Source: Escherichia phage p000y. Taken from it: DNA of 64,000 nucleotides. Shown piece after piece: positions 1 through 64,000 of this stretch. The translations under genes and the position numbers were made by a program. The DNA is taken from the sequence record MK047718.1. One strand, written 5' to 3'. How positions within the stretch are numbered: position 1 is the first letter of the stretch; each line of letters opens with the position of its first letter. A model generated the notes under the pieces. That model was given only the letters and a program-made list of their open reading frames with translations, was not told the origin of the DNA and did not search any database.

Positions 1-1397
1 GCCATAACGTAATTGTTAACTGGTGTGATATTATTCCTGACTTTGGTTCATGGTCTTGGAATGTTAACGCAATCTATGTTAAGGGTGATGAATGTCGATA
101 TAATTTCGATGGTGAAAATATCACTAACGTAGGTTCAACAGGTGGTAATGTTGTAGGAATTTATCAGTTCAAAGACTGGGAATTCTACATGGGTTCTACT
201 GATGAGGAAATTCACGAATACTGCAAAGGTCGTGATTTCGTAGAATTCCTTTACGGCAGTGCATTCAATAAATCAGAGCTTATGAATCTAATTGATTTAG
301 GTGATATGCCTAAACTTGAAAAGGCTCATGAAGTTCGTGAACTGAATCGTAGTTTTAATGCAGTTGAAATTGGCGAAGAAACTGTAACTAAATTCGCGTT
401 AACCGAACAAGGTCGAGCTCTTCAAAAAGATGAGATTTCATGGTATTTGAAAGTGAAATCAGATTCAGTTCCTCAGTTAGTTTCGGTAAATGAAAATAAT
501 TTTGAAATGGAACGTATTAAAGGTAAGCCGGCATTTGAATATATTAAATCCAAATCAAGTCTTGCTCGTCCACAAATTGTTGATGCAATTTTAGATGCAC
601 TGAAATTCAGCACGGACACTTATTTTGTAAGTCCTGAAACTGTTCGCCGTGATTTCACTAAAGAGTTCTATACGAAAGTTATTGATCGTTGTGAAAGCAT
701 TCAGCCATTGATTGATTCATTTGGTAAAATCACACACGTGAACTACACTAAAATTGGACGTCTGAAGCCAATGTTGAAACAAGCTTTAGAACATCTTATT
801 CGTTATCATAACCGTTCTCAGGGACAGTACTCTGTTATTCATGGTGACCCGAACTTCAGTAATACTATGATTACCGATAACGGCGAAGTCAAGTTTATCG
901 ACCCTCGTGGATATTTTGGTGAAACCAAGATTTACGGGCCAAAATTATATGATGAAGCTAAAGTGCTTTATGCTGTTTCAGGTTATGATGAATTCAATGC
1001 TAATCCGACCTGGGGACAGTTTACTATTGATGAAACAACTTGTAATGTGACTATTAACATCAATCCATTAGTTTACAAATATGGAAAGATGAGTTCGTTT
1101 AACGAGTATCATCATTTGGCTGTAGCAATTATCTGGATTGCATTAGGTGGTTATTTCAAGAATAATCCACTTAAAGCGGTTGCCGCATATTATAAAGGTA
1201 TGGAACTTCTGACTAAGCAATTACGTAACATGGGCCGTGTACTTCAAGACGGCTCTATTAGTTATGACGTAGCAGAACCTGTAACGGCTACTCTGATTAC
1301 AAAAAATCCTGGTAAATGGGTACTAACTGATAAAGAAACTGGTGTTTCCTATCGTCCAATCGGCGGCGATATCACTCATCAATGGGAACGAATCTAA
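1..1397 (+). CDS. 5'-truncated fusion protein: C-terminal part of a LicC/MurU-like nucleotidyltransferase joined to an APH/choline-kinase-fold (LicA/AmgK-like) kinase
   Basis: Frame 3 is open from the window edge (HNVIVNWCDIIPDFGSW...GGNVVGIYQFKDWEFY) into tracked ORF 189-1397, so the first Met is not the real start. The kinase half has the HxDxxxxN signature (IHGDPNFSN) followed by Mg-binding FIDPRG. The NTase assignment of the N-terminal remnant is weak. Confidence 0.55.
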   Translation, partial: HNVIVNWCDIIPDFGSWSWNVNAIYVKGDECRYNFDGENITNVGSTGGNVVGIYQFKDWEFYMGSTDEEIHEYCKGRDFVEFLYGSAFNKSELMNLIDLGDMPKLEKAHEVRELNRSFNAVEIGEETVTKFALTEQGRALQKDEISWYLKVKSDSVPQLVSVNENNFEMERIKGKPAFEYIKSKSSLARPQIVDAILDALKFSTDTYFVSPETVRRDFTKEFYTKVIDRCESIQPLIDSFGKITHVNYTKIGRLKPMLKQALEHLIRYHNRSQGQYSVIHGDPNFSNTMITDNGEVKFIDPRGYFGETKIYGPKLYDEAKVLYAVSGYDEFNANPTWGQFTIDETTCNVTININPLVYKYGKMSSFNEYHHLAVAIIWIALGGYFKNNPLKAVAAYYKGMELLTKQLRNMGRVLQDGSISYDVAEPVTATLITKNPGKWVLTDKETGVSYRPIGGDITHQWERI

Positions 1398-1783
1398 TGC
1401 ACCGTGTAGAAAACATGCTTAATCTTTGTTTTGATGTCGATGATTGTATAACAGAGTGGAATAACAATCGTGATTACGTGAACTTCAAACCAGACGTCGA
1501 AATGGTGTCTGCCATTAATGCCCTGTATGATGCAGGGCATACCATAACGCTTTACACTGCCCGTGGTATGAAGTCGGTAGGTCCTGGTCGTATAGCAATT
1601 GACATTCTCCCAAGTCTGATTCAGAACTTGGAAAACATTGGTTTGAAGTACCATAATTTGCTAACACATAAACCAGTATATGATTGGATTATCGACGACA
1701 AAGCTATGCGTCCTGACGAATTCAAAGCTCTTATGAATAAAGGCGAATTCGAAACATTTAAATCATATAAACCAAATCTATAA
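1397..1783 (+). CDS. small HAD-superfamily phosphatase
   Basis: ATG at 1397 overlaps the upstream stop (TAATG). HAD motif I is FDVDDCIT near the N-terminus, motif II LYTARG, motif IV WIIDDKA. 128 aa. Confidence 0.6.
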   Translation: MHRVENMLNLCFDVDDCITEWNNNRDYVNFKPDVEMVSAINALYDAGHTITLYTARGMKSVGPGRIAIDILPSLIQNLENIGLKYHNLLTHKPVYDWIIDDKAMRPDEFKALMNKGEFETFKSYKPNL

Positions 1784-1829
1784 TAATTTAAGTAAGACCT
1801 GCAAAAACCATCGCATCAATTAACGCGAG

Positions 1830-2999
1830 ATGCAAAAAATGAATACTTTTAAAATCGGAACGAATTTTGATTTAGCTCTTCTTGATAAAATCGTAGAGCT
1901 CAATAAAACCTATCCTAATAGCTTGATAAACGAAGTATATGGCTCTACAAGAGAAATGGCTTTTGTAGCAGCCAGACCTGATTTTAGGCTTCCTGACGTT
2001 GACAAAAAGATGTTAGAAGACTACGTTAAACGTTGTAACGAATTAGGTATTTGCTTTAACTATACACTCAACACGATAAATCCTGGTTCAAAAAGAGAAC
2101 TAGTTGAGTGGAAGAAGAAAGCTATTCAGGATTATGTTCAGTATCTTTGGTCAATAGGCGTATGGCGTATTACTATCGCTAACCCTGTTGTTATGGAAAT
2201 TGTTCGTGAAGTCAATAAAGATATTGAGATTGAAGTTTCAACAATTCTACATGTCGATGCGGTAACTCAAATCAAATACTTACATGACCAATATAACATC
2301 AAAAAGGTCTGTTGCGGAATTCATAAGAACCGTTCAGTTTCTTTCCTGAAGCGTGCAGCAGAGTTTTGCAATAAGAACAATATAATATTTGAAGTTCTTG
2401 TAAATGAGTTCTGTTCTAATGCTGGTAAAGGGTATACAACACATTGTAGTTATCGTGACTCTTGCTATATTTTCCATAGTACTGATGTTACCGCTGATGA
2501 TGCTAAATCCTTAAATGGATATCCTATGCAGCACTGTATTAAAGCTCGTGATACAGACCCATTTAACTGGTTGAGAACTCGTTTTGTTCGTCCTCAAGAT
2601 TTGAAACTTTATAATGATATTGGTATCACTCAATTCAAAGTTTCAGGACGTACAGGTAGCACAGACTACATTTTGAAAGTTCTTGAAGCATACGCTTCTG
2701 AAAAGTTTGAAGGTAATTTGTTAGAACTGTGGAAGCCTTTAGAGACTATTTTCACTCTTGAAAATGAGACTGAGTTTTCACATACAGTAAATATTGAAAC
2801 CTCTTTGTTAGATGGCTTTTTAGAAAAAAGGTGGTTCAGACATCCAGATTTTGATTGTGCTAATGAAATCTGTGGGTCAACGTGTACATATTGTGAAAGG
2901 TATTATAAACGTCAATTATCTAAAAACGGGTTAGCAGAAAACTCCATATCTATTATTGATATAACTAACTCTGATGACGCTTTGAGGTACCCGGAATGA
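1830..2999 (+). CDS. peptidase-U32-family protein (TIM-barrel, Cys-rich / Fe-S type)
   Basis: 389 aa with a UbiU/YhbU-like layout. N-terminal FKIGTNFDLALLDKIVEL, CFNYTLNT, central Cys cluster EFCSNAGKGYTTHCSYRDSC...HC, and ITQFKVSGRTGSTDYILKVLEAY (compare the family KIEGR segment). Extra C-terminal CANEICGSTCTYC cluster. Confidence 0.6.
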   Translation: MQKMNTFKIGTNFDLALLDKIVELNKTYPNSLINEVYGSTREMAFVAARPDFRLPDVDKKMLEDYVKRCNELGICFNYTLNTINPGSKRELVEWKKKAIQDYVQYLWSIGVWRITIANPVVMEIVREVNKDIEIEVSTILHVDAVTQIKYLHDQYNIKKVCCGIHKNRSVSFLKRAAEFCNKNNIIFEVLVNEFCSNAGKGYTTHCSYRDSCYIFHSTDVTADDAKSLNGYPMQHCIKARDTDPFNWLRTRFVRPQDLKLYNDIGITQFKVSGRTGSTDYILKVLEAYASEKFEGNLLELWKPLETIFTLENETEFSHTVNIETSLLDGFLEKRWFRHPDFDCANEICGSTCTYCERYYKRQLSKNGLAENSISIIDITNSDDALRYPE

Positions 3000-3235
3000 T
3001 TTCTAGAAAAAGTTTTAATTATAAACTTAACGAAGAGATTTTGACTATGAAACTGAACACTAACGAACAAATTCTTAAAAAGGCCCTTATGGGCCTGTTT
3101 GAAACCAAAGCGGCTAAAGTGATTAAAGAACCTGTTCAATTGGAATACTACACTGATGCATTCCTTCATAGTGTTCTTGGAAGTATAGATTCTGAAGCTT
3201 TACGTTATATCAACATTGTCAAGAAATTCAAATAA
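2996..3235 (+). CDS. hypothetical protein (79 aa)
   Basis: ATGA overlap with the U32 stop suggests translational coupling. No recognisable family. Confidence 0.5.
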   Translation: MISRKSFNYKLNEEILTMKLNTNEQILKKALMGLFETKAAKVIKEPVQLEYYTDAFLHSVLGSIDSEALRYINIVKKFK

Positions 3236-3258
3236 GCTTTACGAATTGAGTATATAAT
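3235..3258 (+). promoter_or_regulatory. MotA-dependent middle promoter (hydroxymethylase-like gene)
   Basis: MotA-box-like AGCTTTA 3235-3241, 11-nt spacer, -10 TATAAT 3253-3258. Confidence 0.5.
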
Positions 3259-3277
3259 AAATTGTATTGAGGTAAAC

Positions 3278-3994
3278 ATGGGAAAACATAACACAATGAA
3301 ATATATCAAAGCCGCAGATTTTCAAACCGCATTTAAAGCAGTCAATCGTGAAATTTTAGAAAACCCGGAATTCGTAACTGATTCTCGTATTGGACGTTGT
3401 AATGAAATTGGGTCTATGACAGTAGTTGTTGACACTCCATCATCATTCAAAATGACCGACCCACGTATTAACCGCATCTCTTATGAATATGCCGAAGACT
3501 TCTGGAAGTTTATGATTTCTGGTGGTACCAACGCAGAAGAAGCGTTTAAGGCATATCCTAATGTCGCTAAATTTATTTCTAAACCAAAATCAGATGTTTT
3601 GCCGGCGAACTTCAACACTTTCTATGGTCCTCGCATTGCGGCCCAATTACCAACTCTTCTAAAAGAACTTAAAGAAAAACCTAACTCTCGAAGAGTTGTG
3701 TTCCAAATTCTAGAAAGTTCTGATCAGGCTTTGCTTGATTCGGACGAAACACTTGAATATCCATGTACTGACTCAGTAACTTATTATATTCGTGATGGTA
3801 AGCTTTATACCCACTGTCATATGCGTTCTCAGAACTGTGCTGTTGTTATGCAGTTGGATTTTTATCTCCAAGGAAAATTACTTCATTATATCGCTAACGA
3901 ATGCGGTGTAGAAGTTGGTGATTATACTCATACCATGGTAAGTGCCCATGTGTTTGAACGTGATTTTGATTATGTTAAAGGATTCCTTGACTAA
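3278..3994 (+). CDS. thymidylate-synthase-fold deoxycytidylate hydroxymethylase-like enzyme (gene 42 position, divergent from T4 gp42)
   Basis: TS-family blocks NSRRVVFQI, catalytic Cys in EYPCTDSVTYYIRDGKL, HMRSQNCAVVMQLDFY with Asp where true TS has Asn. GAGG SD lies 8 nt upstream and a MotA-box promoter sits at 3235-3258. Confidence 0.7.
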   Translation: MGKHNTMKYIKAADFQTAFKAVNREILENPEFVTDSRIGRCNEIGSMTVVVDTPSSFKMTDPRINRISYEYAEDFWKFMISGGTNAEEAFKAYPNVAKFISKPKSDVLPANFNTFYGPRIAAQLPTLLKELKEKPNSRRVVFQILESSDQALLDSDETLEYPCTDSVTYYIRDGKLYTHCHMRSQNCAVVMQLDFYLQGKLLHYIANECGVEVGDYTHTMVSAHVFERDFDYVKGFLD

Positions 3995-4893
3995 TGGCTA
4001 TTTTCCGCGTACCAATCTTGAGTATGCGGTCTTATGAAACTGGACAGTATGCTATCCTTAAGGATGGCAACTTCCAACTTCATTTGCACCGTGCTAATCC
4101 GGGTGATGTGATTACATATCCACGTAATGCATCTGATATTAAAGAATGCGAACGTCTTTTCCCAGAATTTAAGTTTGTTCCATTATGGTATAAAGATAAC
4201 GCGTATAACACTCGTAAATATTTCTGGACTGAAAATGAATTTGTGGTTGATTCATTAATTGATTATTATGATTGTGATTTTCTAATCACAGATATCACTG
4301 GTTATGGCGGCGCTTTTGATGTGGAATTCAATTTCAATATCACTGCAGACCCTAATAAACCACGTTTTTATATTGATGAATTCTTAAAAACCGACATGTT
4401 GTCTGTTAATCGTTCACTTCAAACTACTGTGTTGAATGAACGTCAAAAAGAAGTGCTGGTTAACGCAGGTGCAGATGGTAATAAGATTATCGTAACGCAG
4501 AAAGTTATACGTCCTTCCATCATGCAGCGTCTTGTAGGTGATTTGGCTCCTATTCATCTAGATGGTATTTTTCATCCATTTCGAATTAGTGACCCATGTT
4601 ATCGTTTTGAACAAGTGGTTGAATGTGCAATTCAATTAGGTCAACCGCTTTATATAACCGATCCAAATAATAGCTTCGACAGAAATAAGTATCCTGAAGA
4701 AGCGCTGATTCGAATTTTTAAACCAACTAAAACTGAGTACTATCAAATTCTTAAAGGACGTCCGAAAATTCAATATTTCGAAAATCCTGAAGAAGTATTC
4801 CATCCAGGTCTTGGTGAGTTCATCTACTTTAATGCTTTAATTTCTTCGCCGTATAATATACCTAAATACGAAGATGTCGTAATCGAGGAATAA
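3994..4893 (+). CDS. hypothetical 299-aa protein in the T4 beta-glucosyltransferase slot; candidate DNA sugar transferase
   Basis: TAATG-coupled to the hydroxymethylase-like gene and lying between it and uvsX, where T4 has beta-gt. No motif I can assign firmly (HPFRISDP, FHPGLGEF). The function is inferred from position only. Confidence 0.45.
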   Translation: MAIFRVPILSMRSYETGQYAILKDGNFQLHLHRANPGDVITYPRNASDIKECERLFPEFKFVPLWYKDNAYNTRKYFWTENEFVVDSLIDYYDCDFLITDITGYGGAFDVEFNFNITADPNKPRFYIDEFLKTDMLSVNRSLQTTVLNERQKEVLVNAGADGNKIIVTQKVIRPSIMQRLVGDLAPIHLDGIFHPFRISDPCYRFEQVVECAIQLGQPLYITDPNNSFDRNKYPEEALIRIFKPTKTEYYQILKGRPKIQYFENPEEVFHPGLGEFIYFNALISSPYNIPKYEDVVIEE

Positions 4894-4894
4894 A

Positions 4895-5443
4895 ATGGCT
4901 AAAATTATTTTAGTAGATGGCCCGGATAATGCTGGTAAAACAACTTTCATTAATGACATAATGGAAATTAGTGAAAGATATGTAAAGATTGATTTCCCTA
5001 AACGAACAGTTGATGGACGTTTCGATGTTAAGTCTCGAAATGAAGTTGGCTGTTTCGAAACGATGTTGAATTATTTAGACCCTACTAAGATTTATCTGTT
5101 AGACCGTGGATATATTAGTAACTGGGTTTATGGACGTATTCGACAAGATGCGGACTCGATTCTTGACGTTTATGAACAGGACTATGTTCGTCTTTGCCAA
5201 AACCATGATGTGTTCACAATTATTTTAACACGTAACGAAATGACTGAAAGTTTTGAAGACGACCTTATTACTTTGTCTTCATTCGGTTTTAATACAGTCA
5301 TTTCACATTTTGAAGAGTTTGCAATTCATAACAAAATCCAAACGTATCAATTACTTAATCATGATGGTGCTAACAAAGTTATAGGATTTAATGCAAGCGA
5401 ACGTAATTATTTGATTACAGAAATTATCAAATGGGCTCGTTAA
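4895..5443 (+). CDS. P-loop thymidylate-kinase-like (d)NMP kinase
   Basis: Walker A GPDNAGKTT near the N-terminus and a TMK-like DR[YH] motif (DRGYISNWVYG). 182 aa. Unlike T4 gp1. Confidence 0.6.
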   Translation: MAKIILVDGPDNAGKTTFINDIMEISERYVKIDFPKRTVDGRFDVKSRNEVGCFETMLNYLDPTKIYLLDRGYISNWVYGRIRQDADSILDVYEQDYVRLCQNHDVFTIILTRNEMTESFEDDLITLSSFGFNTVISHFEEFAIHNKIQTYQLLNHDGANKVIGFNASERNYLITEIIKWAR

Positions 5444-5463
5444 GAGCCATTTAAAGTTTTAAA

Positions 5464-5488
5464 TGCTGTATAACCCTTAGTATATAAT
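5464..5488 (+). promoter_or_regulatory. MotA-dependent middle promoter (uvsX)
   Basis: MotA box variant TGCTGTA 5464-5470, 12-nt spacer, TATAAT 5483-5488. T4 uvsX is a classic middle gene. Confidence 0.6.
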
Positions 5489-5541
5489 CATCTTATCTTT
5501 TAAACATGAGTAAAATATAATGATGCCTATGGAAAAATACA

Positions 5542-6714
5542 ATGTCTGATTTAAAATCTCGTCTGATTAAAGCTTCTACTTCTAAAATGACTGCAGACTT
5601 GACTAAGTCTAAGCTGTTTAATAATCGTGATGAAGTCCCTACTCGTATTCCGATGTTGAATATTGCATTAGGTGGTGCACTGAATGCCGGGTTGCAATCA
5701 GGCTTAACTATTTTTGCTGCTCCTTCTAAACACTTTAAAACGTTGTTTGGGCTGACCATGGTTGCAGCATATATGAAGAAATATAAAGATGCAATCTGTT
5801 TGTTTTATGACTCAGAATTCGGTGCTTCAGAATCTTATTTTCGTTCAATGGGTGTTGATTTAGACCGTGTAGTTCATACTCCGATTCAATCTGTCGAACA
5901 ACTTAAAGTTGATATGACTAATCAGCTTGACGCGATTGAACGCGGTGATAAAGTTATTATCTTTATCGATTCAATCGGTAATACTGCATCTAAGAAAGAA
6001 ACCGAAGATGCGTTGAACGAGAAAGTTGTAGGTGATATGTCTCGTGCTAAGGCACTTAAATCTCTGTTTCGCATTGTGACCCCGTATCTGACTATTAAAG
6101 ATATTCCGTGTGTTGCAATTAACCATACCGCAATGGAAATCGGCGGACTATATCCTAAAGAGATTATGGGTGGTGGTACAGGTATTCTTTACTCTGCTAA
6201 CACTGTATTCTTTATCTCTAAACGTCAGGTTAAAGAAGGTACAGAATTGACCGGTTATGACTTCACGTTGAAAGCAGAAAAATCTCGTACAGTTAAAGAG
6301 AAATCTACTTTCCCAATCACAGTTAATTTTGATGGTGGTATCGACCCATTCAGTGGCTTGTTAGAAATGGCAACTGAAATTGGTTTTGTAGTTAAGCCTA
6401 AAGCCGGGTGGTATGCTCGTGAATTCCTTGACGAAGAAACAGGTGAAATGATTCGTGAAGAGAAATCATGGCGTGCTAAAGCTACTGATTGTGTAGAATT
6501 CTGGGGACCGTTGTTTAAACACAAACCTTTCCGTGACGCAATTGAAACTAAATATAAACTAGGTGCTATCTCTTCTATTAAAGAAGTTGATGACGCTGTT
6601 AATGACCTTATTAATTGCAAAGCAACAACTAAAGTTCCGGTTAAAACTTCTGATGCTCCGTCTGCAGCAGATATAGAAAACGACCTTGATGAAATGGAAG
6701 ATTTCGATGAATAA
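5542..6714 (+). CDS. uvsX: UvsX RecA-like recombinase
   Basis: Near-colinear with T4 UvsX as I recall it (MSDLKSRLIKASTSK..., GGGTG, acidic C-terminal tail). 390 aa. Confidence 0.97.
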   Translation: MSDLKSRLIKASTSKMTADLTKSKLFNNRDEVPTRIPMLNIALGGALNAGLQSGLTIFAAPSKHFKTLFGLTMVAAYMKKYKDAICLFYDSEFGASESYFRSMGVDLDRVVHTPIQSVEQLKVDMTNQLDAIERGDKVIIFIDSIGNTASKKETEDALNEKVVGDMSRAKALKSLFRIVTPYLTIKDIPCVAINHTAMEIGGLYPKEIMGGGTGILYSANTVFFISKRQVKEGTELTGYDFTLKAEKSRTVKEKSTFPITVNFDGGIDPFSGLLEMATEIGFVVKPKAGWYAREFLDEETGEMIREEKSWRAKATDCVEFWGPLFKHKPFRDAIETKYKLGAISSIKEVDDAVNDLINCKATTKVPVKTSDAPSAADIENDLDEMEDFDE

Positions 6715-7048
6715 TCTCGATGATTTAAATCTAGAAATCGTTGATGAATCCCCTTCTTCGGAAGGGGAAGACATTCGCAAAGAACGAGTGTTTAATGAAT
6801 CTCTTAAAATTGTCCGTTCAGCAATGGAAAATGTCATTCAAGAGATTCTGATTACGCTTGAAGATGGTTCTCATCATATAGTCTATATTACAAAACTAGA
6901 CTGGGTTGGTGGTAAAATCGTAATGGACTTTGCAGTTCTTGACCAGGGCAGAAAAGCAGAACTTGCACCACATGTTGAAAAATGTGTTACAATGCAAGTA
7001 CAACAAGCTTTTAATGAACGGACCAAGAAAAAATTTAAATTCTTTTAA
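6707..7048 (+). CDS. 40: gp40 head vertex assembly chaperone (by position)
   Basis: Small ORF between uvsX and 41 as in T4. The tracked ORF starts at TTG 6686; I prefer ATG 6707 (GGAAG SD 7 nt upstream, ATGA-type overlap with the uvsX stop). Confidence 0.6.
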   Translation: MNNLDDLNLEIVDESPSSEGEDIRKERVFNESLKIVRSAMENVIQEILITLEDGSHHIVYITKLDWVGGKIVMDFAVLDQGRKAELAPHVEKCVTMQVQQAFNERTKKKFKFF

Positions 7049-7057
7049 GGAGTTATC

Positions 7058-8500
7058 GTGGTAGAAATTATTTTGTCTCATCTAGTATACGACCAGGCTT
7101 ATTTTTCTAAGGTCTGGCCTTATATGGATTCTGAGTATTTTGAGCGTGGACCGGCAAAAAATGTCTTTAAAATTATAAAGAGCCACGTTAACGAATATAA
7201 TGCAATGCCATCTATCAATGCGTTAAAGGTGGCTTTAGATAACAGTTCTTTAACTGAAGCCGAATATAAAGGAACTTCAGACCTAATTGAAAAATTGGCT
7301 GATACTCCTGAAGACCATGAGTGGTTGGTTAAAGAAACTGAGAAATATGTCCAGCAAAAAGCGATGTATAATGCTACATCCAAAATCATTGAGATTCAGT
7401 CTAATGCTGAACTACCTCCAGAACAACGTAACAAGAAAATGCCTGACGTAGGAGCTATTCCTGATATTATGCGTCAAGCACTTTCAATTTCGTTCGATAG
7501 TTATGTTGGACATGACTGGATGGAAGACTATGAAGCACGCTGGCTTTCTTATCTAAATAAAGCACGTAAGGTCCCGTTCAAATTAAACATTCTTAATAAA
7601 ATCACCAAAGGTGGCGCAGAAACAGGTACACTGAACGTTTTAATGGCCGGTGTTAACGTTGGTAAATCTTTAGGCCTTTGTTCACTTGCTGCAGATTATC
7701 TTCAAACAGGACATAATGTTCTTTATATTTCCATGGAAATGGCTGAAGAAGTTTGTGCTAAGCGTATAGATGCAAACATGCTTGACGTATCACTCGATGA
7801 TATCGATGATGGTAACGTATCTTATGCTGAATATAAAGCCAAGATGGAAAAATGGCGTTCAAAAACAACATTAGGACGTTTAGTAGTTAAACAGTATCCT
7901 ACTGGTGGAGCTAATGCTAATACATTTCGTGCATTGCTTAATGAGTTAAAACTTAAGAAGAACTTTGTGCCATCTGTAATCATGGTTGATTACTTAGGTA
8001 TTTGTGGGTCTTGTCGTATCAGAGTTTACACTGAAAATAGCTACACATTAGTTAAAGCTATCGCAGAAGAACTTCGTGCATTAGCAGTAGAATCTGAAAC
8101 AGTTCTATGGACTGCAGCTCAAGTAGGACGTGCAGCATGGGATGCTTCAGACATGAACATGAGTGATATCGCAGAATCGGCAGGTTTACCAGCAACGGCA
8201 GATTTCATGTTGGCTGTAATTGAAACCGAAGAACTTGCACAAGCTGAACAACAACTTATCAAACAAATCAAATCACGATACGGCGATAAGAATAAGTGGA
8301 ATAAATTCCTGATGGGTGTACGTAAAGGCAATCAGAAATGGGTTGAGATTGAGCAAGAAGGCATGAACACACCTAACACAGTAAATGAAAACGCAGGTGC
8401 TCAGATGCGTCAGGCAGAGGTGAATCGTACGGAACGCGTAGGTAAAGCCAAAGCAACACGTGCTGACCTAGATAGCTTAGCCAATGAGTTAAAATTTTAA
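7058..8500 (+). CDS. 41: gp41 replicative DNA helicase
   Basis: MVEIILSHL..., Walker A GVNVGKS, C-terminal LANELKF match T4 gp41. GTG start with AAGGAG SD at 7047-7052. Confidence 0.97.
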   Translation: MVEIILSHLVYDQAYFSKVWPYMDSEYFERGPAKNVFKIIKSHVNEYNAMPSINALKVALDNSSLTEAEYKGTSDLIEKLADTPEDHEWLVKETEKYVQQKAMYNATSKIIEIQSNAELPPEQRNKKMPDVGAIPDIMRQALSISFDSYVGHDWMEDYEARWLSYLNKARKVPFKLNILNKITKGGAETGTLNVLMAGVNVGKSLGLCSLAADYLQTGHNVLYISMEMAEEVCAKRIDANMLDVSLDDIDDGNVSYAEYKAKMEKWRSKTTLGRLVVKQYPTGGANANTFRALLNELKLKKNFVPSVIMVDYLGICGSCRIRVYTENSYTLVKAIAEELRALAVESETVLWTAAQVGRAAWDASDMNMSDIAESAGLPATADFMLAVIETEELAQAEQQLIKQIKSRYGDKNKWNKFLMGVRKGNQKWVEIEQEGMNTPNTVNENAGAQMRQAEVNRTERVGKAKATRADLDSLANELKF

Positions 8501-8505
8501 TAAAA

Positions 8506-8527
8506 AGGAGACTTCGGTCTCCTTTCG
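8506..8527 (+). terminator. rho-independent terminator, C(UUCG)G tetraloop
   Basis: AGGAGAC-TTCG-GTCTCCT then TTCGGGGTTT, just after the gene 41 stop. Confidence 0.6.
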
Positions 8528-8530
8528 GGG

Positions 8531-8559
8531 TTTACATCTTCCTCTAGGCATGATATGAT
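8531..8559 (+). promoter_or_regulatory. T4-type early (sigma-70) promoter
   Basis: -35 TTTACA 8531-8536, 17-nt spacer, -10 TATGAT 8554-8559. Upstream of ORF 8589. Confidence 0.6.
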
Positions 8560-8588
8560 GAACTTACACCAACCAAGAGGAAAACATT

Positions 8589-8963
8589 ATGAATATGTCT
8601 CAAGCAATTTTTACTGCAATCACCGAAAACACAACTGTTGAAGTAGTTTCTCCACTGGCAACCTACGTTATTCTTGCTCCTAAAACTATTGTATCTCGTA
8701 TGGAAAACATGGGCAAACGTATCGTACAAATAGTTGGAGCTGGAAATCAAAAACTTGATTATCTACGAACCATCAAAGCTTATGAACATTTCCAACTCGA
8801 AAAAGGTTCTCCTATCCAGGTAGAACTCGTAAATGGTGATATCGTTCGAGCAATGTTCCATCATTTCTATGCATTGAATGACCCATCTAAAGCGGTTCGT
8901 TTAATTGCATACGACGCAAACCAAAAAGAAATCAACGCAGATGTATCTAAATTACGTTTTTAA
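8589..8963 (+). CDS. hypothetical protein (124 aa)
   Basis: Early promoter at 8531-8559 and AGAGGA SD upstream. No recognisable family. Confidence 0.6.
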   Translation: MNMSQAIFTAITENTTVEVVSPLATYVILAPKTIVSRMENMGKRIVQIVGAGNQKLDYLRTIKAYEHFQLEKGSPIQVELVNGDIVRAMFHHFYALNDPSKAVRLIAYDANQKEINADVSKLRF

Positions 8964-8964
8964 G

Positions 8965-9012
8965 TTTACTTCTCCAGTAGTTGTGTTATTATAGACCTAT
9001 CAACTACTGGAG
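8965..9012 (+). promoter_or_regulatory. early promoter embedded in a 12-bp stem-loop
   Basis: -35 TTTACT 8965-8970, -10 TATTAT 8987-8992. Perfect inverted repeat CTCCAGTAGTTG (8972-8983) / CAACTACTGGAG (9001-9012); the 3' arm contains the SD GGAG of ORF 9019. Confidence 0.65.
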
Positions 9013-9018
9013 AACAAA

Positions 9019-9336
9019 ATGAAAACCATCGATTGTAAAGCAGAATTTAAGATTTTTTATCACGGTTCAAGTAGTTCAGCTAACATCGAAAACATGCTTT
9101 GTCCTCCTGAGGAAACAGGAGTTCTGTCTGAAACTGGACGTAAGAAAAACTTGGATCGTGTATTCTTTACTGAAGATATCGGTTTAGCAAAGATTTATGC
9201 AGGACGAGCGGCACGCTCTTATGGAGGTGAACCACGTCTCTATCGAGTAATTTCTCCGGTAGACGTAGTTCAAATGAATAATACTAAAGGTGCTACAGTT
9301 TATCACGCTGAATGGGCATTTTGCGAGGAAATATGA
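9019..9336 (+). CDS. small Arr (rifampin ADP-ribosyltransferase)-like protein, candidate ADP-ribosyltransferase
   Basis: 105 aa. FYHGSS...(30 aa)...RVFFTEDIGLAKIYAGRAA...GEPRLYRVISP follows the Arr pattern FYHGT...YFS...A.WGAELA...G.IY.VEP as I recall it. It has its own early promoter in a stem-loop. Confidence 0.35.
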   Translation: MKTIDCKAEFKIFYHGSSSSANIENMLCPPEETGVLSETGRKKNLDRVFFTEDIGLAKIYAGRAARSYGGEPRLYRVISPVDVVQMNNTKGATVYHAEWAFCEEI

Positions 9337-9521
9337 GCAAATTAACTAAAATTACTTTTATTGGCTGGTTTAAAAGCGGTGAGATGTTCACTAAAGATAT
9401 CATGTTATCAGGTGATCGTGAAGAAATCGAGTGGGTTGCGGTACAACTTGCTGAAGTAAACAATGCATTAGTTAAAGCATTTATTAATGACGAGAAAGTT
9501 TTTGAAGCAGATTTTCGATAA
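9333..9521 (+). CDS. dmd: Dmd, antitoxin against RnlA/LsoA-type RNases
   Basis: MSKLTKITFIGWFKSGEMFTKDI...AEVNNALVKAFINDEKVFEADFR aligns with T4 Dmd (..VFMGWFKNESMFTKEI...AEVNKALVKAFIDDKKV). ATGA overlap with the upstream stop, GAGGAA SD. Confidence 0.85.
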   Translation: MSKLTKITFIGWFKSGEMFTKDIMLSGDREEIEWVAVQLAEVNNALVKAFINDEKVFEADFR

Positions 9522-9535
9522 TTTTAAAATAACTG

Positions 9536-9564
9536 TTTACAAGCACCGCATACTGTGTTACTAT
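9536..9564 (+). promoter_or_regulatory. early promoter
   Basis: TTTACA 9536-9541, 17 nt, TACTAT 9559-9564. Confidence 0.65.
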
Positions 9565-9592
9565 CTTTCTATCAACTACAGAGGAAATTGAA

Positions 9593-9961
9593 ATGAAAAA
9601 ATTAATCGCTTTAGCAATGGTATTTGGATTAACCGGATGTGGTGCCCACGGCTTTATCCCTAATAACGTTGGCCAACTGATTTACAATCCGAATGTTAAA
9701 CAGTACGACCAACCTAAAGTTGAAGTGGAAGATCCGGTTACTGTAGGTAATCGAATGATTCAAGCTGATGCTCATGCTCAACGTTATCGTGATTCTGATA
9801 CTGTAGCATTGTCAAAAGAACAACGCGTTAAAGAACATTGTCTACAGGCTACTGAAATCGCATTCATTCGCTATGTTGAAACAACTGGTAAAGAGCCTAC
9901 CCAGAAACAAATCGCGAATAACTACGTCCAGTGTATTGAACGTTTAAACAAATTTAATTAA
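9593..9961 (+). CDS. lipoprotein (122 aa)
   Basis: Signal peptide MKKLIALAMVFGLTGC with lipobox LTGC. Own early promoter at 9536-9564. Confidence 0.7.
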   Translation: MKKLIALAMVFGLTGCGAHGFIPNNVGQLIYNPNVKQYDQPKVEVEDPVTVGNRMIQADAHAQRYRDSDTVALSKEQRVKEHCLQATEIAFIRYVETTGKEPTQKQIANNYVQCIERLNKFN

Positions 9962-9965
9962 TTGG

Positions 9966-9994
9966 TTTACGCAAAAGTTAAAACAAGATACTAT
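9966..9994 (+). promoter_or_regulatory. early promoter
   Basis: TTTACG 9966-9971, 17 nt, TACTAT 9989-9994. Confidence 0.6.
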
Positions 9995-10022
9995 AAACAT
10001 AACAAATCAAGAGGAAATTAAC

Positions 10023-10271
10023 ATGGAATTATTCGTAGCTAGTTCAGTAGCAGTTTTAATCGCAGGTATTGGTTCAATCATCATTTACATGTTGCCTTGG
10101 GTAATCGCACTTATTCGTGGCACAAAAAGCACAACAGCAATCTTCTTTGTATCTTTACTCTTTAACTGGACGATGATTGGTTGGATTGGAACTTTAATTT
10201 GGTCTATCGTTGCCGAAAAGAAATCTGCTCAGCAGCCTCAACAAGTAATTATTATTCGCGAAAAAGAATAA
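10023..10271 (+). CDS. superinfection-immunity (Imm)-family small membrane protein
   Basis: 82 aa with two TM segments. YMLPWVIALIRGTKSTTAIFFVSLLFNWTMIGWIGTLIWSI matches the Imm_superinfect pattern (LP.iIA..RG....aIf.lNl..GWT.iGW...liW). Confidence 0.6.
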   Translation: MELFVASSVAVLIAGIGSIIIYMLPWVIALIRGTKSTTAIFFVSLLFNWTMIGWIGTLIWSIVAEKKSAQQPQQVIIIREKE

Positions 10272-10276
10272 ACTTG

Positions 10277-10310
10277 TTTACATTATAGATGGACTATAGT
10301 ATAGTAGTCC
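10277..10310 (+). promoter_or_regulatory. early promoter with inverted repeat around the -10
   Basis: TTTACA 10277-10282, 17 nt, TATAGT 10300-10305. IR GGACTA (10291-10296) / TAGTCC (10305-10310). Confidence 0.65.
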
Positions 10311-10334
10311 TATCAAATCAACTAAGGAGTTAAA

Positions 10335-10628
10335 ATGAAAAAGTTATCATTGGCAGCAATCTTACTTGCAGTATCATGTGCACCGGCTCCAGTTACGGCA
10401 GGTTATGATAAAGACCTCTGTGAGTGGTCAATGACTGCAAATCAAGAAGATGTTGAACAACAAATCTTCTCTGATATCATGAACATCACTAAACGAGACC
10501 GTCCTAATATGGTTAATAAAGTTGTTGAACAACTTAAGTCTGGTGGTATCATGCAGTACAACTATGTTTTGTATTGTGACCCTAATTTCGATAACAAAGA
10601 TATCGTAACCGAAATCACAGGTGAATAA
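10335..10628 (+). CDS. sp: Spackle periplasmic inhibitor of tail lysozyme (superinfection exclusion)
   Basis: 97 aa. Signal peptide followed by GYDKDLCEWSMTA...MQYNYVLYCD closely matches T4 Sp (gp61.3). Confidence 0.9.
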   Translation: MKKLSLAAILLAVSCAPAPVTAGYDKDLCEWSMTANQEDVEQQIFSDIMNITKRDRPNMVNKVVEQLKSGGIMQYNYVLYCDPNFDNKDIVTEITGE

Positions 10629-10629
10629 T

Positions 10630-11280
10630 ATGATTTATTATATGCACAAAAACGCACCATTTAAATATGGTAAATTTCCTAATGCACAATGTTATAATAT
10701 AACGCCGAACGAAAATAATAACGGATATCATATTGGTGTAATTTTTGTAATTGTTAAAGATAACGAAATCATTGCCTGGGCCGATTTTAAAGGTACAACA
10801 TATGATGTTAATCCTGTGCCTTTCACATATTACAATATAATGGATTTGGCATATGATTATAATTGGTTTAATCATGACACGTTGGCTCATATTGAAGGTG
10901 TAGGATTTGACATCTCTTATTCTAGCTATTCATTATGTCCTATGAGCCGAGCTCACGGTAAAGATGTATCATATCTTTCAATTCGGAAACGTGTAAACTT
11001 CAAACGTAGTACAGAGTATGTTGGTGGACTCTTTGTTAAAGATAATAAAATAACCCGTATTAGTTATCCTTTAAGTGTAGGTCAAAAAGATGTTGACGTT
11101 GATTTGGACTTAACTGAAAATAACATTAATCGTATTGCTTCTGTATATTTTGATATCGATGAAAAAATTGTAGTGTGTGGATACGAATTACCACCTGAAG
11201 AAAAGGCTGAAGCAATTGAAGTCGAATTAGAAATTTCTGTTGATGACCAAATATTTAATGCATTTATGAATCGAGGTTAA
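10630..11280 (+). CDS. gp61.2-like protein (T4 61.2 position)
   Basis: 216 aa directly after sp, as T4 61.2. I prefer ATG 10630 (AGGTG SD) over the tracked GTG 10621. Confidence 0.6.
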   Translation: MIYYMHKNAPFKYGKFPNAQCYNITPNENNNGYHIGVIFVIVKDNEIIAWADFKGTTYDVNPVPFTYYNIMDLAYDYNWFNHDTLAHIEGVGFDISYSSYSLCPMSRAHGKDVSYLSIRKRVNFKRSTEYVGGLFVKDNKITRISYPLSVGQKDVDVDLDLTENNINRIASVYFDIDEKIVVCGYELPPEEKAEAIEVELEISVDDQIFNAFMNRG

Positions 11281-11281
11281 A

Positions 11282-11479
11282 ATGACTACTGCAATTTGCA
11301 CTGGTTCTAAAATTAGTGTTTTTACAAGTTTTGAAGATTATGAAGTTGTTTCAAAACACCAATGCCATATTAGCGTAAAAGCTAATGACGGTGTAATTTG
11401 GAATATTCCACAGTATGAAGGCACTACATATGAAGTCACAGATATAAATGGTAACAAAGCAATCTTTGTAATTGATTAA
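11282..11479 (+). CDS. hypothetical protein (65 aa)
   Basis: ATG 1 nt after the upstream stop. No recognisable family. Confidence 0.5.
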   Translation: MTTAICTGSKISVFTSFEDYEVVSKHQCHISVKANDGVIWNIPQYEGTTYEVTDINGNKAIFVID

Positions 11480-11498
11480 ATATACTCAGGAGGTACCT

Positions 11499-11966
11499 AT
11501 GGGTATTATTAACACTGCAATAGATTCTGTTTACGCATATAAGTTTATTCGACTAATGCAAAAACCTTTTACCGAATGGAAAGCATACGAAGCCAAAATC
11601 ATCGATGAACGTGGAAGTGTTCTTAAACGCCCTTCCACTCCTGAAGAGAAAGCGGCTTATACACCTTTTCATGCTTCAGTTCGTTCAATGAAGCGAATGA
11701 TGAACACTGTTCCAGGTCTTAATGGAATGGCATCAATGATGTCTGCCTGGAGTGCTGTAGCATCCCGCTATAACATTACAGAAGAACAGCAGAAAGAAAT
11801 ATTTAAAGAACTCCCTTTATTTGAGGATATGGTGGCTGGTGATTCAGGTGGCAGCCCTCAAGCTATTGCATCAGGAACAACCACAGGTGCAGTCGTAAAT
11901 AAAGGTCCAGAACAAATTCCTTCCAAGAAAAGAAAGCGAATTAAAGTAAATATTAATAAGTTGTGA
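11499..11966 (+). CDS. hypothetical protein (155 aa), 61.1 position
   Basis: ATG 11499 is preceded by a strong SD (AGGAGG), which I prefer over the tracked TTG 11472. The C-terminus is basic (KKRKRIK). Confidence 0.6.
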   Translation: MGIINTAIDSVYAYKFIRLMQKPFTEWKAYEAKIIDERGSVLKRPSTPEEKAAYTPFHASVRSMKRMMNTVPGLNGMASMMSAWSAVASRYNITEEQQKEIFKELPLFEDMVAGDSGGSPQAIASGTTTGAVVNKGPEQIPSKKRKRIKVNINKL

Positions 11967-12005
11967 TATGATGGCCTTATTAATTTAAGGCCTCTGGAGA
12001 ATACT

Positions 12006-13028
12006 ATGGCTGAATGGATAGATAATGAATTTGCTTATCGTGCGTTTTCTCACCTCCCTCGTTTTAGACAAATCAATAATTCAAGCACATTTAAATTAAC
12101 GTTTCGTTGTCCAGTTTGTGGCGACTCCCAGACAGATGCAATGAAAGCTCGCGGATGGTATTATGGCGGTACTCCTGGTAATGTACATTGCTATAACTGC
12201 CAATACCACAATACAATTTCCGGATACTTAAAAGAGTATGATGAAGAGCTTTATCGCGAATATCTAATGGAAGTTCGTAAAGAAAAAGCTAGAATGGAAC
12301 CGAAGATTGAAAAGGTTCCTGAACATAAACCAGAACCGGAGAAAAAGACTATAAATTCTTTGCCGTCTTGTTCTCGTCTGGACAAACTGCCTGAAGAGCA
12401 TCCTATTGTGAAATATGTTAAGTCTCGGTGTATTCCTAAAGAATCGTGGAATAGATTATGGTTCACATTAGAATGGCCTAAATTGGTCAACAAGATTCAA
12501 CCTGGTACGTATAAGAAAGAGATTCCCGAGCCACGTTTAGTGATTCCTATTTTTAATAAAGACGGGAAGGCCGAGTCATTCCAAGGACGTGCACTTCGTA
12601 AAGATGCTCCTCAGAAATATATCACTATTAAAGCGTTTGAGTCTGCAACAAAAATTTATGGTGTTGAACGTGTTAAGGAAGGAGACGTCTGGGTAATGGA
12701 AGGCCCTATTGATAGTTTATTCATACCCAATGCAATCGCTATTACAGGCGGCTCAATAGATTTAGATGTGGTACCATTTAAAGAACGTCGGGTATGGGTA
12801 ATGGATAATGAACCTAGGCATCCAGATACTATAGCTCGCATGAAGCGATTAGTTGATGCAGGCGAACGTGTCATGTTCTGGGACCGAGCTCCATGGAGAT
12901 CAAAGGATGTGAATGATATGGTAATGAAAGAAAATGCAACACCACAAGAAATTTTAGAATATATGAAACAGAATATTTCAAGTGGGTTGCATGCTAAAAT
13001 GAGATTATCTCGTTATTCGAAGATTTAA
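12006..13028 (+). CDS. 61: gp61 DNA primase
   Basis: Zinc ribbon CPVCGDS...CYNC and a Toprim-like MEGPIDSLF...DNE; colinear with T4 gp61. 340 aa. Confidence 0.95.
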   Translation: MAEWIDNEFAYRAFSHLPRFRQINNSSTFKLTFRCPVCGDSQTDAMKARGWYYGGTPGNVHCYNCQYHNTISGYLKEYDEELYREYLMEVRKEKARMEPKIEKVPEHKPEPEKKTINSLPSCSRLDKLPEEHPIVKYVKSRCIPKESWNRLWFTLEWPKLVNKIQPGTYKKEIPEPRLVIPIFNKDGKAESFQGRALRKDAPQKYITIKAFESATKIYGVERVKEGDVWVMEGPIDSLFIPNAIAITGGSIDLDVVPFKERRVWVMDNEPRHPDTIARMKRLVDAGERVMFWDRAPWRSKDVNDMVMKENATPQEILEYMKQNISSGLHAKMRLSRYSKI

Positions 13029-13222
13029 ACAAGCCCTATAATAGCAAAGGCCAAATCAACTACAGTATCCAATGGAACAGAAGGAACTATAATACCATGG
13101 GCAACTAACAATGGTGCAATCCCGAAGTTCCATGAAATAATGCCACCTACAACTATTGCAGCGATAGCAGTTTTCTTTTTATTGCCTTTAATAGCGTTGA
13201 TTAACGATGGAAGTTTAAACAT
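13025..13222 (-). CDS. small membrane protein (65 aa) on the opposite strand
   Basis: Strong SD on the - strand (AAGGAG 6 nt before ATG). Two hydrophobic segments (TAIAAIVVGGIISW, VVDLAFAIIGLV). Its stop abuts the gene 61 stop. Confidence 0.55.
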   Translation of the reverse strand: MFKLPSLINAIKGNKKKTAIAAIVVGGIISWNFGIAPLLVAHGIIVPSVPLDTVVDLAFAIIGLV

Positions 13223-13253
13223 AATATCTCCTTAGTTACCTATTATTTATTAC

Positions 13254-13277
13254 GCTTTATAAAATTAATGTTAGAAT
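13254..13277 (+). promoter_or_regulatory. MotA-dependent middle promoter (gene 56)
   Basis: GCTTTA 13254-13259, 12-nt spacer, TAGAAT 13272-13277. Confidence 0.5.
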
Positions 13278-13310
13278 TAACTCTCTTATATTGAATTGAA
13301 AGGAAAAATA

Positions 13311-13832
13311 ATGGCACACTTTAACGAATGTTCACAACTTATTTCCGGTGTTGATAAAGCAGAAGAAGCTTATTTTAATGCTCTGATTCACGAAGATAAA
13401 GACCCACTGCAGGTAATGCTTGATATGCAGAAATCTTTACAGGTTCGTCTGGCAAATGACAAGCCTGAACATAACAAACATCCTGATGAATTGGCCACTG
13501 CTGGTGATGTTGTTGATTGGCTGCGTAATCAGAAAGATTATATTGATGATGAATTTCGTGAACTGCTGACTTCACTTGGTGGTATGAGCAACGGTGAAAA
13601 AGCCGCCAGCAGTGTATGGAAGCCGTGGAAGGCACAACATGCTGAATATCGTAATCGTCGTATTGATGAACTGTCTCCTGAAGACCAGCTCGAAATTAAA
13701 TTCGAAATGATTGATATTCTGCACTTCGTTCTGAACATGTTCCAAGGTCTGGGTCTTTCTGCTGAAGAAATCTTTAAACTGTATTATCTGAAGAATGCTG
13801 AAAACTTTGCTCGTCAAGACCGAGGTTATTAA
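13311..13832 (+). CDS. 56: gp56 dCTPase/dUTPase (dCTP pyrophosphatase)
   Basis: MAHFNEC...DPLQVMLDMQ...EIFKLYYLKNAENFARQDRGY matches T4 gp56. ATG 13311 (the tracked start 13296 is an alternative codon). Confidence 0.95.
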   Translation: MAHFNECSQLISGVDKAEEAYFNALIHEDKDPLQVMLDMQKSLQVRLANDKPEHNKHPDELATAGDVVDWLRNQKDYIDDEFRELLTSLGGMSNGEKAASSVWKPWKAQHAEYRNRRIDELSPEDQLEIKFEMIDILHFVLNMFQGLGLSAEEIFKLYYLKNAENFARQDRGY

Positions 13833-14005
13833 TGGCTCGTTTAAATAAACGTCAGCTTAAGAAAGCTCATAAGAAACGTATTGACCAACTATTTAAAAAT
13901 GATAACAGTGAGCTTATTTGTAAGCTCCTGTCTAATCAACTTCAGCATGTTAGTCAATTATCAGACCATCTACATATGGTTGATTGGGTTGCAAATGAAA
14001 CTTGA
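13832..14005 (+). CDS. hypothetical basic protein (57 aa), soc.2 position
   Basis: TAATG overlap with the gene 56 stop. MARLNKRQLKKAHKKRIDQLF.... Below the ORF-track size cut-off. Confidence 0.45.
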   Translation: MARLNKRQLKKAHKKRIDQLFKNDNSELICKLLSNQLQHVSQLSDHLHMVDWVANET

Positions 14006-14219
14006 TTTTTATGCATGGCAAAAAGCCGGGAGACCGGCTAATAAAGCATTCGGCTCTGATGGATATAATACTAGACTCCACTGGAAATTTAATACTCCAG
14101 ATGATTATTCTCCGGTAATAATTAACGGTGATGTTGTTATATTAGCTAAATTCGGATATTTTATTGTCCCGAAGAAATTCATTATAAATACACCTGTAAT
14201 TAAACAACAAAGGAGTTAA
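13995..14219 (+). CDS. hypothetical protein (74 aa), soc.1 position
   Basis: In frame with tracked ORF 13881-14219. First ATG is at 13995, overlapping the previous ORF by 11 nt. Confidence 0.4.
   Translation: MKLDFYAWQKAGRPANKAFGSDGYNTRLHWKFNTPDDYSPVIINGDVVILAKFGYFIVPKKFIINTPVIKQQRS
14183..14190 (+). promoter_or_regulatory. late promoter (soc)
   Basis: Exact TATAAATA 32 nt upstream of the soc ATG. Confidence 0.75.
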
Positions 14220-14221
14220 TT

Positions 14222-14458
14222 ATGGGTGGTTATGTAAACATCAAAACCTTTACGCATCCTGCTGGTGAAGGTAAAGAAGTTAAAGGTATGGAAGTTTCTG
14301 TTCCGTTTGAAATCTATTCTAACGAGCATCGTATTGCAGATTCTCATTACCAAATCTTTCCATCAGAAAAGGCAGCTTATTCTACTGTAGTTTCTGATGC
14401 AGCTGACTGGAAAACTAAGAACGCTGCAATGTTTACCCCTACACCAGTAAGTGGTTAA
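14222..14458 (+). CDS. soc: Soc small outer capsid protein
   Basis: GYVNIKTF...HYQIFPSEKAAYSTV matches T4 Soc. Late promoter TATAAATA at 14183-14190 and AAGGAG SD. Confidence 0.93.
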   Translation: MGGYVNIKTFTHPAGEGKEVKGMEVSVPFEIYSNEHRIADSHYQIFPSEKAAYSTVVSDAADWKTKNAAMFTPTPVSG

Positions 14459-14466
14459 ATAATTTA

Positions 14467-14493
14467 AGGAATCCTTCGGGATTCCTTTTTTTG
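14467..14493 (+). terminator. rho-independent terminator, UUCG tetraloop
   Basis: AGGAATCC-TTCG-GGATTCCT followed by a T7 run, after soc. Confidence 0.85.
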
Positions 14494-14502
14494 TTTCTAC
14501 AG

Positions 14503-14531
14503 TTTACAACCACTAAAAACTGTGTTAAGAT
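14503..14531 (+). promoter_or_regulatory. early promoter
   Basis: TTTACA 14503-14508, 17 nt, TAAGAT 14526-14531. Confidence 0.55.
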
Positions 14532-14559
14532 ATTCTTACTTACTCAAGAGGAGAACAAT

Positions 14560-14787
14560 ATGTTAAATCGTTGGATTAAACCTAATAACACATTAGGTGC
14601 TTTGATTGCTCAAGAAGTTTCGTTGAAATACGGTCTTGGATATTACGATGATGTAGTCGTACACTCATTCATGATGGATGGTGAAGACGTCAAATTTAAT
14701 GCCGAAATCCGTTGGGATGACGGTGGTGTTCGTTTTGTTCGAGGAACAATTAATGCTTACGATGCTGAAGAAGTTGTTTGCTGTTAA
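14560..14787 (+). CDS. hypothetical protein (75 aa)
   Basis: ATG 14560 with GAGGAG SD, downstream of the early promoter at 14503-14531. Confidence 0.55.
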   Translation: MLNRWIKPNNTLGALIAQEVSLKYGLGYYDDVVVHSFMMDGEDVKFNAEIRWDDGGVRFVRGTINAYDAEEVVCC

Positions 14788-14800
14788 ACCAGGCGAAGGT

Positions 14801-14989
14801 ATGATGCCTATTCCTGATACACACGAAAAAAGTTGGGAATACATTGGTGACGGCATGATGGAAGAAGTTATTCGTCCTAAGTCTGCTTCAAACTCTTCAA
14901 GTTATAATCATTCATACGTATCGTCTTGGCCTGGTGATTCCGGGTCAAGTTATTCTGATTGTGGTTCAAGCTCAGGGAGCTGCGAATGA
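14801..14989 (+). CDS. hypothetical Ser-rich protein (62 aa)
   Basis: ATG 14801, in frame with tracked ORF 14678-14989. C-terminal low-complexity SNSSSYNHSYVSSWPGDSGSSYSDCGSSSGSCE. Confidence 0.45.
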   Translation: MMPIPDTHEKSWEYIGDGMMEEVIRPKSASNSSSYNHSYVSSWPGDSGSSYSDCGSSSGSCE

Positions 14990-15165
14990 ACAAGATAGTT
15001 AAATGGTTTAAAAGCTGGGACGATGGTGTCGGTCCAGAAGATTGGCTGGATGTTCTTGAAGAGAATATGGCTAAAGAATTCCAGAAACATGAAGAAAAGC
15101 TCGTCGAAGATGAAGGCGAACGTATTGTAAAACTTTATATGGGTGAACCATCGAGGAAATTATAA
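14986..15165 (+). CDS. hypothetical acidic protein (59 aa)
   Basis: ATGA overlap with the upstream stop. Confidence 0.5.
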   Translation: MNKIVKWFKSWDDGVGPEDWLDVLEENMAKEFQKHEEKLVEDEGERIVKLYMGEPSRKL

Positions 15166-15629
15166 TGGATGCTATGCTATTTAAAATGTATTTGCTTGAA
15201 GCCAAGTCATTTAAACATATACCAGTAGAAGATAAGACTCCACTAGAAATAGCTATTCTCATTAACAAAAGTCTAAATAATCCGCAATATATCGTAGAAG
15301 AATTCTGCAAATTGCAGATTCCTAAAGGTTACAAAATTCGTGTAGAGCGAGTTGGAGCTATTACTCGTTCTAAAAATTCTCCGTTTAGTCTTGAAGAAGG
15401 CATAAAGGACTTAGGTTATGAATCTACGGAAAATGCAGTTTATGTGAATCCTGAAAAGCGTTTAGACCTGTTTGAAAAGCGAGACCATAAGTATTTTGCC
15501 AAAAAATACTTTATTACATCATTAGCAGATTTAATCCATTTGCAACGAGCTATTTGGAAATTTTTTAAGACAAAAGGTGTAGCACTAGAAACGTTCTCTG
15601 AACCTGCTAGTTTTTATCTCGGTGAATAA
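15165..15629 (+). CDS. hypothetical protein (154 aa), mrh region of the T4 map
   Basis: ORF coupled to its neighbours. Position corresponds to mrh, but I cannot confirm this by sequence. Confidence 0.55.
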   Translation: MDAMLFKMYLLEAKSFKHIPVEDKTPLEIAILINKSLNNPQYIVEEFCKLQIPKGYKIRVERVGAITRSKNSPFSLEEGIKDLGYESTENAVYVNPEKRLDLFEKRDHKYFAKKYFITSLADLIHLQRAIWKFFKTKGVALETFSEPASFYLGE

Positions 15630-15630
15630 T

Positions 15631-15810
15631 ATGGACCTTATGAGTATGTTTGATGAGCCTGAAGTTGAGGCTCCTAAAGTGCATCGTAGTGAACTTGTTG
15701 ATGAACTAGATAGTATTATACAGCGTCATGGCTTTAGTTTACCATTAGATGTCCTGAAAGACCTCGCCTCTTATTATGATGACCCTCCACCATGGAGTCC
15801 ATGGAAATGA
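15631..15810 (+). CDS. hypothetical acidic protein (59 aa)
   Basis: ATG 15631, 2 nt after the upstream stop. Confidence 0.5.
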   Translation: MDLMSMFDEPEVEAPKVHRSELVDELDSIIQRHGFSLPLDVLKDLASYYDDPPPWSPWK

Positions 15811-15971
15811 AAGAGAAATTGAAAGAGAAATTCTTACTAGAAATCAAGGAAAAAGACTTTGAGACATGGTATCGAATGGTGAAAGGGTTGACATTGCTTT
15901 TTAAAGCATCCTTATTCATGTTAGAACAACCTGGTCCTGATGGACCTTTAGTAGGAAAGCTTAAAAAGTAG
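15807..15971 (+). CDS. hypothetical protein (54 aa)
   Basis: ATGA overlap. MKEKLKEKFLLEIKEKDFETWYRMV.... Below the ORF-track cut-off. Confidence 0.45.
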   Translation: MKEKLKEKFLLEIKEKDFETWYRMVKGLTLLFKASLFMLEQPGPDGPLVGKLKK

Positions 15972-15999
15972 TTTACATTCCCTCCTCTCGTGTTATGAT
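15972..15999 (+). promoter_or_regulatory. early promoter (modA)
   Basis: TTTACA 15972-15977, 16 nt, TATGAT 15994-15999. Confidence 0.6.
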
Positions 16000-16026
16000 A
16001 GGCTTATCTTTAAATGGAGGTCTATC

Positions 16027-16608
16027 ATGACATGTCAATCTGAACTTCAAGAACGTGAATACCTAACAAATCTGATTGATAGCAAATTCACCCGCCAAGA
16101 ACAAAACATTCTCTGGGCTTGCACCGATTCTAAGGAAGACCCAGATTTCCACTATGAATTAGACCATCTTGTTCGTAAGCATATGACTTCTACAGTACCA
16201 GTAGAACTCTACCGTGGTGTAACTCCAGAAGAAGTAGAACGTCTTTCCCTTCTTTCTGTTGGATGCCATTGGTCTCCTGGACGAGTAACATCGTTCACAA
16301 CTGATTTCGGTACGGCTCGTCAATTCTCCGGGAGATGGGAATATCAGACGTACACTATTCTTAGTCTCAGGAATGCTCCATTCATTTTTGATTACTACCA
16401 AAACATGGTTAACATTGTACTCGCCGGAAAGAACCCTAAACATGTTATGGAAGAAACGCGTGTTGACGTCTTAGATATGATTGAATCTGAACAAGAGTAC
16501 ATGGTCTCAAGTATCTCTAGATTTGAGATTGTGGAAATTGAAGACTTAGAATATGACCCTTTATCTCGATTATACAAAATCATTCATTTGAAAATGTTGA
16601 ATTTTTAG
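16027..16608 (+). CDS. modA: ModA-like ADP-ribosyltransferase
   Basis: R-S-ExE ART triad: ELYRGV, VTSFTTDFGTARQF, ESEQEYMV. First of two adjacent paralogues upstream of srd/dda, as in T4. Confidence 0.75.
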   Translation: MTCQSELQEREYLTNLIDSKFTRQEQNILWACTDSKEDPDFHYELDHLVRKHMTSTVPVELYRGVTPEEVERLSLLSVGCHWSPGRVTSFTTDFGTARQFSGRWEYQTYTILSLRNAPFIFDYYQNMVNIVLAGKNPKHVMEETRVDVLDMIESEQEYMVSSISRFEIVEIEDLEYDPLSRLYKIIHLKMLNF

Positions 16609-16637
16609 TGTACAAACTCTTCCGATGATGATACTAT
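16609..16637 (+). promoter_or_regulatory. early promoter (modB)
   Basis: TGTACA 16609-16614, 17 nt, TACTAT 16632-16637. Confidence 0.6.
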
Positions 16638-16665
16638 AGACCTATCAACCACAGGAGAAACCTAA

Positions 16666-17274
16666 ATGTTTATGCCGTATAACGAGTGTGAAATTGAAGA
16701 AATGGTTCGTCGTGCTCAAAACCCTGAATATCAAGATGAATTGCAGTATGAAATTGATAGTCAATTCAGTGACATTGAACAAAGTGTACTGTGGCGGTGT
16801 ATGGAAAACAAGCCAGACTGTATTCAACAGGAGTTAAGTTCAATCGTTCGTAGAAATTGGACGTCTTCTGTTCCTGAGACAATGTATCGTGGAATCTCTA
16901 AGAAAACTATGGCCGCACTCGATGATAAAGGCATTGGTAGTATTATTAAATTTGACAGAGTAATGAGCTTCAGCCCAGTGTTCGGTGTAGCACGTAACTT
17001 TGCTTCGTATAATTTTTACGGAACATTTAATATGTTCTGCATCAAAGATGCACCATTTGCTTTCAACTTCCGTGAACATATGCTTAACATGATTCTGGCT
17101 GCGCCATCTTGTGAGTTCAATGGAGCTTTCCCTGAAGCGACAAGACGGTCTAATGCTAGACTTATATCCGACGAATGTGAATTTATGCTCCCTATAGGGA
17201 CTACACTGCGTGTAGATTCTATTATTCAAGATGGACGTTATACAATCTGGAATCTGTCTATTGTCAGTTACTGA
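16666..17274 (+). CDS. modB: ModB-like ADP-ribosyltransferase
   Basis: R-S-ExE triad: TMYRGI, VMSFSPVFGVARNF, SDECEFML. Paralogue of the preceding gene. Confidence 0.75.
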   Translation: MFMPYNECEIEEMVRRAQNPEYQDELQYEIDSQFSDIEQSVLWRCMENKPDCIQQELSSIVRRNWTSSVPETMYRGISKKTMAALDDKGIGSIIKFDRVMSFSPVFGVARNFASYNFYGTFNMFCIKDAPFAFNFREHMLNMILAAPSCEFNGAFPEATRRSNARLISDECEFMLPIGTTLRVDSIIQDGRYTIWNLSIVSY

Positions 17275-17349
17275 CTGAATTGGAATAACCGGATGGAACT
17301 CAGAACCATTATAACACATAAAAAATTAAAGCATTTTACGAAAAAAGAG

Positions 17350-17378
17350 TGTACACTACCTGAGGGCATGATATTATA
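17350..17378 (+). promoter_or_regulatory. early promoter (srd)
   Basis: TGTACA 17350-17355, 16 nt, TATTAT 17372-17377. Confidence 0.55.
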
Positions 17379-17427
17379 GACTTATCAGCTAAATGACCTT
17401 AACGTCCGTAAGACAGAGGAAAATATT

Positions 17428-18174
17428 ATGTTATCAAATAATAAAATTAACAAAATCAATCGTCGTCTTGACCACACCAGAGCTTCTGCGAAGAGACGCT
17501 CTAAGGATTTTAACTTAGACTTTAATTACCTTAAAAACATTCTTGATCAAAAGGTCTGCGCTTACTCAGGCGAATCTTTCAATAACTCTGTTGAAGGTGA
17601 GAAATTATCCTTAGAACGTTTTAATAACGATATCGGCTACATTAAAGGTAATGTTATCCCAGTTAAGAAAAAATATAACACGGCTCGTTCTGATTTAACA
17701 TTAGAAGAACTTATTGAGAAACGTGACGCTGTTGCAAGACGTATTGCTAATCCTTCTGCCCGTAAAGTAGAGAAACTTAATCTCGACGAGAAGAAATGGG
17801 CCCAAATTAAAAAGGTTTATGATACTATTTTAAAAATACGAGCAAAACGTGAAAATCGTGTTAAGCATATGGCGAACATGATGAAAAATCAACCTTTATC
17901 TAACGAATCTAAACTTAGAATTGTTGCTTTGAAAGCACGCATTAATGGCTCACATCAAGCAGAAGGCCATGAACTTACTAAACTCAACGTTCTTCTTAAA
18001 GGCTCTGACTGGAAAACTAAAACTAAATTAACTGACGCTGAATCGCTTTTCGATACATATGATAAAGTTATCCAAGGTCTGCAACGTTTTGAAAAGATTG
18101 GTTTCATTGGTAAATTAAAATTGAAACGTGGCTTACCACTTAGCGCATCATTATTCCAACTGATTAAAGGTTAA
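17428..18174 (+). CDS. srd: Srd-like protein (by position and size)
   Basis: 248 aa between modB and dda.1/dda, as T4 srd. Basic, coiled-coil-like C-terminal half. Confidence 0.55.
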   Translation: MLSNNKINKINRRLDHTRASAKRRSKDFNLDFNYLKNILDQKVCAYSGESFNNSVEGEKLSLERFNNDIGYIKGNVIPVKKKYNTARSDLTLEELIEKRDAVARRIANPSARKVEKLNLDEKKWAQIKKVYDTILKIRAKRENRVKHMANMMKNQPLSNESKLRIVALKARINGSHQAEGHELTKLNVLLKGSDWKTKTKLTDAESLFDTYDKVIQGLQRFEKIGFIGKLKLKRGLPLSASLFQLIKG

Positions 18175-18176
18175 TT

Positions 18177-18488
18177 ATGGTTTATGTATATGCAATAGTT
18201 TATCGAGATATGGAAGGATTTACTGTCCCGGTTCCACTTGATGAGCATCGTCCTGCAGTATTTTTTAGAAAGGATATTGCAGATAAAGTTTTCGATACTT
18301 TGAAAACACAGTATAAAACAGATTTAAAAATGGGAGTTCTAAGAATGGTCGAAACTCCGCGTAAGTTTTGGTTTAATAAGCTTGAAATGAAACACGTTAA
18401 ACTAGATGCGGAGACGCAAAGATTGTATCAACGAATTCTGGACACAGGCCGTATTGTTAGTATTCCAATTGCAGGGACTTTACGATGA
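18177..18488 (+). CDS. hypothetical protein (103 aa), dda.1 position
   Basis: Coupled to dda by an ATGA overlap at 18485. Confidence 0.6.
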   Translation: MVYVYAIVYRDMEGFTVPVPLDEHRPAVFFRKDIADKVFDTLKTQYKTDLKMGVLRMVETPRKFWFNKLEMKHVKLDAETQRLYQRILDTGRIVSIPIAGTLR

Positions 18489-19798
18489 CATTTGATGATT
18501 TGACTGAAGGTCAGAAAAACGCCTTCAACGTTGTTATGAACGCTATTAAAGAAAAGAAACATCACGTAACTATTAATGGGCCCGCTGGTACAGGTAAAAC
18601 AACCCTTACTAGATTCATCGTTGAAGCTCTTATTTCTGCCGGAGAATCAGGTATTATTTTAGCAGCCCCTACACATGCTGCTAAAAAGGTTCTAAGCAAA
18701 CTTGCTGGTCAAGAAGCATCGACTATTCATAGCATTCTTAAAATCAACCCAACTACATACGAAGAAAACGTATTGTTTGAACAGAAAAAGGTTCCCGACT
18801 TAGCCTTGTGTCGTGTACTGTTATTTGATGAAGCGTCAATGTGCGACCGTTCTCTGTTTAAAATAATGTTAGCTAGTATCCCTAAATGGTGTACAGTAAT
18901 TGGAATCGGCGACCGATGCCAGATTCGTCCGGTAGACCCAGGCGAATCAACTGCGTATCTAAGTCCTTTCTTCACTCACAAAGACTTCGTGCAATGCAAC
19001 CTTACAGAAGTTAAACGTAGCAATGCACCAATTATTGATGTTGCGACTGATATTCGTAATGGCAAATGGATTTACGATAAAGTAGTTGATGGACACGGTG
19101 TTCATGGATATACAGACCTTAAATCCTATATGATGAACTATTTTAACGTCGTTAAAACTCCTGAAGACCTTTTCGAAAATCGAATGATGGCATTCACAAA
19201 TAAGTCGGTGGACAAGTTGAATTCAATTATTCGCCGAAAACTTCTTGAAACAGAAAAACCGTTTATTAAAGACGAAGTCATTGTTCTACAAGAGCCATTT
19301 ACTAAGACATATAAACTAGATGGCAAAAATATGACCGAAATGCTTTTCAATAACGGGCAATTCGTTCGTATTCGAGATGCTGTAGAAACGTCTACATTCG
19401 TTAAAGCACGTGGTGTTTCAGGCGAATATATGATACGATACTGGAATCTTACAGTAGAAACATATGGGGATGATGAAGAATACATCCGCGAAGATATAAA
19501 GGTTATTTCTTCTGAAGAAGAGCTTTATAAATTCAATTTGTTTTTGGCTAAGACCGCAGAAACATACAAATTCTGGAATAAAGGCGGTAAAGCTCCATGG
19601 AGCGAATTCTGGGATGCTAAACGTATGTTCACTAAGGTGAAGGCACTACCAGTATCAACCTTCCATAAGGCCCAGGGCATGTCCGTCAATACAGCCTTTG
19701 TTTATACTCCGTGTATCCATTACGCTGATTCAGAATTAGCTAAACAGTTATTGTATGTCGGCACAACTCGTGGTCGTTTTGACGTCCATTTTATTTGA
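18485..19798 (+). CDS. dda: Dda SF1B DNA helicase
   Basis: MTFDDLTEGQKNAFN..., Walker A GPAGTGKTT, C-terminal STFHKAQGMSV...YVGTTRGR match T4 Dda. Confidence 0.97.
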   Translation: MTFDDLTEGQKNAFNVVMNAIKEKKHHVTINGPAGTGKTTLTRFIVEALISAGESGIILAAPTHAAKKVLSKLAGQEASTIHSILKINPTTYEENVLFEQKKVPDLALCRVLLFDEASMCDRSLFKIMLASIPKWCTVIGIGDRCQIRPVDPGESTAYLSPFFTHKDFVQCNLTEVKRSNAPIIDVATDIRNGKWIYDKVVDGHGVHGYTDLKSYMMNYFNVVKTPEDLFENRMMAFTNKSVDKLNSIIRRKLLETEKPFIKDEVIVLQEPFTKTYKLDGKNMTEMLFNNGQFVRIRDAVETSTFVKARGVSGEYMIRYWNLTVETYGDDEEYIREDIKVISSEEELYKFNLFLAKTAETYKFWNKGGKAPWSEFWDAKRMFTKVKALPVSTFHKAQGMSVNTAFVYTPCIHYADSELAKQLLYVGTTRGRFDVHFI

Positions 19799-19807
19799 GA
19801 GAAAATT

Positions 19808-20485
19808 ATGAGCACTGATGTTATTATAGATTTTGAAACATTCGGCAATACATCAAAAGCGGCTGTTATTGACCTTGCGGTTATTGCATATAATTCCGAC
19901 CCTGAAGTTGTTGAATCATTTGAAGAACTTGTTCAACGAGGTAAGCGAATTAAATTTAATTTAGCTTCTCAGAAAGGGAAGCGAGTTTTCGCTAAATCCA
20001 CTATGAAATGGTGGAAAGAACAATCAGCAGAAGCACGTAAAAACCTGGCTCCGTCTGAAGACGATGTCACTACGCTTGAAGGTATTAAAATCTTTTTAGA
20101 TTATTGTCGAGCTAATAAAGTTGACCAATGGAAATCACAGATGTGGTGCCGTGGTATGAGCTTTGACTTCCCGATCTTGGTCGATTTGATTCGTGATCTC
20201 TATCGTGATGAAGGTGTTCTTGAACCAGATATTGATACTGATAAATTAGAACCTGTTAAATTCTGGGCTCAACGTGATATTCGTACGGCAATCGAAGCTT
20301 ACTCGTTGACACGAGGATTAAGTATGTGTCCATTACCGATGGGTACGCTAAAAGGATTCGTTGCCCATGATAGTATTCACGATTGTGCTAAAGATATTTT
20401 GATGTTAAAATATGCTCAGCGTTATGCGCTTGGCCTTGAAGATGTCCCTGAGAATCCTGACCCGTTAAGTGTAAAACAGCGATAA
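19808..20485 (+). CDS. dexA: DexA exonuclease A
   Basis: 225 aa with a DEDD-type N-terminus IIDFETFG and a C-terminal HDSIHDC. Position after dda as in T4. Confidence 0.85.
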   Translation: MSTDVIIDFETFGNTSKAAVIDLAVIAYNSDPEVVESFEELVQRGKRIKFNLASQKGKRVFAKSTMKWWKEQSAEARKNLAPSEDDVTTLEGIKIFLDYCRANKVDQWKSQMWCRGMSFDFPILVDLIRDLYRDEGVLEPDIDTDKLEPVKFWAQRDIRTAIEAYSLTRGLSMCPLPMGTLKGFVAHDSIHDCAKDILMLKYAQRYALGLEDVPENPDPLSVKQR

Positions 20486-20491
20486 AACCAG

Positions 20492-20520
20492 TTTACAACC
20501 AAGGATGGTTGGAGTATAAT
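20492..20520 (+). promoter_or_regulatory. early promoter with spacer hairpin
   Basis: TTTACA 20492-20497, 17 nt, TATAAT 20515-20520. The spacer forms CAACCA-AGGA-TGGTTG. Confidence 0.7.
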
Positions 20521-20550
20521 CTTTCTATCTTAACCAAACAGGAAAACATT

Positions 20551-21045
20551 ATGAATATCAATACCACGGCTACTTACATCCTGAAAGATGAAAAACAAAT
20601 CAACTGGTACGGTGCTTCAGTGCGAGCTTATGAAAAGTTTTGTGAAATTTTAGGTGCCACTCAAGGTAATAGTTTCACTATTGTTAACTTCATCAAACAA
20701 GTTGAAGGCCCTTGGTTATTCTTAGAAATTAAAAATTCATATGGTATAATTTCTACTACCGCCCTTCCAAGCACCGACTTTGAACTGTTGATTGAAGAAG
20801 TAGAACCCGTTAAAGATATCTGTATTGATATGGATATCGCTTGTATGTACGGTACTCTGATTAAGCCTATTGAGCCTACTGATTTGTTGTGTAAATATGT
20901 TTCAATTCGACGCCCATTCGCTGGTCCAGTAAATGGATGGGTAACTGACCAATGGATTGAAGACGGTGTTGAACTTCTGAACGTTGTTCATGCAGGTGAT
21001 TTTAGTGTAGTTCCACGTAGTGCTGTGGTTAATATCCTTAATTAA
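20551..21045 (+). CDS. hypothetical protein, member 1 of a tandem paralogue triplet
   Basis: ATG 20551 after the early promoter at 20492-20520. Shares the C-terminal motif GWVTDQWIEDGVELLNVVHAGDFSVVP with the next two ORFs. Confidence 0.6.
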   Translation: MNINTTATYILKDEKQINWYGASVRAYEKFCEILGATQGNSFTIVNFIKQVEGPWLFLEIKNSYGIISTTALPSTDFELLIEEVEPVKDICIDMDIACMYGTLIKPIEPTDLLCKYVSIRRPFAGPVNGWVTDQWIEDGVELLNVVHAGDFSVVPRSAVVNILN

Positions 21046-21048
21046 TGT

Positions 21049-21077
21049 TGTACATCCAAGGACGGATGGAGTATAAT
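21049..21077 (+). promoter_or_regulatory. early promoter with spacer hairpin
   Basis: TGTACA 21049-21054, 17 nt, TATAAT 21072-21077. Spacer CATCC-AAGGAC-GGATG. Confidence 0.7.
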
Positions 21078-21107
21078 GAATTCAACTTAAACAAAGAGAG
21101 AGAAATT

Positions 21108-21563
21108 ATGATTACTATTGGTGAAATTAAGCGTGTATCGTCTGCATCTCGTTCTAAAGCTGCAGGTCGTCTAGTTGAAGTGGTAGGACTTCGTACTAAT
21201 GGTACTGGTCGTGTTAAAGAAGTTAAAGTTCGAATCATTCCTAGTTCTGGAAAAACTGAAACTCAGTACGCTTACGTAAGTCCTAAATTCTTGGAAACTC
21301 ATGTGAGCGCTCATTTTGCTTCTACTGAACCTAATGTACAGTTCAAATGGGCCTTGTGTAAAGGTGTTGAATTCCAGACTGATAAAGAATTTGACTTCAT
21401 CGATGAATACGGTTATCCAAGCAAAACTGATACTATGTGTGGCTTCATTAGTGACCAATGGGTTGAAGATGGTGAAAAGTTATACAATATCGTATTCTTA
21501 GGTGACTTCCGAGTTGTTAAAGAATCTGAAATCACTCGCTATGTGTCTCCTCGTAAAGCTTAA
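21108..21563 (+). CDS. hypothetical protein, member 2 of a tandem paralogue triplet
   Basis: ATG 21108 after the early promoter at 21049-21077. Motifs SSASRSKAAGRLVEVV and GFISDQWVEDGEKLYNIVFLGDFRVV. Confidence 0.6.
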   Translation: MITIGEIKRVSSASRSKAAGRLVEVVGLRTNGTGRVKEVKVRIIPSSGKTETQYAYVSPKFLETHVSAHFASTEPNVQFKWALCKGVEFQTDKEFDFIDEYGYPSKTDTMCGFISDQWVEDGEKLYNIVFLGDFRVVKESEITRYVSPRKA

Positions 21564-21572
21564 GGAATTATT

Positions 21573-21992
21573 ATGAATATTGTAAATCTCTCTACAGGTG
21601 ATTACGTATATGTATCTGTTGCTTCTCGCTCTAAAGTTGCCGGGAAGTTGGTTGAAGTTCTTTCTGTGAGTGATCCGGTTTTTGGTCGTAACCAAGTTAA
21701 AGTTCGTGATGCTAATGGTAATATTGGCTACATCTCAAGCCAGTTCATTGAGCCAGAAGAACGTGCGTTCAAATGGAAACTGTGCAGGTCAGTTTTAGTT
21801 GTAAAAGACCATGAATTTACTATTGCTGCCGCAACTGATGGGTCTCCATGGACAACGAATCAAGTCGCTGGTTTTATTTCAGACCAATGGGTTGAAGATG
21901 GTGTTAAGCTTTATAACATCGTTTTCGCCGGACAGTTCATGGTAGTTCCTGAATTCCAAATCAAAGGATATAGCCAAGCATCTTTTGCATAA
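21573..21992 (+). CDS. hypothetical protein, member 3 of a tandem paralogue triplet
   Basis: Motifs SVASRSKVAGKLVEVL and GFISDQWVEDGVKLYNIVFAGQFMVV. Confidence 0.6.
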   Translation: MNIVNLSTGDYVYVSVASRSKVAGKLVEVLSVSDPVFGRNQVKVRDANGNIGYISSQFIEPEERAFKWKLCRSVLVVKDHEFTIAAATDGSPWTTNQVAGFISDQWVEDGVKLYNIVFAGQFMVVPEFQIKGYSQASFA

Positions 21993-21997
21993 AGTTG

Positions 21998-22046
21998 TTT
22001 ACTTCTCCTCCGGTTTTGATATTATAACCATATCAACCAGAGGAGA
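21998..22046 (+). promoter_or_regulatory. early promoter embedded in a stem-loop
   Basis: TTTACT 21998-22003, -10 TATTAT 22020-22025. IR TCTCCTCCGGTT (22004-22015) / AACCAGAGGAGA (22035-22046), 11 of 12 bp; the 3' arm contains the SD of ORF 22052. Confidence 0.65.
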
Positions 22047-22051
22047 ATAAT

Positions 22052-22576
22052 ATGTTAGTTTACCGCGTAGAACGTAGTTTTTGTACTCAACGTGAATCAT
22101 TACCAGGAATTGCTATCGAAGACGGTAAAGCCGTCAGAATTTGGGAAACCTCTTGGAATAAAGAACCTCGCTCGCCATACGGTTGGTCGGGCACCGACAA
22201 CTCTGAAGAAACATGGGAGTTCCTTGATAAGCATGGAATACTCTCAGGTAACTTCTACCATCACGGCGACAACTATAATGTCCCTAATCGTCCTACAGTA
22301 AATGAAGACAAACTCCTTGAACAAAATATCTTAAGATACCATAGAATTGAGTACACATTTGAATTGAGTGAAGATTGGGCTCAAGGGTTCTATTTTGGAT
22401 TTGAAAGCGTTGACGCGGTTTATGCATGGTTTGATGACCAGGTGGATGTTGAACTCTTGAAAGCTAAAGGATACTACATCGCGGTCTATGAAGCACCTGA
22501 TTTCATCCTCGGAAGTTGTCAATTAATGTTCAGACGTTCATTGGCAGAACAAGTTGATTTTATTTTGCTAAAATGA
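22052..22576 (+). CDS. hypothetical protein (174 aa)
   Basis: Early promoter/stem-loop at 21998-22046 and GAGGAG SD. No recognisable family. Confidence 0.6.
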   Translation: MLVYRVERSFCTQRESLPGIAIEDGKAVRIWETSWNKEPRSPYGWSGTDNSEETWEFLDKHGILSGNFYHHGDNYNVPNRPTVNEDKLLEQNILRYHRIEYTFELSEDWAQGFYFGFESVDAVYAWFDDQVDVELLKAKGYYIAVYEAPDFILGSCQLMFRRSLAEQVDFILLK

Positions 22577-22605
22577 TGTACAACAACTATGGTTTATGAT
22601 ACTAT
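22577..22605 (+). promoter_or_regulatory. early promoter
   Basis: TGTACA 22577-22582, 17 nt, TACTAT 22600-22605. Confidence 0.6.
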
Positions 22606-22633
22606 AGACCTATCAAATCAAGAGGAGAATATT

Positions 22634-22861
22634 ATGAAATGTCAAATCATTAAAAACGTAACTACTGATTCAAACATCGATGAGTTTGAAGATGTTCTGT
22701 TTAATCCTGATTTAGTTGTTGTACAGAAAAACTGGACCGGATTTTTATGCTACACCGAAGTGGTTTACGTTTACGAAAAACTCGGCGATGAAATGCCTAT
22801 CTATGGTATCTTCCGTGAAATCACTGAAAACGGTACAACTTATTGGAAGGAAACTTACTAA
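22634..22861 (+). CDS. hypothetical protein (75 aa)
   Basis: ATG 22634 with GAGGAG SD after the early promoter at 22577-22605. Confidence 0.55.
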
Positions 22862-23271
22862 TGGCTAATAAATTCCGCGTTAACTCATGGTACCAATTTA
22901 AAGATAAACGTGCCCAAGAAGAGTTTATTAAGGACCACACCGATAATGGTATTTATGCACGACGTCTTGGCATGGAACCATTTAAAGTATTAGATGTTGA
23001 CCATCTTGGTCGTCCTACTAAAATTGTGACATCTACTGGCATGGTTGGATACGCGACAGGTGGTGATATCCTTGATGAAAACTTTATCTGGCTCTCCACG
23101 AATGAAGCAGAGTTTTTTGATGAAGTGGGAAATCCGTATCAAGCGTCCGAAGAGCAAGATTCTGGTGAACTTGACGAATTGTCTGAATTTCCGGTGATGA
23201 CAATTACTATCGAAAATAACGACCAGGCATGGTCTTTGTATCAAATGTTGAAAGCACATTTTAAGGAATAA
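22861..23271 (+). CDS. hypothetical protein (136 aa)
   Basis: TAATG overlap with the upstream stop. Resembles 23456-23878 and 50784-51188 in its N- and C-terminal patterns. Confidence 0.55.
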
Positions 23272-23273
23272 TA

Positions 23274-23453
23274 ATGCCGTTATACGACTATAAATGCCAA
23301 TCTGAAGATTGCGGACATGAATATGAAAAAATTAAAAGGATTTCTGAACGAGAAAACGATGTTTGCCCTGAATGTCATCGTCTGTCTACTCGTCGGGTTT
23401 CTGCTCCTAAACATGTGAACGGTGGTTTTTACGACTTACTTAAGAAGGGTTAA
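23274..23453 (+). CDS. FmdB/CxxC zinc-ribbon family small protein (59 aa)
   Basis: MPLYDYKCQSEDCGHEYE...(x)...CPECH matches the FmdB-type pattern MPxYEYxCxxCGxxFE...CPxCG. Below the ORF-track cut-off. Confidence 0.6.
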   Translation: MPLYDYKCQSEDCGHEYEKIKRISERENDVCPECHRLSTRRVSAPKHVNGGFYDLLKKG

Positions 23454-23455
23454 TT

Positions 23456-23878
23456 ATGGCTTTTAAAGGTTTTGAAGTTGGTAAGAAATATCGTATTATC
23501 AAAGGACAGGAAGATAATTTCTTGAGAATTCTTAATACGACTGGTAAACGTCTTAACACTACTCTGCATACAGTTTTATTATCAAGAGATTTTATTGTAG
23601 AAGAGATGATTGGTTATGGTGTTTCAATGATTGCCGCTGAAACCGATGGACCTGGACGTACAATCATTAGTATGCAAGGTGATATTCTGATTTATGGTGC
23701 AGAATTTAAATTCTTTGAAGAAGTTCCGGAACAAGATACAGCTGTCGATTTCAAAAAAGGCTCTATAGAATTTGTTGATGGTTCGGTGATCGTATCAGGC
23801 GATGTGGTCATTACAGTTAAAAGTGAACAAGGGCGTTTGGCTGCAATTGATGCACTTCAGAAAATTAAATTTAAATAA
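23456..23878 (+). CDS. hypothetical protein (140 aa)
   Basis: ATG 2 nt after the upstream stop, followed by a UUCG terminator. Confidence 0.6.
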   Translation: MAFKGFEVGKKYRIIKGQEDNFLRILNTTGKRLNTTLHTVLLSRDFIVEEMIGYGVSMIAAETDGPGRTIISMQGDILIYGAEFKFFEEVPEQDTAVDFKKGSIEFVDGSVIVSGDVVITVKSEQGRLAAIDALQKIKFK

Positions 23879-23896
23879 GGGCTTCGGCCCTTTTTG
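23877..23896 (+). terminator. rho-independent terminator, UUCG tetraloop
   Basis: AAGGGC-TTCG-GCCCTT followed by a T run. Confidence 0.75.
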
Positions 23897-23919
23897 CTTT
23901 AGATTTCGGATGATAGAAT
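23895..23919 (+). promoter_or_regulatory. MotA-dependent middle promoter (gene 39)
   Basis: Consensus MotA box TTTGCTTTA (TGCTTTA 23895-23901), 12-nt spacer, TAGAAT 23914-23919. Confidence 0.65.
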
Positions 23920-23941
23920 ACCTTCATAACGAGGAGACAAC

Positions 23942-25759
23942 ATGATTAAAAATGAAATTAAGGTATTGTCAGATGTAGAACATATTAAGAAACGTAGTGG
24001 TATGTATATTGGTTCTTCTGCTAAAGAAGCACATGAGCGTTTTTTGTTTGGTAAATATCAACAAGTTGAATATGTTCCAGGTCTGGTTAAATTAATCGAT
24101 GAGATTATTGACAACTCGGTTGATGAAGCTATTCGTACATCATTTAAGTTTGCAAATAAAATTGATGTGCAAATTAAAAATAATCAAGTTTCGGTGGAAG
24201 ATAACGGACGTGGTATTCCTCAAGGTTTAGTTACCGACCAAACAGGTGAACAAATTCCTGGTCCTGTAGCAGCCTGGACTATTCCAAAGGCCGGTGGTAA
24301 CTTTGGTGATGACTCTGAACGCAAGACTGGTGGTATGAACGGCGTCGGGAGTAGTTTAACTAATATCTTCTCTACGTTGTTTACAGGCATCACGTCAGAT
24401 GGCGAAAATGAAATCACTGTTAACTGTTCAAACGGAATGGAAAACAAATCATGGTCTTCTAAGAAATCTAAAGGTAAAGGCACTAAAGTAATCTTCACTC
24501 CTGATTTCTCTTCATTTGAAGAGCATAATTTATCTCAAATTTATTTAGATATTACTTTAGACAGACTTCAAACATTGGCAGTCGTTTATCCTGATATCAA
24601 GTTCACATTTAATGGTAAAAAGGTTGATGGTAATTTTAAACGATTTGCTAAACAATTTGGTGAAGATAACATCATTCAAGAAAATGATAAAGTCTCTATA
24701 GCATTCACAACATCACCAGATGGCTTCCGTCATTTAACTTATGTGAATAACATCCATACTAAAAATGGTGGTCATCATGTTGAATGTGTAATGGATGATA
24801 TCTGCGAACATCTTTTGCCTGGTATTAAAAAGAAATATAAGGGTATTGAAGTCACTAAAGCTCGTGTTAAAGAATGCCTCACAATGTTGATGTTTATTAG
24901 AGACATGAGCAATATGCGTTTTGATTCTCAGACTAAAGAACGTTTAACGTCAACGTATGGTGATATTCGTAATCATATCCAATTAGATGCTAAGAAAATT
25001 GCTCAGGCACTTCTTAAAAACGAAGCCTTGATTATGCCTATTGTTGAAGCAGCATTAGCTCGTAAATTGGCGGCAGAAAAGGCTGCAGAAACTAAAGCAG
25101 CTAAAAAGGCAACTAAAGCTAAGGTTCATAAGCATATTAAAGCTAACCAATGTGGTAAAGACGCAGATACGACATTGTTCTTAACAGAAGGTGATTCTGC
25201 AATTGGTTATCTCATTGATGTTCGTGACCGTGAACTACACGGCGGATTCCCATTACGTGGTAAGGTGATGAATAGCTGGGGTATGTCATATGCGGATATG
25301 ATGAAGAACAAAGAGCTCTTTGATATCTGTGCTATCACAGGTCTTATTCTTGGTGAAAAGGCCGAGAATACGAACTATCGTAATATTGCAATTATGACTG
25401 ACGCAGATCACGACGGTCTTGGAAGTATCTATCCGGCTTTGCTTGCTTTCTTTAGTAATTGGCCTGAATTGTTTGAACAAGGACGTATTCGCTTTGTTAA
25501 AACACCTGTAATTATTGCACAAATTGGCAAAACTCAAAAATGGTTTTATACTGTAGCTGAGTATGAAGAAGTTAAAGATACACTGCCTAAGCATAGTATT
25601 CGATACATCAAGGGATTAGGCTCCCTTGAAAAGTCAGAGTATCGTGAAATGATTCAGAACCCTGTGTACGACGTAGTTAAACTTCCTGAAAATTGGAAAG
25701 AACTCTTTGAAATGTTGATGGGTGATGATTCAGAACTTCGTAAAGAATGGATGTCCTAA
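23942..25759 (+). CDS. 39: DNA topoisomerase II large subunit (gp39 with gp60 portion fused, GyrB-like)
   Basis: GHKL ATPase motifs (EIIDNSVDEA, DNGRGIP, GGMNGVGSS) and Toprim (LTEGDSA, MTDADHDG) lie in a single 605-aa ORF. There is no separate gene 60. Confidence 0.95.
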   Translation: MIKNEIKVLSDVEHIKKRSGMYIGSSAKEAHERFLFGKYQQVEYVPGLVKLIDEIIDNSVDEAIRTSFKFANKIDVQIKNNQVSVEDNGRGIPQGLVTDQTGEQIPGPVAAWTIPKAGGNFGDDSERKTGGMNGVGSSLTNIFSTLFTGITSDGENEITVNCSNGMENKSWSSKKSKGKGTKVIFTPDFSSFEEHNLSQIYLDITLDRLQTLAVVYPDIKFTFNGKKVDGNFKRFAKQFGEDNIIQENDKVSIAFTTSPDGFRHLTYVNNIHTKNGGHHVECVMDDICEHLLPGIKKKYKGIEVTKARVKECLTMLMFIRDMSNMRFDSQTKERLTSTYGDIRNHIQLDAKKIAQALLKNEALIMPIVEAALARKLAAEKAAETKAAKKATKAKVHKHIKANQCGKDADTTLFLTEGDSAIGYLIDVRDRELHGGFPLRGKVMNSWGMSYADMMKNKELFDICAITGLILGEKAENTNYRNIAIMTDADHDGLGSIYPALLAFFSNWPELFEQGRIRFVKTPVIIAQIGKTQKWFYTVAEYEEVKDTLPKHSIRYIKGLGSLEKSEYREMIQNPVYDVVKLPENWKELFEMLMGDDSELRKEWMS

Positions 25760-25785
25760 GCTCCTTCGGGAGCTTCATTTTAATT
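25758..25785 (+). terminator. terminator-like hairpin, UUCG tetraloop
   Basis: AAGCTCC-TTCG-GGAGCTT then CATTTTAATTTT, after gene 39. Confidence 0.6.
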
Positions 25786-25801
25786 TTAATAAGGCTTAAT
25801 T

Positions 25802-26902
25802 ATGAAAGTTATGTTTATCCCATCTCGCGCAGTCCCATTTAACCCAGAACGTGTACAAGGTGGTCTTGAAGCAGTACATTTAAATGTGTTGAAATATTTA
25901 GTTTCTATCTGTGCTGATATTGATTATATCGGTTTTGATAATGACACATTTGGTGATTGGAAGGTTAATCATCATCCTGTTGGTCATCTGACAAAATTCA
26001 GTCTAGGTATGAGTTATACTATGGCTCGTAAGATTGTTGAACTAGCCGGCATCCATGAATACGATTTCGTTGTTACTATGGAACCGACTAAACTAACCGT
26101 TCAGGCAATTAAAGACGCAGGCCTCTCTAAAGTTCATAAGAATTTTATGGCAACACCATTTGAACCGGTATCTCGTGGCATTGTTCAAATTTGGGACCAG
26201 ACTATTCAAATTCATAAGAATGGTGGTAAGAGTTATGCTCCTACTAAAGCCTTCCGTGAATTTGAACGCAAATATTGTTATATGACTTCAGGTCTGACTG
26301 ACAAAATTGATTATGATTATTGGCGAGCAAATCCGTTGTTTGAAGCCGAAGATTATCCGGTTATTTGTTTGAATGAGAAACCTGAAGTTCTTCCGGCGAC
26401 GGATCTGATTATTAGTGCACAACGTTATGACACTAAAATGCGTCGTACTGATGTTGCTCTTGAAGCGATTAAAGCACTAGGCGAAAATGGTGCAGGATAC
26501 TGTCCTAGTAAATGGGCACCACCAGCTAAATATCCTGTTATTATTGATGCTCCACACAGTGAAATCATGGAACGCCTTAAAACAGCTAAAGCACTTATTA
26601 ATACGTGTCCTGACACAGGTACGGTAGAGAATAGTTCTATTGAAGCCATCTCTAAAGGTGTCCCTGTAATCCAGTTAGTTTTTAAGGATTATCCTCATGC
26701 GACATTTGAATACGACCCAGATACTGTGCGTGTAGAAATTGATTCCTCTACTCCTAAGAAAGAAGTAGTTGCGCTTTACACAAAAGCTGTATTAGAATTC
26801 ACTGACACATACGAAGCTCGAGTTAAACGTGCTGAAGCAGTATGGAAGAAGTATAACCGAGATGCAGTTGTTGCGATGTGGGATAAAATCTTCACAGCGT
26901 AA
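25802..26902 (+). CDS. GT-B (GT4-like) glycosyltransferase, candidate DNA sugar transferase
   Basis: N-terminal MKVMFIPSR...GGLE, C-terminal ISAQRYDTKMRRTDVALEAIKAL and TGTVENSSIEAISKGVPVI (E...EA..G.PVI donor-binding pattern). Sits between 39 and rIIA.1, where T4 has gene 60/mobA. Confidence 0.6.
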   Translation: MKVMFIPSRAVPFNPERVQGGLEAVHLNVLKYLVSICADIDYIGFDNDTFGDWKVNHHPVGHLTKFSLGMSYTMARKIVELAGIHEYDFVVTMEPTKLTVQAIKDAGLSKVHKNFMATPFEPVSRGIVQIWDQTIQIHKNGGKSYAPTKAFREFERKYCYMTSGLTDKIDYDYWRANPLFEAEDYPVICLNEKPEVLPATDLIISAQRYDTKMRRTDVALEAIKALGENGAGYCPSKWAPPAKYPVIIDAPHSEIMERLKTAKALINTCPDTGTVENSSIEAISKGVPVIQLVFKDYPHATFEYDPDTVRVEIDSSTPKKEVVALYTKAVLEFTDTYEARVKRAEAVWKKYNRDAVVAMWDKIFTA

Positions 26903-26918
26903 ATCCTGAATAGCCTGA

Positions 26919-26969
26919 GGCACTATTACACATAAGATGATAGATTATATGGTCTTTAGTAATAGTGCC
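26919..26969. repeat. 11-bp perfect inverted repeat with 29-nt loop between the GT gene and rIIA.1
   Basis: GGCACTATTAC (26919-26929) / GTAATAGTGCC (26959-26969). The loop contains a -10-like GATAGATTAT, but no -35 is recognisable. Confidence 0.6.
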
Positions 26970-26994
26970 CTAGGAATCTACTGAAGAGAATATT

Positions 26995-27195
26995 ATGAGA
27001 ACATATAACGTGGACTTGGAACTTTTTGATAAAGCAGTGCTCCGGGAATTCCGGCTTATCCAAAGATTTTTTGATATTGAGTCAGCAGAGTCCTTTAAAG
27101 AACGCTTTAAAGAAATTCGATATAAAATACAAACTGATACAGCTACTAAAGAAGAACTTCTCGAAGTGGCAGAAATTTTTAAACGTAACTTGTGA
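26995..27195 (+). CDS. hypothetical protein (66 aa), rIIA.1 position
   Basis: ORF immediately upstream of rIIA. Confidence 0.55.
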   Translation: MRTYNVDLELFDKAVLREFRLIQRFFDIESAESFKERFKEIRYKIQTDTATKEELLEVAEIFKRNL

Positions 27196-27207
27196 TGAGA
27201 GAAAAAT

Positions 27208-29421
27208 ATGATTATTGAAACGGCTAAAGAAACAATTATTGGTTCAGGCGGTAAGAGCACAGCATTTACTATTCAAGGCAATAGCAAAGTTTATAAGATT
27301 TTGTCTAATGACCTTTATACAAACAAAGAATTGGCTTGTGTACGTGAATTAATCACAAACTGTATCGATGGACAAATTCTTAATGGTTGCACCGACAAGT
27401 TTATTGTTCAGGCTCCAGGTCGTTTAGACCCACGTTTTGTAGTTCGAGACTTTGGTCCTGGTATGAGTGATTTCACCATTCGAGGTAATGATGAAGAGCC
27501 AGGAATCTATAACTCATATTTTGCTTCAACTAAAACATCGAGTAACGATTTCATTGGTGGTTTCGGTCTCGGTTCTAAAGCTCCATTAGCATATACTGAT
27601 ACGTTTAACCTTACGTCTTATCACAACGGTGAAGTTCGTGGTTACGTAATTTACCAAGATGACACGGGTCCACAAATTAAGCCAACCTTTGTAGATAAGA
27701 TGGGCCCTGATGACAGTACGGGTGTAGAAGTAGTTGTACCGGTTAACCCAGAAGATTTTGAAAAGTTCGCATCCGAAATTGCTTATGTTATGCGTCCTCT
27801 CGGCGATATTGCAGAAGTTCGTGGTGTTAAAGATATTAAATACTTTCCTGAATTTGACGATGTATATTTGGCCAAGGAAGCTCCATGGGGTGAACGTGGT
27901 AATATCATGGCTGTTTATGGTGGTATTGTATATCCAATCGGAAGTGTTATTAAAGAACAAACATGGATGATGACACGATGCACTACAGCTTATATTAAAT
28001 TCCCTATGGGTGAACTAGATGTAGCCCCGTCTCGTGAAGCATTGTCATTTGATAAACGTACAGTAGCAAATATCCATAAACGCGTTGCAGAAATCGATGC
28101 AAAATTATTTGCTGAAGATTCTAAGAAATGGATTGATTGTGAATATCCACGTCATGTATTCCGTGAAATCGATTCTCTTGGTTACTCTGCTCGTAAATAT
28201 ATGGAAAAGGCCGGGTCTAATATTGAATCACTGAAATACTCTAAAGAACAACTAACTTATTCTGAGTTGTACAAACGTTTTAAAATGGGGCCTGAGTGGT
28301 GTAATCTTGGTGTCGTATACGATATCGTTGAATCCCCTCGTCTTCGTCGTATTCGTGAAAGCGGTAGCTCAACGGCAACCATTTCAATTAACAGTCTGAT
28401 TGGCATTAACATTAAAAACGTTGAAATTGTTATTGACGACGTTAAGGGACGCGTTCCATTAATGCGAGCTCTTAATTCAATTGAAATGTCTAAAGACGAG
28501 GTTAAATTAACCGGTAAAGTTCCACGCGGTTTTGGTAAAAGCGTACTATTCGTTGACCCTACAGACGAAGATGCAATGAAACTTCTGGAACGCCTTAAAG
28601 TTATCTTTGATGGCGACAACATTAACATGTACAAGACTTCAGAGCTTTTACAAATCGTTAAGCCATGGATTGAAGTCAAGACTCGTTCTAATGGGCCTCG
28701 TCCTAAATCCCCAAGTGCTCATCGGTTCTTTAAGAATGAAAACGATGTTTGGGTATCAGAAGACCTCTTTATTCCGGCAAGTGAAGCAGATGAAATCCAA
28801 GGTTATGCTATAGTTCGTAATCGTTCTAATGCTGAATGTCTTGACTCAGATAAAGGTTGGTTGAACTATGACTCCAATTTCTTGACCCGTATTGCTGATT
28901 TGTCAGGTATTAAAGAGTTCACTGTAGTTCGTCCACAGATTGCTAAGAAAGTTCGTAAACTTGGTGAAGTAGAATGCTTGTTCGAAAAATCAATTAATGA
29001 CTATATTACGCTAATCGATAAAGTAGATTATGATGAGTATGTATCACCAAGTCGTAGAGCACAGCCCTATCTAAACCATATTACTCGTAATGAAGAGCTT
29101 AACTTCCTTAGTAAGTATTTTAGCTCTAAGAACAAAGAAATCAGTAAAGACTTTGCAAAACTCTCCACAGTAAATAATCGCTGGGGATGGAATCGATTCG
29201 CAGGTGCTACTAATACAGACCTGAATAAGAAGTTAGAATTGTGTGCTAAAATTTTCGATAAGCTTAAAGATAATGCTTACGATAATGATGATAAAATGGT
29301 TATTGAATTCGAAACCAATTATCATATTGTGTCAGACTACATGGGACGACGTGGTACTCTTTCCAAAGAACAGGTCGCTCAAATCGTTAAATTCATGAAG
29401 GCCGTGGAAGCGGCCAAATAA
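27208..29421 (+). CDS. rIIA: rIIA protein (GHKL-ATPase-like membrane-associated lysis-inhibition / Rex-exclusion protector)
   Basis: MIIETAKETIIGSGGKS...VRELITNCIDG...GGFGLGSK colinear with T4 rIIA. 737 aa. Confidence 0.95.
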   Translation: MIIETAKETIIGSGGKSTAFTIQGNSKVYKILSNDLYTNKELACVRELITNCIDGQILNGCTDKFIVQAPGRLDPRFVVRDFGPGMSDFTIRGNDEEPGIYNSYFASTKTSSNDFIGGFGLGSKAPLAYTDTFNLTSYHNGEVRGYVIYQDDTGPQIKPTFVDKMGPDDSTGVEVVVPVNPEDFEKFASEIAYVMRPLGDIAEVRGVKDIKYFPEFDDVYLAKEAPWGERGNIMAVYGGIVYPIGSVIKEQTWMMTRCTTAYIKFPMGELDVAPSREALSFDKRTVANIHKRVAEIDAKLFAEDSKKWIDCEYPRHVFREIDSLGYSARKYMEKAGSNIESLKYSKEQLTYSELYKRFKMGPEWCNLGVVYDIVESPRLRRIRESGSSTATISINSLIGINIKNVEIVIDDVKGRVPLMRALNSIEMSKDEVKLTGKVPRGFGKSVLFVDPTDEDAMKLLERLKVIFDGDNINMYKTSELLQIVKPWIEVKTRSNGPRPKSPSAHRFFKNENDVWVSEDLFIPASEADEIQGYAIVRNRSNAECLDSDKGWLNYDSNFLTRIADLSGIKEFTVVRPQIAKKVRKLGEVECLFEKSINDYITLIDKVDYDEYVSPSRRAQPYLNHITRNEELNFLSKYFSSKNKEISKDFAKLSTVNNRWGWNRFAGATNTDLNKKLELCAKIFDKLKDNAYDNDDKMVIEFETNYHIVSDYMGRRGTLSKEQVAQIVKFMKAVEAAK

Positions 29422-29430
29422 GGAAACATT

Positions 29431-30357
29431 ATGTACAATATCAAATGCTTGTCCCAAGAAGAACAGTTAGAAGCTTACAGACTGGTTGAATCAGGTCAAT
29501 GGACCCGTCGGGAAATTGCTGATTACTTCGACATTTCAACAGATACTCTTCGTAAGATTGTTAAGAATTTTAAAGCCGAAGATGAGACTTCGAAAGTTGA
29601 AGAAGTTCCAGAAAATGATGAACCTATTATCGGCGGCCATCGTCCTGAAATCGTATGGAACGCGTCATCTAAATTTATTTCAATTATTGAAGGACGCGTA
29701 GCATATAATGCGACTCCATCAAGTCATGCAAATTTTGAAGAAATTAAAGCTAATCTGGTCGCAGGAAACCTTAGTAAAGCTGTCGAACTTATTAACATCA
29801 AGAAAGCTATTAGTAAGTTTGTTGACGGTAATGTTGTTATTGAAGGTGGTAGTTTATTTTATCAAGGTATAGAGATTCGTTCAGGGCTGGTTAACCGTAT
29901 TATTGATTCCATGGAAAAAGGCGAAGACTTTAAATTCTATCTGCCATTCCTTGAAAACCTGTTAGAAAACCCAAGTGAAAAAGCTGTACAACGTTTATTC
30001 GACTTCTTGGTTGCAAACGATATTGAAATCACTGAAGATGGTCATTTCTATGCGTGGAAAGTAGTTCGTAAGGACTATTTAGACTGCTATAGTGGTACAT
30101 TCGATAACTCACCAGGTAAAGTTGTTTCAATGCCTCGTACTCGTGTTAACGATGATGATACTCAAACCTGCTCCCGTGGTCTACATGTTTGTGCTAAATC
30201 TTATATTCGCCACTTTGGTTCAAGCTCAGATAAAGTTGTTAAGGTTAAAGTTCATCCACGTGATGTTGTATCTATCCCAGTTGACTACGGCGATGCTAAG
30301 ATGCGTACTTGTCGTTACGAAGTAATTTCAGACGTTACTGAATTATTTGCAGAATAA
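29431..30357 (+). CDS. rIIB: rIIB protein
   Basis: MYNIKCL...FYLPFLENLLENPS...CSRGLHVC...HPRDVVSIP match T4 rIIB. Confidence 0.95.
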   Translation: MYNIKCLSQEEQLEAYRLVESGQWTRREIADYFDISTDTLRKIVKNFKAEDETSKVEEVPENDEPIIGGHRPEIVWNASSKFISIIEGRVAYNATPSSHANFEEIKANLVAGNLSKAVELINIKKAISKFVDGNVVIEGGSLFYQGIEIRSGLVNRIIDSMEKGEDFKFYLPFLENLLENPSEKAVQRLFDFLVANDIEITEDGHFYAWKVVRKDYLDCYSGTFDNSPGKVVSMPRTRVNDDDTQTCSRGLHVCAKSYIRHFGSSSDKVVKVKVHPRDVVSIPVDYGDAKMRTCRYEVISDVTELFAE

Positions 30358-30362
30358 TAATT

Positions 30363-30385
30363 GGGGACTTCGGTCCCCTTTTTTC
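30363..30385 (+). terminator. rho-independent terminator, UUCG tetraloop
   Basis: GGGGAC-TTCG-GTCCCC followed by T6, after rIIB. Confidence 0.85.
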
Positions 30386-30398
30386 TTTAGGGGTAATT

Positions 30399-30686
30399 AT
30401 GATTCATCCATTTGACGTATCAGAATCCAAAATTGCTAATCTTCGTGGTCATCATAAGTGTAAATCGGTTTATTGTGCTAAATTGGTAAAACACCCAGGT
30501 GATGCACACTATGGCTGGTTAGAATGCGACGAAGTTGTTAATGAAATTCCACCTGTAGATGCTGAATATCTTGAAGAAGGTGACCGCATTTATTTTGGCG
30601 AACTACACATCAGAGGTATCTATGGTAAAGACGAACTTGGGATTGTTGAGACTGAAGAGTCTTCCGACATTTATTCTGTCGAATGA
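30399..30686 (+). CDS. hypothetical protein (95 aa), rIIB.1 position
   Basis: ORF after the rIIB terminator. No recognisable family. Confidence 0.55.
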   Translation: MIHPFDVSESKIANLRGHHKCKSVYCAKLVKHPGDAHYGWLECDEVVNEIPPVDAEYLEEGDRIYFGELHIRGIYGKDELGIVETEESSDIYSVE

Positions 30687-30702
30687 GTTTTTGACTAGTG
30701 AA

Positions 30703-31179
30703 ATGAAGGTGAAGATTGCTGACACTGCTCGATATTCGTTGAGCCAAAATCCAGGTCAAATAAAAGAAGACGTTGTTCGACGTTGTAAGGTTGCAGTCTT
30801 TGCAGAGTATGTAGTAGCAAATTGGCTAGACGGATATGTTAATAAAGGTAATGAAGACGTAGAAGACCCGTACACGTATGCATGGGACGTTTTAGCTCAT
30901 CCTAAGTACTGTGGTCTACGCGTAGAAGTAAAGACCCATCAGATGGATTCGAAATGGATTTCGGTTACCACAGGATACGGTGGTGATTATCCGGGTGGTA
31001 ATGGAATCAATATAGGGCCCTTCTTGAATCATCGAGTCGCAGATTGTATTATTATATTAGATGTCAAAGAAACCTCACCTGACGTCTTCTCTTATTCTAT
31101 AAAGTTCGTGGGAGACCATGAAGACCTAAAGAAAATCGTCCGTAAGAGCAACTACAACGGATGGTATCTTCATCTTTAA
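30703..31179 (+). CDS. denB: DenB-like endonuclease IV (dC-specific ssDNA endonuclease), PD-(D/E)xK-like
   Basis: Position after rIIB/rIIB.1 as T4 denB. AWDV...RVEVKTH resembles a D...ExK nuclease core. I prefer ATG 30703, because the tracked start 30559 overlaps the previous ORF by 128 nt. Confidence 0.6.
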   Translation: MKVKIADTARYSLSQNPGQIKEDVVRRCKVAVFAEYVVANWLDGYVNKGNEDVEDPYTYAWDVLAHPKYCGLRVEVKTHQMDSKWISVTTGYGGDYPGGNGINIGPFLNHRVADCIIILDVKETSPDVFSYSIKFVGDHEDLKKIVRKSNYNGWYLHL

Positions 31180-31192
31180 TTTCATAAAAGTG

Positions 31193-31228
31193 TTTACAAC
31201 TAAGTAGGACTATGATATAGTAGTCCTA
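31193..31228 (+). promoter_or_regulatory. early promoter with 8-bp inverted repeat around the -10
   Basis: TTTACA 31193-31198, 17 nt, TATAGT 31216-31221. IR TAGGACTA (31205-31212) / TAGTCCTA (31221-31228). Confidence 0.7.
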
Positions 31229-31247
31229 TCTAAAAGAGGATAACATC

Positions 31248-31511
31248 ATGAAATTTAAATTTTTCTACGCAAAACATAAAGTAACAGGCGAATTTGTTTC
31301 AATGTACAACACTGCAGATGACGAAGGGATGATTTATACCCATTTGGGTCTATCTCATTGGGACTCAGACGTGCCTTATATGTCATCTGAAGCCGAAATA
31401 ACTCGTTTAGTTAACGGACATATGAACGACCATTTTAGTGTTATTCTTTCTAAAGACCTTAAAGAGGTTATCAACAAAGGATATATGGAACTTGCGGAAG
31501 TTGAGATATGA
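31248..31511 (+). CDS. hypothetical protein (87 aa)
   Basis: Early promoter/stem-loop at 31193-31228 and GAGGA SD. Confidence 0.6.
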   Translation: MKFKFFYAKHKVTGEFVSMYNTADDEGMIYTHLGLSHWDSDVPYMSSEAEITRLVNGHMNDHFSVILSKDLKEVINKGYMELAEVEI

Positions 31512-31594
31512 GCTCTAAAATGTGGATCGGAATATGGTTGCTTAGTATCCCTATGATTTGTATAATATTTTCAATTGCATTGAGGTACTTATGA
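31508..31594 (+). CDS. small hydrophobic peptide (28 aa)
   Basis: ATGA-coupled. MSSKMWIGIWLLSIPMICIIFSIALRYL forms a single TM segment. Confidence 0.4.
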   Translation: MSSKMWIGIWLLSIPMICIIFSIALRYL

Positions 31595-31698
31595 AAAATG
31601 CACTTATTGTATTAAGAACAATTTGTGATACGGGTTTTTACATTGCATGTTCGTTCACTGGAACATGGTTGGCTTTAACATATTTTAATGTAATTTAA
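31591..31698 (+). CDS. small hydrophobic peptide (35 aa)
   Basis: ATGA-coupled to the previous peptide. MKNALIVLRTICDTGFYIACSFTGTWLALTYFNVI. Confidence 0.4.
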   Translation: MKNALIVLRTICDTGFYIACSFTGTWLALTYFNVI

Positions 31699-31701
31699 TT
31701 G

Positions 31702-31738
31702 TTTACAACAAGGTAGGATTATGGTATAGTAGTCCTAC
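31702..31738 (+). promoter_or_regulatory. early promoter with inverted repeat around the -10
   Basis: TTTACA 31702-31707, 17 nt, TATAGT 31725-31730. IR GTAGGA (31713-31718) / TCCTAC (31733-31738). Confidence 0.7.
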
Positions 31739-31758
31739 TGAAACATGAGGAACACAAA

Positions 31759-31959
31759 ATGGCTAAGCTTTTTAAAGATGTTGAAATTGGTGAAAAATTT
31801 GTTCTGAATAACGGTCAGCAGCTTATTCGTGTAGCTTCTATCGCCGGACAAACTCATAACTGTATCGCCCCAACGTGTTGGACTCGATTCTTTATTGAAG
31901 ATGACACTGAATGTTTAACTGTTGAAGAGCTTTTTGAACGTTCCGATATAGCCGAATAA
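31759..31959 (+). CDS. hypothetical protein (66 aa)
   Basis: Early promoter/stem-loop at 31702-31738 and GAGGAA SD. Confidence 0.55.
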   Translation: MAKLFKDVEIGEKFVLNNGQQLIRVASIAGQTHNCIAPTCWTRFFIEDDTECLTVEELFERSDIAE

Positions 31960-31962
31960 AAT

Positions 31963-31998
31963 TGTACAAACTCTTGAGAGCAGAGTATAATGCTCTCA
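31963..31998 (+). promoter_or_regulatory. early promoter with 8-bp inverted repeat around the -10 (ndd)
   Basis: TGTACA 31963-31968, 17 nt, TATAAT 31986-31991. IR TGAGAGCA (31975-31982) / TGCTCTCA (31991-31998). Confidence 0.7.
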
Positions 31999-32035
31999 TG
32001 GATTACAAAAACATTAATCAATTGAGGAAATTAGC

Positions 32036-32482
32036 ATGTCCAAATATTTAACTCGTAAAGACCTTCTGGCAGTTGGTGGTGAAGTTGTTGCCGTAGTTCG
32101 TAATGGCGAATACGGTTCTGAAGTTTCTAAAGAGTTTCGTTCTCGTGAAGGTTTTTACTTCTTTGTTAAAGGCTCATCCGATTGGCGACAAGTAGCAGCA
32201 CGATTCTTTGTAGGACGTCAACGTTCTAAACAAGGGTTGGATGCAATTCTTTCTCACATTCGTCAAGGCCGTTCGCAACTAGCCCGCACTATGGGCACTA
32301 ACAATATTGAATATGATGTAATCTTTGTTGCAGCTAAGAACATGAAACCACTGACCACTGGTTATGGTAAAGGTCAATTGGCTCTGGCATTCACTCGCAA
32401 CCATACATCAGAATATCAAACACTCACTGAAATGAACCGTCTTCTGGCAGATAATTTCAAATTCATTCTTCAGAGTTACTAA
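32036..32482 (+). CDS. ndd: Ndd nucleoid disruption protein
   Basis: [11 protein letters not shown]...[14 protein letters not shown]...[39 protein letters not shown] matches T4 Ndd as recalled, and the position is right. Confidence 0.8.
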
Positions 32483-32534
32483 TTTATACAGGCCTATTAA
32501 GTTGGGCCTTTAATTTATTTTTGAGGTAATTAAA

Positions 32535-32681
32535 ATGATAGCATGGATTATTGCATTGCTGTGTTGGACATTTTTATTCGTTAGCACTTTAGTTACAGGC
32601 GAAACAACAGTATTTCAACAGGCCATATCACAAGGTACCTTAGCGGTCTTAGCTCTTCTTAACGTGTTAAAAGGCGAGTAA
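32535..32681 (+). CDS. small membrane protein (48 aa)
   Basis: GAGG SD. MIAWIIALLCWTFLFVSTLV...LAVLALLNVL. Lies in the ac/stp region of the T4 map. Confidence 0.45.
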   Translation: MIAWIIALLCWTFLFVSTLVTGETTVFQQAISQGTLAVLALLNVLKGE

Positions 32682-32821
32682 TGATTAAGAAAATCTTAGC
32701 AGGAGCCTTCGGGCTCTTGTTGTTGCTTACGGTTCTGTACTACGGTGTGATGTTTGGACTAATCCAAGTAGTGCTTTTCATTTCAGATGTTATAATGGAT
32801 ATTCGTTCATTAATATGGTGA
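32681..32821 (+). CDS. small membrane protein (46 aa)
   Basis: TAATG-coupled. MIKKILAGAFGLLLLLTVLYYGVMFGLIQVVLFI.... Confidence 0.45.
   Translation: MIKKILAGAFGLLLLLTVLYYGVMFGLIQVVLFISDVIMDIRSLIW
32772..32796 (+). promoter_or_regulatory. MotA-dependent middle promoter (gene 52)
   Basis: TGCTTTT 32772-32778, 12-nt spacer, TATAAT 32791-32796. Confidence 0.5.
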
Positions 32822-32825
32822 AAAT

Positions 32826-34151
32826 ATGCAATTGAATTCTCGTAATCTAAAAAGTATTATTGATAACGAAGCCTTAGCATATGCGATGTACACCGTTGAA
32901 AACCGTGCAATCCCAAACATGATTGATGGATTTAAGCCGGTTCAACGTTTTGTGGTCCATCGTGCGTTAGATTTGGCTCGTGGTAATAAAGAAAAATTTC
33001 ATAAACTTGCGTCAATTGCAGGCGGTGTTGCAGATTTAGGTTATCACCATGGTGAATCTTCTGCACAAGATGCAGGTGCATTGATGGCTAACACATGGAA
33101 CAACAACTATCCACTGTTAGATGGCCAAGGCAACTTTGGTTCTAGAACAGTCCAAAAAGCTGCAGCATCTCGTTATATTTTTGCTCGTGTAAGTAAAAAT
33201 TTCTATAACGTATATAAAGATACTGAATATGCTCCAGCTCATGAAGATAAAGAACACATTCCACCAAAATTCTATCTTCCTATTATTCCGACAGTTCTTT
33301 TGAATGGCGTCTCTGGTATTGCAACCGGTTACGCAACAAATATTCTGCCTCATAGTTTTAAATCGGTAAAAAAGGCTGTATTACAAGCTCTTCAAGGTAA
33401 AAATGTCACTAAGCCAAAAGTTGAATTCCCGGAATTCCGTGGTGAAGTACATGAAGTTGATGGGCGTTATGAGATTCACGGAACGTATAAGTTCACATCT
33501 CGCACTCAAATGCAGATAACTGAAATCCCATATAAATTCGACCGTGAAACGTATGTGAGTAAGGTTCTTGACCCGTTGGAAGACAAAGGTCTAATCTCAT
33601 GGGAAGATGATTGTGGTGAACACGGCTTTGGGTTTAAGGTGAAGTTCCGTAAAGAGTACTCGCTTCCTGATGATGAAGAGCTACGTCATGAAAAAATCAT
33701 GAAAGATTTTAGTCTCATCGAACGTCGTTCACAAAACATCACAGTGATTAATGAAAAGGGTAAATTAGCTGTCTACGATAACGTAGTGGACTTAATCAAA
33801 GATTTTGTTGAAGTCCGTAAGACTTACGTTCAGAAACGTATTGACAACAAAATCCTTGAATCTGAAAAAGCATTTAAACTGGCTTTTGCTAAGGCACACT
33901 TCATCAAAAAAGTTATCAACGGTGAAATTGTGATTCAGGGCAAGACTCGTAAAGCTTTGACTGAAGAGCTAGCACAAATAGAAATGTATAAAGAACATGT
34001 CGATAAACTGGTAGGTCTTAACATCTTCCATATCACTTCCGATGAAGCACGTAAACTAGCCGAAGAAGCTAAAGCTAAGAAAGAAGAAAATGAGTATTGG
34101 AAGTCTACTGATGTTGTGACAGAGTACACTAAAGACTTGGAGGCACTTTGA
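32826..34151 (+). CDS. 52: DNA topoisomerase II medium subunit gp52 (GyrA-like)
   Basis: MQLNSRNLKSIIDNEALAYAMYTVENRAIPNMIDGFKPVQR... matches T4 gp52, including the active-site region AASRYIFARV. Confidence 0.97.
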   Translation: MQLNSRNLKSIIDNEALAYAMYTVENRAIPNMIDGFKPVQRFVVHRALDLARGNKEKFHKLASIAGGVADLGYHHGESSAQDAGALMANTWNNNYPLLDGQGNFGSRTVQKAAASRYIFARVSKNFYNVYKDTEYAPAHEDKEHIPPKFYLPIIPTVLLNGVSGIATGYATNILPHSFKSVKKAVLQALQGKNVTKPKVEFPEFRGEVHEVDGRYEIHGTYKFTSRTQMQITEIPYKFDRETYVSKVLDPLEDKGLISWEDDCGEHGFGFKVKFRKEYSLPDDEELRHEKIMKDFSLIERRSQNITVINEKGKLAVYDNVVDLIKDFVEVRKTYVQKRIDNKILESEKAFKLAFAKAHFIKKVINGEIVIQGKTRKALTEELAQIEMYKEHVDKLVGLNIFHITSDEARKLAEEAKAKKEENEYWKSTDVVTEYTKDLEAL

Positions 34152-34226
34152 GTGCCCTAGCCTTAGGATTTCTCGGTGCAATAGCTGCACTAGTGATTTG
34201 GCTGTATTGGTTGGACAAACATGATT

Positions 34227-34248
34227 AGGGAGCTTCGGCTCCTTTTTG
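34227..34248 (+). terminator. rho-independent terminator, UUCG tetraloop
   Basis: AGGGAGC-TTCG-GCTCCTT followed by a T run, after gene 52. Confidence 0.8.
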
Positions 34249-34269
34249 TGCATTTTTCTCACAAAACAG

Positions 34270-34298
34270 TTTACACGTGCTTCAAACATGATATTATA
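34270..34298 (+). promoter_or_regulatory. early promoter (motA)
   Basis: TTTACA 34270-34275, 16 nt, TATTAT 34292-34297. Confidence 0.65.
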
Positions 34299-34336
34299 AA
34301 CCTATCAAAACAAAACAACCGAATTGGAGAAATAAA

Positions 34337-34969
34337 ATGTCTAAAGTTACTTACATCATCAAAGCTTCTGAAAACGCTCTGAATGAAAAAACTGCTGCAA
34401 TAATGGTTTATATCATTAAGAACAACTTCACCACTGCTGCCAATGTCCGTGAAGCTCTGGAAGCAGAATACAATGCATCGGTTGTTAACTCTAACATTGG
34501 TGTATTGATTAAGAAAGGTTTGGTCGAAAAATCCGGTGATGGACTTGTAGCAACAGGCGAAGCAATGGATATTATCCAAAAAGCTGCAGACCTATTTGCT
34601 CAAGAAAATGCTCCAGAACTTCTTCAGAAACGTAACACCAGAAAAGCACGTGGAGTTACTCCTGAAATGCATGAATTAGCAAACTTTGTTTTTGAAAATA
34701 TTAAAGATAAAGTTGAAGTTAAAGAAATTGGTGAAAACCGTAGTAACTTAGAAGTTCGATTTGCAAAACGAGTTCTAGGTATTCGTCAGATCGAAATTCG
34801 TCGAGATGGCGCTCTTAGAATCTTTGCATACAACATGTCAGAAACTGAATCAAAGCTGTTTACTTCTCTTGAAAATGATGTTAAGATTAAGATCGGTGGT
34901 AAATATACTTACATTGACTTCCCTAATGTGTCCAAAGAAATCATTACCCTTGTAACTAACGTACTGTGA
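34337..34969 (+). CDS. motA: MotA middle-transcription activator
   Basis: MSKVTYIIKASENALNEKTAAIM...VLIKKGLVEKSGDGL matches T4 MotA. 210 aa. Confidence 0.93.
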   Translation: MSKVTYIIKASENALNEKTAAIMVYIIKNNFTTAANVREALEAEYNASVVNSNIGVLIKKGLVEKSGDGLVATGEAMDIIQKAADLFAQENAPELLQKRNTRKARGVTPEMHELANFVFENIKDKVEVKEIGENRSNLEVRFAKRVLGIRQIEIRRDGALRIFAYNMSETESKLFTSLENDVKIKIGGKYTYIDFPNVSKEIITLVTNVL

Positions 34970-34979
34970 GGAATACATA

Positions 34980-35309
34980 ATGAATAAGCTGAATATTATT
35001 AACGAACTTCGTAAATGTGCAGAACCTACTCAGGAAGGATGGGATATTTGGTACCACGGGGCTTATTTAGGGACAATTGTAAAGATTAAAGCAGGCCAAT
35101 ATACGGTTATTCGTGAAAATAATGACGCGCCATTTGGCCTTCGTAAAAACTACATGGCAGCGATCAGTTCATTTGTTGATGCAGCTTACGAAATCTATAA
35201 AGAAGATTATAAAGAATATCAGCAGTCACAACCGGTTATTCGTTCAATTGGTGTTAACAAAGCTCAGCAGAAAACTTTGTGGCAACGTATTAAAGGATGG
35301 TTTAAATGA
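34980..35309 (+). CDS. hypothetical protein (109 aa), motA.1 position
   Basis: ORF 10 nt after motA. Confidence 0.6.
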
Positions 35310-35767
35310 AAACTTTTAAAGAACGTTTAGCTCTGTTAGATAAAGCTTTGACGCGTGAGACTCCGGAAAGTCTGGCTGCTAAATTAGCTTCTTACGGTGG
35401 TGAATATACAGAACAAAATGTTTTAGATGAAGTTCCTGAAATCTGTTGGCAGACTCTGTATTGGGATGAAAACCAAAAGTATCAACGACGAATTGTCTGC
35501 GCAGCCAACCGTTTTAAATTAAAAGATGGACGAACTCTTATTATTCCAGGTGCTCGTCATTATTCTAAAGATATGGCAGAAGTTTTAGATGTAGTTAAAC
35601 CTCAATTAGTTACTCAACAAGTTTGTGATGATGACCAAGGGTTTATTGACCAGTATAGTAATTATTGGACACGTGAAGAAGCAATGATTATTGCAACTTA
35701 CGCTGGACAAGTACGTATTGAACGTGGTGGTAATGAAAAAGAACTTTACTCTGAGGACCTTTACTAA
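35306..35767 (+). CDS. hypothetical protein (153 aa)
   Basis: ATGA-coupled. Conserved-looking core [27 protein letters not shown]...[21 protein letters not shown], but I cannot name a family. Confidence 0.6.
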
Positions 35768-36048
35768 TGAATCTTAAACAACTCCAGATTGATGCTATTG
35801 AAGCCCACATTAATCATATCAAACGCCTGAATGCTATGATGGAAGAAAATTATGGTATGTATGCTAATCAGCCTGGTTGGGATGCTTTAGACCATCCTTA
35901 TTTGGTTAATTTATGTAAAGGTGATACGTTAGCAATTATTCGTGATGGGTTAAAACCTTTCTTGCGCGACATGTATATTAAAATGAACGAAGAAATTATT
36001 AGCTCGTTGCAATATCAATTAAGGAAATTAGATGATGAGAATAATTGA
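35767..36048 (+). CDS. hypothetical protein (93 aa)
   Basis: TAATG-coupled. Confidence 0.55.
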   Translation: MNLKQLQIDAIEAHINHIKRLNAMMEENYGMYANQPGWDALDHPYLVNLCKGDTLAIIRDGLKPFLRDMYIKMNEEIISSLQYQLRKLDDENN

Positions 36049-36250
36049 TTCTAAAGCAGATTATTTTAATTCTGTTAATGATAAGAATAAAGCTTTAATT
36101 CGCCACTTTATTACTGAGATGGGTTATACTGACTCTAAAGATTTGAAAGAGCACATTATCGAATGTTCTGTGGCTAAAAAGTTTTCTTTCACAGACAAAT
36201 GTTTAAATGAGGTTATAAATCATTATGAACAATCTTGTAGCAAAACATGA
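36032..36250 (+). CDS. hypothetical protein (72 aa)
   Basis: Overlaps the upstream ORF end by 17 nt. Confidence 0.5.
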   Translation: MMRIIDSKADYFNSVNDKNKALIRHFITEMGYTDSKDLKEHIIECSVAKKFSFTDKCLNEVINHYEQSCSKT

Positions 36251-36633
36251 TTTCAATAAGGCTTCTGTCCATAAGGACAAAAAGAAATCAGAACTTCAAT
36301 CTAAACGTAAACAAAAACATAAGGGTAAAGACTATGCTTACTAAAATCAAAGAAAATCCTGCCACTGAACTTGTTATTCGATGTGAAGAACTTGCAGAGC
36401 TTTATCAGGTTAACCGAGAAGTGTGTCGTAGTGTTATCGTAGATATGGAAGATGAAGTCTGTTCTCGTATTCCTTTTAGTGTCGATTTCAATCACATGAA
36501 GCCCGGTGAAATCACTATCGTCTTTGGTTCTGACTATACTGAAGAACGGGCTCTTAACGTCCTAGAATATGAAATGTCGTTTTTCGACATACAGGACTAT
36601 ATTGATAGTTATAAGGAACGATATGAGTCATAA
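36247..36633 (+). CDS. hypothetical acidic protein (arn region of the T4 map)
   Basis: ATGA-coupled ATG at 36247. An alternative ATG at 36334 (AAGGG SD) would give a 99-aa strongly acidic protein. Confidence 0.5.
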   Translation: MISIRLLSIRTKRNQNFNLNVNKNIRVKTMLTKIKENPATELVIRCEELAELYQVNREVCRSVIVDMEDEVCSRIPFSVDFNHMKPGEITIVFGSDYTEERALNVLEYEMSFFDIQDYIDSYKERYES

Positions 36634-36784
36634 TCTTCAGAACGTAGTAGAGGCCGAACGTGAGCGCGAGGCTTTAGTCTATAATGAACTATTAGTTCAA
36701 TTCTTGGTCTTACACTCGTATGAACAGGAAGACTATACCAATTACGTTAAAAGCGTAGAAAAAGCCGTTTACAATCAACACTGA
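36623..36784 (+). CDS. hypothetical protein (53 aa), asiA.1 position
   Basis: ATG 36623 in frame with tracked ORF 36569-36784. Carries the asiA early promoter in its 3' end. Confidence 0.45.
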   Translation: MSHNLQNVVEAEREREALVYNELLVQFLVLHSYEQEDYTNYVKSVEKAVYNQH

Positions 36785-36796
36785 TAATGGTACTAT
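36768..36796 (+). promoter_or_regulatory. early promoter (asiA)
   Basis: TTTACA 36768-36773, 17 nt, TACTAT 36791-36796. Confidence 0.65.
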
Positions 36797-36830
36797 ATCC
36801 ATATCAACTAAGTGGAATGAATAAAACGTT

Positions 36831-37103
36831 ATGAATAAAGACATTGAAATCGTACGTGAAATTATTACTATTGCTTCTATTTTGATTAAATTCTCTAGGG
36901 AAGATATTGTTGAAGACCGAGCAAGTTTCATCGGATTCTTGAATGAGATTGGAATTAAAAAAGATGGTCGGCAGCTAAATCAGAATTCTTTTAGAAAACT
37001 AATTACAAATTTAACTGCCGAAGAAAAGAAAACACTGATTAGTGAATTCAATGAAGGTTTTGAAAATATTTATCGTCATTTAGCGATGTATTCTAACAAC
37101 TAA
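36831..37103 (+). CDS. asiA: AsiA anti-sigma-70 factor
   Basis: MNKDIEIVREIITIASILIKFSREDIVE.RA.FI.FLNEIG...NQNSFRK...FNEGFE matches T4 AsiA. 90 aa. Confidence 0.95.
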   Translation: MNKDIEIVREIITIASILIKFSREDIVEDRASFIGFLNEIGIKKDGRQLNQNSFRKLITNLTAEEKKTLISEFNEGFENIYRHLAMYSNN

Positions 37104-37766
37104 TTATTTAGCCCTTCCTAGTATTCGGATCGCTTGGTTACATATAGCCGCTAAGCGATCTTCCTCAAGTATATTATTATTCCCCTTATACCAATACATC
37201 GTCACAGTTCCAGCATAGATGTTATCCAAATTAAAGTATGGACAACTATACATATAAGAAAGTTCGGCAGTTTTAGATTTTGTAGGCAAAAATGCAAATT
37301 CTGATTTAGACGAGAAATGACGGCCACTTAAATGAATTATATATTCATTGGCCGTTTTATCCACCGGGAATCCGCCAAGGGACTTTTCAGAAATTGTGCT
37401 AGGTAGTTTGCCTTCATAAGCTATAAGGTCGACAAAATAATTTAAGTTTTTAGGTCTGAAAGAATACACAGCACTAAAATCTGCACCAGATGAGATATGA
37501 ACTATTTGCAGTTGTTCTAGAGCCGCAGATTCAAAACGTAAAGCTCGTTCTTTTTGGATTATTTCAGTATAAGTATCATACTTAGCTCTTACATAATAAT
37601 CCAGCAAAATACTTCCTTTGTACCATATTAGTGCCATTAGGAACAAAAGAATAATTACCGCTACTCGGGACATTAAAACCTTTCCAGTAGCGTTATCTTT
37701 GAAAATACGATCTAGCAACCCAAATAGAATATCACTAGGCGAAAATGACACTTTTGGTGTTGCCAT
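37104..37766 (-). CDS. t: holin T
   Basis: 220 aa. N-terminal cytoplasmic segment, a single TM (VAVIILLFLMALIWY) and a large periplasmic domain, like the T4 t product. SD AAGGAGG and late promoter at 37787-37794. Confidence 0.9.
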   Translation of the reverse strand: MATPKVSFSPSDILFGLLDRIFKDNATGKVLMSRVAVIILLFLMALIWYKGSILLDYYVRAKYDTYTEIIQKERALRFESAALEQLQIVHISSGADFSAVYSFRPKNLNYFVDLIAYEGKLPSTISEKSLGGFPVDKTANEYIIHLSGRHFSSKSEFAFLPTKSKTAELSYMYSCPYFNLDNIYAGTVTMYWYKGNNNILEEDRLAAICNQAIRILGRAK

Positions 37767-37775
37767 AATACCTCC

Positions 37776-38327
37776 TTACTTAAAGATATTTATAATCGCT
37801 TTGATAATAGATTTGTTTTCAAGGTCAGGGAATTTAGGGAATTCGCCGCCAAGATGTTCATGTTTTTCTAAAAGGGCAAAGAATTTTTTGAGCTCTTTAA
37901 ATTTTCGTTTTTCTTCTCTATTAGCAACCTCTGCGTCAATAAGAGAACTTAAAACACTGAATAATTTATAGAGTTCATGAATTTTCTTATCACGTTGAAC
38001 TACGCGTTTATATGCTTCATCTTCCTTCCACCCGTCGTCGGTCCAAATGTCAAATTCACCAGGTTCTTCCGTAGTAACATTTTGAAGAGCACCCGGAGTG
38101 TCAATAACAATTTTTTGCTTATCATAAGTCCATACTGTTTTTCCACGATGGTCTTCAACATATACCCATTCTTGTTCGTGTTCATCAAATAAAACAGCAT
38201 AGCCTTCTTTAGGGTCTAAAGGTTTTTTTGGTGTTGAATGAGCCGGAAATCCTACACCTTTTAATGGTTTATAATTTTCTTCTTTGTAAAATTCTTTAGT
38301 GTCAAAATAATAATGATAGAGTTTCAT
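37776..38327 (-). CDS. 38: gp38 T4-type long-tail-fibre assembly chaperone
   Basis: MKLYHYYFDTKEFYKEENYKP...EPGEFDIWTDDGWKEDE...FFALLEKHEHLGGEFP matches T4 gp38. Confidence 0.93.
   Translation of the reverse strand: MKLYHYYFDTKEFYKEENYKPLKGVGFPAHSTPKKPLDPKEGYAVLFDEHEQEWVYVEDHRGKTVWTYDKQKIVIDTPGALQNVTTEEPGEFDIWTDDGWKEDEAYKRVVQRDKKIHELYKLFSVLSSLIDAEVANREEKRKFKELKKFFALLEKHEHLGGEFPKFPDLENKSIIKAIINIFK
37787..37794 (-). promoter_or_regulatory. late promoter (t)
   Basis: Exact TATAAATA on the - strand, inside the 3' end of gene 38 and 21 nt upstream of the t ATG. Confidence 0.7.
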
Positions 38328-38330
38328 ATT

Positions 38331-38351
38331 ATAAAAAGGGACCGAAGTCCC
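38331..38351 (-). terminator. terminator-like hairpin between genes 37 and 38, UUCG tetraloop
   Basis: - strand GGGAC-TTCG-GTCCC followed by T5, immediately before the gene 38 ATG. Confidence 0.6.
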
Positions 38352-38357
38352 TTCTCC

Positions 38358-41300
38358 TTATGCTAAACGAACGATATAGTTAAAAGCAACGTTTTTAACT
38401 GTGTTTTCTGTATTTCCTGTGGCATTTACAGTTATTGTATGTCCATGGGAACCAATCGCTACCGAATGAGAGTGGGCACCAATACCTACAGTATGTGTAT
38501 GGGCACCAATACCTACAGTATGCGCGTGGTTACCTGTGGTACTTGTGGTTCCTGACCAAGAGTGTGTATGGTTACCTTCTGAAGAAGTTTTGGCCATATT
38601 CGACGATGCGGTAGCACCACTCACGGTTGCAGTGAATTTAGCGTTACCGTTTGGACCCGCACTATTGTATCCATCATAGAATACGCTAGTGGGTATGCCG
38701 CCTTGTACCTGAGGACCTGAGCGCGCATGTTGGTGGTTACCTGCAGCACTTGTAGTTCCACTCACCGTATGGTTATGGTTACCTGTGGTATTACTGGTCT
38801 TAGTACCATAATCAAAGCTTGAAGTCGTTTTGCTACCGTAATCAAAACTAGAAGTGGTCTTAGTACCCAAATCTGTGCTTGATGCACTTGCACTATGGCT
38901 ATGTGACTTAACACCGTCTGCTTCTGTACTCAATACAGCACGCCCAGATGGTTTACCCTTGATAGTTTGACCACGCATATCAGGCAGAGTGCCGGAAGGA
39001 TACACCGCAGCTAACTTAGGATACAAGTCAGCATCAAATGTTTGACCTTCCATTATGGCATAACCTTCAGGAGGTGTATCAGTAGGCCAAGGAATCGGAG
39101 CACCGATTGGGTAACTCGAGACAATATCCGTCTTAAGGTTATTTATTGTTGTATTCAAGTTAGCAAAATTACCAGAACCACCAGTGATATTACCATCAGT
39201 ACCAATACGAACATTACCAGCGCCTAATTTACCAGGAGAATAAAAATCACCGTTTTTATTAAATTCCCATCCAAGATCCTTTATAACAGCACCAGTAGAA
39301 ACGCCGTCACCACCTTCGTGATAATGAACTCTAAAGTTACCACCATTAATTAAAGTACCAATAGAATAGCAACTATTATTTTGAACGTATCTTTGTTTCA
39401 CAATAGGAACATAAGTGCTTGTATCTGTTCTATCAATATTCATATAGAACGGAGCACGAACGTTTTCATTATTTTGTGAAGCAAAAGAACCGGCTCCAGC
39501 AGGTCGTGCAGTATCAGTACATTCAGCGTCGATATATGCCGATTGTCCTAATTGCATACGGTAATTAGGAGAAATACGACTATTACTAGTGATAACAACA
39601 AGTTTATTATCATTATCGACCGTTACCATATTACCGCCAGCACCATCATCGCCTAATGTAACGGAATGGCGCATTTGTACCATACCGTTGTTAAGAGAAA
39701 CACTCAATGGGCGAAGGTTAGAAATACCACCACTTTCACCTGCATCTTTAAGTGTAGGTATAATATGCAAAGACGCTTCAGAACGACGGAAAATAGCTCC
39801 ATATTCAGCATTGTAAATACGGAAAGCATCTGCGGTATTACCGATTTTAACTTGACCGGTAATAGAACCACCGCCGGATAAAACAAGCCCGTTATCCATA
39901 GTAACTTGTCCGGATAATGTACTTAATCCATTAACTCTAAGACTTCCATCGGTGATAATGCTCCCTCTTGCATTCAGTTGTCCATTAATTTGTGTTACAA
40001 CAGGTCCCACAGTTTCTGAACCGGTTGGAGCTACGCGCTGAGAATAAAAATAATATCCCTGCCCGTCAGCTACTTCAAAAACTGTTTCACGAGTACGATC
40101 GCCGGATGCGTTAAATGAATTACCCCATGCTTTAACAGTTACGTAGCTTTTATTCTGCCCAGCACGAGTACCACCTTCCCACAAAATTTGCTTAGTGCCA
40201 TCAACTGTAGTAGTTGGAGCGAATGTTAGCCCAGCAGTAGAATTATTAGCTGCTAAATATACACCATTATATATTGAAAGCTGCTTAGTGGATGTAATAC
40301 CGCCATCAGCATAAAACATCACATTATTTGCACCGGTTACCAATTTCAAAATACCCGGGTTAATTTCCATACCTTGTTGGGTATTGATATTCATCTGACC
40401 TGTACCACGGAAATAATGGGAAAATTTACCGCCAGAATTATATCCGATGTGGGTTTGACCATCACCTGCATTGTTTGTATCAGCCTGGGTTTGAACCGAT
40501 AAAAGCGCGGCGTTGGTTCCAGGCATTGTCCAGGTTCCGCCTTGGTCTTCTGAGCGTCCAAATAATGCTTTACGAGTACTACGGAAACTATCAGGAGTAA
40601 TAGAAGCAACAGAATTCCAATTACCTACTAAATCATAAACGCCTTGCTTAATATATTTTAAACCAGTTGCAGCATCGCCCAAAGCAATATATCTTTCTCC
40701 CATTGGAGTAGGAGAGCCGTAGTTGTTAGTATTTTCGTCAGCAGTAATTGTGCCAATAGCAAGTGAACGACGTAATACCATTGCTCCATCATTACGAAGA
40801 CCCATTAATTTAGTAGTAAGTGTATTTCCGGTCCACCAAGAAATTTCATCATTCTTACCAGTTTGAGCTGAAGCGATTTCATGGTAAATGGTTCCACCTG
40901 ATTTAGCTCGAACTTTACGAAGATAGTTTATACCATTTTCTTCACCTGTTCCAGGATAAACATATTGAACTAATGACTGCGAATCGTATTGTCCAAATGC
41001 TTTTGTGTCTAAAACAATGGTTTTCGTATTAACTTGTGGAGCAGAAACTATACCATTAGCGGAGTTAATATTGCCTGACGCAGAAATATTACCTTTGCTG
41101 ACAAATAAATCACCAGTGTCAACTTGGAAATTACCATTACGATTAAAAGTCCAATATTTCGAATCCCCAGTTTCATCAATATAATGGAACTTAAAACTGC
41201 CTTCAGCAACCAATGTACCCGCTGAAAACGTACCATCTTTATAACGTTGCTTAATGAGTGGATGATATTCTGAAATAGAAGTAGTTGAACTTAAATCTGT

Positions 41301-41633
41301 AAAGATAGGAGCTTTATTTAGGTGTTGATTTGCCCACGCGCCATTACCAGCTGTTTTAGGTAAAAATTCAATATATTTTCCTGCATAAACAAACTGATTT
41401 CCATTGAGATTATATGTGCCGTTTTGTAAATAATCACCATTTTGAGTTACATTACCGTTAATATCCCCGCCCTTAGCAAAACCTAGGCTAATAATATTAC
41501 CGAGGTCATCTTTAGTAAAAAGAGTTCGATCTTTTAAGTTTATCGCTAATTCGCCTTCGGCTAATTGTGCTGCAGTAGGATTAACTCCTGCCACTTTGCT
41601 TCTTTTAAATTGTATCTGTTTTAATGTAGCCAT
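38358..41633 (-). CDS. 37: gp37 long tail fibre distal subunit (receptor-binding tip)
   Basis: [13 protein letters not shown]...[11 protein letters not shown]-terminus and a C-terminal His-x-His repeat needle ([48 protein letters not shown]), as in T4 gp37. Confidence 0.95.
38805..38864 (-). repeat. 30-nt tandem duplication inside gene 37
   Basis: + strand units 38805-38834 and 38835-38864 match at about 23 of 30 nt and encode KTTSSFDYG(S/T) twice, just N-terminal to the HxH region. Confidence 0.7.
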
Positions 41634-41641
41634 AAGTCCTC

Positions 41642-42304
41642 TTAATAATAGCCGAAATCTTGAACAGAATCTTTAATTACAATCTGGTCGAAACGAGGAA
41701 CATGATTAGCCTCGGAGGCCGGATTCTGTGAGAAAAAGTTTGGTGCTGTTAAAGTACCAGTCATGGTATCGCCTTTACGCAATACACGGGAATTTGCGTT
41801 ATCCGTAACAATATTTATTCGTCCATCAACATAATCTTTACGAGTAAGGTCATTTGCTGCTATAGGAGCAGTAGCGTTAGAACGGACAGGACCAATTGCA
41901 TAAAAACCGCCCTTAGTGCTGATATCACCGGTACGAGCGTTAATTACAACAGTTCGGTCCGCTGAACCTTGTGATGACTTAAAACCAATACCATTCCACG
42001 AAACGATGTCAATATTTGCCATATCAAAAGTAGCTGCATCACCGTTACCTGGATAAACACCACACTGTTGACTACTACCTACAGTAGGAACATGTACTCC
42101 TCCATTAAATCGAACAGTTGCAGCGTAAGTACCACCATTAGCTTTAGAAACGAAATCGTTATCAGCCGCTTGTGGTTTATTATATTCTGAATAAAGTTTA
42201 AACGTTTTATACAGGACGTCATCACCTGCTGGCATTAAAGGGAAATTACCTTGATGCCATATGACAGCACCGCCAGTTGTACTACCAGCTTTTAAATCGG
42301 CCAT
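41642..42304 (-). CDS. 36: gp36 long tail fibre hinge connector
   Basis: [23 protein letters not shown]...[17 protein letters not shown] matches T4 gp36. Confidence 0.95.
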
Positions 42305-42328
42305 AGTTGTCTCCTTATATGTATACCA

Positions 42329-42336
42329 TATTTATA
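42329..42336 (-). promoter_or_regulatory. late promoter (gene 36)
   Basis: Exact TATAAATA on the - strand, 25 nt upstream of the gene 36 ATG, followed by AAGGAG SD. Confidence 0.75.
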
Positions 42337-42361
42337 CAAAAATGGGAGACCGAAGTCTCCC
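42336..42361 (-). terminator. terminator-like hairpin between genes 35 and 36, UUCG tetraloop
   Basis: - strand GGGAGAC-TTCG-GTCTCCC then CATTTTTG, just upstream of the gene 36 late promoter. Confidence 0.6.
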
Positions 42362-42366
42362 TAAAT

Positions 42367-43494
42367 TTATTCTGATGCTTCTTTAAATTCTTGTCCAAAT
42401 ACCTTACCAGTATCAGTTGAAGATTGAGTAGGTAATGTCATTATGTCTGGAGCACTTAAAGATTCTGAAACATAATTTACACGAATACCATTTATACCAA
42501 ACTCAGCAGGTTTTGAAACGCTTCCATTACATGATACTTCAGTGAATATAACGTTTCTTAATCCGCCTTGCCCGACTGGAGCTGTACGATAACAATAAAT
42601 CGTGAACCCGTCAGCACCAGCAGGAATTTCTATGTAGTCTTCATATATCTTCCATTCACCTGCGCCCCCATCAAAGTTTATATCCTTAAATGAAATAGGT
42701 GAAGTAGAAGGAGATTTAAAGAAACGAATAGAAAGTCGTGTCGTCCCTTGTGCTAACAAATCGGCATCGGCCATTAGTTGGAATTTCATATAAAGGAAAT
42801 CTCCAGGCTTCAATTTATACCCAGCGAGAGGTGTAATAAGGGATGTTGTAGGCATCCTTTTAATTTCATTATTAGTACCTCCAATGGCAGATAAAAATGT
42901 GTCTGACGATTCATACGTACGTCTAGGGAAGCCGGTAGCACCAATATCATCGATCGTGTCGTACACAACATCAAGTGGTGTACTATAGTCGGTTGAAGTT
43001 TTCTTATTACTATACTTAATATGTTCTAGTGCTATAGCATTCTTACCAGAAATATAAAATGCAGAATAAGAAATGTCCACTATATTTAAAACTTGTTGAG
43101 CTAATGGAATAGCAGAACTCCCAGCTTTAGTAAACCATGCAAGAACTTCTGGTGGAAAGTTTGTTTTAGCGTTAGTAACAAGAGCAAATATAAAATTTGA
43201 AGCATATGTGTCCATGAAAGTAACAAATGCACTTGACGTGGTGTCGTTTTCAGTAGAGAAATTATATGTCTTAGATTCAACTACTGCACCTGTTGTAGGA
43301 TTTATTACACGAACGTTTAATCCAACGGAAAAAACCTGGGACCCAAGTGGATTATCCTGGAACTTAATATAAGCAGGAGATGTTGATAGCGGGCAAGAGC
43401 CCGCTATGCTTAATTTAAATCGTACTGAATTGCTTTCCGATAAAAATGGCGTTTGGACGTATCCTTGTCCAAACTTAGCCATAAATTTTTCCAT
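42367..43494 (-). CDS. 35: gp35 long tail fibre hinge protein
   Basis: 375 aa between 34 and 36 on the late strand. Size and position match T4 gp35. Confidence 0.85.
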   Translation of the reverse strand: MEKFMAKFGQGYVQTPFLSESNSVRFKLSIAGSCPLSTSPAYIKFQDNPLGSQVFSVGLNVRVINPTTGAVVESKTYNFSTENDTTSSAFVTFMDTYASNFIFALVTNAKTNFPPEVLAWFTKAGSSAIPLAQQVLNIVDISYSAFYISGKNAIALEHIKYSNKKTSTDYSTPLDVVYDTIDDIGATGFPRRTYESSDTFLSAIGGTNNEIKRMPTTSLITPLAGYKLKPGDFLYMKFQLMADADLLAQGTTRLSIRFFKSPSTSPISFKDINFDGGAGEWKIYEDYIEIPAGADGFTIYCYRTAPVGQGGLRNVIFTEVSCNGSVSKPAEFGINGIRVNYVSESLSAPDIMTLPTQSSTDTGKVFGQEFKEASE

Positions 43495-43502
43495 AATACC
43501 TC

Positions 43503-46500
43503 TTATTCAATCCACTCGAATTTAACAGATTTATTCACAGGGTCTGGAATAATGCGGACATTACCAATCCTTAAGAAATCCCTTATTGTCAAGTTTCCGA
43601 TTGTTGCATTATCAGAAGGTAAAGCACCAATATCAGATGGCTGAGGAGGGTTACCCCCATCAAATACTTGAACAAAACTTGACCAAGAATTTTTAGTTTT
43701 CTGCCATGTACGAGTCCAACGGGTTGTACGTGCTTCTGGGGTTGTTGGATAAGTAATCCAATCTTGGTAAAGTGAATCAAGTGTGTTACCAAACTGAGTC
43801 AGTGTACCAGGAGATTTAACTTCTTCGCCACGTTCTAAGTATGGAAGCCCAGTCACTTCATTAGTTTTTTCAACCATTTTAAAATAACCTGGGAACTGGT
43901 TATAAGTGGCTGAATCGTTAATATCAATTGACCAGAATCCTACATTATCAGATGTTGGCGCACGGGTATATAAATCGGATGTTTTAGTACCCTGAGAACG
44001 AATTCTCGAGTTAACAGTCAAACCGCCAGAATTTATAGTAGCACCTTTGGCAATGATTAAGCTTTCACCAATCGTAACTTGACCGGATTGATTATTAATT
44101 GATAATGGACGTAATCCATTAAATCCACCGGTCTGATCACCAGATGCAGTAAGCATAAAATATGTGCTGCCACCATCATTGCGAATAAAGAATCCGTAAT
44201 CACCACTAATTGCTCTGAAAGCATTTGCAGACTTGCTAATGAATTCGCCATTGGCTGTAACTGAACGACCAAATGTTGCAACGCCATTCGCATTTAACAT
44301 GCCGGATGCGTTAACATTTATTGGCATCACAGTACCATTGATACTAAACGTTATATTCCCGGCTTTATTACGTTGAGAATAAAAGTGATTAGATGTTTCA
44401 TCGCCAACTTCAAATACAGTAGAACGTGTTGTATCTGAACCACCACCAAATTCATTTCCCCAAACTCTGATAGTCATCGTCTGTGCTGGGTTAGTTCCAG
44501 TTTGAGGTCCTTTCTCAAAAATCAGACGAGTTGCCGTTCCAGTATTAGAAATAGTTAATGTACTATTTGCCGAAACTGAACCACCAAACGTAGCAGTACT
44601 AGATGATACAAGAGGGGCACTCAGATTCGTTTGTTGGGTTAAGGTTAGTGAACCATTAACCGTCTGTGCAATGTCCCTACGAATGAACTGAGATGAATCT
44701 AGGCCATCTAATAAATTTGCGTCAGCAGCTTTTGCTTTTAATGGCAAATAGTTAGCAAGTACACGGTTTAATTCATATGGAGAAATAGCATAACTATTTT
44801 TTTCATATGATTCTAAAGGTTGTGTTGAACCAACTGTATCATTACCAACGAATGTAATTGAACCAGATGAAGTTTTAACAAAACCTCTTATTGCAGTAGT
44901 AGCAGCCCATGTCGGTTCATTCTGGACAATCCATTTTAAATTCTTAGGAGATACAGCAGTATTAGCAGAAGTTCCTGTTACAGTTTCAGCCTGAGTAGCA
45001 ACCTTAATTACGCCTTCAGACGTTTCAGTGGACTTAGTCCCTAAAAGCTTTTTAGGAGTAATAAGAACATCATCTAAAGTTCCTGCATTAGATTCTGCTT
45101 GGGTCGCTACACGAAGTGTACCACGTTGTGTTTCATTTGCTTTAGAAATATCAAGAGTATAATGGTTCCACAAGGTTCCTTCTTCAATAAGTCCGGAATC
45201 AGAATTAACACTGGTACGGTCAGAAGAATCAAAATGAGTTTTAATTTTCAGTGGAGTTGAGATACGAGTATCATCAGTTCCAGTATCAAATTCAACTTGC
45301 GTAGCAAGTTCGGCTATGCCGGATAATCCTTCCGTAGCTTTCCTATCATTTAACGTCTTAGGCGTTACTGCACGTGTATAATCAGTCCCAGCATTAGTTT
45401 CTGTTTGCGTAGCAATTTCAATTAAACCAATACGTCCATCAGTAGAAGTTTTCTTATGTAGTGTTTCAGGAGTTACTACAGCGTGAGAATAACCTGCTTG
45501 AGATTGGCCGGCAATTACTTCACTATCAACAGCTAAAATTACTGCACCTTGTTGAGCATAAGTTGCTTTATATTGGTCAAGGGCTTTAGGAGAAATAGTT
45601 AAATTATTTACGGTTTTATTATAAACGTTAGTGCCTGCGGTACCACGAGTTTCAGCAGGAGTAGCAGAAGTAGTTGATACATATTTAACTATACCAGATA
45701 GTGTTTCAGAACCCTGACGGGCCTGTAATTTCTTAGGCGTAATAATCGTTGTGTCATCAAGACCAGCATCGGTTTCAGCCTGAGTAGCAATTTCAGCAAG
45801 ACCGCGACGAGTTTCAGTTGCTGTACGCCCATTTAGTTTTTTAGGCGTAACAATAGTATCGTCCACAAATGTTGCTGTGGAATTCTGGTTAACTTGTGCT
45901 GTTGTAGCAATTTTAGCGATACCACGTCGAGCTTCAGTTGCTGTACGATTTGCCAACGTTTCAGGAGTAATAGCCACTTCTTTAGCCGGAGTATTCTCTA
46001 AATCAACATTTGCTTGCGCTTGAGTAGCAAGAGCAATAACACCTAAACGAGCTCGTGTAGCATCAGTTCCAGCATCAACACGTTCTACCGTAGGGACGTT
46101 TTGTTGAACGACCCAATAACGTGTACCAGCAACGGTGTCTTCGATATACGCTAATTCTAATACAGGAACATATGAAGTAGTGCCATTGAATTCTAGTTCA
46201 GTAACAGAGACCCATTGAGCATCAGGTGGATATTCAGAACGTTTAGGGAACTGAAGCAATGCAACAGAAGAAGCAATTGTATCACCTTCGGCAGCTTTAA
46301 TTTTTACTGTTTGGCCTTTACGCATGTAGTTCATTGAAATTTTAACAGTGTCACCACTCAAAATTCCGGAAGGCAGCGTAAGATTAATAGTTCCGGCTGT
46401 AGCGTTATTTGTGCCAAAAATAAGAACTTCTTCATTTGGACGAATATTTGAATCCGCACGGATAATACGAAGACGCGATTTCTGGTCGCCTTCCCATATA

Positions 46501-47378
46501 CGCCATAAACTATTTGCAGCATCAAAAACAAAAAACGCGTCAGAGTCATTTCTGCCTTCGGCAATATGAGTCCCGACTTCACCAATAGACGTTGTATCAT
46601 CAAATGTTTTAACAATTGTATGATACAGTGGGTTTAATTTATCTAAATCAACTAGGTGGATTATATCACCGTTGTTAGCATTACGTGGAAGTGTAATGTT
46701 GATTGGTGCTGCACTAGTAAAACGACGAACGATAAAATCATTTGCTTGTGCTTGATATGGTGTCGCAGGTGTAACAGTGATTGATTCTTTACCATAATCG
46801 GTAATATACATCTGCCACAAACGATTACTAAACACAAACAATAGTTGTGAACGTGGGCGCGTCATTAAAACCGTACGAACTTGTTCACCTCTAAAGTTTA
46901 AAATACTCTGTACAGACGCGTTAATCTGTACTTTAACTGTCCCGGTTCTTCCACCAATATCAGCCAAAACAACAGTATCACCATCAACCGGCGTATTTGG
47001 CAACGTGAAAACCATATCATTGCCGGCACCAGTGTTAACCGAAATAGATTCACCTGAAGAAAGTTGATAAGTCCCAGAAGCGACAGTTATCCATTGTGCA
47101 TCAGTACGAACTGCACGCCATTGTAAAAGGTTAAATGCCCCGGAAGGAGACACGATATCATTTATTGCTTGATATAAACGGTTGTCATAAAGAACAACAA
47201 ATCCTTTGTTATATCCACGCGTAGAATCATATACTTGAACGGTGTTTTCTTGTACCAGGAAGTCAACGTTTACGCCATCAGTACCTACTGTACGGTCGGC
47301 TAATGCTACGTTAACAATCTTGTCGCCACCGGCGTCCAGACCGTCTTCGGCTCTGAACTTACGTTTGATGTCGGCCAT
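43503..47378 (-). CDS. 34: gp34 long tail fibre proximal subunit
   Basis: 1291 aa. MADIKRKFRAEDGLDAGGDKI N-terminus, internal ATQAE...TPKKL repeats. Late promoter at 47409-47416. Confidence 0.95.
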   Translation of the reverse strand: MADIKRKFRAEDGLDAGGDKIVNVALADRTVGTDGVNVDFLVQENTVQVYDSTRGYNKGFVVLYDNRLYQAINDIVSPSGAFNLLQWRAVRTDAQWITVASGTYQLSSGESISVNTGAGNDMVFTLPNTPVDGDTVVLADIGGRTGTVKVQINASVQSILNFRGEQVRTVLMTRPRSQLLFVFSNRLWQMYITDYGKESITVTPATPYQAQANDFIVRRFTSAAPINITLPRNANNGDIIHLVDLDKLNPLYHTIVKTFDDTTSIGEVGTHIAEGRNDSDAFFVFDAANSLWRIWEGDQKSRLRIIRADSNIRPNEEVLIFGTNNATAGTINLTLPSGILSGDTVKISMNYMRKGQTVKIKAAEGDTIASSVALLQFPKRSEYPPDAQWVSVTELEFNGTTSYVPVLELAYIEDTVAGTRYWVVQQNVPTVERVDAGTDATRARLGVIALATQAQANVDLENTPAKEVAITPETLANRTATEARRGIAKIATTAQVNQNSTATFVDDTIVTPKKLNGRTATETRRGLAEIATQAETDAGLDDTTIITPKKLQARQGSETLSGIVKYVSTTSATPAETRGTAGTNVYNKTVNNLTISPKALDQYKATYAQQGAVILAVDSEVIAGQSQAGYSHAVVTPETLHKKTSTDGRIGLIEIATQTETNAGTDYTRAVTPKTLNDRKATEGLSGIAELATQVEFDTGTDDTRISTPLKIKTHFDSSDRTSVNSDSGLIEEGTLWNHYTLDISKANETQRGTLRVATQAESNAGTLDDVLITPKKLLGTKSTETSEGVIKVATQAETVTGTSANTAVSPKNLKWIVQNEPTWAATTAIRGFVKTSSGSITFVGNDTVGSTQPLESYEKNSYAISPYELNRVLANYLPLKAKAADANLLDGLDSSQFIRRDIAQTVNGSLTLTQQTNLSAPLVSSSTATFGGSVSANSTLTISNTGTATRLIFEKGPQTGTNPAQTMTIRVWGNEFGGGSDTTRSTVFEVGDETSNHFYSQRNKAGNITFSINGTVMPINVNASGMLNANGVATFGRSVTANGEFISKSANAFRAISGDYGFFIRNDGGSTYFMLTASGDQTGGFNGLRPLSINNQSGQVTIGESLIIAKGATINSGGLTVNSRIRSQGTKTSDLYTRAPTSDNVGFWSIDINDSATYNQFPGYFKMVEKTNEVTGLPYLERGEEVKSPGTLTQFGNTLDSLYQDWITYPTTPEARTTRWTRTWQKTKNSWSSFVQVFDGGNPPQPSDIGALPSDNATIGNLTIRDFLRIGNVRIIPDPVNKSVKFEWIE
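44935..46075 (-). repeat. intragenic degenerate repeats in gene 34
   Basis: At least six copies of a roughly 35-45-aa unit, G(I/L)xxxATQAExxxGxxxxxx(I/V)TPKxLxxRxATE. At the DNA level there are recurring ...TGAGTAGCAA... blocks on the + strand. Confidence 0.7.
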
Positions 47379-47408
47379 TCGTTTTTCCTTTATTGTTTCA
47401 ATAATACT

Positions 47409-47416
47409 TATTTATA
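47409..47416 (-). promoter_or_regulatory. late promoter (gene 34)
   Basis: Exact TATAAATA on the - strand, 31 nt upstream of the gene 34 ATG. Confidence 0.75.
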
Positions 47417-47420
47417 CCAG

Positions 47421-47449
47421 TTTACGCTTTCAAATGAGTGTGTTACTAT
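47421..47449 (+). promoter_or_regulatory. early promoter (rnh)
   Basis: TTTACG 47421-47426, 17 nt, TACTAT 47444-47449. Divergent from the gene 34 late promoter. Confidence 0.6.
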
Positions 47450-47481
47450 AGACAAGTTGACTAACTGAACAAGAGGTTCAT

Positions 47482-48399
47482 ATGGATTTAGAAATGATGT
47501 TGGATGAAGATTACAAAGAAGGTATTGCGCTTGCCGACTTTAGTAACATTGCACTGGCAGCCGCATTAAACAACTTTGAAGACGGCGATAAAATTACAGT
47601 TCCAATGGTTCGCCATGTAATCTTGAATTCAATTCGTAAAAACGTAGTGATGTTCCGTAAGCAAGGCTATACAAAATTTGTATTGTGTATGGATAATGCT
47701 ACTTCGGGTTATTGGCGTCGAGACTTTGCTTACTATTACAAGAAAAATCGTAAAACCGATCGTGAAGCTTCAAAGTGGGATTGGGAAGGATATTTTACTG
47801 CACTCCATCAAGTTGTTGATGAGATTAAGAAATACATGCCATACGTTGTAATGGATATTGACAAGTATGAAGCGGATGACCATATCGGTGTATTAACTAA
47901 ATATTTGTCATTAGCTGGACATAAAGTATGTATTGTTGCATCAGATGGTGACTTTACACAATTACACAAATATCCTAACGTTAAACAGTGGTCGCCACCA
48001 CAGAAAAAATGGGTTAAAATTAAGAATGGTTCTGCTGAAATTGATTGCATGACTAAAATTCTTAAAGGTGACCGTAAGGATGGTGTTGCATCTGTTCGAG
48101 TTCGTGGCGACTTCTGGTTTACCAGAGTTGATGGTGAACGAACTCCGAGTATGAAAACATCGATTATTGAAGCAATTGCCAATGACCGTTCTCAAGCTGA
48201 AGTATTATTAAGTGCAGAAGAATATAAACGGTATCAAGAAAATTTGGTTCTCATTGATTTTGATTATATCCCTGATAATATTGCTTCAACCATTATAGAG
48301 TATTATAACTCGTATAAACAACAACCTAAAGGCAAGATTTATTCATACTTTGTAAAATCTGGTCTTTCTAAATTAACAAGTGTAATTAATGAATTCTGA
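47482..48399 (+). CDS. rnh: RNase H (5'-3' exonuclease / flap endonuclease)
   Basis: MDLEMMLDEDYKEG...DKYEADDHI...SSDGDFTQL match T4 RNase H. 305 aa. Confidence 0.96.
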   Translation: MDLEMMLDEDYKEGIALADFSNIALAAALNNFEDGDKITVPMVRHVILNSIRKNVVMFRKQGYTKFVLCMDNATSGYWRRDFAYYYKKNRKTDREASKWDWEGYFTALHQVVDEIKKYMPYVVMDIDKYEADDHIGVLTKYLSLAGHKVCIVASDGDFTQLHKYPNVKQWSPPQKKWVKIKNGSAEIDCMTKILKGDRKDGVASVRVRGDFWFTRVDGERTPSMKTSIIEAIANDRSQAEVLLSAEEYKRYQENLVLIDFDYIPDNIASTIIEYYNSYKQQPKGKIYSYFVKSGLSKLTSVINEF

Positions 48400-48406
48400 G
48401 GTAAAC

Positions 48407-48676
48407 ATGGCTAAGAAAGAAGCAGTTGAATTTAATCAAGATGTGCACGGTGAAGAACTGGCTAAACTAGTCAAGGAAGCTTCCGATAACAAACTTAAAA
48501 TTTCTGGTTATAATGAACTGATTAAAGACATTCGTACTCGTGCTAAAGAAGAGCTTGGTGTTGATGGAAAAATGTTTAATCGTTTGTTAGCTCTTTATCA
48601 TAAAGACGCTCGTGACCAATTTGAAGCTGAAAACGAAGAGGTAGTCGAGCTTTATGACACAGTTTTCACTAAGTGA
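48407..48676 (+). CDS. dsbA: DsbA double-stranded DNA-binding protein (late transcription)
   Basis: MAKKEAVEF...KLKISGYNELIKDIR.RAK.ELGVDGKMFNRLLALYHKD matches T4 DsbA. 89 aa from ATG 48407. Confidence 0.92.
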   Translation: MAKKEAVEFNQDVHGEELAKLVKEASDNKLKISGYNELIKDIRTRAKEELGVDGKMFNRLLALYHKDARDQFEAENEEVVELYDTVFTK

Positions 48677-48992
48677 TATTAAACCGGTTGATGAGGCCGG
48701 TTTATCTGAACAAGAATTAGCAGTAAAACACGATAAAGATGATATCGCTAAATTGCTTGACCGACAAGAAAACGGATTCATTATCGAATCCATGGTTGAA
48801 CAATTTGGTATGTCTTATTTAGAAGCAACAACTGCTTTCTTGGAAGAAAATTCTATTCCAGAAACACAATTTGCTAAATTTATTCCTACAGGAATTGTTG
48901 AAAAAATTACAAGCGAAGCAATTGACGAAAACATGCTTCGCCCATCAGTTGCTCGTGGTGAAAAAACTAATACGTTAGATTTCTTATTATGA
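48654..48992 (+). CDS. 33: gp33 late transcription co-activator
   Basis: MTQFSLSDIKPVDE.GLSE...LLDRQENGFIIE...EKTNTLDFLL matches T4 gp33. 112 aa. Confidence 0.95.
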   Translation: MTQFSLSDIKPVDEAGLSEQELAVKHDKDDIAKLLDRQENGFIIESMVEQFGMSYLEATTAFLEENSIPETQFAKFIPTGIVEKITSEAIDENMLRPSVARGEKTNTLDFLL

Positions 48993-49642
48993 TTAAAATA
49001 CGCATGCCTCCTGATGGAGAACGTTATATTAACGGAAAATCGGTATACAAACTATACTTGATGTGCAAACAACATTTTAATGGTCGGTATGACGTAATCA
49101 AATATAACTGGTGCATGCGTGTTTCGGATAATGCGTATCAAAAACGCCGAGATAAATATTTCTTTGAAAAACTAGCAGAGAAATATAAATTGAAGGAACT
49201 CACCTTGATATTCATAAGCAACTTAGTTGCTAACCAAGACGCATGGATTGGTGAGATATCAGACGCTGATGCATTAGTTTTCTATAGGGAATATATTGGA
49301 CGTCTCAAACAAGCTAAAGAGACGTTTTCTGAAGACGTACGTAACATCTACTATTTCAGTAAGAAAGTTGAAGTTAGTGCGCTTCAAGAGATATTTGATT
49401 ATAATAACAACGTTCAGTCGAGCTACATATTCAAATTGCTACAAAGCAATATAATTTCATTTGAGACTTTCTTATTGTTAGACTCGTTTTTGAATATTAT
49501 AGATAAGCACGACGAACTCACTGACAATTTAGTGTGGCAAAATTATTCTACCAAATTAAAGGCATATCGAAAAATACTTCAAATCGATGGAAATGCTGCT
49601 AAGAAATTGTTCATAGAAACAATCAAATCATGTAAGTATTAA
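48989..49642 (+). CDS. 59: gp59 helicase loader
   Basis: MIKIRMPPDGERYINGKSVYKLYLM...NWCMRVSD..YQKRRDKYFF matches T4 gp59. 217 aa. Confidence 0.96.
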   Translation: MIKIRMPPDGERYINGKSVYKLYLMCKQHFNGRYDVIKYNWCMRVSDNAYQKRRDKYFFEKLAEKYKLKELTLIFISNLVANQDAWIGEISDADALVFYREYIGRLKQAKETFSEDVRNIYYFSKKVEVSALQEIFDYNNNVQSSYIFKLLQSNIISFETFLLLDSFLNIIDKHDELTDNLVWQNYSTKLKAYRKILQIDGNAAKKLFIETIKSCKY

Positions 49643-49666
49643 GCTTTATTTCTTGTGTGTTAAAAT
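49643..49666 (+). promoter_or_regulatory. MotA-dependent middle promoter (gene 32)
   Basis: GCTTTA 49643-49648, 12-nt spacer, TAAAAT 49661-49666. Confidence 0.5.
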
Positions 49667-49671
49667 TACTT

Positions 49672-49679
49672 TATAAATA
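49672..49679 (+). promoter_or_regulatory. late promoter (gene 32)
   Basis: Exact TATAAATA upstream of the gene 32 leader. Confidence 0.65.
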
Positions 49680-49689
49680 AATCATACCA

Positions 49690-49767
49690 GCTACGAGGTA
49701 TAAGTGTCGTAGCAACCAACTGTAAATAAATTAAATAATTTAAATAATCTAAATAAAGGTAAATATA
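49690..49767 (+). promoter_or_regulatory. gene 32 autoregulatory translational operator (5' hairpin/pseudoknot plus unstructured A/U-rich tract)
   Basis: Stem GCTACGA (49690-49696) / TCGTAGC (49707-49713), followed by reiterated (T)AAATAA units (TGTAAATAAATTAAATAATTTAAATAATCTAAATAAAGGTAAATATAATG) running into the ATG, as in the T4 gene 32 leader. Confidence 0.7.
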
Positions 49768-50670
49768 ATGTTTAAACGTAAATCTACTGCTGACCTCGCT
49801 GCTCAAATGGCTAAACTGAACGGTAACAAAGGTTTCTCTTCAGAAGATAAAGGCGAATGGAAGCTGAAGCTAGATGCATCCGGTAATGGTCAAGCGGTAA
49901 TTCGTTTCTTGCCAGCAAAAACTGATGATGCACTACCATTTGCAATTCTTGTTAACCACGGTTTCAAGAAAAATGGTAAATGGTATATTGAAAATTGCTC
50001 TTCTACACATGGTGATTACGACTCTTGTCCTGTATGTCAGTACATTAGTAAAAATGACCTGTACAATACCAACAAAGCTGAATATTCTCAACTGAAACGT
50101 AAAACTTCTTATTGGGCTAATATTCTGGTTGTTAAAGACCCTCAAGCTCCAGATAATGAAGGTAAAGTATTTAAATATCGTTTCGGTAAAAAGATTTGGG
50201 ACAAAATCAATGCAATGATTGCAGTTGATACCGAAATGGGTGAAACTCCAGTTGATGTTACTTGTCCGTTTGAAGGTGCTAACTTCGTTCTGAAAGCTAA
50301 GCAGGTTTCTGGTTTTAGCAACTATGACGAATCTAAATTCTTGGGTCAATCTGAAATTCCTCGTATTAATGACGAAGCATTCCAGAAAGAACTATATGAC
50401 CAGATGGTAGACCTTACCACTTTGACGGCTAAAGACCAGTTCAAATCCTTTGAAAAATTAAATGAATCTTTCGCTAAGGTTCTTGGTACTGCCGCTCTTG
50501 GTGGTGCAGCAGCCGCAGCAGCTTCTGTTGCAGATAAAGTTGCTTCTGACCTTGACGATTTTGATAAAGACATGGAAGCCTTTAGTTCTGCAAAAACTGA
50601 AGATGACTTCATGAGTTCTACCTCATCCTCTGATGATGGTGACCTCGATGACCTGTTAGCTGGTCTATAA
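49768..50670 (+). CDS. 32: gp32 single-stranded DNA-binding protein
   Basis: [36 protein letters not shown]..., zinc site [14 protein letters not shown], acidic C-terminus. Closest in my memory to the RB69 form. Confidence 0.98.
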
Positions 50671-50676
50671 TAAATC

Positions 50677-50698
50677 GGGAGACTTCGGTCTCCCTTTT
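50677..50698 (+). terminator. rho-independent terminator, UUCG tetraloop
   Basis: GGGAGAC-TTCG-GTCTCCC followed by TTTT, after gene 32. Confidence 0.8.
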
Positions 50699-50726
50699 GA
50701 GTATCTGTAAATTGCCGAAAAAGTTG

Positions 50727-50755
50727 TTTACTTCTTCCCTGGATGTATTAGTATA
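50727..50755 (+). promoter_or_regulatory. early promoter
   Basis: TTTACT 50727-50732, 16 nt, TAGTAT 50749-50754. Confidence 0.55.
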
Positions 50756-50783
50756 GACATATCAACAACATGAGGAAATCAAA

Positions 50784-51188
50784 ATGGAAATCGGAAAATC
50801 TTATATCATTAACCCTTTATTTAAAGACGACTTTGTTCAAGAAGCACCACATAATAACGCTAAGATGTTAAAACTGATTGAACTCCATGGGCCTAGTTTT
50901 GTTGTAAACGGAATGGAACCTGATTACGATAGCGATACGCCAAACGTAGTAAGTGTAACTATGGAAGATGGTACTGTATGTTCTGCCGGTGGTGAAATTG
51001 AAACTTATTTTGAGATTTATCCTGATGAGTTCAAATACTTTATTGAGTACTTTACTGAGGTAGATTTAGTAAAGCCTCAACCTACTAACGAAGGTATAAC
51101 TTTAGGTGTAACAAAAATCCATTGTATCGTAGATGAAACCAACGTCGACGAAATCATCGAACTTTTGCAAAAAACTTTTAAAAAGTAG
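50784..51188 (+). CDS. hypothetical protein (134 aa)
   Basis: Early promoter at 50727-50755 and GAGGAA SD. Confidence 0.6.
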   Translation: MEIGKSYIINPLFKDDFVQEAPHNNAKMLKLIELHGPSFVVNGMEPDYDSDTPNVVSVTMEDGTVCSAGGEIETYFEIYPDEFKYFIEYFTEVDLVKPQPTNEGITLGVTKIHCIVDETNVDEIIELLQKTFKK

Positions 51189-51224
51189 TTTACAATCAGA
51201 TAGGGTTATGTTATAGTAGCCCTA
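51189..51224 (+). promoter_or_regulatory. early promoter with inverted repeat around the -10
   Basis: TTTACA 51189-51194, 17 nt, TATAGT 51212-51217. IR TAGGG (51201-51205) / CCCTA (51220-51224). Confidence 0.65.
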
Positions 51225-51251
51225 TCAAATAAAAGTGAAGAGGAGAATAAA

Positions 51252-51494
51252 ATGAGATTGCAACGCCAGAGCATCAAAGATTCAGAAGTTAGAGGTAAAT
51301 GGTACTTCAACATCGTTGGTAAAGATGCTGAACTCCTTGAACAAGCTGAAGAAGCTTTACGTGAAATGGGTTGGAACGAAGAATGTGATGGATGTCCACT
51401 CTACGAAGATGGTATATCATCCGGATTCTGGATTTATCACTCGGATGTCGACCAATTTAAAGCTGATTGGAAAATTGTGAAAAAGTCTGTTTGA
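51252..51494 (+). CDS. hypothetical protein (80 aa)
   Basis: Early promoter/stem-loop at 51189-51224 and GAGGAG SD. Confidence 0.6.
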   Translation: MRLQRQSIKDSEVRGKWYFNIVGKDAELLEQAEEALREMGWNEECDGCPLYEDGISSGFWIYHSDVDQFKADWKIVKKSV

Positions 51495-51503
51495 GGAAAT
51501 ACA

Positions 51504-51755
51504 ATGAAAACACTAAATTTACTTAAGGTTGGGGAAGACATAGATATTGCTGATATCTACAAAAATCTAACTTATTATGATAATTTATTTGTCGTTCAAA
51601 CCTTAAATGGCGATTATTACACTGTTTCTTTAGTGCGAAATAAATTTAAAAACAAATTTTACTTTTGTATTTATAATTATCACGGCCAACGCTCTAGCAA
51701 TTATATTGAACCATCTGACATATTTTATATTGAGGAATTAAAATGCTTAAATTAG
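51504..51755 (+). CDS. hypothetical protein (83 aa)
   Basis: ORF with GAGGAA SD. Its end overlaps the frd start. Confidence 0.55.
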   Translation: MKTLNLLKVGEDIDIADIYKNLTYYDNLFVVQTLNGDYYTVSLVRNKFKNKFYFCIYNYHGQRSSNYIEPSDIFYIEELKCLN

Positions 51756-52330
51756 TATTCGCATGCGCACCATCTAAAACAGTTGATGATAAACTGGAAT
51801 ATGCTTTTGGATTAGGTGATGGACTTCCATGGAAGCATATCAAACAAGATATGAGTAACTTTGTTGCTCGCACTAAAAACACTGTAATGGTTATGGGTGC
51901 TAAGACTTTTGCATCATTACCTCGTCTACTCCCAGATCGTACTCATGTAGTTGTCACCGATATGTCTAGAAAACTGCCTAGGACTAAAAGCGACGAACTT
52001 GCACGGTTCTATATCACCCAAGCAGAATTTATTACCCTGGTGACTGGTAGTGAAATTAACTTGTTCGGCCCTTCAACAGACGTACCATTTAAACTTTCTA
52101 CTGAACATGTTGATGTATCTGTTATCGGTGGCCCGGCTCTATTAAAACAAGCACTGCCTTATGCCGATGAAATTGTGATGACTAAAATCATTAAGAAATG
52201 TCGTGTTAATTCAGACGTTCAACTTGATAAAGATTTCATCCAAGATATTATGCTTCAACGTTCTATGGTAGAATCTCATTACTACAGAATCGATGAACTC
52301 ACCGAAATTACTGAGAGCGTATATAAATGA
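51743..52330 (+). CDS. frd: dihydrofolate reductase
   Basis: MLKLVF...LGDGLPW...MGAKTF.SLP...VIGGPALL...LPYADE..TESVYK match T4 Frd. Confidence 0.95.
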   Translation: MLKLVFACAPSKTVDDKLEYAFGLGDGLPWKHIKQDMSNFVARTKNTVMVMGAKTFASLPRLLPDRTHVVVTDMSRKLPRTKSDELARFYITQAEFITLVTGSEINLFGPSTDVPFKLSTEHVDVSVIGGPALLKQALPYADEIVMTKIIKKCRVNSDVQLDKDFIQDIMLQRSMVESHYYRIDELTEITESVYK

Positions 52331-53187
52331 AACAATACCAATACCTGATTAATGATATCCTAGAAAATGGCTACGAAACAGACGACCGTACAGGCACAGG
52401 AACAATTGCCCTGTTCGGAACTAAATTACGTTGGGACCTGACTAAAGGATTCCCTGCAGTAACAACTAAGAAATTAGCATGGAAAGCTTGTATTGCCGAG
52501 TTACTGTGGTTCATGTCTGGTTCTACCAATGTTAATGATTTACGTATTCGTACTCACGGTAGTCTTATTCAAGGTAAAACTATTTGGGACGACAACTATG
52601 AAAATCAGGCAAAAGACCTTGGATATCATAGCGGCGAACTTGGTCCTATTTATGGTAAGCAATGGCGTGATTTTGGCGGTGTAGACCAATTGGTCAAAAC
52701 TATCGACCGCATTAAAGCTCTTCCTAATGATCGTCGTCAAATTGTTTCTGCCTGGAATCCGGCTGAAATAAATCAAATGGCACTTCCTCCTTGCCATATG
52801 TTCTATCAGTTCAATGTGCGTAATGGTCATCTTGATTTACAATGGTACCAGAGAAGTGTTGATGTTTTCTTGGGCTTGCCGTTCAACATTGCCTCGTACG
52901 CTGCCTTGACTCATATTGTAGCTAAGATGTGTAATCTTATCCCGGGTGATTTAGTGTTCTCAGGCGGCAACACGCATATCTACAGCAATCATGTCGAGCA
53001 ATGCAAAGAAGTTCTTCGTCGTGAACCTAAAGAGTTATGTTCTCTTGAAATTAATTGGCCTAGTAATTTTGAGAATTGGCCTACAAAAATCCAAATGGAC
53101 TGGGTTACTGGAACGATGACACATTCTGATTTCGTTCTTAAAAATTACGAATCTCATCCAGCTATCAAAGCTAAAATGGCGGTATAA
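52327..53187 (+). CDS. td: thymidylate synthase (uninterrupted)
   Basis: DRTGTGT, LPPCH catalytic Cys, QRSVDVFLGLPFNIASYAAL. A single 286-aa ORF with no intron. Confidence 0.97.
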   Translation: MKQYQYLINDILENGYETDDRTGTGTIALFGTKLRWDLTKGFPAVTTKKLAWKACIAELLWFMSGSTNVNDLRIRTHGSLIQGKTIWDDNYENQAKDLGYHSGELGPIYGKQWRDFGGVDQLVKTIDRIKALPNDRRQIVSAWNPAEINQMALPPCHMFYQFNVRNGHLDLQWYQRSVDVFLGLPFNIASYAALTHIVAKMCNLIPGDLVFSGGNTHIYSNHVEQCKEVLRREPKELCSLEINWPSNFENWPTKIQMDWVTGTMTHSDFVLKNYESHPAIKAKMAV

Positions 53188-53188
53188 A

Positions 53189-53443
53189 ATGATTTTACGT
53201 TTTATTAATTCATATGGCACCACAATTTTTGAAATGAAAAATCCAAGTGAACTGGATATCCCTTCACCAAATAGTGAAATCACAGTTAAAGGTGAACGAT
53301 TCATTTGTTATTCACATGAACGAATTTATGAATATCGTGAATTCTGTGGTGGATTCGGTATAGAAAAAGAACCGTTGGTTTATTTTAATATCACGGTCTT
53401 GACTCCTAAAGAATACGAAGAAATTATTGCAGAGGACATGTAA
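53189..53443 (+). CDS. hypothetical protein (84 aa)
   Basis: ATG 2 nt after the td stop. Confidence 0.55.
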   Translation: MILRFINSYGTTIFEMKNPSELDIPSPNSEITVKGERFICYSHERIYEYREFCGGFGIEKEPLVYFNITVLTPKEYEEIIAEDM

Positions 53444-53748
53444 TGAAAATGTGCCGCGTTGTGAATAAATATAAATCCGATTTTGATGTTAATATTCATC
53501 GTGGCACATTCTGGGGAAATTATGTAGGCAAGGATGCCTCTTCCCGAGAAGAAGCTATTGAGCTTTTCAAAAAGGATTTTATTAAGAGAATTAAGTGTGG
53601 AGAAATCACAAAAGCTCATCTAGAACCTTTACGTGGTATGCGTCTGGGATGCACATGTAAACCAAAAGCCTGTCATGGTGATATAATATCTCTAGTGGTT
53701 AATAAACTTTTTAAAGACGAATTTAATATAGAGGACATATGCAAGTAA
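53443..53748 (+). CDS. DUF4326-like small protein
   Basis: 101 aa. ...GNYVGKDASSREEAIELFKKDF...LRGMRLGCTCKPKACHGDII matches the C-terminal L.C.C.P..CHGD pattern of that family as recalled. Confidence 0.5.
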   Translation: MKMCRVVNKYKSDFDVNIHRGTFWGNYVGKDASSREEAIELFKKDFIKRIKCGEITKAHLEPLRGMRLGCTCKPKACHGDIISLVVNKLFKDEFNIEDICK

Positions 53749-55994
53749 CTAAGAGCAGTGGCGTATCCCAAAATTTTGATGCACAGAAAATTATCCAAGT
53801 TCTGACCTGGCAATGTGAAGGAACACAAATTGACCCATATGAATTGTACGAAGAAATTAAGACCCATCTTGTCGACGGGATGAGCACCAAAGATATTCAG
53901 AAGATTTGTATTAAAGTTGCAGCTAACTCGATTTCTGTCGAAGAACCTGATTATCAGTATGTCGCCGCCAAAGGGCTAATGTTTGCACTTCGTAAAGATG
54001 TGTATGGCCAGTTTGAACCGCCTGCTTTTATCGACCATATTTCTTATTGTGTTAATGAAGGCAAATATGACCCTGAGCTGTTGTCTCAATATTCAGCAGA
54101 AGAAATCATTTATCTCGATTCACAGATTAAACATGAACGAGACTTTGACCTGACTTATGCTGGTGCTATGCAACTTAAAGAAAAATATCTAGTTAAAGAT
54201 AAAACAACTGGGAAGATTTATGAAACTCCCCAGTTTGCTATCATGGCTATTGGCATGGCCTTACACCAAGACGAAACTCATGACCGTTTGAAACATATTA
54301 TTCGTTTTTATGATGCCGTTTCTACTCATCAAGTTTCATTGCCAACCCCAATTATGGCAGGTGCTCGTACTCCGACTCGCCAGTTTTCTAGTTGTGTAGT
54401 TATTGAAGCCGGTGATTCCTTAAAATCTATTAACAAAACTTCAGCATCAATTATTGAATATATTTCTAAACGAGCTGGTATTGGTATCAACGTTGGTATG
54501 CTTCGTGCAGAAGGTTCTAAGATCGGTATGGGTGAAGTTCGACATACGGGTGTTATTCCGTTCTGGAAACATTTCCAAACTGCAGTAAAATCTTGTTCTC
54601 AAGGCGGTATTCGTGGTGGTGCTGCTACAGCATATTATCCGATGTGGCACTTAGAAGTAGAGAACCTATTAGTTCTGAAAAATAACAAAGGCGTGGATGA
54701 AAACCGTATTCGACATATGGACTACGGAATTCAGATTAATGACCTTATGATGGAACGCCTTGGTAAAAATGATTATATTACTTTATTTAGCCCTCACGAA
54801 ATGTCAGGCGAACTATACTACTCGTTCTTTGAAGATCAAGATAAATTCCGTGAGCTTTATGAGAAAGCTGAAAAAGACCCAACAATCAGAAAGAAAAGAA
54901 TCAAAGCACTAGAACTCTTTGAATTGTTCATGACTGAACGTTCTGGCACCGCTCGAATTTATCCGCAATTCGTTGATAACACGAACAACTACACTCCATT
55001 TATTCGTGAAAAAGCTCCAATTCGTCAGAGTAACTTATGTTGTGAAATCGCTATTCCAACTAATGATGTGAATGGTCCTGATGCTGAAATTGGTTTATGC
55101 ACATTATCTGCTTTTGTATTAGATAAATTTGATTGGCAAGACCAAGATAAAATTAATGAACTTGCTGAAGTACAAGTACGTGCACTTGATAACCTGTTAG
55201 ACTATCAAGATTATCCGGTTCCAGAAGCTTTAAAAGCTAAAAAGCGTCGAAACCTCGGTGTTGGTGTGACGAACTATGCCGCATGGTTAGCTTCTAACTT
55301 TGCTTCATATGAAGACGCTAACGATTTGACTCATGAATTGTTTGAGAGATTGCAATATGGCCTTATCAAAGCATCAATCAAACTCGCCAAAGAAAAAGGA
55401 TGTTGCGAGTATTATTCAGACACTAAATGGTCTAGAGGCGAATTACCTATCGACTGGTACAATAAAAAGATTGACCAAATCGCAGCCCCGAACTACGTCT
55501 GTGACTGGGAAGAACTTCGAGCTGAACTCAAAGAACATGGAATTCGTAACTCAACGTTGTCTGCACTCATGCCTTGTGAGTCAAGCAGTCAAGTATCAAA
55601 CTCTACAAACGGGATTGAGCCACCACGTGGTCCAGTAAGTATTAAAGAATCTAAAGAAGGCAACTTCCGACAGGTTGTTCCTAATATCGAACATAACATG
55701 AGTCTTTACGACTACGCGTGGAAACTTGCTAAGAAAGGTAATAAACCTTATTTGACCCAAGTTGCTATCATGTTGAAATGGGTGTGCCAATCTGCTTCTG
55801 CTAATACTTACTATGACCCTGCAGTATTTGAGAAAGGTAAAGTGCCAATGTCAGTAATGCTTGACGATCTGCTTTACTTCTGGTACTTTGGCGGAAAAAA
55901 CCTCTACTATCATAACACTCGTGATGGGTCCGGTACAGACGACTATGAATTAGAAACACCTAAAGCAGAAGATTGTTCTGCTTGTAAGCTTTAA
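53739..55994 (+). CDS. nrdA: aerobic ribonucleotide reductase large subunit
   Basis: Colinear with T4 NrdA (ATP-cone N-terminus, SNLCCEI active site, C-terminal CSACKL). 751 aa. Confidence 0.98.
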   Translation: MQVTKSSGVSQNFDAQKIIQVLTWQCEGTQIDPYELYEEIKTHLVDGMSTKDIQKICIKVAANSISVEEPDYQYVAAKGLMFALRKDVYGQFEPPAFIDHISYCVNEGKYDPELLSQYSAEEIIYLDSQIKHERDFDLTYAGAMQLKEKYLVKDKTTGKIYETPQFAIMAIGMALHQDETHDRLKHIIRFYDAVSTHQVSLPTPIMAGARTPTRQFSSCVVIEAGDSLKSINKTSASIIEYISKRAGIGINVGMLRAEGSKIGMGEVRHTGVIPFWKHFQTAVKSCSQGGIRGGAATAYYPMWHLEVENLLVLKNNKGVDENRIRHMDYGIQINDLMMERLGKNDYITLFSPHEMSGELYYSFFEDQDKFRELYEKAEKDPTIRKKRIKALELFELFMTERSGTARIYPQFVDNTNNYTPFIREKAPIRQSNLCCEIAIPTNDVNGPDAEIGLCTLSAFVLDKFDWQDQDKINELAEVQVRALDNLLDYQDYPVPEALKAKKRRNLGVGVTNYAAWLASNFASYEDANDLTHELFERLQYGLIKASIKLAKEKGCCEYYSDTKWSRGELPIDWYNKKIDQIAAPNYVCDWEELRAELKEHGIRNSTLSALMPCESSSQVSNSTNGIEPPRGPVSIKESKEGNFRQVVPNIEHNMSLYDYAWKLAKKGNKPYLTQVAIMLKWVCQSASANTYYDPAVFEKGKVPMSVMLDDLLYFWYFGGKNLYYHNTRDGSGTDDYELETPKAEDCSACKL

Positions 55995-56048
55995 GACTTT
56001 TTATTATAATTTACTCATGGATGAGTTAATAACTAAGTGAGAAATATA

Positions 56049-57227
56049 ATGAGTACAGTTTTTAACACACAACAAGTCGATGTTTTGAATGAACCGATGT
56101 TCTTTGGTTCTGGTCTTGGCCTCGCACGGTATGATATTCAGCGTCATAAAGTTTTTGAAGAGCTTATCGAAAAGCAGCTCTCGTTCTTTTGGCGTCCCGA
56201 GGAAGTAAACTTGATGTTGGATTCGGCCCAGTTTAATAAGCTTCCACAGTTCCAACAGGACATCTTTACCAACAACCTTAAGTATCAATCATTATTAGAT
56301 TCTATCCAAGGTAGAGCACCATCTGCGGTACTTATGTCATTGCTTTCAGACCCTTCATTAGATACATGGGTTGCTACATGGACTTTCAGTGAAACTATTC
56401 ACTCTCGTTCATATACTCATATTATGCGAAATCTTTATACAGATCCATCGAAGGTGTTTGATGAGATTGTATTAGATGAAGCTATTATGAAGCGTGCCGA
56501 ATCTATCGGACGATATTATGATGATGTTCTGGTTAAAGCTCGTTATTGGGAAAACGCTAAAGCTGATATCGAATACCAAAAAGAAATTAATGCAGACGAA
56601 GACGTTATTGAAGATGCTATTGAGCATGAGACATATTGGAAGCGTGAGCTAATGAAATCTCTTTACCTCTGTTTGCACGTTATTAATGCCTTAGAAGCTA
56701 TTCGTTTTTATGTATCTTTCGCATGCACCTTTAACTTCCACAAGAATATGGAAATCATGGAAGGTAATGCCAAGATTATGAAGTTCATTGCTCGTGATGA
56801 ACAGCTCCACCTCAAGGGCACTCAATATATTATTCGCGCTTTACAAGATGGCGAAGACGGTGATGAATGGGTCAAAATTGCTCAAGAGTGTGAACAAGAA
56901 GCAGTTGATATTTTCATGGAAGTTAACGCTCAAGAAAAAGAATGGGCTGAACACTTGTTTAAAGATGGTGCTCTTCCAGGTCTAAATGTTAAAATCCTAA
57001 GTGAATTTGTGGATTATCTTACCGTGTCTCGTATGCGTAGTTGTGGTCTGCCATGTCCTCTTAAAGACGTATCAACTCGTCATCCTATTCCATGGATTCG
57101 TGAGTATTTGAACTCTGATTTGGTTCAAGCAGCCCCACAAGAAGTTGAAATCAGTTCTTATCTTGTCGCACAAATTGATAATGATGTAGACCAAAATGTA
57201 ATCAATTCATACAAAAAATATTTCTAA
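56049..57227 (+). CDS. nrdB: aerobic ribonucleotide reductase small subunit (uninterrupted)
   Basis: MSTVFNT...EPMFFG..., di-iron ligands EAIRFYVSF / ARDEQLH. ATG 56049 (the tracked GTG 56037 is less likely). No intron. Confidence 0.97.
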   Translation: MSTVFNTQQVDVLNEPMFFGSGLGLARYDIQRHKVFEELIEKQLSFFWRPEEVNLMLDSAQFNKLPQFQQDIFTNNLKYQSLLDSIQGRAPSAVLMSLLSDPSLDTWVATWTFSETIHSRSYTHIMRNLYTDPSKVFDEIVLDEAIMKRAESIGRYYDDVLVKARYWENAKADIEYQKEINADEDVIEDAIEHETYWKRELMKSLYLCLHVINALEAIRFYVSFACTFNFHKNMEIMEGNAKIMKFIARDEQLHLKGTQYIIRALQDGEDGDEWVKIAQECEQEAVDIFMEVNAQEKEWAEHLFKDGALPGLNVKILSEFVDYLTVSRMRSCGLPCPLKDVSTRHPIPWIREYLNSDLVQAAPQEVEISSYLVAQIDNDVDQNVINSYKKYF

Positions 57228-57231
57228 GGAC

Positions 57232-57250
57232 GGGACTTCGGTCCCACTTT
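57232..57250 (+). terminator. hairpin with UUCG tetraloop between nrdB and denA
   Basis: GGGAC-TTCG-GTCCC then ACTTTATT. The U-tract is weak, so this may be a stability or processing element rather than a terminator. Confidence 0.45.
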
Positions 57251-57253
57251 ATT

Positions 57254-57664
57254 ATGAAAGATATCGCCGCCGAATATTCCTTTATTAAATATACAGAATT
57301 GGAGCTATTAGAAGATGCAACAATTAAAACAGTTGATGTCCCTAATAAGAAAAATGTCATATATGCTATTGCTATAGATGACGAACTTGTGTATATTGGT
57401 AAAACCAAGAATTTAAAGAAACGCATTAACTATTATCGAACAGCCATAAATCGAAAAGACCAGACTTCAGATTCAAGAAAATCACTTATGATTTTGGATG
57501 CCTTAATGCAAGGCAAAAAGGTTGAATTCTGGGCCCGCCAATGTTTTGACCTTTCAGTCACCAACGAACTTGGTTCAATGACCATCGCAACAATGGACCT
57601 TGAAGAACCACTTTTTATCAAAAAGTTCAACCCGCCTTGGAATATCCAACATAAGAAAAAGTAG
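57254..57664 (+). CDS. denA: endonuclease II (GIY-YIG, dC-DNA nicking)
   Basis: 136 aa. YSFIKYTELEL...NVIYAIAI.DELVYIGKTKNL.KRINYYRTAINRKD...FNPPWNIQHKKK matches T4 DenA. Confidence 0.93.
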   Translation: MKDIAAEYSFIKYTELELLEDATIKTVDVPNKKNVIYAIAIDDELVYIGKTKNLKKRINYYRTAINRKDQTSDSRKSLMILDALMQGKKVEFWARQCFDLSVTNELGSMTIATMDLEEPLFIKKFNPPWNIQHKKK

Positions 57665-57693
57665 TTTACATACCACAAGGATTGTGGTACAAT
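57665..57693 (+). promoter_or_regulatory. early promoter with spacer hairpin (rnlA)
   Basis: TTTACA 57665-57670, 17 nt, TACAAT 57688-57693. Spacer CCACAA-GGA-TTGTGG. Confidence 0.65.
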
Positions 57694-57710
57694 TTAAAAA
57701 AACTAACTGA

Positions 57711-58844
<1,134 letters not shown>

Positions 58845-58847
58845 CGG

Positions 58848-58876
58848 TTTACAAACACCAAGGATGGTGATACTAT
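58848..58876 (+). promoter_or_regulatory. early promoter with spacer hairpin (alc)
   Basis: TTTACA 58848-58853, 17 nt, TACTAT 58871-58876. Spacer CACCA-AGGA-TGGTG. Confidence 0.65.
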
Positions 58877-58905
58877 GGGTTTATCAACAACACGAGGAGA
58901 AAATT

Positions 58906-59406
58906 ATGAATATGCAATTGATTACTAACGATATGGTCGTAAACGCTTTTGGAGACACAACTGACGGAATCCGGGTCTTTAAGAAAGGACGTCCAGTTGG
59001 TTATCTTACTGACCTACGGGTTACACTGGCCAAAAATCTTAAAAAGAAAGTAAAACAAAAAGAGTATTCAACCCGATACGCTGAAGAGAAACGCGAAGCG
59101 ATGCCAGAAGCAGTTAATGCTATGGTAGAATTTCTTCAAAACAATTTGACTAAATATGACGCTAATGTGTTCATTAATATTAGTCAACCAAACGTACATA
59201 TCGCAGGTATAAAATTCTACATTATTTGCGACCCTCTTACCGACAAATTCAACCGTCTCGGAATTTCAAGTCCATATCATACAGCAGAAGAGTTGTGTGT
59301 ATTGTTTGAATCGTACAAAATCCAGTGTGATGGTTTGAAAACCGTTCTTATCAATGGATTATCCCGAGATGAAATCATTGAGATTATTAAAACATGCTTA
59401 AAGTAA
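58906..59406 (+). CDS. alc: Alc (inhibitor of transcription from dC-containing DNA), by position and size
   Basis: 166 aa from ATG 58906 (GAGGAG SD), directly after rnlA as T4 alc (about 167 aa). I cannot confirm sequence identity from memory. Confidence 0.6.
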   Translation: MNMQLITNDMVVNAFGDTTDGIRVFKKGRPVGYLTDLRVTLAKNLKKKVKQKEYSTRYAEEKREAMPEAVNAMVEFLQNNLTKYDANVFINISQPNVHIAGIKFYIICDPLTDKFNRLGISSPYHTAEELCVLFESYKIQCDGLKTVLINGLSRDEIIEIIKTCLK

Positions 59407-59750
59407 ATCCTATTTACGCTATAGTAGCAGCTTTTGCTCTAGTTTCTACGGTAACAATAGTTGTCTTAAACAACAAAGTTGATTCGTTGAATACTGAATT
59501 AGCTTCTGTCAAAGAGACTGCTAAAAACAATGCTAAAGTATTAGATGACTTCAAGGTTCAATATCAGTCAATCGAAGAAATGACTTATAAGAACCGTGTT
59601 TTAGTTGACCAACTTAAGGCCGAAAATGAAAAGCTCCGTAAGGATTCGAAGAAGAAGAACGTGGTGGCAAGTAAGCCAGGATTGGTCGAAAAACAAATCA
59701 ACAGGTCCTTCGATTCCTTTGCAGAAGACCTCAGGAAGCTCTCAGAATGA
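59394..59750 (+). CDS. membrane-anchored coiled-coil protein (118 aa), pseT.3 position
   Basis: N-terminal TM IYAIVAAFALVSTVTIVVL followed by a coiled-coil segment. Confidence 0.55.
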   Translation: MLKVNPIYAIVAAFALVSTVTIVVLNNKVDSLNTELASVKETAKNNAKVLDDFKVQYQSIEEMTYKNRVLVDQLKAENEKLRKDSKKKNVVASKPGLVEKQINRSFDSFAEDLRKLSE

Positions 59751-60037
59751 TTAAATTAACTGTGGCTGTATTATCTATTGGTCTCCTAGTTGGATGTACT
59801 CAGGATGTGCCAGTAAGCCCTAAAGAAACTTTACATCCTTCATGGCCTACGCCTATTTCCGAATACAACCAGAAATGGCAAGTAAAGGTTATTGATGGTA
59901 ATCCGTGGGTTGGAATGCCATTTGAAGACTCTCAAGAATTTCGTATCTGGTTAAACGACGTAAAAAGATATATACATGACCAGAAGACTATGTTATGTTA
60001 TTATCGTAGTGGTTTAAAAGAGGAAAAATGCCAATGA
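59747..60037 (+). CDS. lipoprotein (96 aa)
   Basis: MIKLTVAVLSIGLLVGC with lipobox LVGC. ATGA-coupled. Confidence 0.65.
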   Translation: MIKLTVAVLSIGLLVGCTQDVPVSPKETLHPSWPTPISEYNQKWQVKVIDGNPWVGMPFEDSQEFRIWLNDVKRYIHDQKTMLCYYRSGLKEEKCQ

Positions 60038-60252
60038 CTAAAGAACAGCATGAATACATTAAAGGGCTTATCTATGAATCTGAAATGGCGGCTATGATTT
60101 ATGGACGCCAGATTCAACGATTAGAATCTTTGCCTCCGACTAATGACCGCTTGTTAGTTCAGTCTCGTGCTAATCTGAAAAATGAATATCAGAATAAGTG
60201 GGCAGTAGCGACTAAAGCTCTTCATGAGTATATTGAATCTTTAGTAAAATAG
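60028..60252 (+). CDS. hypothetical protein (74 aa)
   Basis: Overlaps the upstream ORF end by 10 nt. Confidence 0.5.
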   Translation: MPMTKEQHEYIKGLIYESEMAAMIYGRQIQRLESLPPTNDRLLVQSRANLKNEYQNKWAVATKALHEYIESLVK

Positions 60253-60287
60253 TTTACAAACTCTCAGGAGCAGAGTATAATGCTCCT
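60253..60287 (+). promoter_or_regulatory. early promoter with 7-bp inverted repeat around the -10
   Basis: TTTACA 60253-60258, 17 nt, TATAAT 60276-60281. IR AGGAGCA (60266-60272) / TGCTCCT (60281-60287). Near-copy of the 31963-31998 cassette. Confidence 0.7.
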
Positions 60288-60309
60288 ATGGATAATTGAG
60301 GAAATCTAA

Positions 60310-60608
60310 ATGAAAACATTACTAGAGAATTACATCAAACGGTCTGATGAGTATATTGATATCTGTCGTGGAATGTCACTTGGCAATTATGACAAAGATG
60401 CAGCAAAGGCACTAGATGAAGCAGGTAAAGCTCTTCGTAAAGCTGCTAAAGAAAAAGGGTTGGATTTGCAACAACTCAAAAGTCATATGATTAAATTTAT
60501 TTCTTCAAACGTTAGAAGTACGTCAATTAATAAAAACGTTGCTGAAATTAATAAAGACCGGCGCGAGCATAACATTCGTATTCTTGAAATTTTCTTAGGA
60601 ATAAAATA

Positions 60609-60609
<1 letters not shown>
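60310..60609 (+). CDS. hypothetical protein (99 aa)
   Basis: Early promoter/stem-loop at 60253-60287 and GAGGAA SD. Confidence 0.6.
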
Positions 60610-61696
<1,087 letters not shown>

Positions 61697-61888
61697 ATGA
61701 AACGATTATATGAAGTGATTGAGGCCATCGAACATCATAAAGAATATTTGTTTGTAGCCTGGCCTTTAGTAAATGGACAGTTCGGTATTGATGTGCTGGA
61801 CTATGAGCATGAAGAACGTTTGGACGGCGGTATATTTGATAACGTCGACCAGGCAATTGAATGGTTAAATGAAAACTATGTACGATAA
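61697..61888 (+). CDS. hypothetical protein (63 aa)
   Basis: ATG directly after the pseT stop. Confidence 0.5.
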   Translation: MKRLYEVIEAIEHHKEYLFVAWPLVNGQFGIDVLDYEHEERLDGGIFDNVDQAIEWLNENYVR

Positions 61889-62093
61889 ACATCATGAAAT
61901 AGAAGATGAAGCATACAAAATGCTTCGTAAACTAGTGGGACTTAATATGAGTCCTACATTAATCAACAAACTCGCAGGAATTCGTAATGATCTGAATACT
62001 CGTTACAAAGGTGAATATCATGTAGAGTTTGTTCCTGTAGGTGAACCAACCGAGCGATTTGTTGTTCGAGTTAAAGTAAATACTGTGCACTGA
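61869..62093 (+). CDS. hypothetical protein (74 aa)
   Basis: Overlaps the upstream ORF by 20 nt. Confidence 0.5.
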   Translation: MKTMYDKHHEIEDEAYKMLRKLVGLNMSPTLINKLAGIRNDLNTRYKGEYHVEFVPVGEPTERFVVRVKVNTVH

Positions 62094-62100
62094 GGTAATT

Positions 62101-62376
62101 ATGTTCCCAACTTATTCTGAAATTGTAAAGGTAGTCTTCAGTCAGATTATTGCTAATAATATGTTTGAAGTGCTTGATAATGCAGCCGAACTCAGAGTTC
62201 ATGCTCAAGTAACTCATGTACTCAATGCTTTGCTCCCAGACCAAGTAGATTCTATTGCTATTACTCTTCTCCCTGGATCTGCACACGTCATCGTGGTATT
62301 TGATCTTGACGGCGATTTAGTTATCCAATGTGATATCAATTTCGGTACACAAAAAATTGAATGCAAAGCAATTTGA
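62101..62376 (+). CDS. hypothetical protein (91 aa)
   Basis: GAGG SD upstream. Confidence 0.55.
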   Translation: MFPTYSEIVKVVFSQIIANNMFEVLDNAAELRVHAQVTHVLNALLPDQVDSIAITLLPGSAHVIVVFDLDGDLVIQCDINFGTQKIECKAI

Positions 62377-62379
62377 TGG

Positions 62380-62408
62380 TTTACAACATGGTGGAGTTGT
62401 GATACTAT
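62380..62408 (+). promoter_or_regulatory. early promoter
   Basis: TTTACA 62380-62385, 17 nt, TACTAT 62403-62408. Confidence 0.6.
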
Positions 62409-62436
62409 AACTCTACCAACAAATGAGGAAATAGAA

Positions 62437-62673
62437 ATGCTAAGTGAAAACCCAATTACAGTACACGAATTTCAGATTAAAGTAAAAGAATTTGCTCAAG
62501 CACTCATCAATAAAGTGTCTGAACGTTTCCAAGATGCAACATTACGAGTTATTCAAGAATCTCCACGTTCTTTTCTCATAATCGTTAATCCTAAAGATGG
62601 TGACCAAATTACTAATCTTAAATTAGGCAGTGATGGTCTTGTTGAAGCAACTCGAGTATATGGAACACTATAA
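62437..62673 (+). CDS. hypothetical protein (78 aa)
   Basis: Early promoter at 62380-62408 and GAGGAA SD. Confidence 0.55.
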   Translation: MLSENPITVHEFQIKVKEFAQALINKVSERFQDATLRVIQESPRSFLIIVNPKDGDQITNLKLGSDGLVEATRVYGTL

Positions 62674-62793
62674 TGAGAGCTATCTCATTACTATCGAGAA
62701 TGGTCATAAATCTGAGCACTACCAACTTAGCCTGTCTAATCCGGTTAAAGGTATTGTTGAATCAGAATCTGTTTATATCTCCTAAGGATTGTT

Positions 62794-63786
62794 ATGTTAC
62801 CTGTCGTCGGAAAACTTATTTCTCCAAAAGAACTGGCTGAGATTATTCCTTTGTCGGAAGCTTACGCATCACAAGTGGCTTCTCATCGCGAACAAGTTAA
62901 TTCGATTATGAACGGTGAAGACCCACGCAAACTTATTGTTGTAGGTCCTTGTTCAATTCATGACCCTATTGCTGCTGTTGAATACGGCAAACGTCTGGCT
63001 GAACTTCAAACTCGTCTTCCTAATGTTCTGTTAGTGATGCGCGTTTATTTTGAAAAGCCTCGAACTACCGTAGGTTGGAAAGGTCTTGTAAATGATCCAT
63101 ATCTTGACGGAAGTTTTGATATGAACCACGGTCTTATAGTTGCACGAACATTGTGTCGTAAACTTCTACGTATGGGACTTCCATTAGCAACTGAAGTATT
63201 AGACCCATTCACGATTAAGTATCTTTCTGGTATTTTCTCATGGGTTGCTATTGGCGCCCGTACGACTGAAAGTCAGACACATCGTGAAATTGCTTCAGGT
63301 CTACCGATGTGCGTAGGCTTCAAGAACGCAACCAATGGTTCTATTAAAGTAGCTACAGACGCGATGTATAGCGCCGCCTGGCCTCATCGGTATATGGGTA
63401 TGGACGTCGATGGTACTGTAGGCATTGTTGAAGCTGAAGGTAATCAGAATACGCATATCGTATTGCGTGGCGGGACCAACGGCCCGAACTATCATTCTTC
63501 TGATATTCAAGAAGCTTCTAACAAAGCAAGTGCAGTAGGTCTGAATCATTATGTAATGGTTGACTGTAGCCATGCAAACGCTGCTGGGCATTATAGCAAT
63601 CAAATTGGTATTGGTAAAAATTTAGCAGCTAATGATTTGGTCAAAGGAATTATGATAGAATCATTCCTACATGAAGGAAATCAAAAAATTTCTGATAATA
63701 TGTCCTATGGCGTTTCCGTTACCGATGCGTGCATCAGTTGGGAACAAACTAAAGAGCTGTTAACTTATATTAATAAGGTTCAATAA
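62794..63786 (+). CDS. 3-deoxy-D-arabino-heptulosonate-7-phosphate (DAHP) synthase, class I-alpha (AroF/G/H-like)
   Basis: 330 aa colinear with E. coli AroG. LIVVGPCSIHD, MRVYFEKPRTTVGWKGL.NDP, IGARTTESQ.HRE.ASGL, VGFKN, ILRGG, DCSHAN, MIESFLHEGNQ, SVTDACISWE. AAGGA SD. Confidence 0.9.
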   Translation: MLPVVGKLISPKELAEIIPLSEAYASQVASHREQVNSIMNGEDPRKLIVVGPCSIHDPIAAVEYGKRLAELQTRLPNVLLVMRVYFEKPRTTVGWKGLVNDPYLDGSFDMNHGLIVARTLCRKLLRMGLPLATEVLDPFTIKYLSGIFSWVAIGARTTESQTHREIASGLPMCVGFKNATNGSIKVATDAMYSAAWPHRYMGMDVDGTVGIVEAEGNQNTHIVLRGGTNGPNYHSSDIQEASNKASAVGLNHYVMVDCSHANAAGHYSNQIGIGKNLAANDLVKGIMIESFLHEGNQKISDNMSYGVSVTDACISWEQTKELLTYINKVQ

Positions 63787-64000
63787 TGAAAGCTAGCACA
63801 TATCTTCAAATTGCTTATTTGATTTCTCAAGAATCAAAATGTTGTTCATGGAAAGTTGGTGCCGTCATTGAAAAAGATGGACGCATTATTTCTACAGGTT
63901 ATAATGGCTCTCCTTCAGGTGGTACAAACTGTTGCGAACATGCATCCGAAAACGGTTGGTTGAAGAATAAACCAAGCCCGGTCATCGTTGCTGGGCATAA
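63786..64000 (+). CDS. cd: dCMP deaminase (3'-truncated by the window edge)
   Basis: TAATG overlap at 63786. MKASTYLQIAYLISQESKCCSWKVGAVIEKDGRIISTGYNGSP.GG.NCC matches the T4 Cd N-terminus. Confidence 0.9.
   Translation, partial: MKASTYLQIAYLISQESKCCSWKVGAVIEKDGRIISTGYNGSPSGGTNCCEHASENGWLKNKPSPVIVAGH

Follow-up and report, generated by a model that had tools for sequence, protein, structure and literature searches.

Positions 1–1783 of the window, the whole 64,000-nucleotide stretch of Escherichia phage p000y (MK047718.1) that was analysed, very probably carry two genes of a module supplying UDP-D-arabinofuranose in an RB69-like T-even phage (Mosigvirus) with arabinosylated 5-hydroxycytosine in its DNA. 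The first gene encodes a nucleotidyltransferase–kinase fusion and the second a small HAD phosphatase (Table 1). In the proposed pathway, a KpsF-like SIS isomerase, whose gene lies a short way upstream of the window, would convert host ribulose-5-phosphate to D-arabinose-5-phosphate, the kinase domain would add a phosphate to the anomeric C1 to give arabinofuranose-1,5-bisphosphate, the HAD phosphatase would remove the 5-phosphate to leave arabinofuranose-1-phosphate, and the nucleotidyltransferase domain would combine this product with UTP to yield UDP-arabinofuranose. A ThyA homologue would make 5-hydroxy-dCMP as the source of the acceptor base, and two glycosyltransferases would place arabinose onto 5-hydroxycytosine in DNA. 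The identity of the sugar, the UDP carrier and the order of the reactions are taken from the literature, the carrier and the order by way of a secondary summary; the DNA of RB69 itself contains mono- and di-arabinosyl-5-hydroxycytosine. The first-pass annotation had predicted a route from a host central metabolite to an NDP-sugar, with arabinose heading its list of substrates to assay, and the locus does correspond to the published RB69 UDP-arabinofuranose module, although the annotation did not identify it as such. Its description of the route as self-contained holds once the KpsF-like isomerase is counted, and fails for the window itself, as that gene lies upstream.

In the ORF check of the window, frame 3 contains no stop between base 3 and the TAA at 1395–1397, and the 402-aa ORF opening at the ATG at 189 is merely the tail of a larger gene, as had been suspected from its position at the window edge. 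The window DNA is 99.5–99.8% identical to Mosigvirus (RB69-like) genomes; recovery of the upstream sequence from phage genomes with 98–99.8% identity placed the start codon 288 nt upstream of the window with no stop in between. The complete ORF is therefore 561 aa, with its final 464 residues (98–561) encoded at 3–1394, and the full CDS occupies 5712–7397 of the locus taken from NC_041863 (L001). The 464 residues in the window show 100% identity to a 561-aa full-length database protein (P0001), and protein database searches returned more than 150 homologues of the fusion at E ≤ 1e-5 and 48 of the HAD protein, so neither ORF is a product of chance. Against RB69 (AY303349), the fusion shows 99.5% identity over residues 1–561, split in two pieces; this split reflects a published RB69 sequencing error, and the fusion, ORF53_52c, was described in 2018 (PMC6024577). 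In PMC13326640, AfhE and AfhF of Escherichia phage HY126 are equated with RB69 gp52:53 (ORF53_52c) and gp51, and a full-text search for AfhE and HY126 gave no match beyond this NAR paper.

Table 1 Features of the arabinofuranose locus and related genes in the window
Feature	Coordinates	Strand	Basis and remarks
Bifunctional nucleotidyltransferase/kinase gene, 3' 1.4 kb	1..1397	+	Open frame and database identity; equated in the literature with AfhE, RB69 ORF53_52c
Sugar-1-phosphate nucleotidyltransferase domain, C-terminal part	3..320	+	About residues 98–205 of 1–205; invariant W104-C-D106
APH/choline-kinase-fold kinase domain	350..1232	+	About residues 214–507
C-terminal extension, about 55 aa, short beta strands	1233..1394	+	Residues 508–561
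Capless HAD phosphatase, 128 aa	1397..1783	+	Equated in the literature with AfhF; RB69 gp51
U32-family protein, annotated 'peptidase', RB69p050	1830..2999	+	Pfam PF01136, E = 7e-11; same conserved cluster
Thymidylate-synthase (ThyA) homologue, 5-hydroxy-dCMP synthase	3278..3994	+	PDB 9iqc/9ir2 residues 1–238, E = 2.9e-160
299-aa glycosyltransferase, RB69 gp46:47 homologue, proposed first DNA arabinosyltransferase	3994..4893	+	Assignment from PMC13326640
366-aa ORF, candidate counterpart of RB69 ORF003c (proposed second arabinosyltransferase)	25802..26902	+	Position and size only

We analysed the domain architecture, folds and catalytic motifs of the fusion and found a single polypeptide within the range of ~550–565 aa, with an N-terminal nucleotidyltransferase and a C-terminal APH-fold kinase (AF2 model, pLDDT 92.4). 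Pfam NTP_transferase (PF00483) matched residues 3–99, scoring 38.4 bits where the cut-off is 21.2. The nucleotidyltransferase signature G-x-G-x-R ... K is present upstream of the window, which holds the tail of the domain (residues 98–205), and G10, R14, P23, K24 and D106 are invariant in the alignment. The strings GGNVVGIYQFKDWEF and DFVEFLY were located at 141–185 and 234–254, respectively. The C-terminal half adopts a bilobal kinase fold with an ATP-binding lysine (K227, 390–392), a Brenner H-x-D-x4-N motif (H377-G-D379-x4-N384, 840–863) and a Mg-binding aspartate in D397-P-R-G (900–911); the strings IHGDPNFSN and FIDPRG lie at 837–863 and 894–911. The assignment of these two parts to a LicC/MurU-type nucleotidyltransferase and an APH/ChoK kinase, made earlier from such strings, was thus borne out by the profile, the model and the motifs. 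Across the homologue alignment, both domains keep their catalytic residues without exception, even where identity drops to 29%. In the Pfam scan of P0001, the kinase domain fell below the cut-offs (Fructosamin_kin, 16.7 versus 22.4 bits; Seadorna_VP7, 17.7 versus 20.3 bits), and PF01636, which is recorded for several fusion homologues, gave no match above its cut-off. The C-terminal extension (model pLDDT 74–86) is present in T4-like phages and closer homologues and absent from distant ones (alignment columns 680–742). When the full fusion was searched against PDB sequences, no solved structure of it was returned, only matches to the nucleotidyltransferase N-terminus, the best being LicC (E = 2.4e-5). 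An identity with GlmU was rejected, as only the nucleotidyltransferase N-terminus is held in common (TIGR01173, 22.1 versus 366.85 bits) and there is no acetyltransferase domain.

The structural comparison also bears on a proposal from a study of phage Thanatos (PMC12838424), in which the 561-aa protein would itself be the DNA glycosyltransferase and another protein would activate the sugar. CDD marks the N-terminus as glycosyltransferase family A; however, the strong structural matches of this domain, headed by MurU in Foldseek, are all nucleotidyltransferases with the G-x-G-x-R / K signature, and none is a Leloir glycosyltransferase. Thomas et al. also obtained poor scores for the protein with phage glycosyltransferase HMMs, and the cluster contains distinct GT-B-like transferases. 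The Thanatos homologue TH1_060 (~53% identical) was retained as a glycosyltransferase candidate, with UDP-xylose formation ascribed instead to TH1_063, a homologue of the 299-aa glycosyltransferase. A result that speaks against sugar activation by the fusion is that purified TH1_060 formed no NDP-sugar from xylose-1-phosphate with any NTP, in an assay whose substrate was xylose-1-phosphate and not arabinofuranose-1-phosphate (PMC12838424). Against its role as a transferase, TH1_060 moved no xylose to DNA, dCMP, dCTP or cytosine (PMC12838424). In favour of the UDP-arabinofuranose module, a start-codon frameshift in the TH1_060 gene abolished phage growth unless complemented (PMC12838424). We consider it most improbable that the fusion is a DNA glycosyltransferase, and read it as a bifunctional nucleotidyltransferase/kinase. 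A phage Tn-seq preprint gave no information on whether the arabinosylation genes are essential.

The fusion and the HAD gene are coupled through a TAATG junction, in which the stop TAA at 1395–1397 overlaps the start ATG at 1397–1399, as the first-pass annotation had described for what it took to be a minimal HAD phosphatase. This start agrees with the 128-aa CDS annotated in the genomes of related phages and with residues 7–134 of PDB 9iqw_A, with which the HAD protein shares 127 of its 128 residues. We infer that 9iqw is AfhF; the entry series and names further suggest that both 9iqw and 9iqc derive from HY126. All four HAD motifs were located, namely motif I (FDVDD, 1430–1444), motif II (T-A-R, 1556–1564), motif III (K92, 1670–1672) and motif IV (DD, 1694–1699), within or between the strings FDVDDCIT (1430–1453) and WIIDDKA (1685–1705). 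Residues D13-V-D15, T54, K92 and D100-D101 aligned with all four motifs in 1xpj (E = 1.4e-10). The HAD protein scored 50.7 bits with the EcbF/BcbF capsule biosynthesis phosphatase model TIGR01689, whose cut-off is 162, indicating a relative of that family and, by the curated threshold, not a member. The RefSeq label 'phosphoheptose isomerase' on this gene is a misnomer, and no GmhB/HldE model was matched in NCBIfam.

The gene just upstream of the window belongs to the KpsF/KdsD family of isomerases (E = 2e-32 and 7e-31). Through a survey of 86 loci carrying fusion homologues, we observed an SIS gene in 57, in most cases directly before the fusion, an HAD gene in 44, directly after the fusion in nearly all of them, and the 299-aa glycosyltransferase in synteny in 45. 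This synteny, together with a 929-aa ORF from a giant-virus MAG that unites HAD, SIS, nucleotidyltransferase and kinase in one four-domain protein, is what the present analysis adds. In a gut-phage locus whose fusion is only 30% identical, the genes for the fusion, HAD and SIS proteins are still consecutive. At about 40 of the loci no HAD gene could be recognised within 10 kb, and other means may provide the phosphatase step in those cases. Butyrivibrio proteins in which the nucleotidyltransferase–kinase is fused to an SIS domain have been reported (PMC6024577), and 5-hydroxy-dCMP synthase function has been demonstrated for RB69 gp48, the counterpart of the ThyA homologue (PMC13326640). The 299-aa glycosyltransferase gave no Pfam match and no PDB sequence match. 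The 366-aa ORF lies between a gp39-type topoisomerase subunit (23942–25759; Pfam) and an rIIA-sized ORF, and its location and length agree with those of ORF003c (PMC6024577, PMC13390438).

This context decides against activation of a phospho-alcohol such as choline or ethanolamine, in which a LicA/LicC-like pair would make a CDP-alcohol for modification of the phage or host surface, an alternative that the first-pass annotation had kept and that we regard as extremely improbable. The arabinose-5-phosphate isomerase gene, adjacent here and found at 57 of the 86 loci, is fused to the enzyme in the giant-virus MAG and in Butyrivibrio, and the cluster includes DNA glycosyltransferases and a 5-hydroxy-dCMP synthase. 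LicA and LicC of Streptococcus pneumoniae, by contrast, are separate proteins that act on an alcohol with a CDP carrier, and their route requires no phosphatase step and has no isomerase partner. Moreover, the modification carried by the phage DNA is arabinose, not phosphocholine (PMC6024577, PMC13326640, PMC13390438). On these grounds a choline or ethanolamine donor was excluded.

The first-pass annotation also had the phosphatase acting first, an order that is probably wrong. As in the Pseudomonas MupP/AmgK/MurU pathway, the HAD protein would strip arabinose-5-phosphate, the kinase would phosphorylate C1 of free arabinose, and the nucleotidyltransferase would form UDP-arabinose. That pathway likewise leads to a UDP-sugar through an APH-fold anomeric kinase, a minimal RmlA-like uridylyltransferase and an HAD phosphatase, and thus offers a precedent for an APH-fold anomeric kinase paired with a nucleotidyltransferase; MurU as the top match of the N-domain points the same way. 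However, its enzymes are separate proteins where the phage has a fusion, its substrate is MurNAc, and its phosphatase opens the route by acting on a 6-phosphate monoester; the likeness to MurU is at fold level only, with equivalog models scoring far below their cut-offs (NF045761, 24.8 versus 250 bits; NF045697, 19.9 versus 370 bits). Arabinose in its free form would exist chiefly as the pyranose, but the product is a furanoside. The HAD protein also lacks a cap domain, which is typical of enzymes such as GmhB and not of the capped sugar-monophosphate phosphatases. Phosphorylation of C1 while C5 is blocked would lock the furanose ring, which argues for the kinase acting before the phosphatase. 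The literature gives both versions: Table 1 of PMC13326640 states that RB69p051 'dephosphorylates Araf5p to Ara' and that the C-terminal domain 'phosphorylates Ara to Araf1p', whereas the text of the same source, summarising the HY126 enzymology of He et al. 2026, describes the kinase as converting D-arabinose-5-phosphate to the 1,5-bisphosphate, the HAD enzyme as stripping the 5-phosphate from Araf-1,5-P2, and the nucleotidyltransferase as then forming UDP-arabinofuranose. We therefore hold the phosphatase-first order to be unlikely and retain the kinase-first order.

The kinase-first order follows the same logic as the GmhA/HldE/GmhB pathway to ADP-heptose, in which an SIS isomerase, a C1 kinase and an HAD phosphatase acting on the bisphosphate are followed by nucleotidylation by the same bifunctional enzyme, although the two systems are analogous and not homologous. 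HldE combines a ribokinase-fold kinase with an adenylyltransferase of the cytidylyltransferase fold. The phage fusion, by contrast, joins an APH-fold kinase to an RmlA/LicC-fold nucleotidyltransferase in the reverse domain order, and its sugar is a pentofuranose and its nucleotide UDP. No HldE/GmhB model was among the NCBIfam matches of the fusion or the HAD protein at E ≤ 0.01. With the AfhE/AfhF module of HY126 (RB69 gp52:53/gp51), compared through RB69 and 9iqw, we detected no difference: it likewise consists of a 561-aa nucleotidyltransferase–kinase followed by a small HAD phosphatase, with the same neighbours (arabinose-5-phosphate isomerase, U32 protein, ThyA-like hydroxylase and glycosyltransferase), and the window edge merely cuts the first gene.

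The U32 gene that follows the HAD gene belongs to the same cluster and was examined separately. Its product has ten invariant cysteines in the alignment and an AF2 model (pLDDT 89) whose top structural match in the PDB is the U32 protein 5d88; the PDB sequence search gave no match. Among T4-like phages it is 76–88% identical, compared with ~50–74% for their nucleotidyltransferase–kinases. Of the 29 U32-bearing loci in a first survey, 19 had a gene for chorismate mutase or for a DAHP-synthase–chorismate-mutase fusion next to the U32 gene. Within 10 kb, 12 U32-bearing loci lacked a ThyA-like gene. Two large phages have a U32 gene that adjoins dCMP deaminase, thymidylate kinase and DnaE, and sugar-activation genes are not nearby. 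A 79-aa ORF at 2996–3235 was checked as a candidate chorismate mutase and ruled out. U32 enzymes with prephenate-dependent, O2-independent hydroxylation logic include RlhA (ho5C2501 of 23S rRNA), TrhP (ho5U34 of tRNA) and UbiU/UbiV. We tentatively suggest, as a possibility with rather less than even chances, that the phage protein is a cytosine C5 hydroxylase of this kind acting on a nucleotide or on DNA. The phage U32 profile matched E. coli RlhA, TrhP, UbiU and UbiV marginally (E ~1e-3 to 0.2) and NCBIfam gave a single sub-threshold match to UbiU (18.4 versus 440); the closest U32 paralogue therefore cannot be read from sequence. If this reading is true, the protein would provide an anaerobic route to 5-hydroxycytosine alongside the O2/flavin-dependent ThyA-like synthase in Mosigvirus, and would replace that synthase in phages of gut anaerobes. 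Outside He et al. 2026 and Mahler et al. 2025, a literature search on U32, 5-hydroxycytosine and phage gave no match.

Collectively, the fusion/HAD pair is already known, through a prediction in 2018 and chemistry, enzymology and structures in 2025–2026, and no novel reading of it remains; the association of U32 with chorismate mutase is the sole lead that might add novelty. The value of the present analysis lies in the correct annotation of genes that are publicly labelled 'GlmU', 'phosphoheptose isomerase' or 'hypothetical'. Arabinosylated 5-hydroxycytosine protects these phages against restriction enzymes and against some of the CRISPR and other defences, and exposes them to the type IV restriction enzymes GmrSD and BrxU. 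Because arabinosylation shields the phage and UDP-arabinofuranose is not made by E. coli, its supply by the phage is a key counter-defence step.

Reading frame 3 of the + strand is free of stop codons from base 3 of the window until the TAA at positions 1395-1397, indicating that the 402-aa ORF placed by a mechanical ORF list at the ATG at position 189 is the tail of a larger gene. The first 3,000 nt of the window showed 99.5-99.8% identity to several Mosigvirus (RB69 group) Escherichia phages, and 153 records each cover at least 80% of this segment. From these genomes we recovered the upstream part of the first ORF, which the first-pass annotation had described as open to the window edge, as a CDS of 561 codons whose start lies 288 nt upstream of the window. 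Used as a protein query, the 464 residues encoded inside the window retrieved a 561-aa protein at 100% identity across their entire length, together with more than 150 relatives of this fusion protein at E <= 1e-5; among the 120 matches listed, most were 500-570 aa in size. The gene is present in 373 phage records. The RB69 copy is 99.5% identical and split into two pieces because of a sequencing error, which was corrected by Thomas et al. 2018 (PMC6024577), who defined ORF53_52c as one 561-residue protein.

The sequence strings quoted in the first-pass annotation were all found in place, and its proposal that a LicC/MurU-type nucleotidyltransferase (NTase) ends in the part preceding the kinase was borne out by domain, fold and motif evidence. 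Residues 3-99 matched Pfam NTP_transferase above the cut-off, and the AlphaFold2 model of the fusion had a mean pLDDT of 92.4 and a pTM of 0.89 (36-sequence alignment). Across homologues of 29-100% identity, the NTase signature (G10, R14, P23-K24, D106) was invariant, as were the kinase residues K227, E241, H377-G-D379, N384 and D397-P-R-G-Y-F-G; the kinase domain scored under the Pfam cut-offs in the Pfam scan. The C-terminal extension was retained only in T4-like phage versions and closer relatives, and is missing from distant homologues.

The adjoining HAD gene starts with the ATG at 1397-1399, the A of which is the last base of the upstream stop (TAATG). Its product lacks a cap domain, is identical to PDB chain 9iqw_A at 127 of 128 residues, and aligns to the hypothetical protein 1xpj such that all four HAD motifs coincide (E = 1.4e-10); its score against the TIGR01689 capsule-biosynthesis phosphatase subfamily (50.7 bits) was below the threshold. 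Nearly all of its 48 relatives came from phages that also carry the fusion. The thymidylate-synthase (ThyA) homologue matched PDB 9iqc/9ir2 over its full length (E = 2.9e-160), and the 9iq/9ir entries are presumably the phage HY126 structures of He et al.

The cluster runs from the gp43 DNA polymerase through a KpsF-like arabinose-5-phosphate isomerase and a 47-aa ORF to the fusion, the HAD gene and a U32 'peptidase', followed by a small ORF, the ThyA homologue, a 299-aa protein, a P-loop kinase and UvsX.

Location of features in the window and at surveyed loci
Feature	Position	Strand	Remarks
C-terminal extension of fusion	1233-1394	+	residues 508-561, about 55 aa; short beta strands, pLDDT 74-86
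HAD phosphatase	1397-1783	+	128 aa
U32 gene	1830-2999	+	
79-aa ORF	2996-3235	+	
ThyA homologue	3278-3994		
Glycosyltransferase	3994-4893		299 aa
P-loop protein (GPDNAGKT)	4895-5443	+	182 aa; last of cluster, before uvsX; annotated 'thymidylate kinase'
366-aa ORF	25802-26902	+	between gp39-type topoisomerase subunit and rIIA-sized ORF
Chorismate mutase ORFs	L010:13290-13526; L021:14322-14732		also at 11 other loci; Serratia-, Yersinia-, Pectobacterium-, Edwardsiella-type relatives
Four-domain ORF	L060:8780-11566		giant-virus MAG

To survey synteny, ORFs of 86 loci encoding a fusion relative (handles L001 onwards) were searched with iteratively built profiles. The HAD gene was found in 44 loci, almost always directly after the fusion, and the SIS isomerase gene in 57, mostly directly before it; the 299-aa glycosyltransferase occurred in 45 and the ThyA homologue in 34. 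In a gut-metagenome phage whose fusion is only 30% identical, fusion, HAD and SIS genes were still consecutive. In many distant loci of this survey, no recognisable HAD gene was found nearby. In Dhakavirus-type E. coli phages (L026-L029, L034, L051), the fusion is still accompanied by the HAD, ThyA-homologue and glycosyltransferase genes, but a SIS isomerase is missing from the surrounding 10 kb; presumably these phages use host KdsD/GutQ in its place. Large-phage contigs (L035-L046; up to 343 kb, several over 300 kb) keep SIS and fusion, and a search of 10 kb around them detected no HAD gene. Public labels for these genes are misleading: NC_041863 (L001), PQ572755 (L002) and other GenBank records give the NTase-kinase as 'bifunctional protein GlmU', the HAD phosphatase as 'phosphoheptose isomerase', the U32 protein as 'peptidase', the glycosyltransferase as 'RNA polymerase binding protein' and the 79-aa ORF as 'P-loop NTP hydrolase'.

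The arabinose-activation system formed by the fusion and HAD genes is already known. RB69 DNA contains arabinose, and ORF055c and ORF53_52c were proposed for UDP-arabinose synthesis (Thomas et al. 2018, PMC6024577). The modified base is 5-hydroxycytosine bearing one or two arabinoses, or three in DLP3, with 5-hydroxy-dCMP made by the ThyA homologue; gp55, gp52:53 and gp51 were modelled as isomerase, NTase/kinase and phosphatase, respectively (Lee et al. 2026, PMC13326640). An identical modification was described in a Durham-collection Mosigvirus (PMC13390438). RB69p045, the counterpart of the 182-aa P-loop protein, is given as 'nucleotide kinase', and 5-hydroxy-dCMP phosphorylation was shown for another gene, gp159 (PMC13326640). 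The 366-aa ORF, which had no Pfam match, corresponds in position and length to RB69 ORF003c, a proposed second DNA arabinosyltransferase.

Most likely, the isomerase, encoded outside the window, would convert ribulose-5-P to arabinose-5-P, the kinase domain would form arabinofuranose-1,5-bisphosphate, the HAD protein would release arabinofuranose-1-P, and the NTase domain would yield UDP-arabinofuranose, from which the sugar would be moved onto 5-hydroxycytosine in DNA. Architecture, motifs and gene linkage derive from our analysis, whereas substrates and reaction order are taken from the literature at second hand. The first-pass annotation was right about architecture and purpose, and its choline- or ethanolamine-type donor is excluded. 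It had placed the phosphatase first, as in MupP/AmgK/MurU, an order also given in Table 1 of PMC13326640; this is improbable and was probably wrong, given that HY126 AfhE, as cited there from He et al. [quoted passage not shown] Phosphorylation of C1 with O5 still esterified would fix the furanose ring, which would not happen if the kinase used free arabinose. The kinase-first route resembles the GmhA/HldE/GmhB ADP-heptose pathway most closely in logic, although the folds differ, whereas MupP/AmgK/MurU shares its folds but has the phosphatase act first.

In Shewanella phage Thanatos, knockout of the fusion homologue TH1_060 abolishes growth, which is rescued by complementation; TH1_060 formed no NDP-sugar from xylose-1-P, which is not its natural substrate, and UDP-xylose pyrophosphorylase activity was assigned to TH1_063, a homologue of the 299-aa glycosyltransferase (PMC12838424). 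This assignment conflicts with that of AfhE (PMC13326640); the discrepancy could stem from a glycosyltransferase running in reverse or from the wrong test substrate.

The U32 gene was the most conserved of the cluster, with 76-88% identity among T4-like phages compared with approximately 50-74% for the fusion. Ten cysteines are invariant in its product, among them those of a C-terminal C-x4-C-x3-C-x2-C, and the protein was modelled as a U32 TIM barrel with 5d88 as top PDB match. U32 enzymes that have been characterised carry out hydroxylation without oxygen and are linked to prephenate (PMC5727448, PMC6599085, PMC10990095), including RlhA (ho5C in 23S rRNA; PMC5727448), TrhP (ho5U in tRNA; PMC6599085) and UbiU/UbiV (PMC10990095). 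On these grounds, we tentatively suggest that the phage protein might hydroxylate cytosine at C5 in a prephenate-dependent, O2-independent manner, providing an anaerobic route to 5-hydroxycytosine. In PMC13326640 the sole description of the RB69 homologue is 'sugar or heterocycle reductase', and U32, RlhA and prephenate go unmentioned. Between their U32 gene and ThyA homologue, 13 related T4-like loci have a small ORF that encodes a type II chorismate mutase; the two examples scanned against Pfam CM_2 scored 40.9 and 43 bits (cut-off 27). The 79-aa ORF of the window was considered as a chorismate mutase and rejected, being unrelated and having no Pfam match. At six distant loci a DAHP-synthase-chorismate-mutase fusion adjoins the U32 gene, followed at two (L004, L005) by DHQ synthase and shikimate kinase. 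Twelve U32-bearing loci had no ThyA homologue within 10 kb. The neighbours of the U32 gene in two large DnaE-type phages are dCMP deaminase and thymidylate kinase, with sugar genes absent nearby. The loci attributed to Acinetobacter, Pseudomonas and Dhakavirus phages have the ThyA homologue and no U32 gene.

Relatives of the fusion in giant-virus MAGs (L048, L050, L053, L055, L060, L063, L070, L073) are 880-930 aa long with an N-terminal HAD_2 domain, and a single ORF of L060 joins HAD_2, SIS, NTP_transferase and kinase. Butyrivibrio proteins carry the NTase-kinase joined to a C-terminal SIS domain (Thomas et al., PMC6024577). Collectively, these fusions indicate that the four activities constitute one pathway acting on a KpsF-type substrate, arabinose-5-phosphate. 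The giant-virus relatives suggest that Nucleocytoviricota possess an arabinose-type nucleotide-sugar pathway.

Follow-up and report, generated by a model that had tools for sequence, protein, structure and literature searches.

A U32-family protein in the arabinosyl-5-hydroxycytosine cluster of Escherichia phage p000y as a candidate prephenate-dependent, oxygen-independent pyrimidine hydroxylase

In this study, we analysed a stretch of 64,000 nucleotides from Escherichia phage p000y (MK047718.1), here called the window, which carries a gene for a U32-family protein near its start and a gene for a DAHP synthase near its end (Table 1). The phage is an RB69-like Mosigvirus. Bases 1-6000 share 99.3% DNA identity with Mosigvirus p000v, and the U32 protein agrees with RB69 ORF050c at 99.2% identity. 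The U32 gene lies inside a DNA-modification cluster, between a HAD phosphatase and the thymidylate-synthase-like 5hodCMP synthase, and the gene order around it matches that of the RB69 cluster (PMC13326640, Table 1). Synteny and near-identity place this part of the window in the arabinosyl-5-hydroxycytosine (arabinosyl-5hoC) cluster that comprises gp45-gp55 in RB69 and the Afh genes in HY126. Arabosylated 5-hydroxycytosine occurs in RB69 DNA, and with 18O-labelled O2, gp48 incorporates the label (PMC13326640). HAD phosphatases of the AfhF family convert Araf-1,5-P2 to Araf-1-P. The bifunctional nucleotidyltransferase/kinase gene begins upstream of the window.

Table 1. Position of the genes discussed in the text (window coordinates).
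Feature	Coordinates	Strand	Remarks
Sugar-1-P nucleotidyltransferase/kinase, 3' part (RB69 gp52:53 / AfhE family)	1..1397	+	frame open from base 3
HAD phosphatase (RB69 gp51 / AfhF family)	1382..1783	+	TIGR01689 50 bits, below curated cutoff 162
U32-family protein, putative Fe-S	1830..2999	+	PF01136, 5D88 fold match, two conserved four-ligand Cys sites
79-aa small ORF (RB69 ORF049c family, phrog_8601)	2996..3235	+	start overlaps U32 stop (ATGA)
5-hydroxy-dCMP synthase, thymidylate-synthase homologue, O2- and flavin-dependent	3278..3994	+	98.7% identical to RB69 gp48
DNA arabinosyltransferase 1 (RB69 gp46:47 family)	3994..4893	+	
Nucleotide kinase (RB69 gp45 family)	4895..5443	+	
Class I-alpha DAHP synthase, AroF-like, N-terminus ~8 aa shorter	62794..63786	+	NCBIfam, AroF identity

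The U32 open reading frame encodes 389 aa; the family consensus and the RefSeq annotation of phage p000v indicate that the ATG at 1839 is the likely true start, which gives a protein of 386 aa. Residues 97-289 match PF01136 (Peptidase_U32) with E=7.4e-11 and 42.2 bits, against a gathering score of 22.4, and the same domain is precomputed in Pfam for nearly all homologues. An AlphaFold2 model of the protein (pLDDT 92.7, pTM 0.91) was compared with the PDB by Foldseek. The top match was 5D88, the U32 protein Mk0906 (E=9e-7, TM 0.72 target-normalised), and the remaining matches were generic TIM barrels; a sequence search of the PDB returned no match. Domain match and model together uphold the U32 assignment made in the preliminary description of this DNA, and the TIM-barrel fold agrees with Table 1 of PMC13326640. 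A search of the whole 64,000-nt window found no second U32 gene.

Within the U32 family, the phage protein is not an orthologue of TrhP, RlhA, UbiU or UbiV. Among the NCBIfam models, UbiU alone responded, with 18.4 bits where the cutoff is 440; the TrhP and RlhA models gave no match. When the phage family was aligned with the E. coli U32 proteins by hhalign, the best match was RlhA (probability 81%, 205 columns); those to TrhP and UbiU were weak, and the comparison with RlhA was the only informative one. A MAFFT alignment with E. coli UbiU, UbiV, TrhP and RlhA, at 14-24% identity, placed the cysteines unreliably and was set aside in favour of the profile comparison. The family profile gathers 1,714 cluster representatives at E<=0.001 and 487 clusters at E<1e-30, the latter mostly from uncultured phages. 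Judged by sequence, the phage U32 proteins are a divergent, separate subfamily of U32.

The protein contains two cysteine groups, C195-x10-C206-x5-C212...C236 and C343-x4-C348-x3-C352-x2-C355, exactly as they had been described beforehand. All eight cysteines are invariant in 65 homologues with 46-87% identity. In 123 representatives with 23-49% identity, C195 is retained in 121/123, C206 and C236 in 123/123 each, and C343, C348, C352 and C355 in 116-118/123 each, while the position of C212 is occupied by Cys in 74 and by His in 48. The eight positions are thus conserved down to 23% identity, C212 being either Cys or His; C161 and C180 are invariant among the closer homologues only. These two conserved four-ligand sites are putative metal sites, at which the protein would bind iron-sulfur clusters. 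The spacing of the first group (CX10CX5CX23C) does not retain the canonical pattern of Fe-S U32 hydroxylases, CX6CX15CX3/4C, from which UbiU and UbiV likewise depart. In the hhalign comparison, the phage C206 and C212 align on the first two cluster cysteines of RlhA.

The DAHP synthase that had been noticed in the window is a class I-alpha enzyme with a full-length match to the aroFGH equivalog (TIGR00034, 427 bits against a cutoff of 173; PRK12755, 455 bits against 343) and is 51% identical to E. coli AroF over 330 aa. Chorismate mutase is the enzyme that produces prephenate, and an HMM search of the 64,000-nt window yielded none (best E=0.08). Since the window has no chorismate mutase and the DAHP synthase lies 60 kb from U32, the link to prephenate is here one of phyletic pattern only. 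Among T4-like relatives, a PF01817 chorismate mutase directly follows U32 in 7/7 tested loci (36-50 bits, gathering score 27), and HMM searches placed an AroQ chorismate mutase between U32 and the gp48 homologue in 13/15 loci. By tblastn, chorismate mutase was detected in 52 of 50,697 GenBank phage records, all from U32-bearing T4-like groups; where the annotation of a record shows the flanking genes, these are U32 on one side and thymidylate synthase on the other. In Serratia phages LC53 and 92A1, a chorismate mutase match occupies the position that adjoins U32 in other Serratia phages of the group. The catalytic residues of the E. coli enzyme (R11, R28, K39, S84 and Q88) are all invariant in the phage proteins, but a deletion of ~12 aa around residues 48-52 of the T4-like ones speaks against taking their activity for granted. 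The T4-like phage chorismate mutases are candidate prephenate makers with a predicted activity.

The preliminary description had proposed that the phage may pair a U32 hydroxylase with a boosted supply of prephenate. Co-occurrence of U32, DAHP synthase and chorismate mutase was compared by host counts and identity bands. In GenBank phage records, tblastn detected U32 in 221, DAHP synthase in 212 and the gp48-type synthase in 345, and the host breakdown of the DAHP synthase records is almost identical to that of the U32 records. Dhakavirus Bp7 and Acinetobacter phage Apostate (Lazarusvirus) have no U32 in their clusters of sugar, gp48, glycosyltransferase and kinase genes, which keep the same gene order, and by record counts the Dhakavirus and Acinetobacter phage groups have essentially no DAHP synthase or chorismate mutase. 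This pattern and the chorismate mutase beside U32 in most T4-like relatives support the proposed link. Against it counts that a small number of independent gains or losses lies behind the co-occurrence seen in T4-like phages. Phage DLP3 makes arabinosyl-5hoC without any U32 (PMC13326640); therefore, the sugar pathway does not need U32. Missing from DLP3 and from the syntenic clusters of Bp7 and Apostate, U32 is an accessory part of the arabinosyl-5hoC cluster, at least in air.

The link to prephenate recurs in unrelated uncultured phages. U32 adjoins a class I-beta DAHP synthase in loci L008 and L023; the 248-aa neighbour in L008 was also considered as a KDO8P synthase, which would have suggested a link to arabinose-5-P, and was assigned to DAHP synthase by 237 bits against 63. 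Fusions of DAHP synthase and chorismate mutase occur near U32 in L034, L036, L037, L039, L048 and L141, and a stand-alone chorismate mutase adjoins it in L041, L043, L045, L046, L049 and L051 and lies ~2 kb away in L138. Counted by U32 lineages at 70% identity, a shikimate-pathway gene is present within 10 kb of U32 in 7/28 and absent from that distance in 21/28. The IMG/VR scan for DAHP synthase used exact peptide patterns, where a missing match does not mean absence. In six non-T4 loci the order is MazG-like pyrophosphatase, nucleotide kinase, glycosyltransferase and U32 (the pyrophosphatase is missing in L031 and L052), and U32 stands there in the place of gp42 of T4. Across 35 non-T4 loci, an AfhE-like gene is found nearby in 17, a HAD phosphatase in 16 and a SIS isomerase in 10; a dCMP deaminase, which stands beside U32 in L005-L007, and a dUTPase/dCTP-deaminase-family gene lie near U32 in 7 loci each. 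None of the 35 has a gp48-type gene within 10 kb of U32, and two thymidylate-synthase matches, one in these loci and one on a MAG contig, proved to be canonical ThyA. Redox partners (ferredoxin, flavodoxin) were not recognisable beside U32 in the non-T4 loci. The U32-bearing uncultured large phages also carry glycosyltransferase, sugar-activation, dCTPase-like and kinase genes. U32 matches in genome collections were all on MAG contigs, most of them assigned to anaerobic gut lineages; the lineages include Lachnospiraceae, Oscillospiraceae, Erysipelotrichales, Eubacteriaceae and Gastranaerophilaceae.

Prephenate has been shown to be the oxygen donor in the UbiU/UbiV pathway, and a role as prephenate-donor hydroxylases has been proposed for RlhA (ho5C in 23S rRNA) and TrhP (ho5U in tRNA); as of 2024, in vitro reconstitution had yet to be achieved for any U32 hydroxylase (PMC10990095). 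On the basis of the genomic evidence, we consider it reasonably probable that the phage U32 protein is a prephenate-dependent, O2-independent pyrimidine C5 hydroxylase and the anaerobic counterpart of gp48. The protein would take the oxygen for C5 of a pyrimidine from prephenate, not from O2, and its substrate would most likely be dCMP, converted to 5-hydroxy-dCMP, or alternatively cytosine already in DNA. The preliminary description had left a pyrimidine nucleotide, a DNA base and the sugar moiety as targets. Because the published product of the cluster is arabinosyl-5-hydroxycytosine, C5 of cytosine is the obvious target among these, and the sugar is disfavoured. A role as anoxic isozyme would make sense because the known hydroxylase, gp48, needs O2, and in T4-like phages of facultative anaerobes U32 would be its anoxic counterpart. 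A parallel is that T4-like phages have one ribonucleotide reductase for aerobic and another for anaerobic conditions. In uncultured large phages linked to anaerobes, U32 would probably be the sole maker of the hydroxyl to which glycosyltransferases attach sugar. Several observations speak against this reading: the protein is orthologous to none of the characterised U32 hydroxylases, the canonical cysteine spacing is not kept, the window has no chorismate mutase, 21/28 U32 lineages have no shikimate-pathway gene within 10 kb, Dhakaviruses infect E. coli without U32, and in many non-T4 loci U32 accompanies sugar-activation genes, which fits a sugar role too.

One prephenate would be spent per hydroxylation. 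With ~63,000 cytosines per genome and a burst of roughly 100-200, this would amount to ~10^7 hydroxylations per cell, and the phages may carry DAHP synthase and/or chorismate mutase because ~10^7 prephenate molecules per cell would be consumed. The DAHP synthase of the window is proposed to raise the flux toward chorismate and prephenate for U32. It is tempting to speculate that U32, joined by chorismate mutase and/or DAHP synthase, forms a self-contained viral module for the O2-free synthesis of 5-hydroxy-pyrimidine deoxynucleotides, which would back up gp48 in T4-like phages of enterobacteria and be the sole source of the hydroxyl in a large, uncultured set of phages of strict anaerobes; we regard the chances for and against such a module as evenly balanced.

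That U32 might instead act on the sugar branch, as a reductase or another tailoring step in NDP-arabinose synthesis, is suggested by the adjoining HAD phosphatase and nucleotidyltransferase-kinase genes, by the AfhE-like, HAD phosphatase and SIS isomerase genes counted above, by a GenBank annotation as 'putative enzyme involved in UDP-arabinose biosynthesis' and by the label 'sugar or heterocycle reductase' in Table 1 of PMC13326640, the only mention of U32 in that paper. We consider this unlikely, since DLP3, Apostate and Bp7 hold the whole sugar module without U32, and the product of DLP3 was determined as arabinosyl-5hoC, with the same sugar as in RB69. Moreover, the six loci with the kinase-glycosyltransferase-U32 order and L005-L007 have U32 without nearby sugar-activation genes, and the adjoining chorismate mutase or DAHP synthase points to prephenate chemistry, whose only known use is to hydroxylate aromatic or heteroaromatic rings. 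A hydroxylase with a substrate other than dCMP, namely cytosine in DNA, dUMP or a second hydroxylation, would be backed just as well by everything that speaks for the prephenate link; variants would be a post-replicative repair of unmodified cytosines and a conversion of dUMP to 5-hydroxy-dU in some phages. RlhA and TrhP act on polymers, and the dCMP deaminase and dUTPase/dCTP-deaminase-family genes near U32 would also fit. Such a substrate nevertheless seems rather unlikely to us: the phage U32 is short and has none of the C-terminal extensions of TrhP (453 aa) and RlhA (652 aa), the arrangement of pyrophosphatase, kinase and U32 fits a nucleotide-level route, and the nucleoside analysis of RB69 is reported to show only arabinosylated 5hoC replacing cytosine.

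Modification of RNA (ho5U34 in phage or host tRNA, or ho5C in rRNA) to tune translation, with the location in the cluster being incidental, would be in line with RlhA as the closest E. coli match and with the tRNA genes that T4-like phages carry. It appears very improbable, because U32 stays linked, across about 28 lineages from unrelated phages, to genes of glycosyltransferases, nucleotide kinases, pyrophosphatases and replication, has no RNA-binding extension and forms a distinct clade out of reach of the TrhP and RlhA NCBIfam models; the small prephenate demand of RNA modification would also not explain the DAHP synthase and chorismate mutase genes. Database names, used by most records, are what speaks for a real peptidase ('collagenase-like protease'), next to which DAHP synthase and chorismate mutase would separately boost aromatic amino acids or folate. 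This is hardly credible given the eight metal-ligand positions conserved to 23% identity and the characterised U32 proteins, which are linked to O2-independent hydroxylation and of which UbiU and UbiV bind [4Fe-4S] clusters. Furthermore, chorismate mutase draws chorismate away from folate and makes no amino acid without prephenate dehydratase or dehydrogenase, and by tblastn of GenBank phage records the T4-like type of this gene occurs only next to U32.

Known systems offer several parallels for the preferred reading as pyrimidine hydroxylase. RlhA (YdcP), which acts on C2501 of E. coli 23S rRNA, has in common with the phage protein the PF01136 TIM-barrel domain and a 'C-Y-I-x-H-A' stretch around the cluster cysteines, and its chemistry, a prephenate- and Fe-S-dependent, O2-independent hydroxylation of cytosine C5, is the one proposed here. 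However, RlhA, at 652 aa, is drawn out by a long C-terminal extension and serves one rRNA position, whereas the phage proteins have about 360-390 aa, hold their third and fourth cluster ligands elsewhere, possess an extra C-terminal CX4CX3CX2C site and, encoded in a DNA-modification operon, would act ~10^7 times per infected cell. For tRNA ho5U34 (TrhP/TrhO) and for ubiquinone (UbiU-UbiV versus UbiI/H/F), E. coli has both an O2-dependent enzyme and a prephenate-dependent U32 enzyme for one hydroxylation, which covers the whole oxygen range; the viral counterpart would be the pair of gp48 and U32, with the difference that the genes for prephenate supply come with the phages. UbiU and UbiV are short as well and have a small-molecule substrate, but they form a heterodimer with one cluster each, whereas the phage U32 would hold two clusters in one polypeptide. 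RB69 gp48, DLP3 gp80 and the HY126 homologue share the cluster and the proposed product with U32, and nothing stands between the gp48 and U32 genes but the small ORF or, in relatives, chorismate mutase. In contrast, gp48 has an unrelated fold and a flavin cofactor, takes its oxygen from O2 instead of, as proposed for U32, from prephenate, and its type is absent within 10 kb of U32 in the non-T4 loci. The pathway of T4 runs over gp56 dCTPase, gp42 dCMP hydroxymethylase, gp1 dNMP kinase and glucosyltransferase. In the six non-T4 loci with kinase and glycosyltransferase directly upstream of U32, 4/6 of which also have the MazG-like pyrophosphatase, U32 replaces gp42; it belongs to another enzyme family with another co-substrate, and its hydroxyl would sit directly on C5, with no methylene.

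For 5-hydroxycytosine in phage DNA a single route has been published, and it needs O2, though these phages infect gut bacteria. In the literature searched, no statement connects phage 5hoC with U32, with chorismate mutase or with DAHP synthase, and the earlier remark that no phage modification pathway uses a U32 enzyme still holds there. The phage U32 is probably an O2-independent cytosine hydroxylase of a kind new to the literature searched. If such a route exists, it would explain phage replication in anoxic habitats and would predict anoxic replication for Mosigvirus and relatives, not for Dhakavirus or Acinetobacter phages, which bears on the choice of phages for gut therapy. It would also give a function to three orphan phage genes, labelled peptidase, hypothetical protein and aldolase in databases, and stoichiometric use of prephenate, at ~10^7 molecules per burst, would account for viral shikimate-pathway genes. 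Prephenate-dependent U32 hydroxylation would gain a tractable model in a phage enzyme that acts on dCMP; as part of the proposed module, this enzyme would also be the first U32 hydroxylase whose substrate is small and soluble. Potentially, a whole class of anaerobic DNA hypermodification, chemically not yet seen, would be represented, and the 487 U32 clusters point to many undiscovered glycosylated hydroxy-pyrimidine DNAs in anaerobic microbiomes.

The small ORF behind U32 fills the slot that adjoins the chorismate mutase position of relatives. It has no Pfam match at E<=0.1, and a derivation from a diverged chorismate mutase was rejected, as the phage chorismate mutase HMM does not match it. 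It belongs to a separate family (cluster 391, phrog_8601), which is present alongside chorismate mutase in both Yersinia phages and L024.

In this study, the genes neighbouring U32 (the peptidase-U32-family gene of the window and its homologues) were clustered across 50 viral and metagenomic loci. At T4-like loci, a small ORF immediately 3' of U32 clustered with DAHP synthase fusion proteins, and in 7/7 phages tested, from different genera, Pfam assigned it to AroQ chorismate mutase (PF01817; 36-50 bits, gathering score 27). With a chorismate mutase HMM, this gene was detected between U32 and the homologue of gp48, the O2-dependent 5-hydroxy-dCMP synthase of RB69, in 13 of 15 T4-like loci; it was missing from the Mosigvirus locus and from that of the Marfa-type Klebsiella phage. 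By tblastn it was present in 52 of 50,697 GenBank phage records, all from U32-bearing T4-like groups (hosts Klebsiella, Serratia (including LC53 and 92A1), Yersinia, Enterobacter, Edwardsiella, Erwinia, Providencia, Pectobacterium, Shewanella and others). Where neighbours are annotated, it is flanked by U32 and thymidylate-synthase genes, and a few depositors already name it chorismate mutase. The catalytic residues of the E. coli enzyme (R11, R28, K39, S84 and Q88) are invariant in the phage proteins; the T4-like versions lack ~12 aa near residues 48-52 and are putative chorismate mutases. Prephenate is the product of chorismate mutase. It is needed for the hydroxylations that depend on the E. 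coli U32 proteins RlhA (23S rRNA) and TrhP (tRNA), and in the UbiU/V (ubiquinone) pathway it donates the oxygen. In the window, chorismate mutase is absent and the DAHP synthase lies 60 kb from U32.

Among GenBank phages, U32 was found in 221 records (Escherichia 136, Klebsiella 26, Shigella 14; Acinetobacter is not one of the hosts listed) and the I-alpha DAHP synthase in 212 with similar hosts (124, 25 and 12, respectively), in line with the pairing suggested in the preliminary description; however, these records represent few independent evolutionary events and the statistics should not be over-read. The gp48-type synthase is present in 345 records, including 57 Acinetobacter phages and ~40 more Escherichia phages. 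Direct inspection of Dhakavirus Bp7 and Lazarusvirus Apostate revealed no U32 at its slot, with sugar-activation genes, gp48 homologue, glycosyltransferase and kinase retained in unchanged order, and identity-band counts could accommodate neither DAHP synthase nor chorismate mutase in the two groups. Yersinia phages possess U32 and chorismate mutase and apparently lack the I-alpha DAHP synthase, while Mosigvirus and Marfa-type phages possess U32 and DAHP synthase without chorismate mutase. Therefore, each assessable U32-bearing T4-like group carries at least one shikimate-pathway gene, and the U32-less groups essentially none.

Uncultured phages that have DnaE-type polymerases (on contigs as long as 466 kb) also encode U32 homologues, of 45-58% identity. 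In L008 and L023, the gene directly 3' of U32 is a type I-beta DAHP synthase, a DAHP synthase-chorismate mutase fusion adjoins U32 or is one gene away in L034, L036, L037, L039, L048 and L141, and a stand-alone chorismate mutase follows U32 directly in L041, L043, L045, L046, L049 and L051 and ~2 kb downstream in L138 (these seven were outside the HMM seed, E ~1e-15). After near-duplicates were collapsed at 70% U32 identity, 7 of 28 lineages had such a gene within 10 kb of U32, most having none nearby. The association arose more than once, as the DAHP synthases are of three architectures (I-alpha, I-beta, and an I-beta-chorismate mutase fusion). Functional coupling of U32 to prephenate supply is probable. 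Assignment of the L008 and L023 neighbour as KDO8P synthase was rejected (63 bits, against 237 as DAHP synthase). In the jumbo phages among these loci (L041, L043, L045, L046, L048, L049 and L051; contigs 148-294 kb), U32 and chorismate mutase adjoin one or two RimK-like ATP-grasp genes and several conserved Pfam-less proteins, and an extra, degenerate HAD phosphatase copy that has lost its DxDG motif is also present. The modification made there may therefore be more elaborate, possibly with ligation of amino acids. Class I-alpha DAHP synthase genes (40-48% identity) were also numerous on IMG/VR contigs labelled as giant-virus MAGs (GVMAG; L072-L123), where they could be real auxiliary genes or binning contamination.

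The preliminary description had read the ORF as a 389-aa U32 protein with eight cysteines, and ORF calling confirmed the frame and Pfam (PF01136 Peptidase_U32, E=7.4e-11) the family. An AlphaFold2 model (65 homologues) reached a pLDDT of 92.7 with the U32 protein Mk0906 (5D88) as best solved match, the remaining fold matches all being generic TIM barrels. The sole NCBIfam match was UbiU (18 bits, cutoff 440), and a PDB sequence search with the window U32 gave no match. By sequence, this protein is placed outside all characterised U32 subfamilies. The family profile recovered 487 clusters at E<1e-30 from a library of 1.8 billion representatives, and the phage-type proteins are accordingly classed as a sizeable, separate subfamily. 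RlhA, the 23S rRNA ho5C synthase, alone among the E. coli U32 proteins aligns over the whole U32 domain (probability 81%, 205 columns), its first two cluster cysteines corresponding to phage C206 and C212. All eight cysteines are invariant in 65/65 homologues; among 123 representatives at 23-49% identity, C206 and C236 were kept in all, C195 in 121 and C343, C348, C352 and C355 in 116-118, while C212 was Cys in 74 and His in 48. Cys/His exchange at one position is typical metal-ligand behaviour. The cysteines are read as two putative metal sites, the first, although spaced non-canonically, a likely counterpart of the U32 [4Fe-4S] site; departures from the canonical CX6CX15CX3/4C are likewise seen in UbiU and UbiV. 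That this is a U32-family metal-binding protein is almost certain. L139, on a MAG assigned to Bacillota, encodes two U32 paralogues, 4 kb apart and only 22% identical, recalling the UbiU-UbiV heterodimer.

Coordinates of features in the window and on individual contigs
Feature	Sequence	Position	Strand	Remark
Nucleotidyltransferase-kinase, 3' part	window	1-1397		enters from upstream
HAD phosphatase	window	1382-1783
U32	window	1830-2999	+	389 aa
79-aa ORF	window	2996-3235	+
Thymidylate-synthase homologue (gp48 type)	window	3278-3994
Glycosyltransferase	window	3994-4893
Nucleotide kinase	window	4895-5443
uvsX, gene 41	window			beyond nucleotide kinase
DAHP synthase	window	62794-63786
DAHP synthase region	L137	4829-6402
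U32 paralogue	L139	7983-9095
U32 paralogue	L139	13224-14357
Radical SAM/SPASM protein	L005	1314-2249		466-kb contig
UDG-DnaE-type polymerase	L006 and L007	1423-3561

Over its first 6 kb, the window shares 99.3% identity with Escherichia phage p000v (Mosigvirus, RB69 group), and the gene order around U32 agrees with the RefSeq record. Family consensus and RefSeq annotation suggest that the true U32 start is the ATG at 1839 (386 aa). The start codon of the 79-aa ORF overlaps the U32 stop (ATGA), suggesting translational coupling. This cysteine-free protein could be a U32 partner; it belongs to the conserved small family phrog_8601, which has further members in Pectobacterium PM2, Yersinia phages and L024, where chorismate mutase is present as well. 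The AfhE-like gene (sugar nucleotidyltransferase-kinase) is truncated at the window start, where the ORF finder shows only the stretch from an internal ATG at 189; its frame is open from base 3, in contrast to the split ORF052/053 of the RB69 reference, ascribed to sequencing error (Lee et al., PMC13326640).

RB69 DNA contains mono- and poly-arabinosylated 5-hydroxycytosine, not arabinosyl-hmC, and the 5-hydroxy-dCMP is produced by gp48, a flavin-binding thymidylate-synthase homologue, with the oxygen traced to 18O2 (Lee et al., NAR 2026, PMC13326640, citing He et al. 2026 for in vitro confirmation of O2 as the source). The window homologues are 98.7% identical to gp48 and, for U32, 99.2% identical to RB69p050, which is labelled "sugar or heterocycle reductase" in Table 1 of that paper and nowhere discussed. 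According to its Discussion, which cites the papers on RlhA and TrhP, neither of the other two known routes to hydroxylated pyrimidines uses gp48 homologues; RB69's own RlhA/TrhP homologue goes unremarked. Outside He et al. 2026 and Mahler et al. 2025, no paper in the literature searched ties phage 5-hydroxycytosine to U32, chorismate mutase or DAHP synthase.

U32 is also accompanied by sugar genes: near it in the 35 non-T4 loci, we observed glycosyltransferase (24), AfhE-like (17), KdsC-like HAD phosphatase (16) and SIS isomerase (10) genes. Three points favour the base rather than the sugar as U32 target. The sugar module is complete in DLP3, Apostate and Bp7 although all three lack U32, and the DLP3 product is arabinosyl-5hoC, with the same sugar as RB69 (PMC13326640). 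Six loci have a nucleotide kinase and a glycosyltransferase immediately upstream of U32, and four of the six have a MazG-like pyrophosphatase ahead of these genes, a layout equivalent to T4 dCTPase, dNMP kinase and glucosyltransferase with U32 in the place of gp42; in L005-L007, dCMP deaminase precedes U32. No gp48-type gene was found within 10 kb of U32 in any of the 35 non-T4 loci; these operons thus provide transferases and sugar donors, but nothing apart from U32 that is a candidate for making the hydroxyl to be glycosylated. Thymidylate-synthase matches in L025 and L148 (a MAG contig) were canonical ThyA (244 and 380 bits; window gp48-type protein 57). In L005, U32 shares its nucleotide-metabolism block with a radical SAM/SPASM protein that matches the viperin family weakly; MazG-like pyrophosphatase, thymidylate kinase, UDG-family and dCMP deaminase genes belong to the block too. 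In L006 and L007, and in L026, L030, L038 and L052 (UDG cluster, about 900 aa), a UDG-family domain forms the N-terminus of a DnaE-type polymerase (PHP domain) adjoining U32, an unusual architecture in phages probably carrying modified pyrimidines.

We propose that U32 would bind Fe-S clusters and oxidise the pyrimidine ring, with prephenate as hydroxyl donor after the scheme proposed for UbiU/V; the product would be 5-hydroxy-dCMP, to be phosphorylated, incorporated and arabinosylated. Pyrimidine hydroxylation for DNA modification is the somewhat favoured function, and dCMP as the specific substrate a tentative choice. A 168-kb genome at 37.5% G+C has ~63,000 cytosines, so that at a burst of 100-200 roughly 10^7 prephenate molecules would be needed per cell, by our estimate on the order of one cell generation's Phe and Tyr demand. 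Such a large stoichiometric demand would account for the carriage of DAHP synthase and chorismate mutase. Compared with E. coli AroF, the phage DAHP synthase has 51% identity and an N-terminus ~8 residues shorter; in AroF, tyrosine feedback inhibition involves this region, and the shortening is a lead only. In p000v, the dCMP deaminase gene (cd) starts right at the DAHP synthase stop, just past the window end.

In the species-representative genome collection, U32 matches were MAG contigs in every case, mostly assigned to anaerobic gut lineages (Lachnospiraceae, Oscillospiraceae, Erysipelotrichales, Eubacteriaceae and Gastranaerophilaceae), and several share operons with the uncultured-phage loci. 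T4-like U32 carriers infect facultative anaerobes, and phages of the strictly aerobic Acinetobacter lack U32; however, Dhakaviruses, which infect E. coli and lack U32, are a counter-example. NrdAB is encoded in the window and nrdD is present in RB69 and relatives; T4-like phages thus own aerobic and anaerobic ribonucleotide reductases, a precedent for isozyme pairs across two oxygen regimes.

Follow-up and report, generated by a model that had tools for sequence, protein, structure and literature searches.

Gene content of the variable region between helicase gene 41 and primase gene 61 of Escherichia phage p000y, with a predicted minimal ADP-ribosyltransferase

The stretch of Escherichia phage p000y analysed here (MK047718.1; 64,000 nt, hereafter the window) is that of a Mosigvirus, with its accessory stretch sharing 98 % nucleotide identity with RB69 over the 3.5 kb compared, and the RB69 gene order and annotation matching across the genes 41-61 stretch. 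Nine short ORFs, all on the + strand, as are all features described below, lie between the replicative helicase gene 41 (7058..8500; 480-aa ORF aligning with RB69 gp41) on the left and the primase gene 61 (12006..13028; 340-aa ORF matching RB69 gp61) on the right. The original prediction placed nine ORFs in positions 8589-11479; each of the ORFs it named was recovered in place, but only eight fall within these limits, the ninth being 61.1 (11499-11966). On reading the sequence, a Shine-Dalgarno sequence was seen to precede every named ORF. The gene content of this interval varies, with five genes in T4 and nine in p000y, while Dhakavirus, Kanagawavirus, Gelderlandvirus and Lazarusvirus each carry a distinct set of their own. 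The p000y interval is very probably the Mosigvirus (RB69-type) form of a variable region between the T-even replication genes 41 and 61.

Gene 41 is followed by a terminator-like hairpin (8504..8525; 9-bp stem, TTCG loop and T run), the stem of which forms a perfect inverted repeat (AAAGGAGAC/GTCTCCTTT). Beyond it, five early-type promoter motifs were distinguished: P1 (8530..8559; GTTTACA-17-TATGAT, TG-extended), P2 (8964..8992; GTTTACT-16-TATTAT), P3 (9535..9564; GTTTACA-17-TACTAT), P4 (9965..9994; GTTTACG-17-TACTAT) and P5 (10276..10305; GTTTACA-17-TATAGT). These five sites, directly upstream of five genes, have the features of T4-type early promoters (GTTTAC, a spacer of 16-18 nt and TAnnAT, upstream on the coding strand) and, as consensus matches, represent predicted promoters, in agreement with the earlier claim that five of the ORFs have their own. 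The pattern GTTTAC-N17-19-TANNAT, which matches the island sites at 8530, 8964, 9535 and 9965, occurs at 18 sites in the 64,000-nt window against 0.98 expected by chance (~18-fold enrichment), with 17/18 located on the + strand. The motifs would delimit five early transcription units co-directional with the replication genes, comprising ORF041c (unit 1), the mini ADP-ribosyltransferase and dmd (unit 2), imm.1 (unit 3), imm (unit 4), and sp, adfA, ORF033c and 61.1 (unit 5), the last of which probably runs on into gene 61. Each would be served by a sigma-70-type early promoter of its own and expressed as soon as infection begins.

The first gene is a homologue of RB69ORF041c (8589..8963; 124 aa; phrog_10668, function unknown), identical to the RB69 protein at 122/124 residues and lacking both a TM segment and a signal peptide. 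In a set of 5.8 billion proteins this family forms only two clusters, and it occurs in 134 phage records, 132 of them at >=95 % identity, with a 36 %-identical homologue at the same position in Dhakavirus; ORF041c is thus nearly, or essentially, genus-restricted. Fold prediction failed (AF2 model pLDDT 35.9), and family, cluster, phage-record and structure searches returned no functional signal.

The second unit opens with a homologue of RB69ORF040c (9019..9336; 105 aa), assigned as a minimal Arr-related ('p0068') ADP-ribosyltransferase (ART). Its start is overlain by an RNA hairpin (8965..9019; arms 8965-8983 and 9001-9019, 89 % complementary; minimum free energy -21.5 kcal/mol, z = -5.15), the 3' arm of which pairs the Shine-Dalgarno and start region and within which P2 is located. 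In read-through RNA the hairpin would mask the ribosome-binding site of the transferase, restricting translation to transcripts from its own promoter; support for the structure is only weak among phages further removed (z = -1.3 and -0.1). An ART fold is predicted for the protein by its AF2 model (pLDDT 87.6), for which Foldseek gave Arr as the top matches, with the RNA 2'-phosphotransferase Tpt1 also a top structural match. Furthermore, the family profile matches Arr 2HW2 (E 0.001). The p000y protein matches no Pfam family, Arr-ms (PF12120) included, even at E <= 10, while the distant homologues P0128, P0133 and P0147 pass the Arr-ms threshold (26.9-29.4 bits; cut-off 25). The profile alignment pairs H15 with Arr H19, F49 with Y49 and E38/R41/N44 with E40/R43/N46. 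A strand of the h-Y-H-G-[ST] type supplies the NAD+-site His, with H15 and G16 invariant in alignments of 35 and 36 sequences, and there is an invariant basic loop, S-E-x-G-R-K-K-N. At the position of the conserved Tyr49 of Arr the family has an invariant Phe (F49), while the counterpart of Arr D84 falls just outside the HMM alignment and is probably N87. The C-terminal E103 is invariant among the T4-like members only, not in the wider family. As Glu103 is not kept across the wider family, catalytic competence is a prediction.

The transferase was found in 609 phage records, about 350 of which are from Klebsiella, Acinetobacter, Aeromonas and Vibrio phages. Sampled homologues from Aeromonas, Acinetobacter and Klebsiella phages share 64-71 % identity with it, and one listed Vibrio phage match only 34 %. 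Between p000y and an Acinetobacter Lazarusvirus the transferase is 71 % identical, against 51 % for the flanking gp41 and 48 % for gp61, a degree of conservation above that of neighbouring essential genes which is atypical for a fast-evolving counter-defence gene. Related transferase domains sit in large polyvalent proteins along with ART-PolyVal, NUDIX, LPD23, portal and 2H domains.

The ATG of dmd (9333..9521; 62 aa), encoding an antitoxin-like RnlA/LsoA inhibitor, overlaps the transferase stop codon (ATGA, 9333-9336), and both genes share promoter motif P2. Its product matches PF17587 (E 2e-19; 70.1 bits against a cut-off of 27) and is 54 % identical to T4 Dmd. Proteins of the Dmd family inhibit the RnlA and LsoA toxins, and family membership predicts the same activity for the p000y protein.

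Three genes have known or predicted links to superinfection exclusion. The product of imm.1 (9593..9961; 122 aa; PF17578 DUF5481, E 3.7e-9) is a predicted lipoprotein, with an LTGC lipobox ([LVI][ASTVI][GAS]C) at residues 13-16 (Cys16) together with an N-terminal hydrophobic segment (residues 4-22), and with conserved Cys83 and Cys114; in the alignment the lipobox is kept in the T4-type homologue, while one relative has no Cys there. The adjacent imm (10023..10271; 82 aa) encodes a two-TM superinfection immunity protein (PF14373, E 1.5e-15; 57.2 bits against a cut-off of 27.9; Kyte-Doolittle segments 1-34 and 40-59), 65 % identical to T4 Imm. Imm proteins block the entry of superinfecting phage DNA. 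The two genes travel as a pair: in Tequatrovirus, too, they are neighbours with unchanged order, there between genes 43 and 42, which is where T4 carries them rather than in its 41-61 interval, and their phage-record counts match (154 + 502 and 153 + 502). Imm.1 may therefore be regarded, on the strength of this conserved pairing, as a candidate exported lipoprotein acting with Imm in exclusion. The sp gene (10335..10628; 97 aa) encodes the periplasmic protein Spackle, with a full-length match to PF25676 (E 1.1e-42; 145 bits; profile positions 1-96 of 96) and an N-terminal hydrophobic segment (residues 4-24). The Spackle family has a role in superinfection exclusion.

The adfA gene (gp61.2; 10630..11280) encodes 216 aa from the ATG at 10630, or 212 aa from the start at 10642 used in the RB69 annotation, and its product belongs to PF23813 (E 8.8e-120; 398 bits), with 209/212 residues identical to RB69 AdfA (three substitutions). 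The AdfA family binds DarT, a function found in RB69 AdfA (PMC11257639). Position 164 (RB69 numbering) of the p000y protein is Arg, as in the RB69 wild type, and not the His with which AdfA is reported to bind and neutralise E. coli DarT1, and AdfA with Arg164 was reported to do neither (PMC11257639). The ToxIN inhibitor tifA (61.4), present in RB69, is cleanly absent from the p000y 41-61 interval, the difference amounting to 206 bp. The RB69ORF033c homologue (11282..11479; 65 aa; phrog_3249, function unknown) starts 1 nt past the adfA stop and is followed by 61.1 (11499..11966; 155 aa; phrog_2086, E 8e-74), a single intact ORF in p000y where the RB69 record has two.

All functions assigned to the p000y island rest on homology or context. 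The families named in the original prediction were nevertheless those recovered, namely Dmd, Spackle, a two-TM Imm protein, a lipobox lipoprotein (identified here as Imm.1), a 216-aa 61.2-like protein and an 'Arr-like' ORF, the last supported by both the ART fold and the profile-to-Arr alignment. The link it drew between T4 61.2 and the countering of DarTG was also correct, 61.2 being AdfA (PMC9391042, PMC11257639). By sequence, Dmd, Imm, Spackle and AdfA of p000y are members of families with experimentally known roles. The reading of the locus as a counter-defence island is largely right but not new, as Srikant, Guegler and Laub (2022) had already proposed a T4 'anti-TA island' made up of dmd, tifA (61.4) and adfA (61.2) in the 41-61 locus (PMC9391042). 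It is qualified in p000y by the Arg164 form of AdfA, the absence of tifA and the uneven fit of the three uncharacterised candidates: imm.1 is tied to exclusion through imm, ORF041c is almost confined to the genus and yielded no hint of function, and the candidacy of ORF033c is unsupported. The locus is already annotated, and its main interest lies in the uncharacterised mini-transferase.

Using NAD+, the 105-aa transferase would modify a target that is highly conserved, be it host machinery or a nucleic acid. It is tentatively proposed, as a reading that is on balance unlikely, that it is an active early effector which shuts down a widespread immunity pathway through ADP-ribosylation of a conserved target, either a host component or a nucleic acid, perhaps with Dmd as its partner or regulator. 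Alternatively, it may be no counter-defence factor but a general host-takeover enzyme that, like T4 Alt, ModA and ModB, modifies a conserved component, for example RNA polymerase, the ribosome or an RNA, a possibility judged to fall somewhat short of an even chance. Its greater conservation than gp41 and gp61, and the identity kept across phages of several host genera, are consistent with host takeover, such strong constraint suggesting a conserved target, and the basic loop and the Tpt1 structural match would fit a substrate that is a nucleic acid or bears phosphate. However, T4 has no such gene in its 41-61 interval and no Tequatrovirus occurs among 40 sampled transferase matches, so that the T-even life cycle does not require the enzyme. 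Moreover, any substrate is only hypothetical, and the polyvalent proteins that contain its relatives are thought to be injected to counter host immunity (PMC5512222).

For the genes nearest the primase, a role as accessory factors of the replication or recombination machinery, rather than in defence or exclusion, can be considered for ORF033c and 61.1 and possibly for ORF041c, although this is rather doubtful for the group as a whole. In Mosigvirus, Dhakavirus and Gelderlandvirus, ORF033c, found in 262 phage records, immediately precedes 61.1 and 61, as it does in phage S16, with the Gelderlandvirus interval otherwise down to three genes. Sf12, an unrelated phage of the Drexlerviridae, encodes a 42 %-identical homologue immediately behind its helicase, HNH and VRR-NUC genes, and in p000y ORF033c lacks a separate promoter and is closely abutted to adfA. 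These associations suggest that the replication genes, rather than defence, are the likelier functional context of ORF033c and 61.1. Against this, sequence and structure searches matched no replication protein, adjacency is weak evidence in compact phage genomes, and ORF041c has its own early promoter and a very narrow distribution of the kind usual for accessory 'moron' genes.

Iyer et al. (2022) described the transferase-Dmd gene pair and predicted it to be a type II toxin-antitoxin (PMC9503650), with the transferase as toxin and Dmd as its neutraliser, a prediction with which the gene overlap and single promoter P2, the pairing of the transferase with two downstream Dmd paralogues in Dhakavirus, and the use of homologous domains as effector modules of polyvalent proteins are in accord. 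Such a phage-borne pair is nonetheless improbable, given that Dmd already has an established host target in RnlA/LsoA and that the distributions of the two genes among phages are largely unlinked: there are 798 phage records with Dmd (573 below 60 % identity, those sampled being from Tequatrovirus, Krischvirus (RB49) and one Pseudomonas phage), T4 has Dmd without a transferase gene in the 41-61 interval, about 350/609 transferase records are from the four other host groups, and in the three loci sampled (one Klebsiella, Acinetobacter and Aeromonas phage each) the ORFs downstream of the transferase are not Dmd. If the proposal of an early effector directed against an immunity pathway is true, the transferase would represent a new enzymatic class of phage counter-defence common to hundreds of T4-like phages that infect Escherichia, Klebsiella, Acinetobacter, Aeromonas or Vibrio, and also redeployed as a building block of injected polyvalent proteins.

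The 41-61 genes of RB69 (AY303349 / NC_004928) are RB69ORF041c, ORF040c, dmd, 61.4, imm.1, imm, sp, 61.2, ORF033c and ORF032c/61.1, and the island proteins of the two phages are 0-3 substitutions apart. The T4 'anti-TA island' occupies the same place between genes 41 and 61 and has dmd, sp, adfA and 61.1 in common with p000y, whereas p000y lacks tifA and adds ORF041c, the mini-transferase, imm.1, imm and ORF033c. The anti-CRISPR ADP-ribosyltransferase AcrF11 (PDB 6KYF), from a different phage group, is a weaker structural match to the p000y transferase than Arr or Tpt1, with no sequence similarity detected between the two. Arr (PF12120; PDB 2HW2, 9IAF) resembles it in its minimal ART fold, similar size and, in the profile alignment, the H-G-T motif, E-x-G-R-x-x-N loop and [FY]-x-T strand, but the p000y protein is only ~18 % identical, ~35 residues shorter and has Phe for Tyr49, and there is no particular ground for expecting a rifamycin substrate. 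T4 Alt, ModA and ModB are phage ARTs that act on host components at the start of infection. They are much larger and belong to the R-S-E clade, while the p000y enzyme falls on the H-Y-[EDQ] side, where Iyer et al. (2022) placed it in the separate 'p0068' family (PMC9503650).

The stretch between gene 41 (gp41; 7058-8500, + strand) and gene 61 (gp61; 12006-13028, + strand) belongs to a widely shared block, with 152 phage records, all of them RB69-like (Mosigvirus), covering at least 80% of positions 8500-12000 at 95-99% identity in megablast comparison, and RB69 itself being 98.0% identical over this interval. The RB69 annotation can be transferred gene for gene, with between zero and three residues differing between the island proteins and their RB69 counterparts, giving the plus-strand order RB69ORF041c (8589-8963), RB69ORF040c (9019-9336), dmd (9333-9521), imm.1 (9593-9961), imm (10023-10271), sp (10335-10628), 61.2 or adfA (10630/10642-11280), RB69ORF033c (11282-11479) and 61.1 (11499-11966). 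All ORFs named in the original prediction are present on the plus strand, each with a Shine-Dalgarno sequence, but of the nine short ORFs counted there only eight lie within 8589-11479, and nine are reached between helicase and primase only when 61.1 is included. As every island ORF is also retained in many phages, chance ORFs can be rejected. While 61.1 is a single 155-aa ORF in the window, it is divided into two (ORF032c and 61.1) in the RB69 record, probably as the result of a frameshift in that record or strain. There is no evidence for genes on the minus strand of the island, where just short AT-rich ORFs occur within adfA. A hydrophobic 65-aa ORF at 13025-13222 (- strand), corresponding to RB69ORF029w, overlaps the end of gene 61 and keeps its position in Kanagawavirus and S16.

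Pfam comparison supported the family assignments made from the sequence alone for Dmd (E 2e-19), Spackle (T4_Spackle, E 1.1e-42), the Imm-family protein (Imm_superinfect, E 1.5e-15, with the two hydrophobic segments expected of a two-TM protein), the 61.2-like protein (AdfA, E 8.8e-120) and the lipobox lipoprotein (LTGC at residues 13-16; DUF5481, E 3.7e-9). A NCBIfam scan of the island proteins added nothing more above threshold, the PADLOC defence models gave no matches to the nine island proteins, and no Rfam RNA families were found across the whole window. The T4 61.4 protein was shown to be TifA, an inhibitor of ToxN, by Srikant et al. 2022 (PMC9391042), who also remarked on the clustering of dmd, tifA and adfA at the 41-61 locus. 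As 61.2 is adfA in that study, the proposed link of the T4 61.2 product to countering DarTG is correct and the concept of the island was already in print. The observation is accurate and its interpretation agrees in essence with what has been published on the locus, with allele-level caveats added; the finding repeats existing annotation and literature, the locus offering a well-placed inventory of the genes by which T-even phages interact with their host. Its sole component of real open interest is a conserved mini ADP-ribosyltransferase.

The caveats concern tifA and adfA. The former (61.4) is missing owing to a clean indel of 206 bp, placed between the stop codon of dmd and the promoter of imm.1 (window 9521-9593 versus L001:2526-2738 at the RB69 locus), and is polymorphic within Mosigvirus, since RB69-type tifA occurs in 69 phage records versus about 152 with the island. 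Residue 164 of the window AdfA (RB69 numbering) is Arg. The RB69 AdfA with R164 reportedly neither associates with nor neutralises E. coli DarT1, while the single change R164H enables both (PMC11257639). Judged from its sequence, assignment of the window protein to the AdfA family is firm, and anti-DarT1 activity would not be expected from its R164 allele. On the basis of Arg164 and the lack of tifA, the phage is predicted, unlike some relatives, to show sensitivity to DarTG1 and heightened sensitivity to ToxIN, and this bears on host-range prediction. In Dhakavirus the place of adfA is taken by a 146-aa ORF (L008:5379-5819) that may be related to AdfA in a diverged or truncated form, its match to the AdfA profile being limited to the final 15 positions (E 0.0064).

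The gene encoding the transferase (the RB69ORF040c homologue; 105 aa) was found in 609 phage records, whose hosts include Escherichia, Klebsiella, Acinetobacter, Aeromonas and Vibrio, and is already labelled ADP-ribosyltransferase by some annotators. It is located within the 41-61 interval in Kanagawavirus and Acinetobacter Lazarusvirus, and outside of it in the Aeromonas phage phiAS4. The window protein (9019-9336) shares 71% identity with its homologue in Lazarusvirus, an Acinetobacter phage of another subfamily (L004:2974-3285), versus 51% and 48% for the flanking segments of the essential gp41 and gp61. Such conservation is unusual for a counter-defence gene, and the constraint points to a conserved target. 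Nothing relevant was found for the RB69ORF names or for 'Arr-like' phage proteins in the literature searched, and the window-type transferase is absent from the HIDEN-SEQ preprint, which covers T4 and Bas37. The protein has already been predicted, but in the literature searched it is apparently not characterised. Given this very wide occurrence and unusual conservation, knowledge of the substrate would be of value for many therapeutic-type phages.

The gene pair treated by Iyer et al. (PMC9503650) corresponds to ORF040c-dmd, and the published reading of the transferase and Dmd as a toxin-antitoxin pair is possible, though not favoured here. The two genes overlap (ATGA) and have the promoter P2 in common, and in Dhakavirus the transferase is followed by two Dmd paralogues. 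However, the two proteins are distributed mostly independently: Dmd occurs in 798 records (573 at <60% identity), those sampled being mainly Tequatrovirus, and T4 has Dmd but no transferase gene in its 41-61 interval, while the transferase occurs in hundreds of phages and the ORFs downstream of it at the sampled loci are not Dmd. In the Salmonella Dhakavirus ABTNLsp5 (L008:4254-4652) the Dmd paralogues are arranged in tandem and one is annotated as 'translational repressor protein'.

The five early promoters that had been proposed for the island were recovered as GTTTAC-N16-18-TAnnAT-type motifs 25-30 nt ahead of ORF041c, ORF040c, imm.1, imm and sp. Using the pattern GTTTAC-N17-19-TANNAT, with expectation derived from shuffles, 18 sites were counted in the window versus 0.98 expected (17/18 on the + strand); four of the 18 fall in the 2.9-kb island, the fifth island site having TATAGT. 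Thirteen more GTTTAC-type motifs occur on the plus strand outside the island (14502, 15971, 20491, 21997, 34269, 34858, 36767, 47420, 50726, 57664, 58847, 60252 and 62379), and point to further early transcription units there. The promoter serving the transferase (P2; 8964-8992) is embedded in a 19-nt inverted repeat (8965-8983 / 9001-9019) which folds at -21.5 kcal/mol (z = -5.15), with the -35 hexamer in the 5' arm and the -10 hexamer in the loop of the hairpin (8965-9019), and which pairs the transferase Shine-Dalgarno and start region. In read-through RNA from upstream the hairpin would mask the ribosome-binding site, while RNA begun at P2 would be without the 5' arm. From the position of P2 inside this hairpin we infer that translation of the transferase may be limited to P2-started transcripts. 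Such an arrangement of hairpin and promoter is known for several T4 genes. Comparable hairpins were weak in Dhakavirus and Kanagawavirus. A weaker analogue is also found at 8539-8582, ahead of ORF041c.

Among the remaining members, Imm.1 (9593-9961) is predicted to be a lipoprotein, and its mature part contains two conserved Cys residues. The T4-type homologue (about 33% identity) likewise directly precedes imm, although that pair is placed between genes 43 and 42, and the record counts agree (154 close and 502 distant for Imm.1; 153 and 502 for Imm in the corresponding identity bands). This adjacency at two loci, together with the matching counts, indicates that imm.1 and imm moved as a cassette, which is the best available evidence from which we infer participation of Imm.1 in superinfection immunity, and raises the possibility of a second, lipoprotein component in the superinfection immunity of T4. 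No Imm.1 was detectable for more distant Imm homologues of other genera, its profile matched nothing in the PDB, and a word-indexed homologue search returned three proteins only. ORF041c (8589-8963), which has its own promoter, is limited to Mosigvirus save for two distant relatives (36-52% identity), one at the same position in Dhakavirus, and features a conserved N-terminal MNxSQAI..AITE segment and a FHH motif. Structure prediction from a three-sequence alignment gave no usable fold (pLDDT 35.9), its profile produced only non-significant PDB matches (ribosomal L33-B of the L35Ae family and MJ0056; E about 0.6), and no member matched anything in Pfam. ORF033c (11282-11479) is without its own promoter and starts 1 nt past the adfA stop codon. 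Its homologues immediately precede 61.1 and 61 in both Dhakavirus and the Gelderlandvirus S16, whose interval holds just three other genes, and in Sf12, an unrelated phage of the Drexlerviridae, a homologue with 42% identity comes after helicase, HNH and VRR-NUC genes. Its PDB matches were at E ≥ 0.058, with annexin and SH3 at chance level, and Pfam yielded nothing. This gene context lends no support to a defence role.

The transferase alone matched nothing in Pfam, NCBIfam or the PDB sequences. An AlphaFold2 model built from an alignment with 34 homologues (pLDDT 87.6) had Arr, the rifampin ADP-ribosyltransferase, as its best Foldseek matches (probability 1.0), and the window protein matched, at 37% identity, a viral model bearing the name 'Rifampin ADP-ribosyl transferase'. 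An exhaustive profile search distinguished 221 representatives of the domain, which is found inside proteins of 165-3900 aa in about 60 among the 150 matches listed of these. The large proteins add ART-PolyVal, NUDIX, LPD23, DUF7178, PcfJ, portal plus 2H/Acb1-like, or GNAT plus Toprim domains, a make-up which, as judged from domain content, is a polyvalent-protein architecture. The Pfam Arr-ms threshold is reached by several of them and missed by the window protein. The broadened profile matched Arr 2HW2 (E 0.001), aligning H15 with H19, F49 with Y49, and E38/R41/N44 with E40/R43/N46. On the basis of the model, the Foldseek matches and this alignment, the ART fold and kinship to Arr are shown, and the label "Arr-like" holds for both. 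A true rifampin-resistance Arr can be rejected, as the protein falls below the Pfam threshold, shares about 18% identity with Arr and is placed in a family with a name of its own. Where Arr has a conserved Tyr, the family of the window transferase has an invariant Phe.
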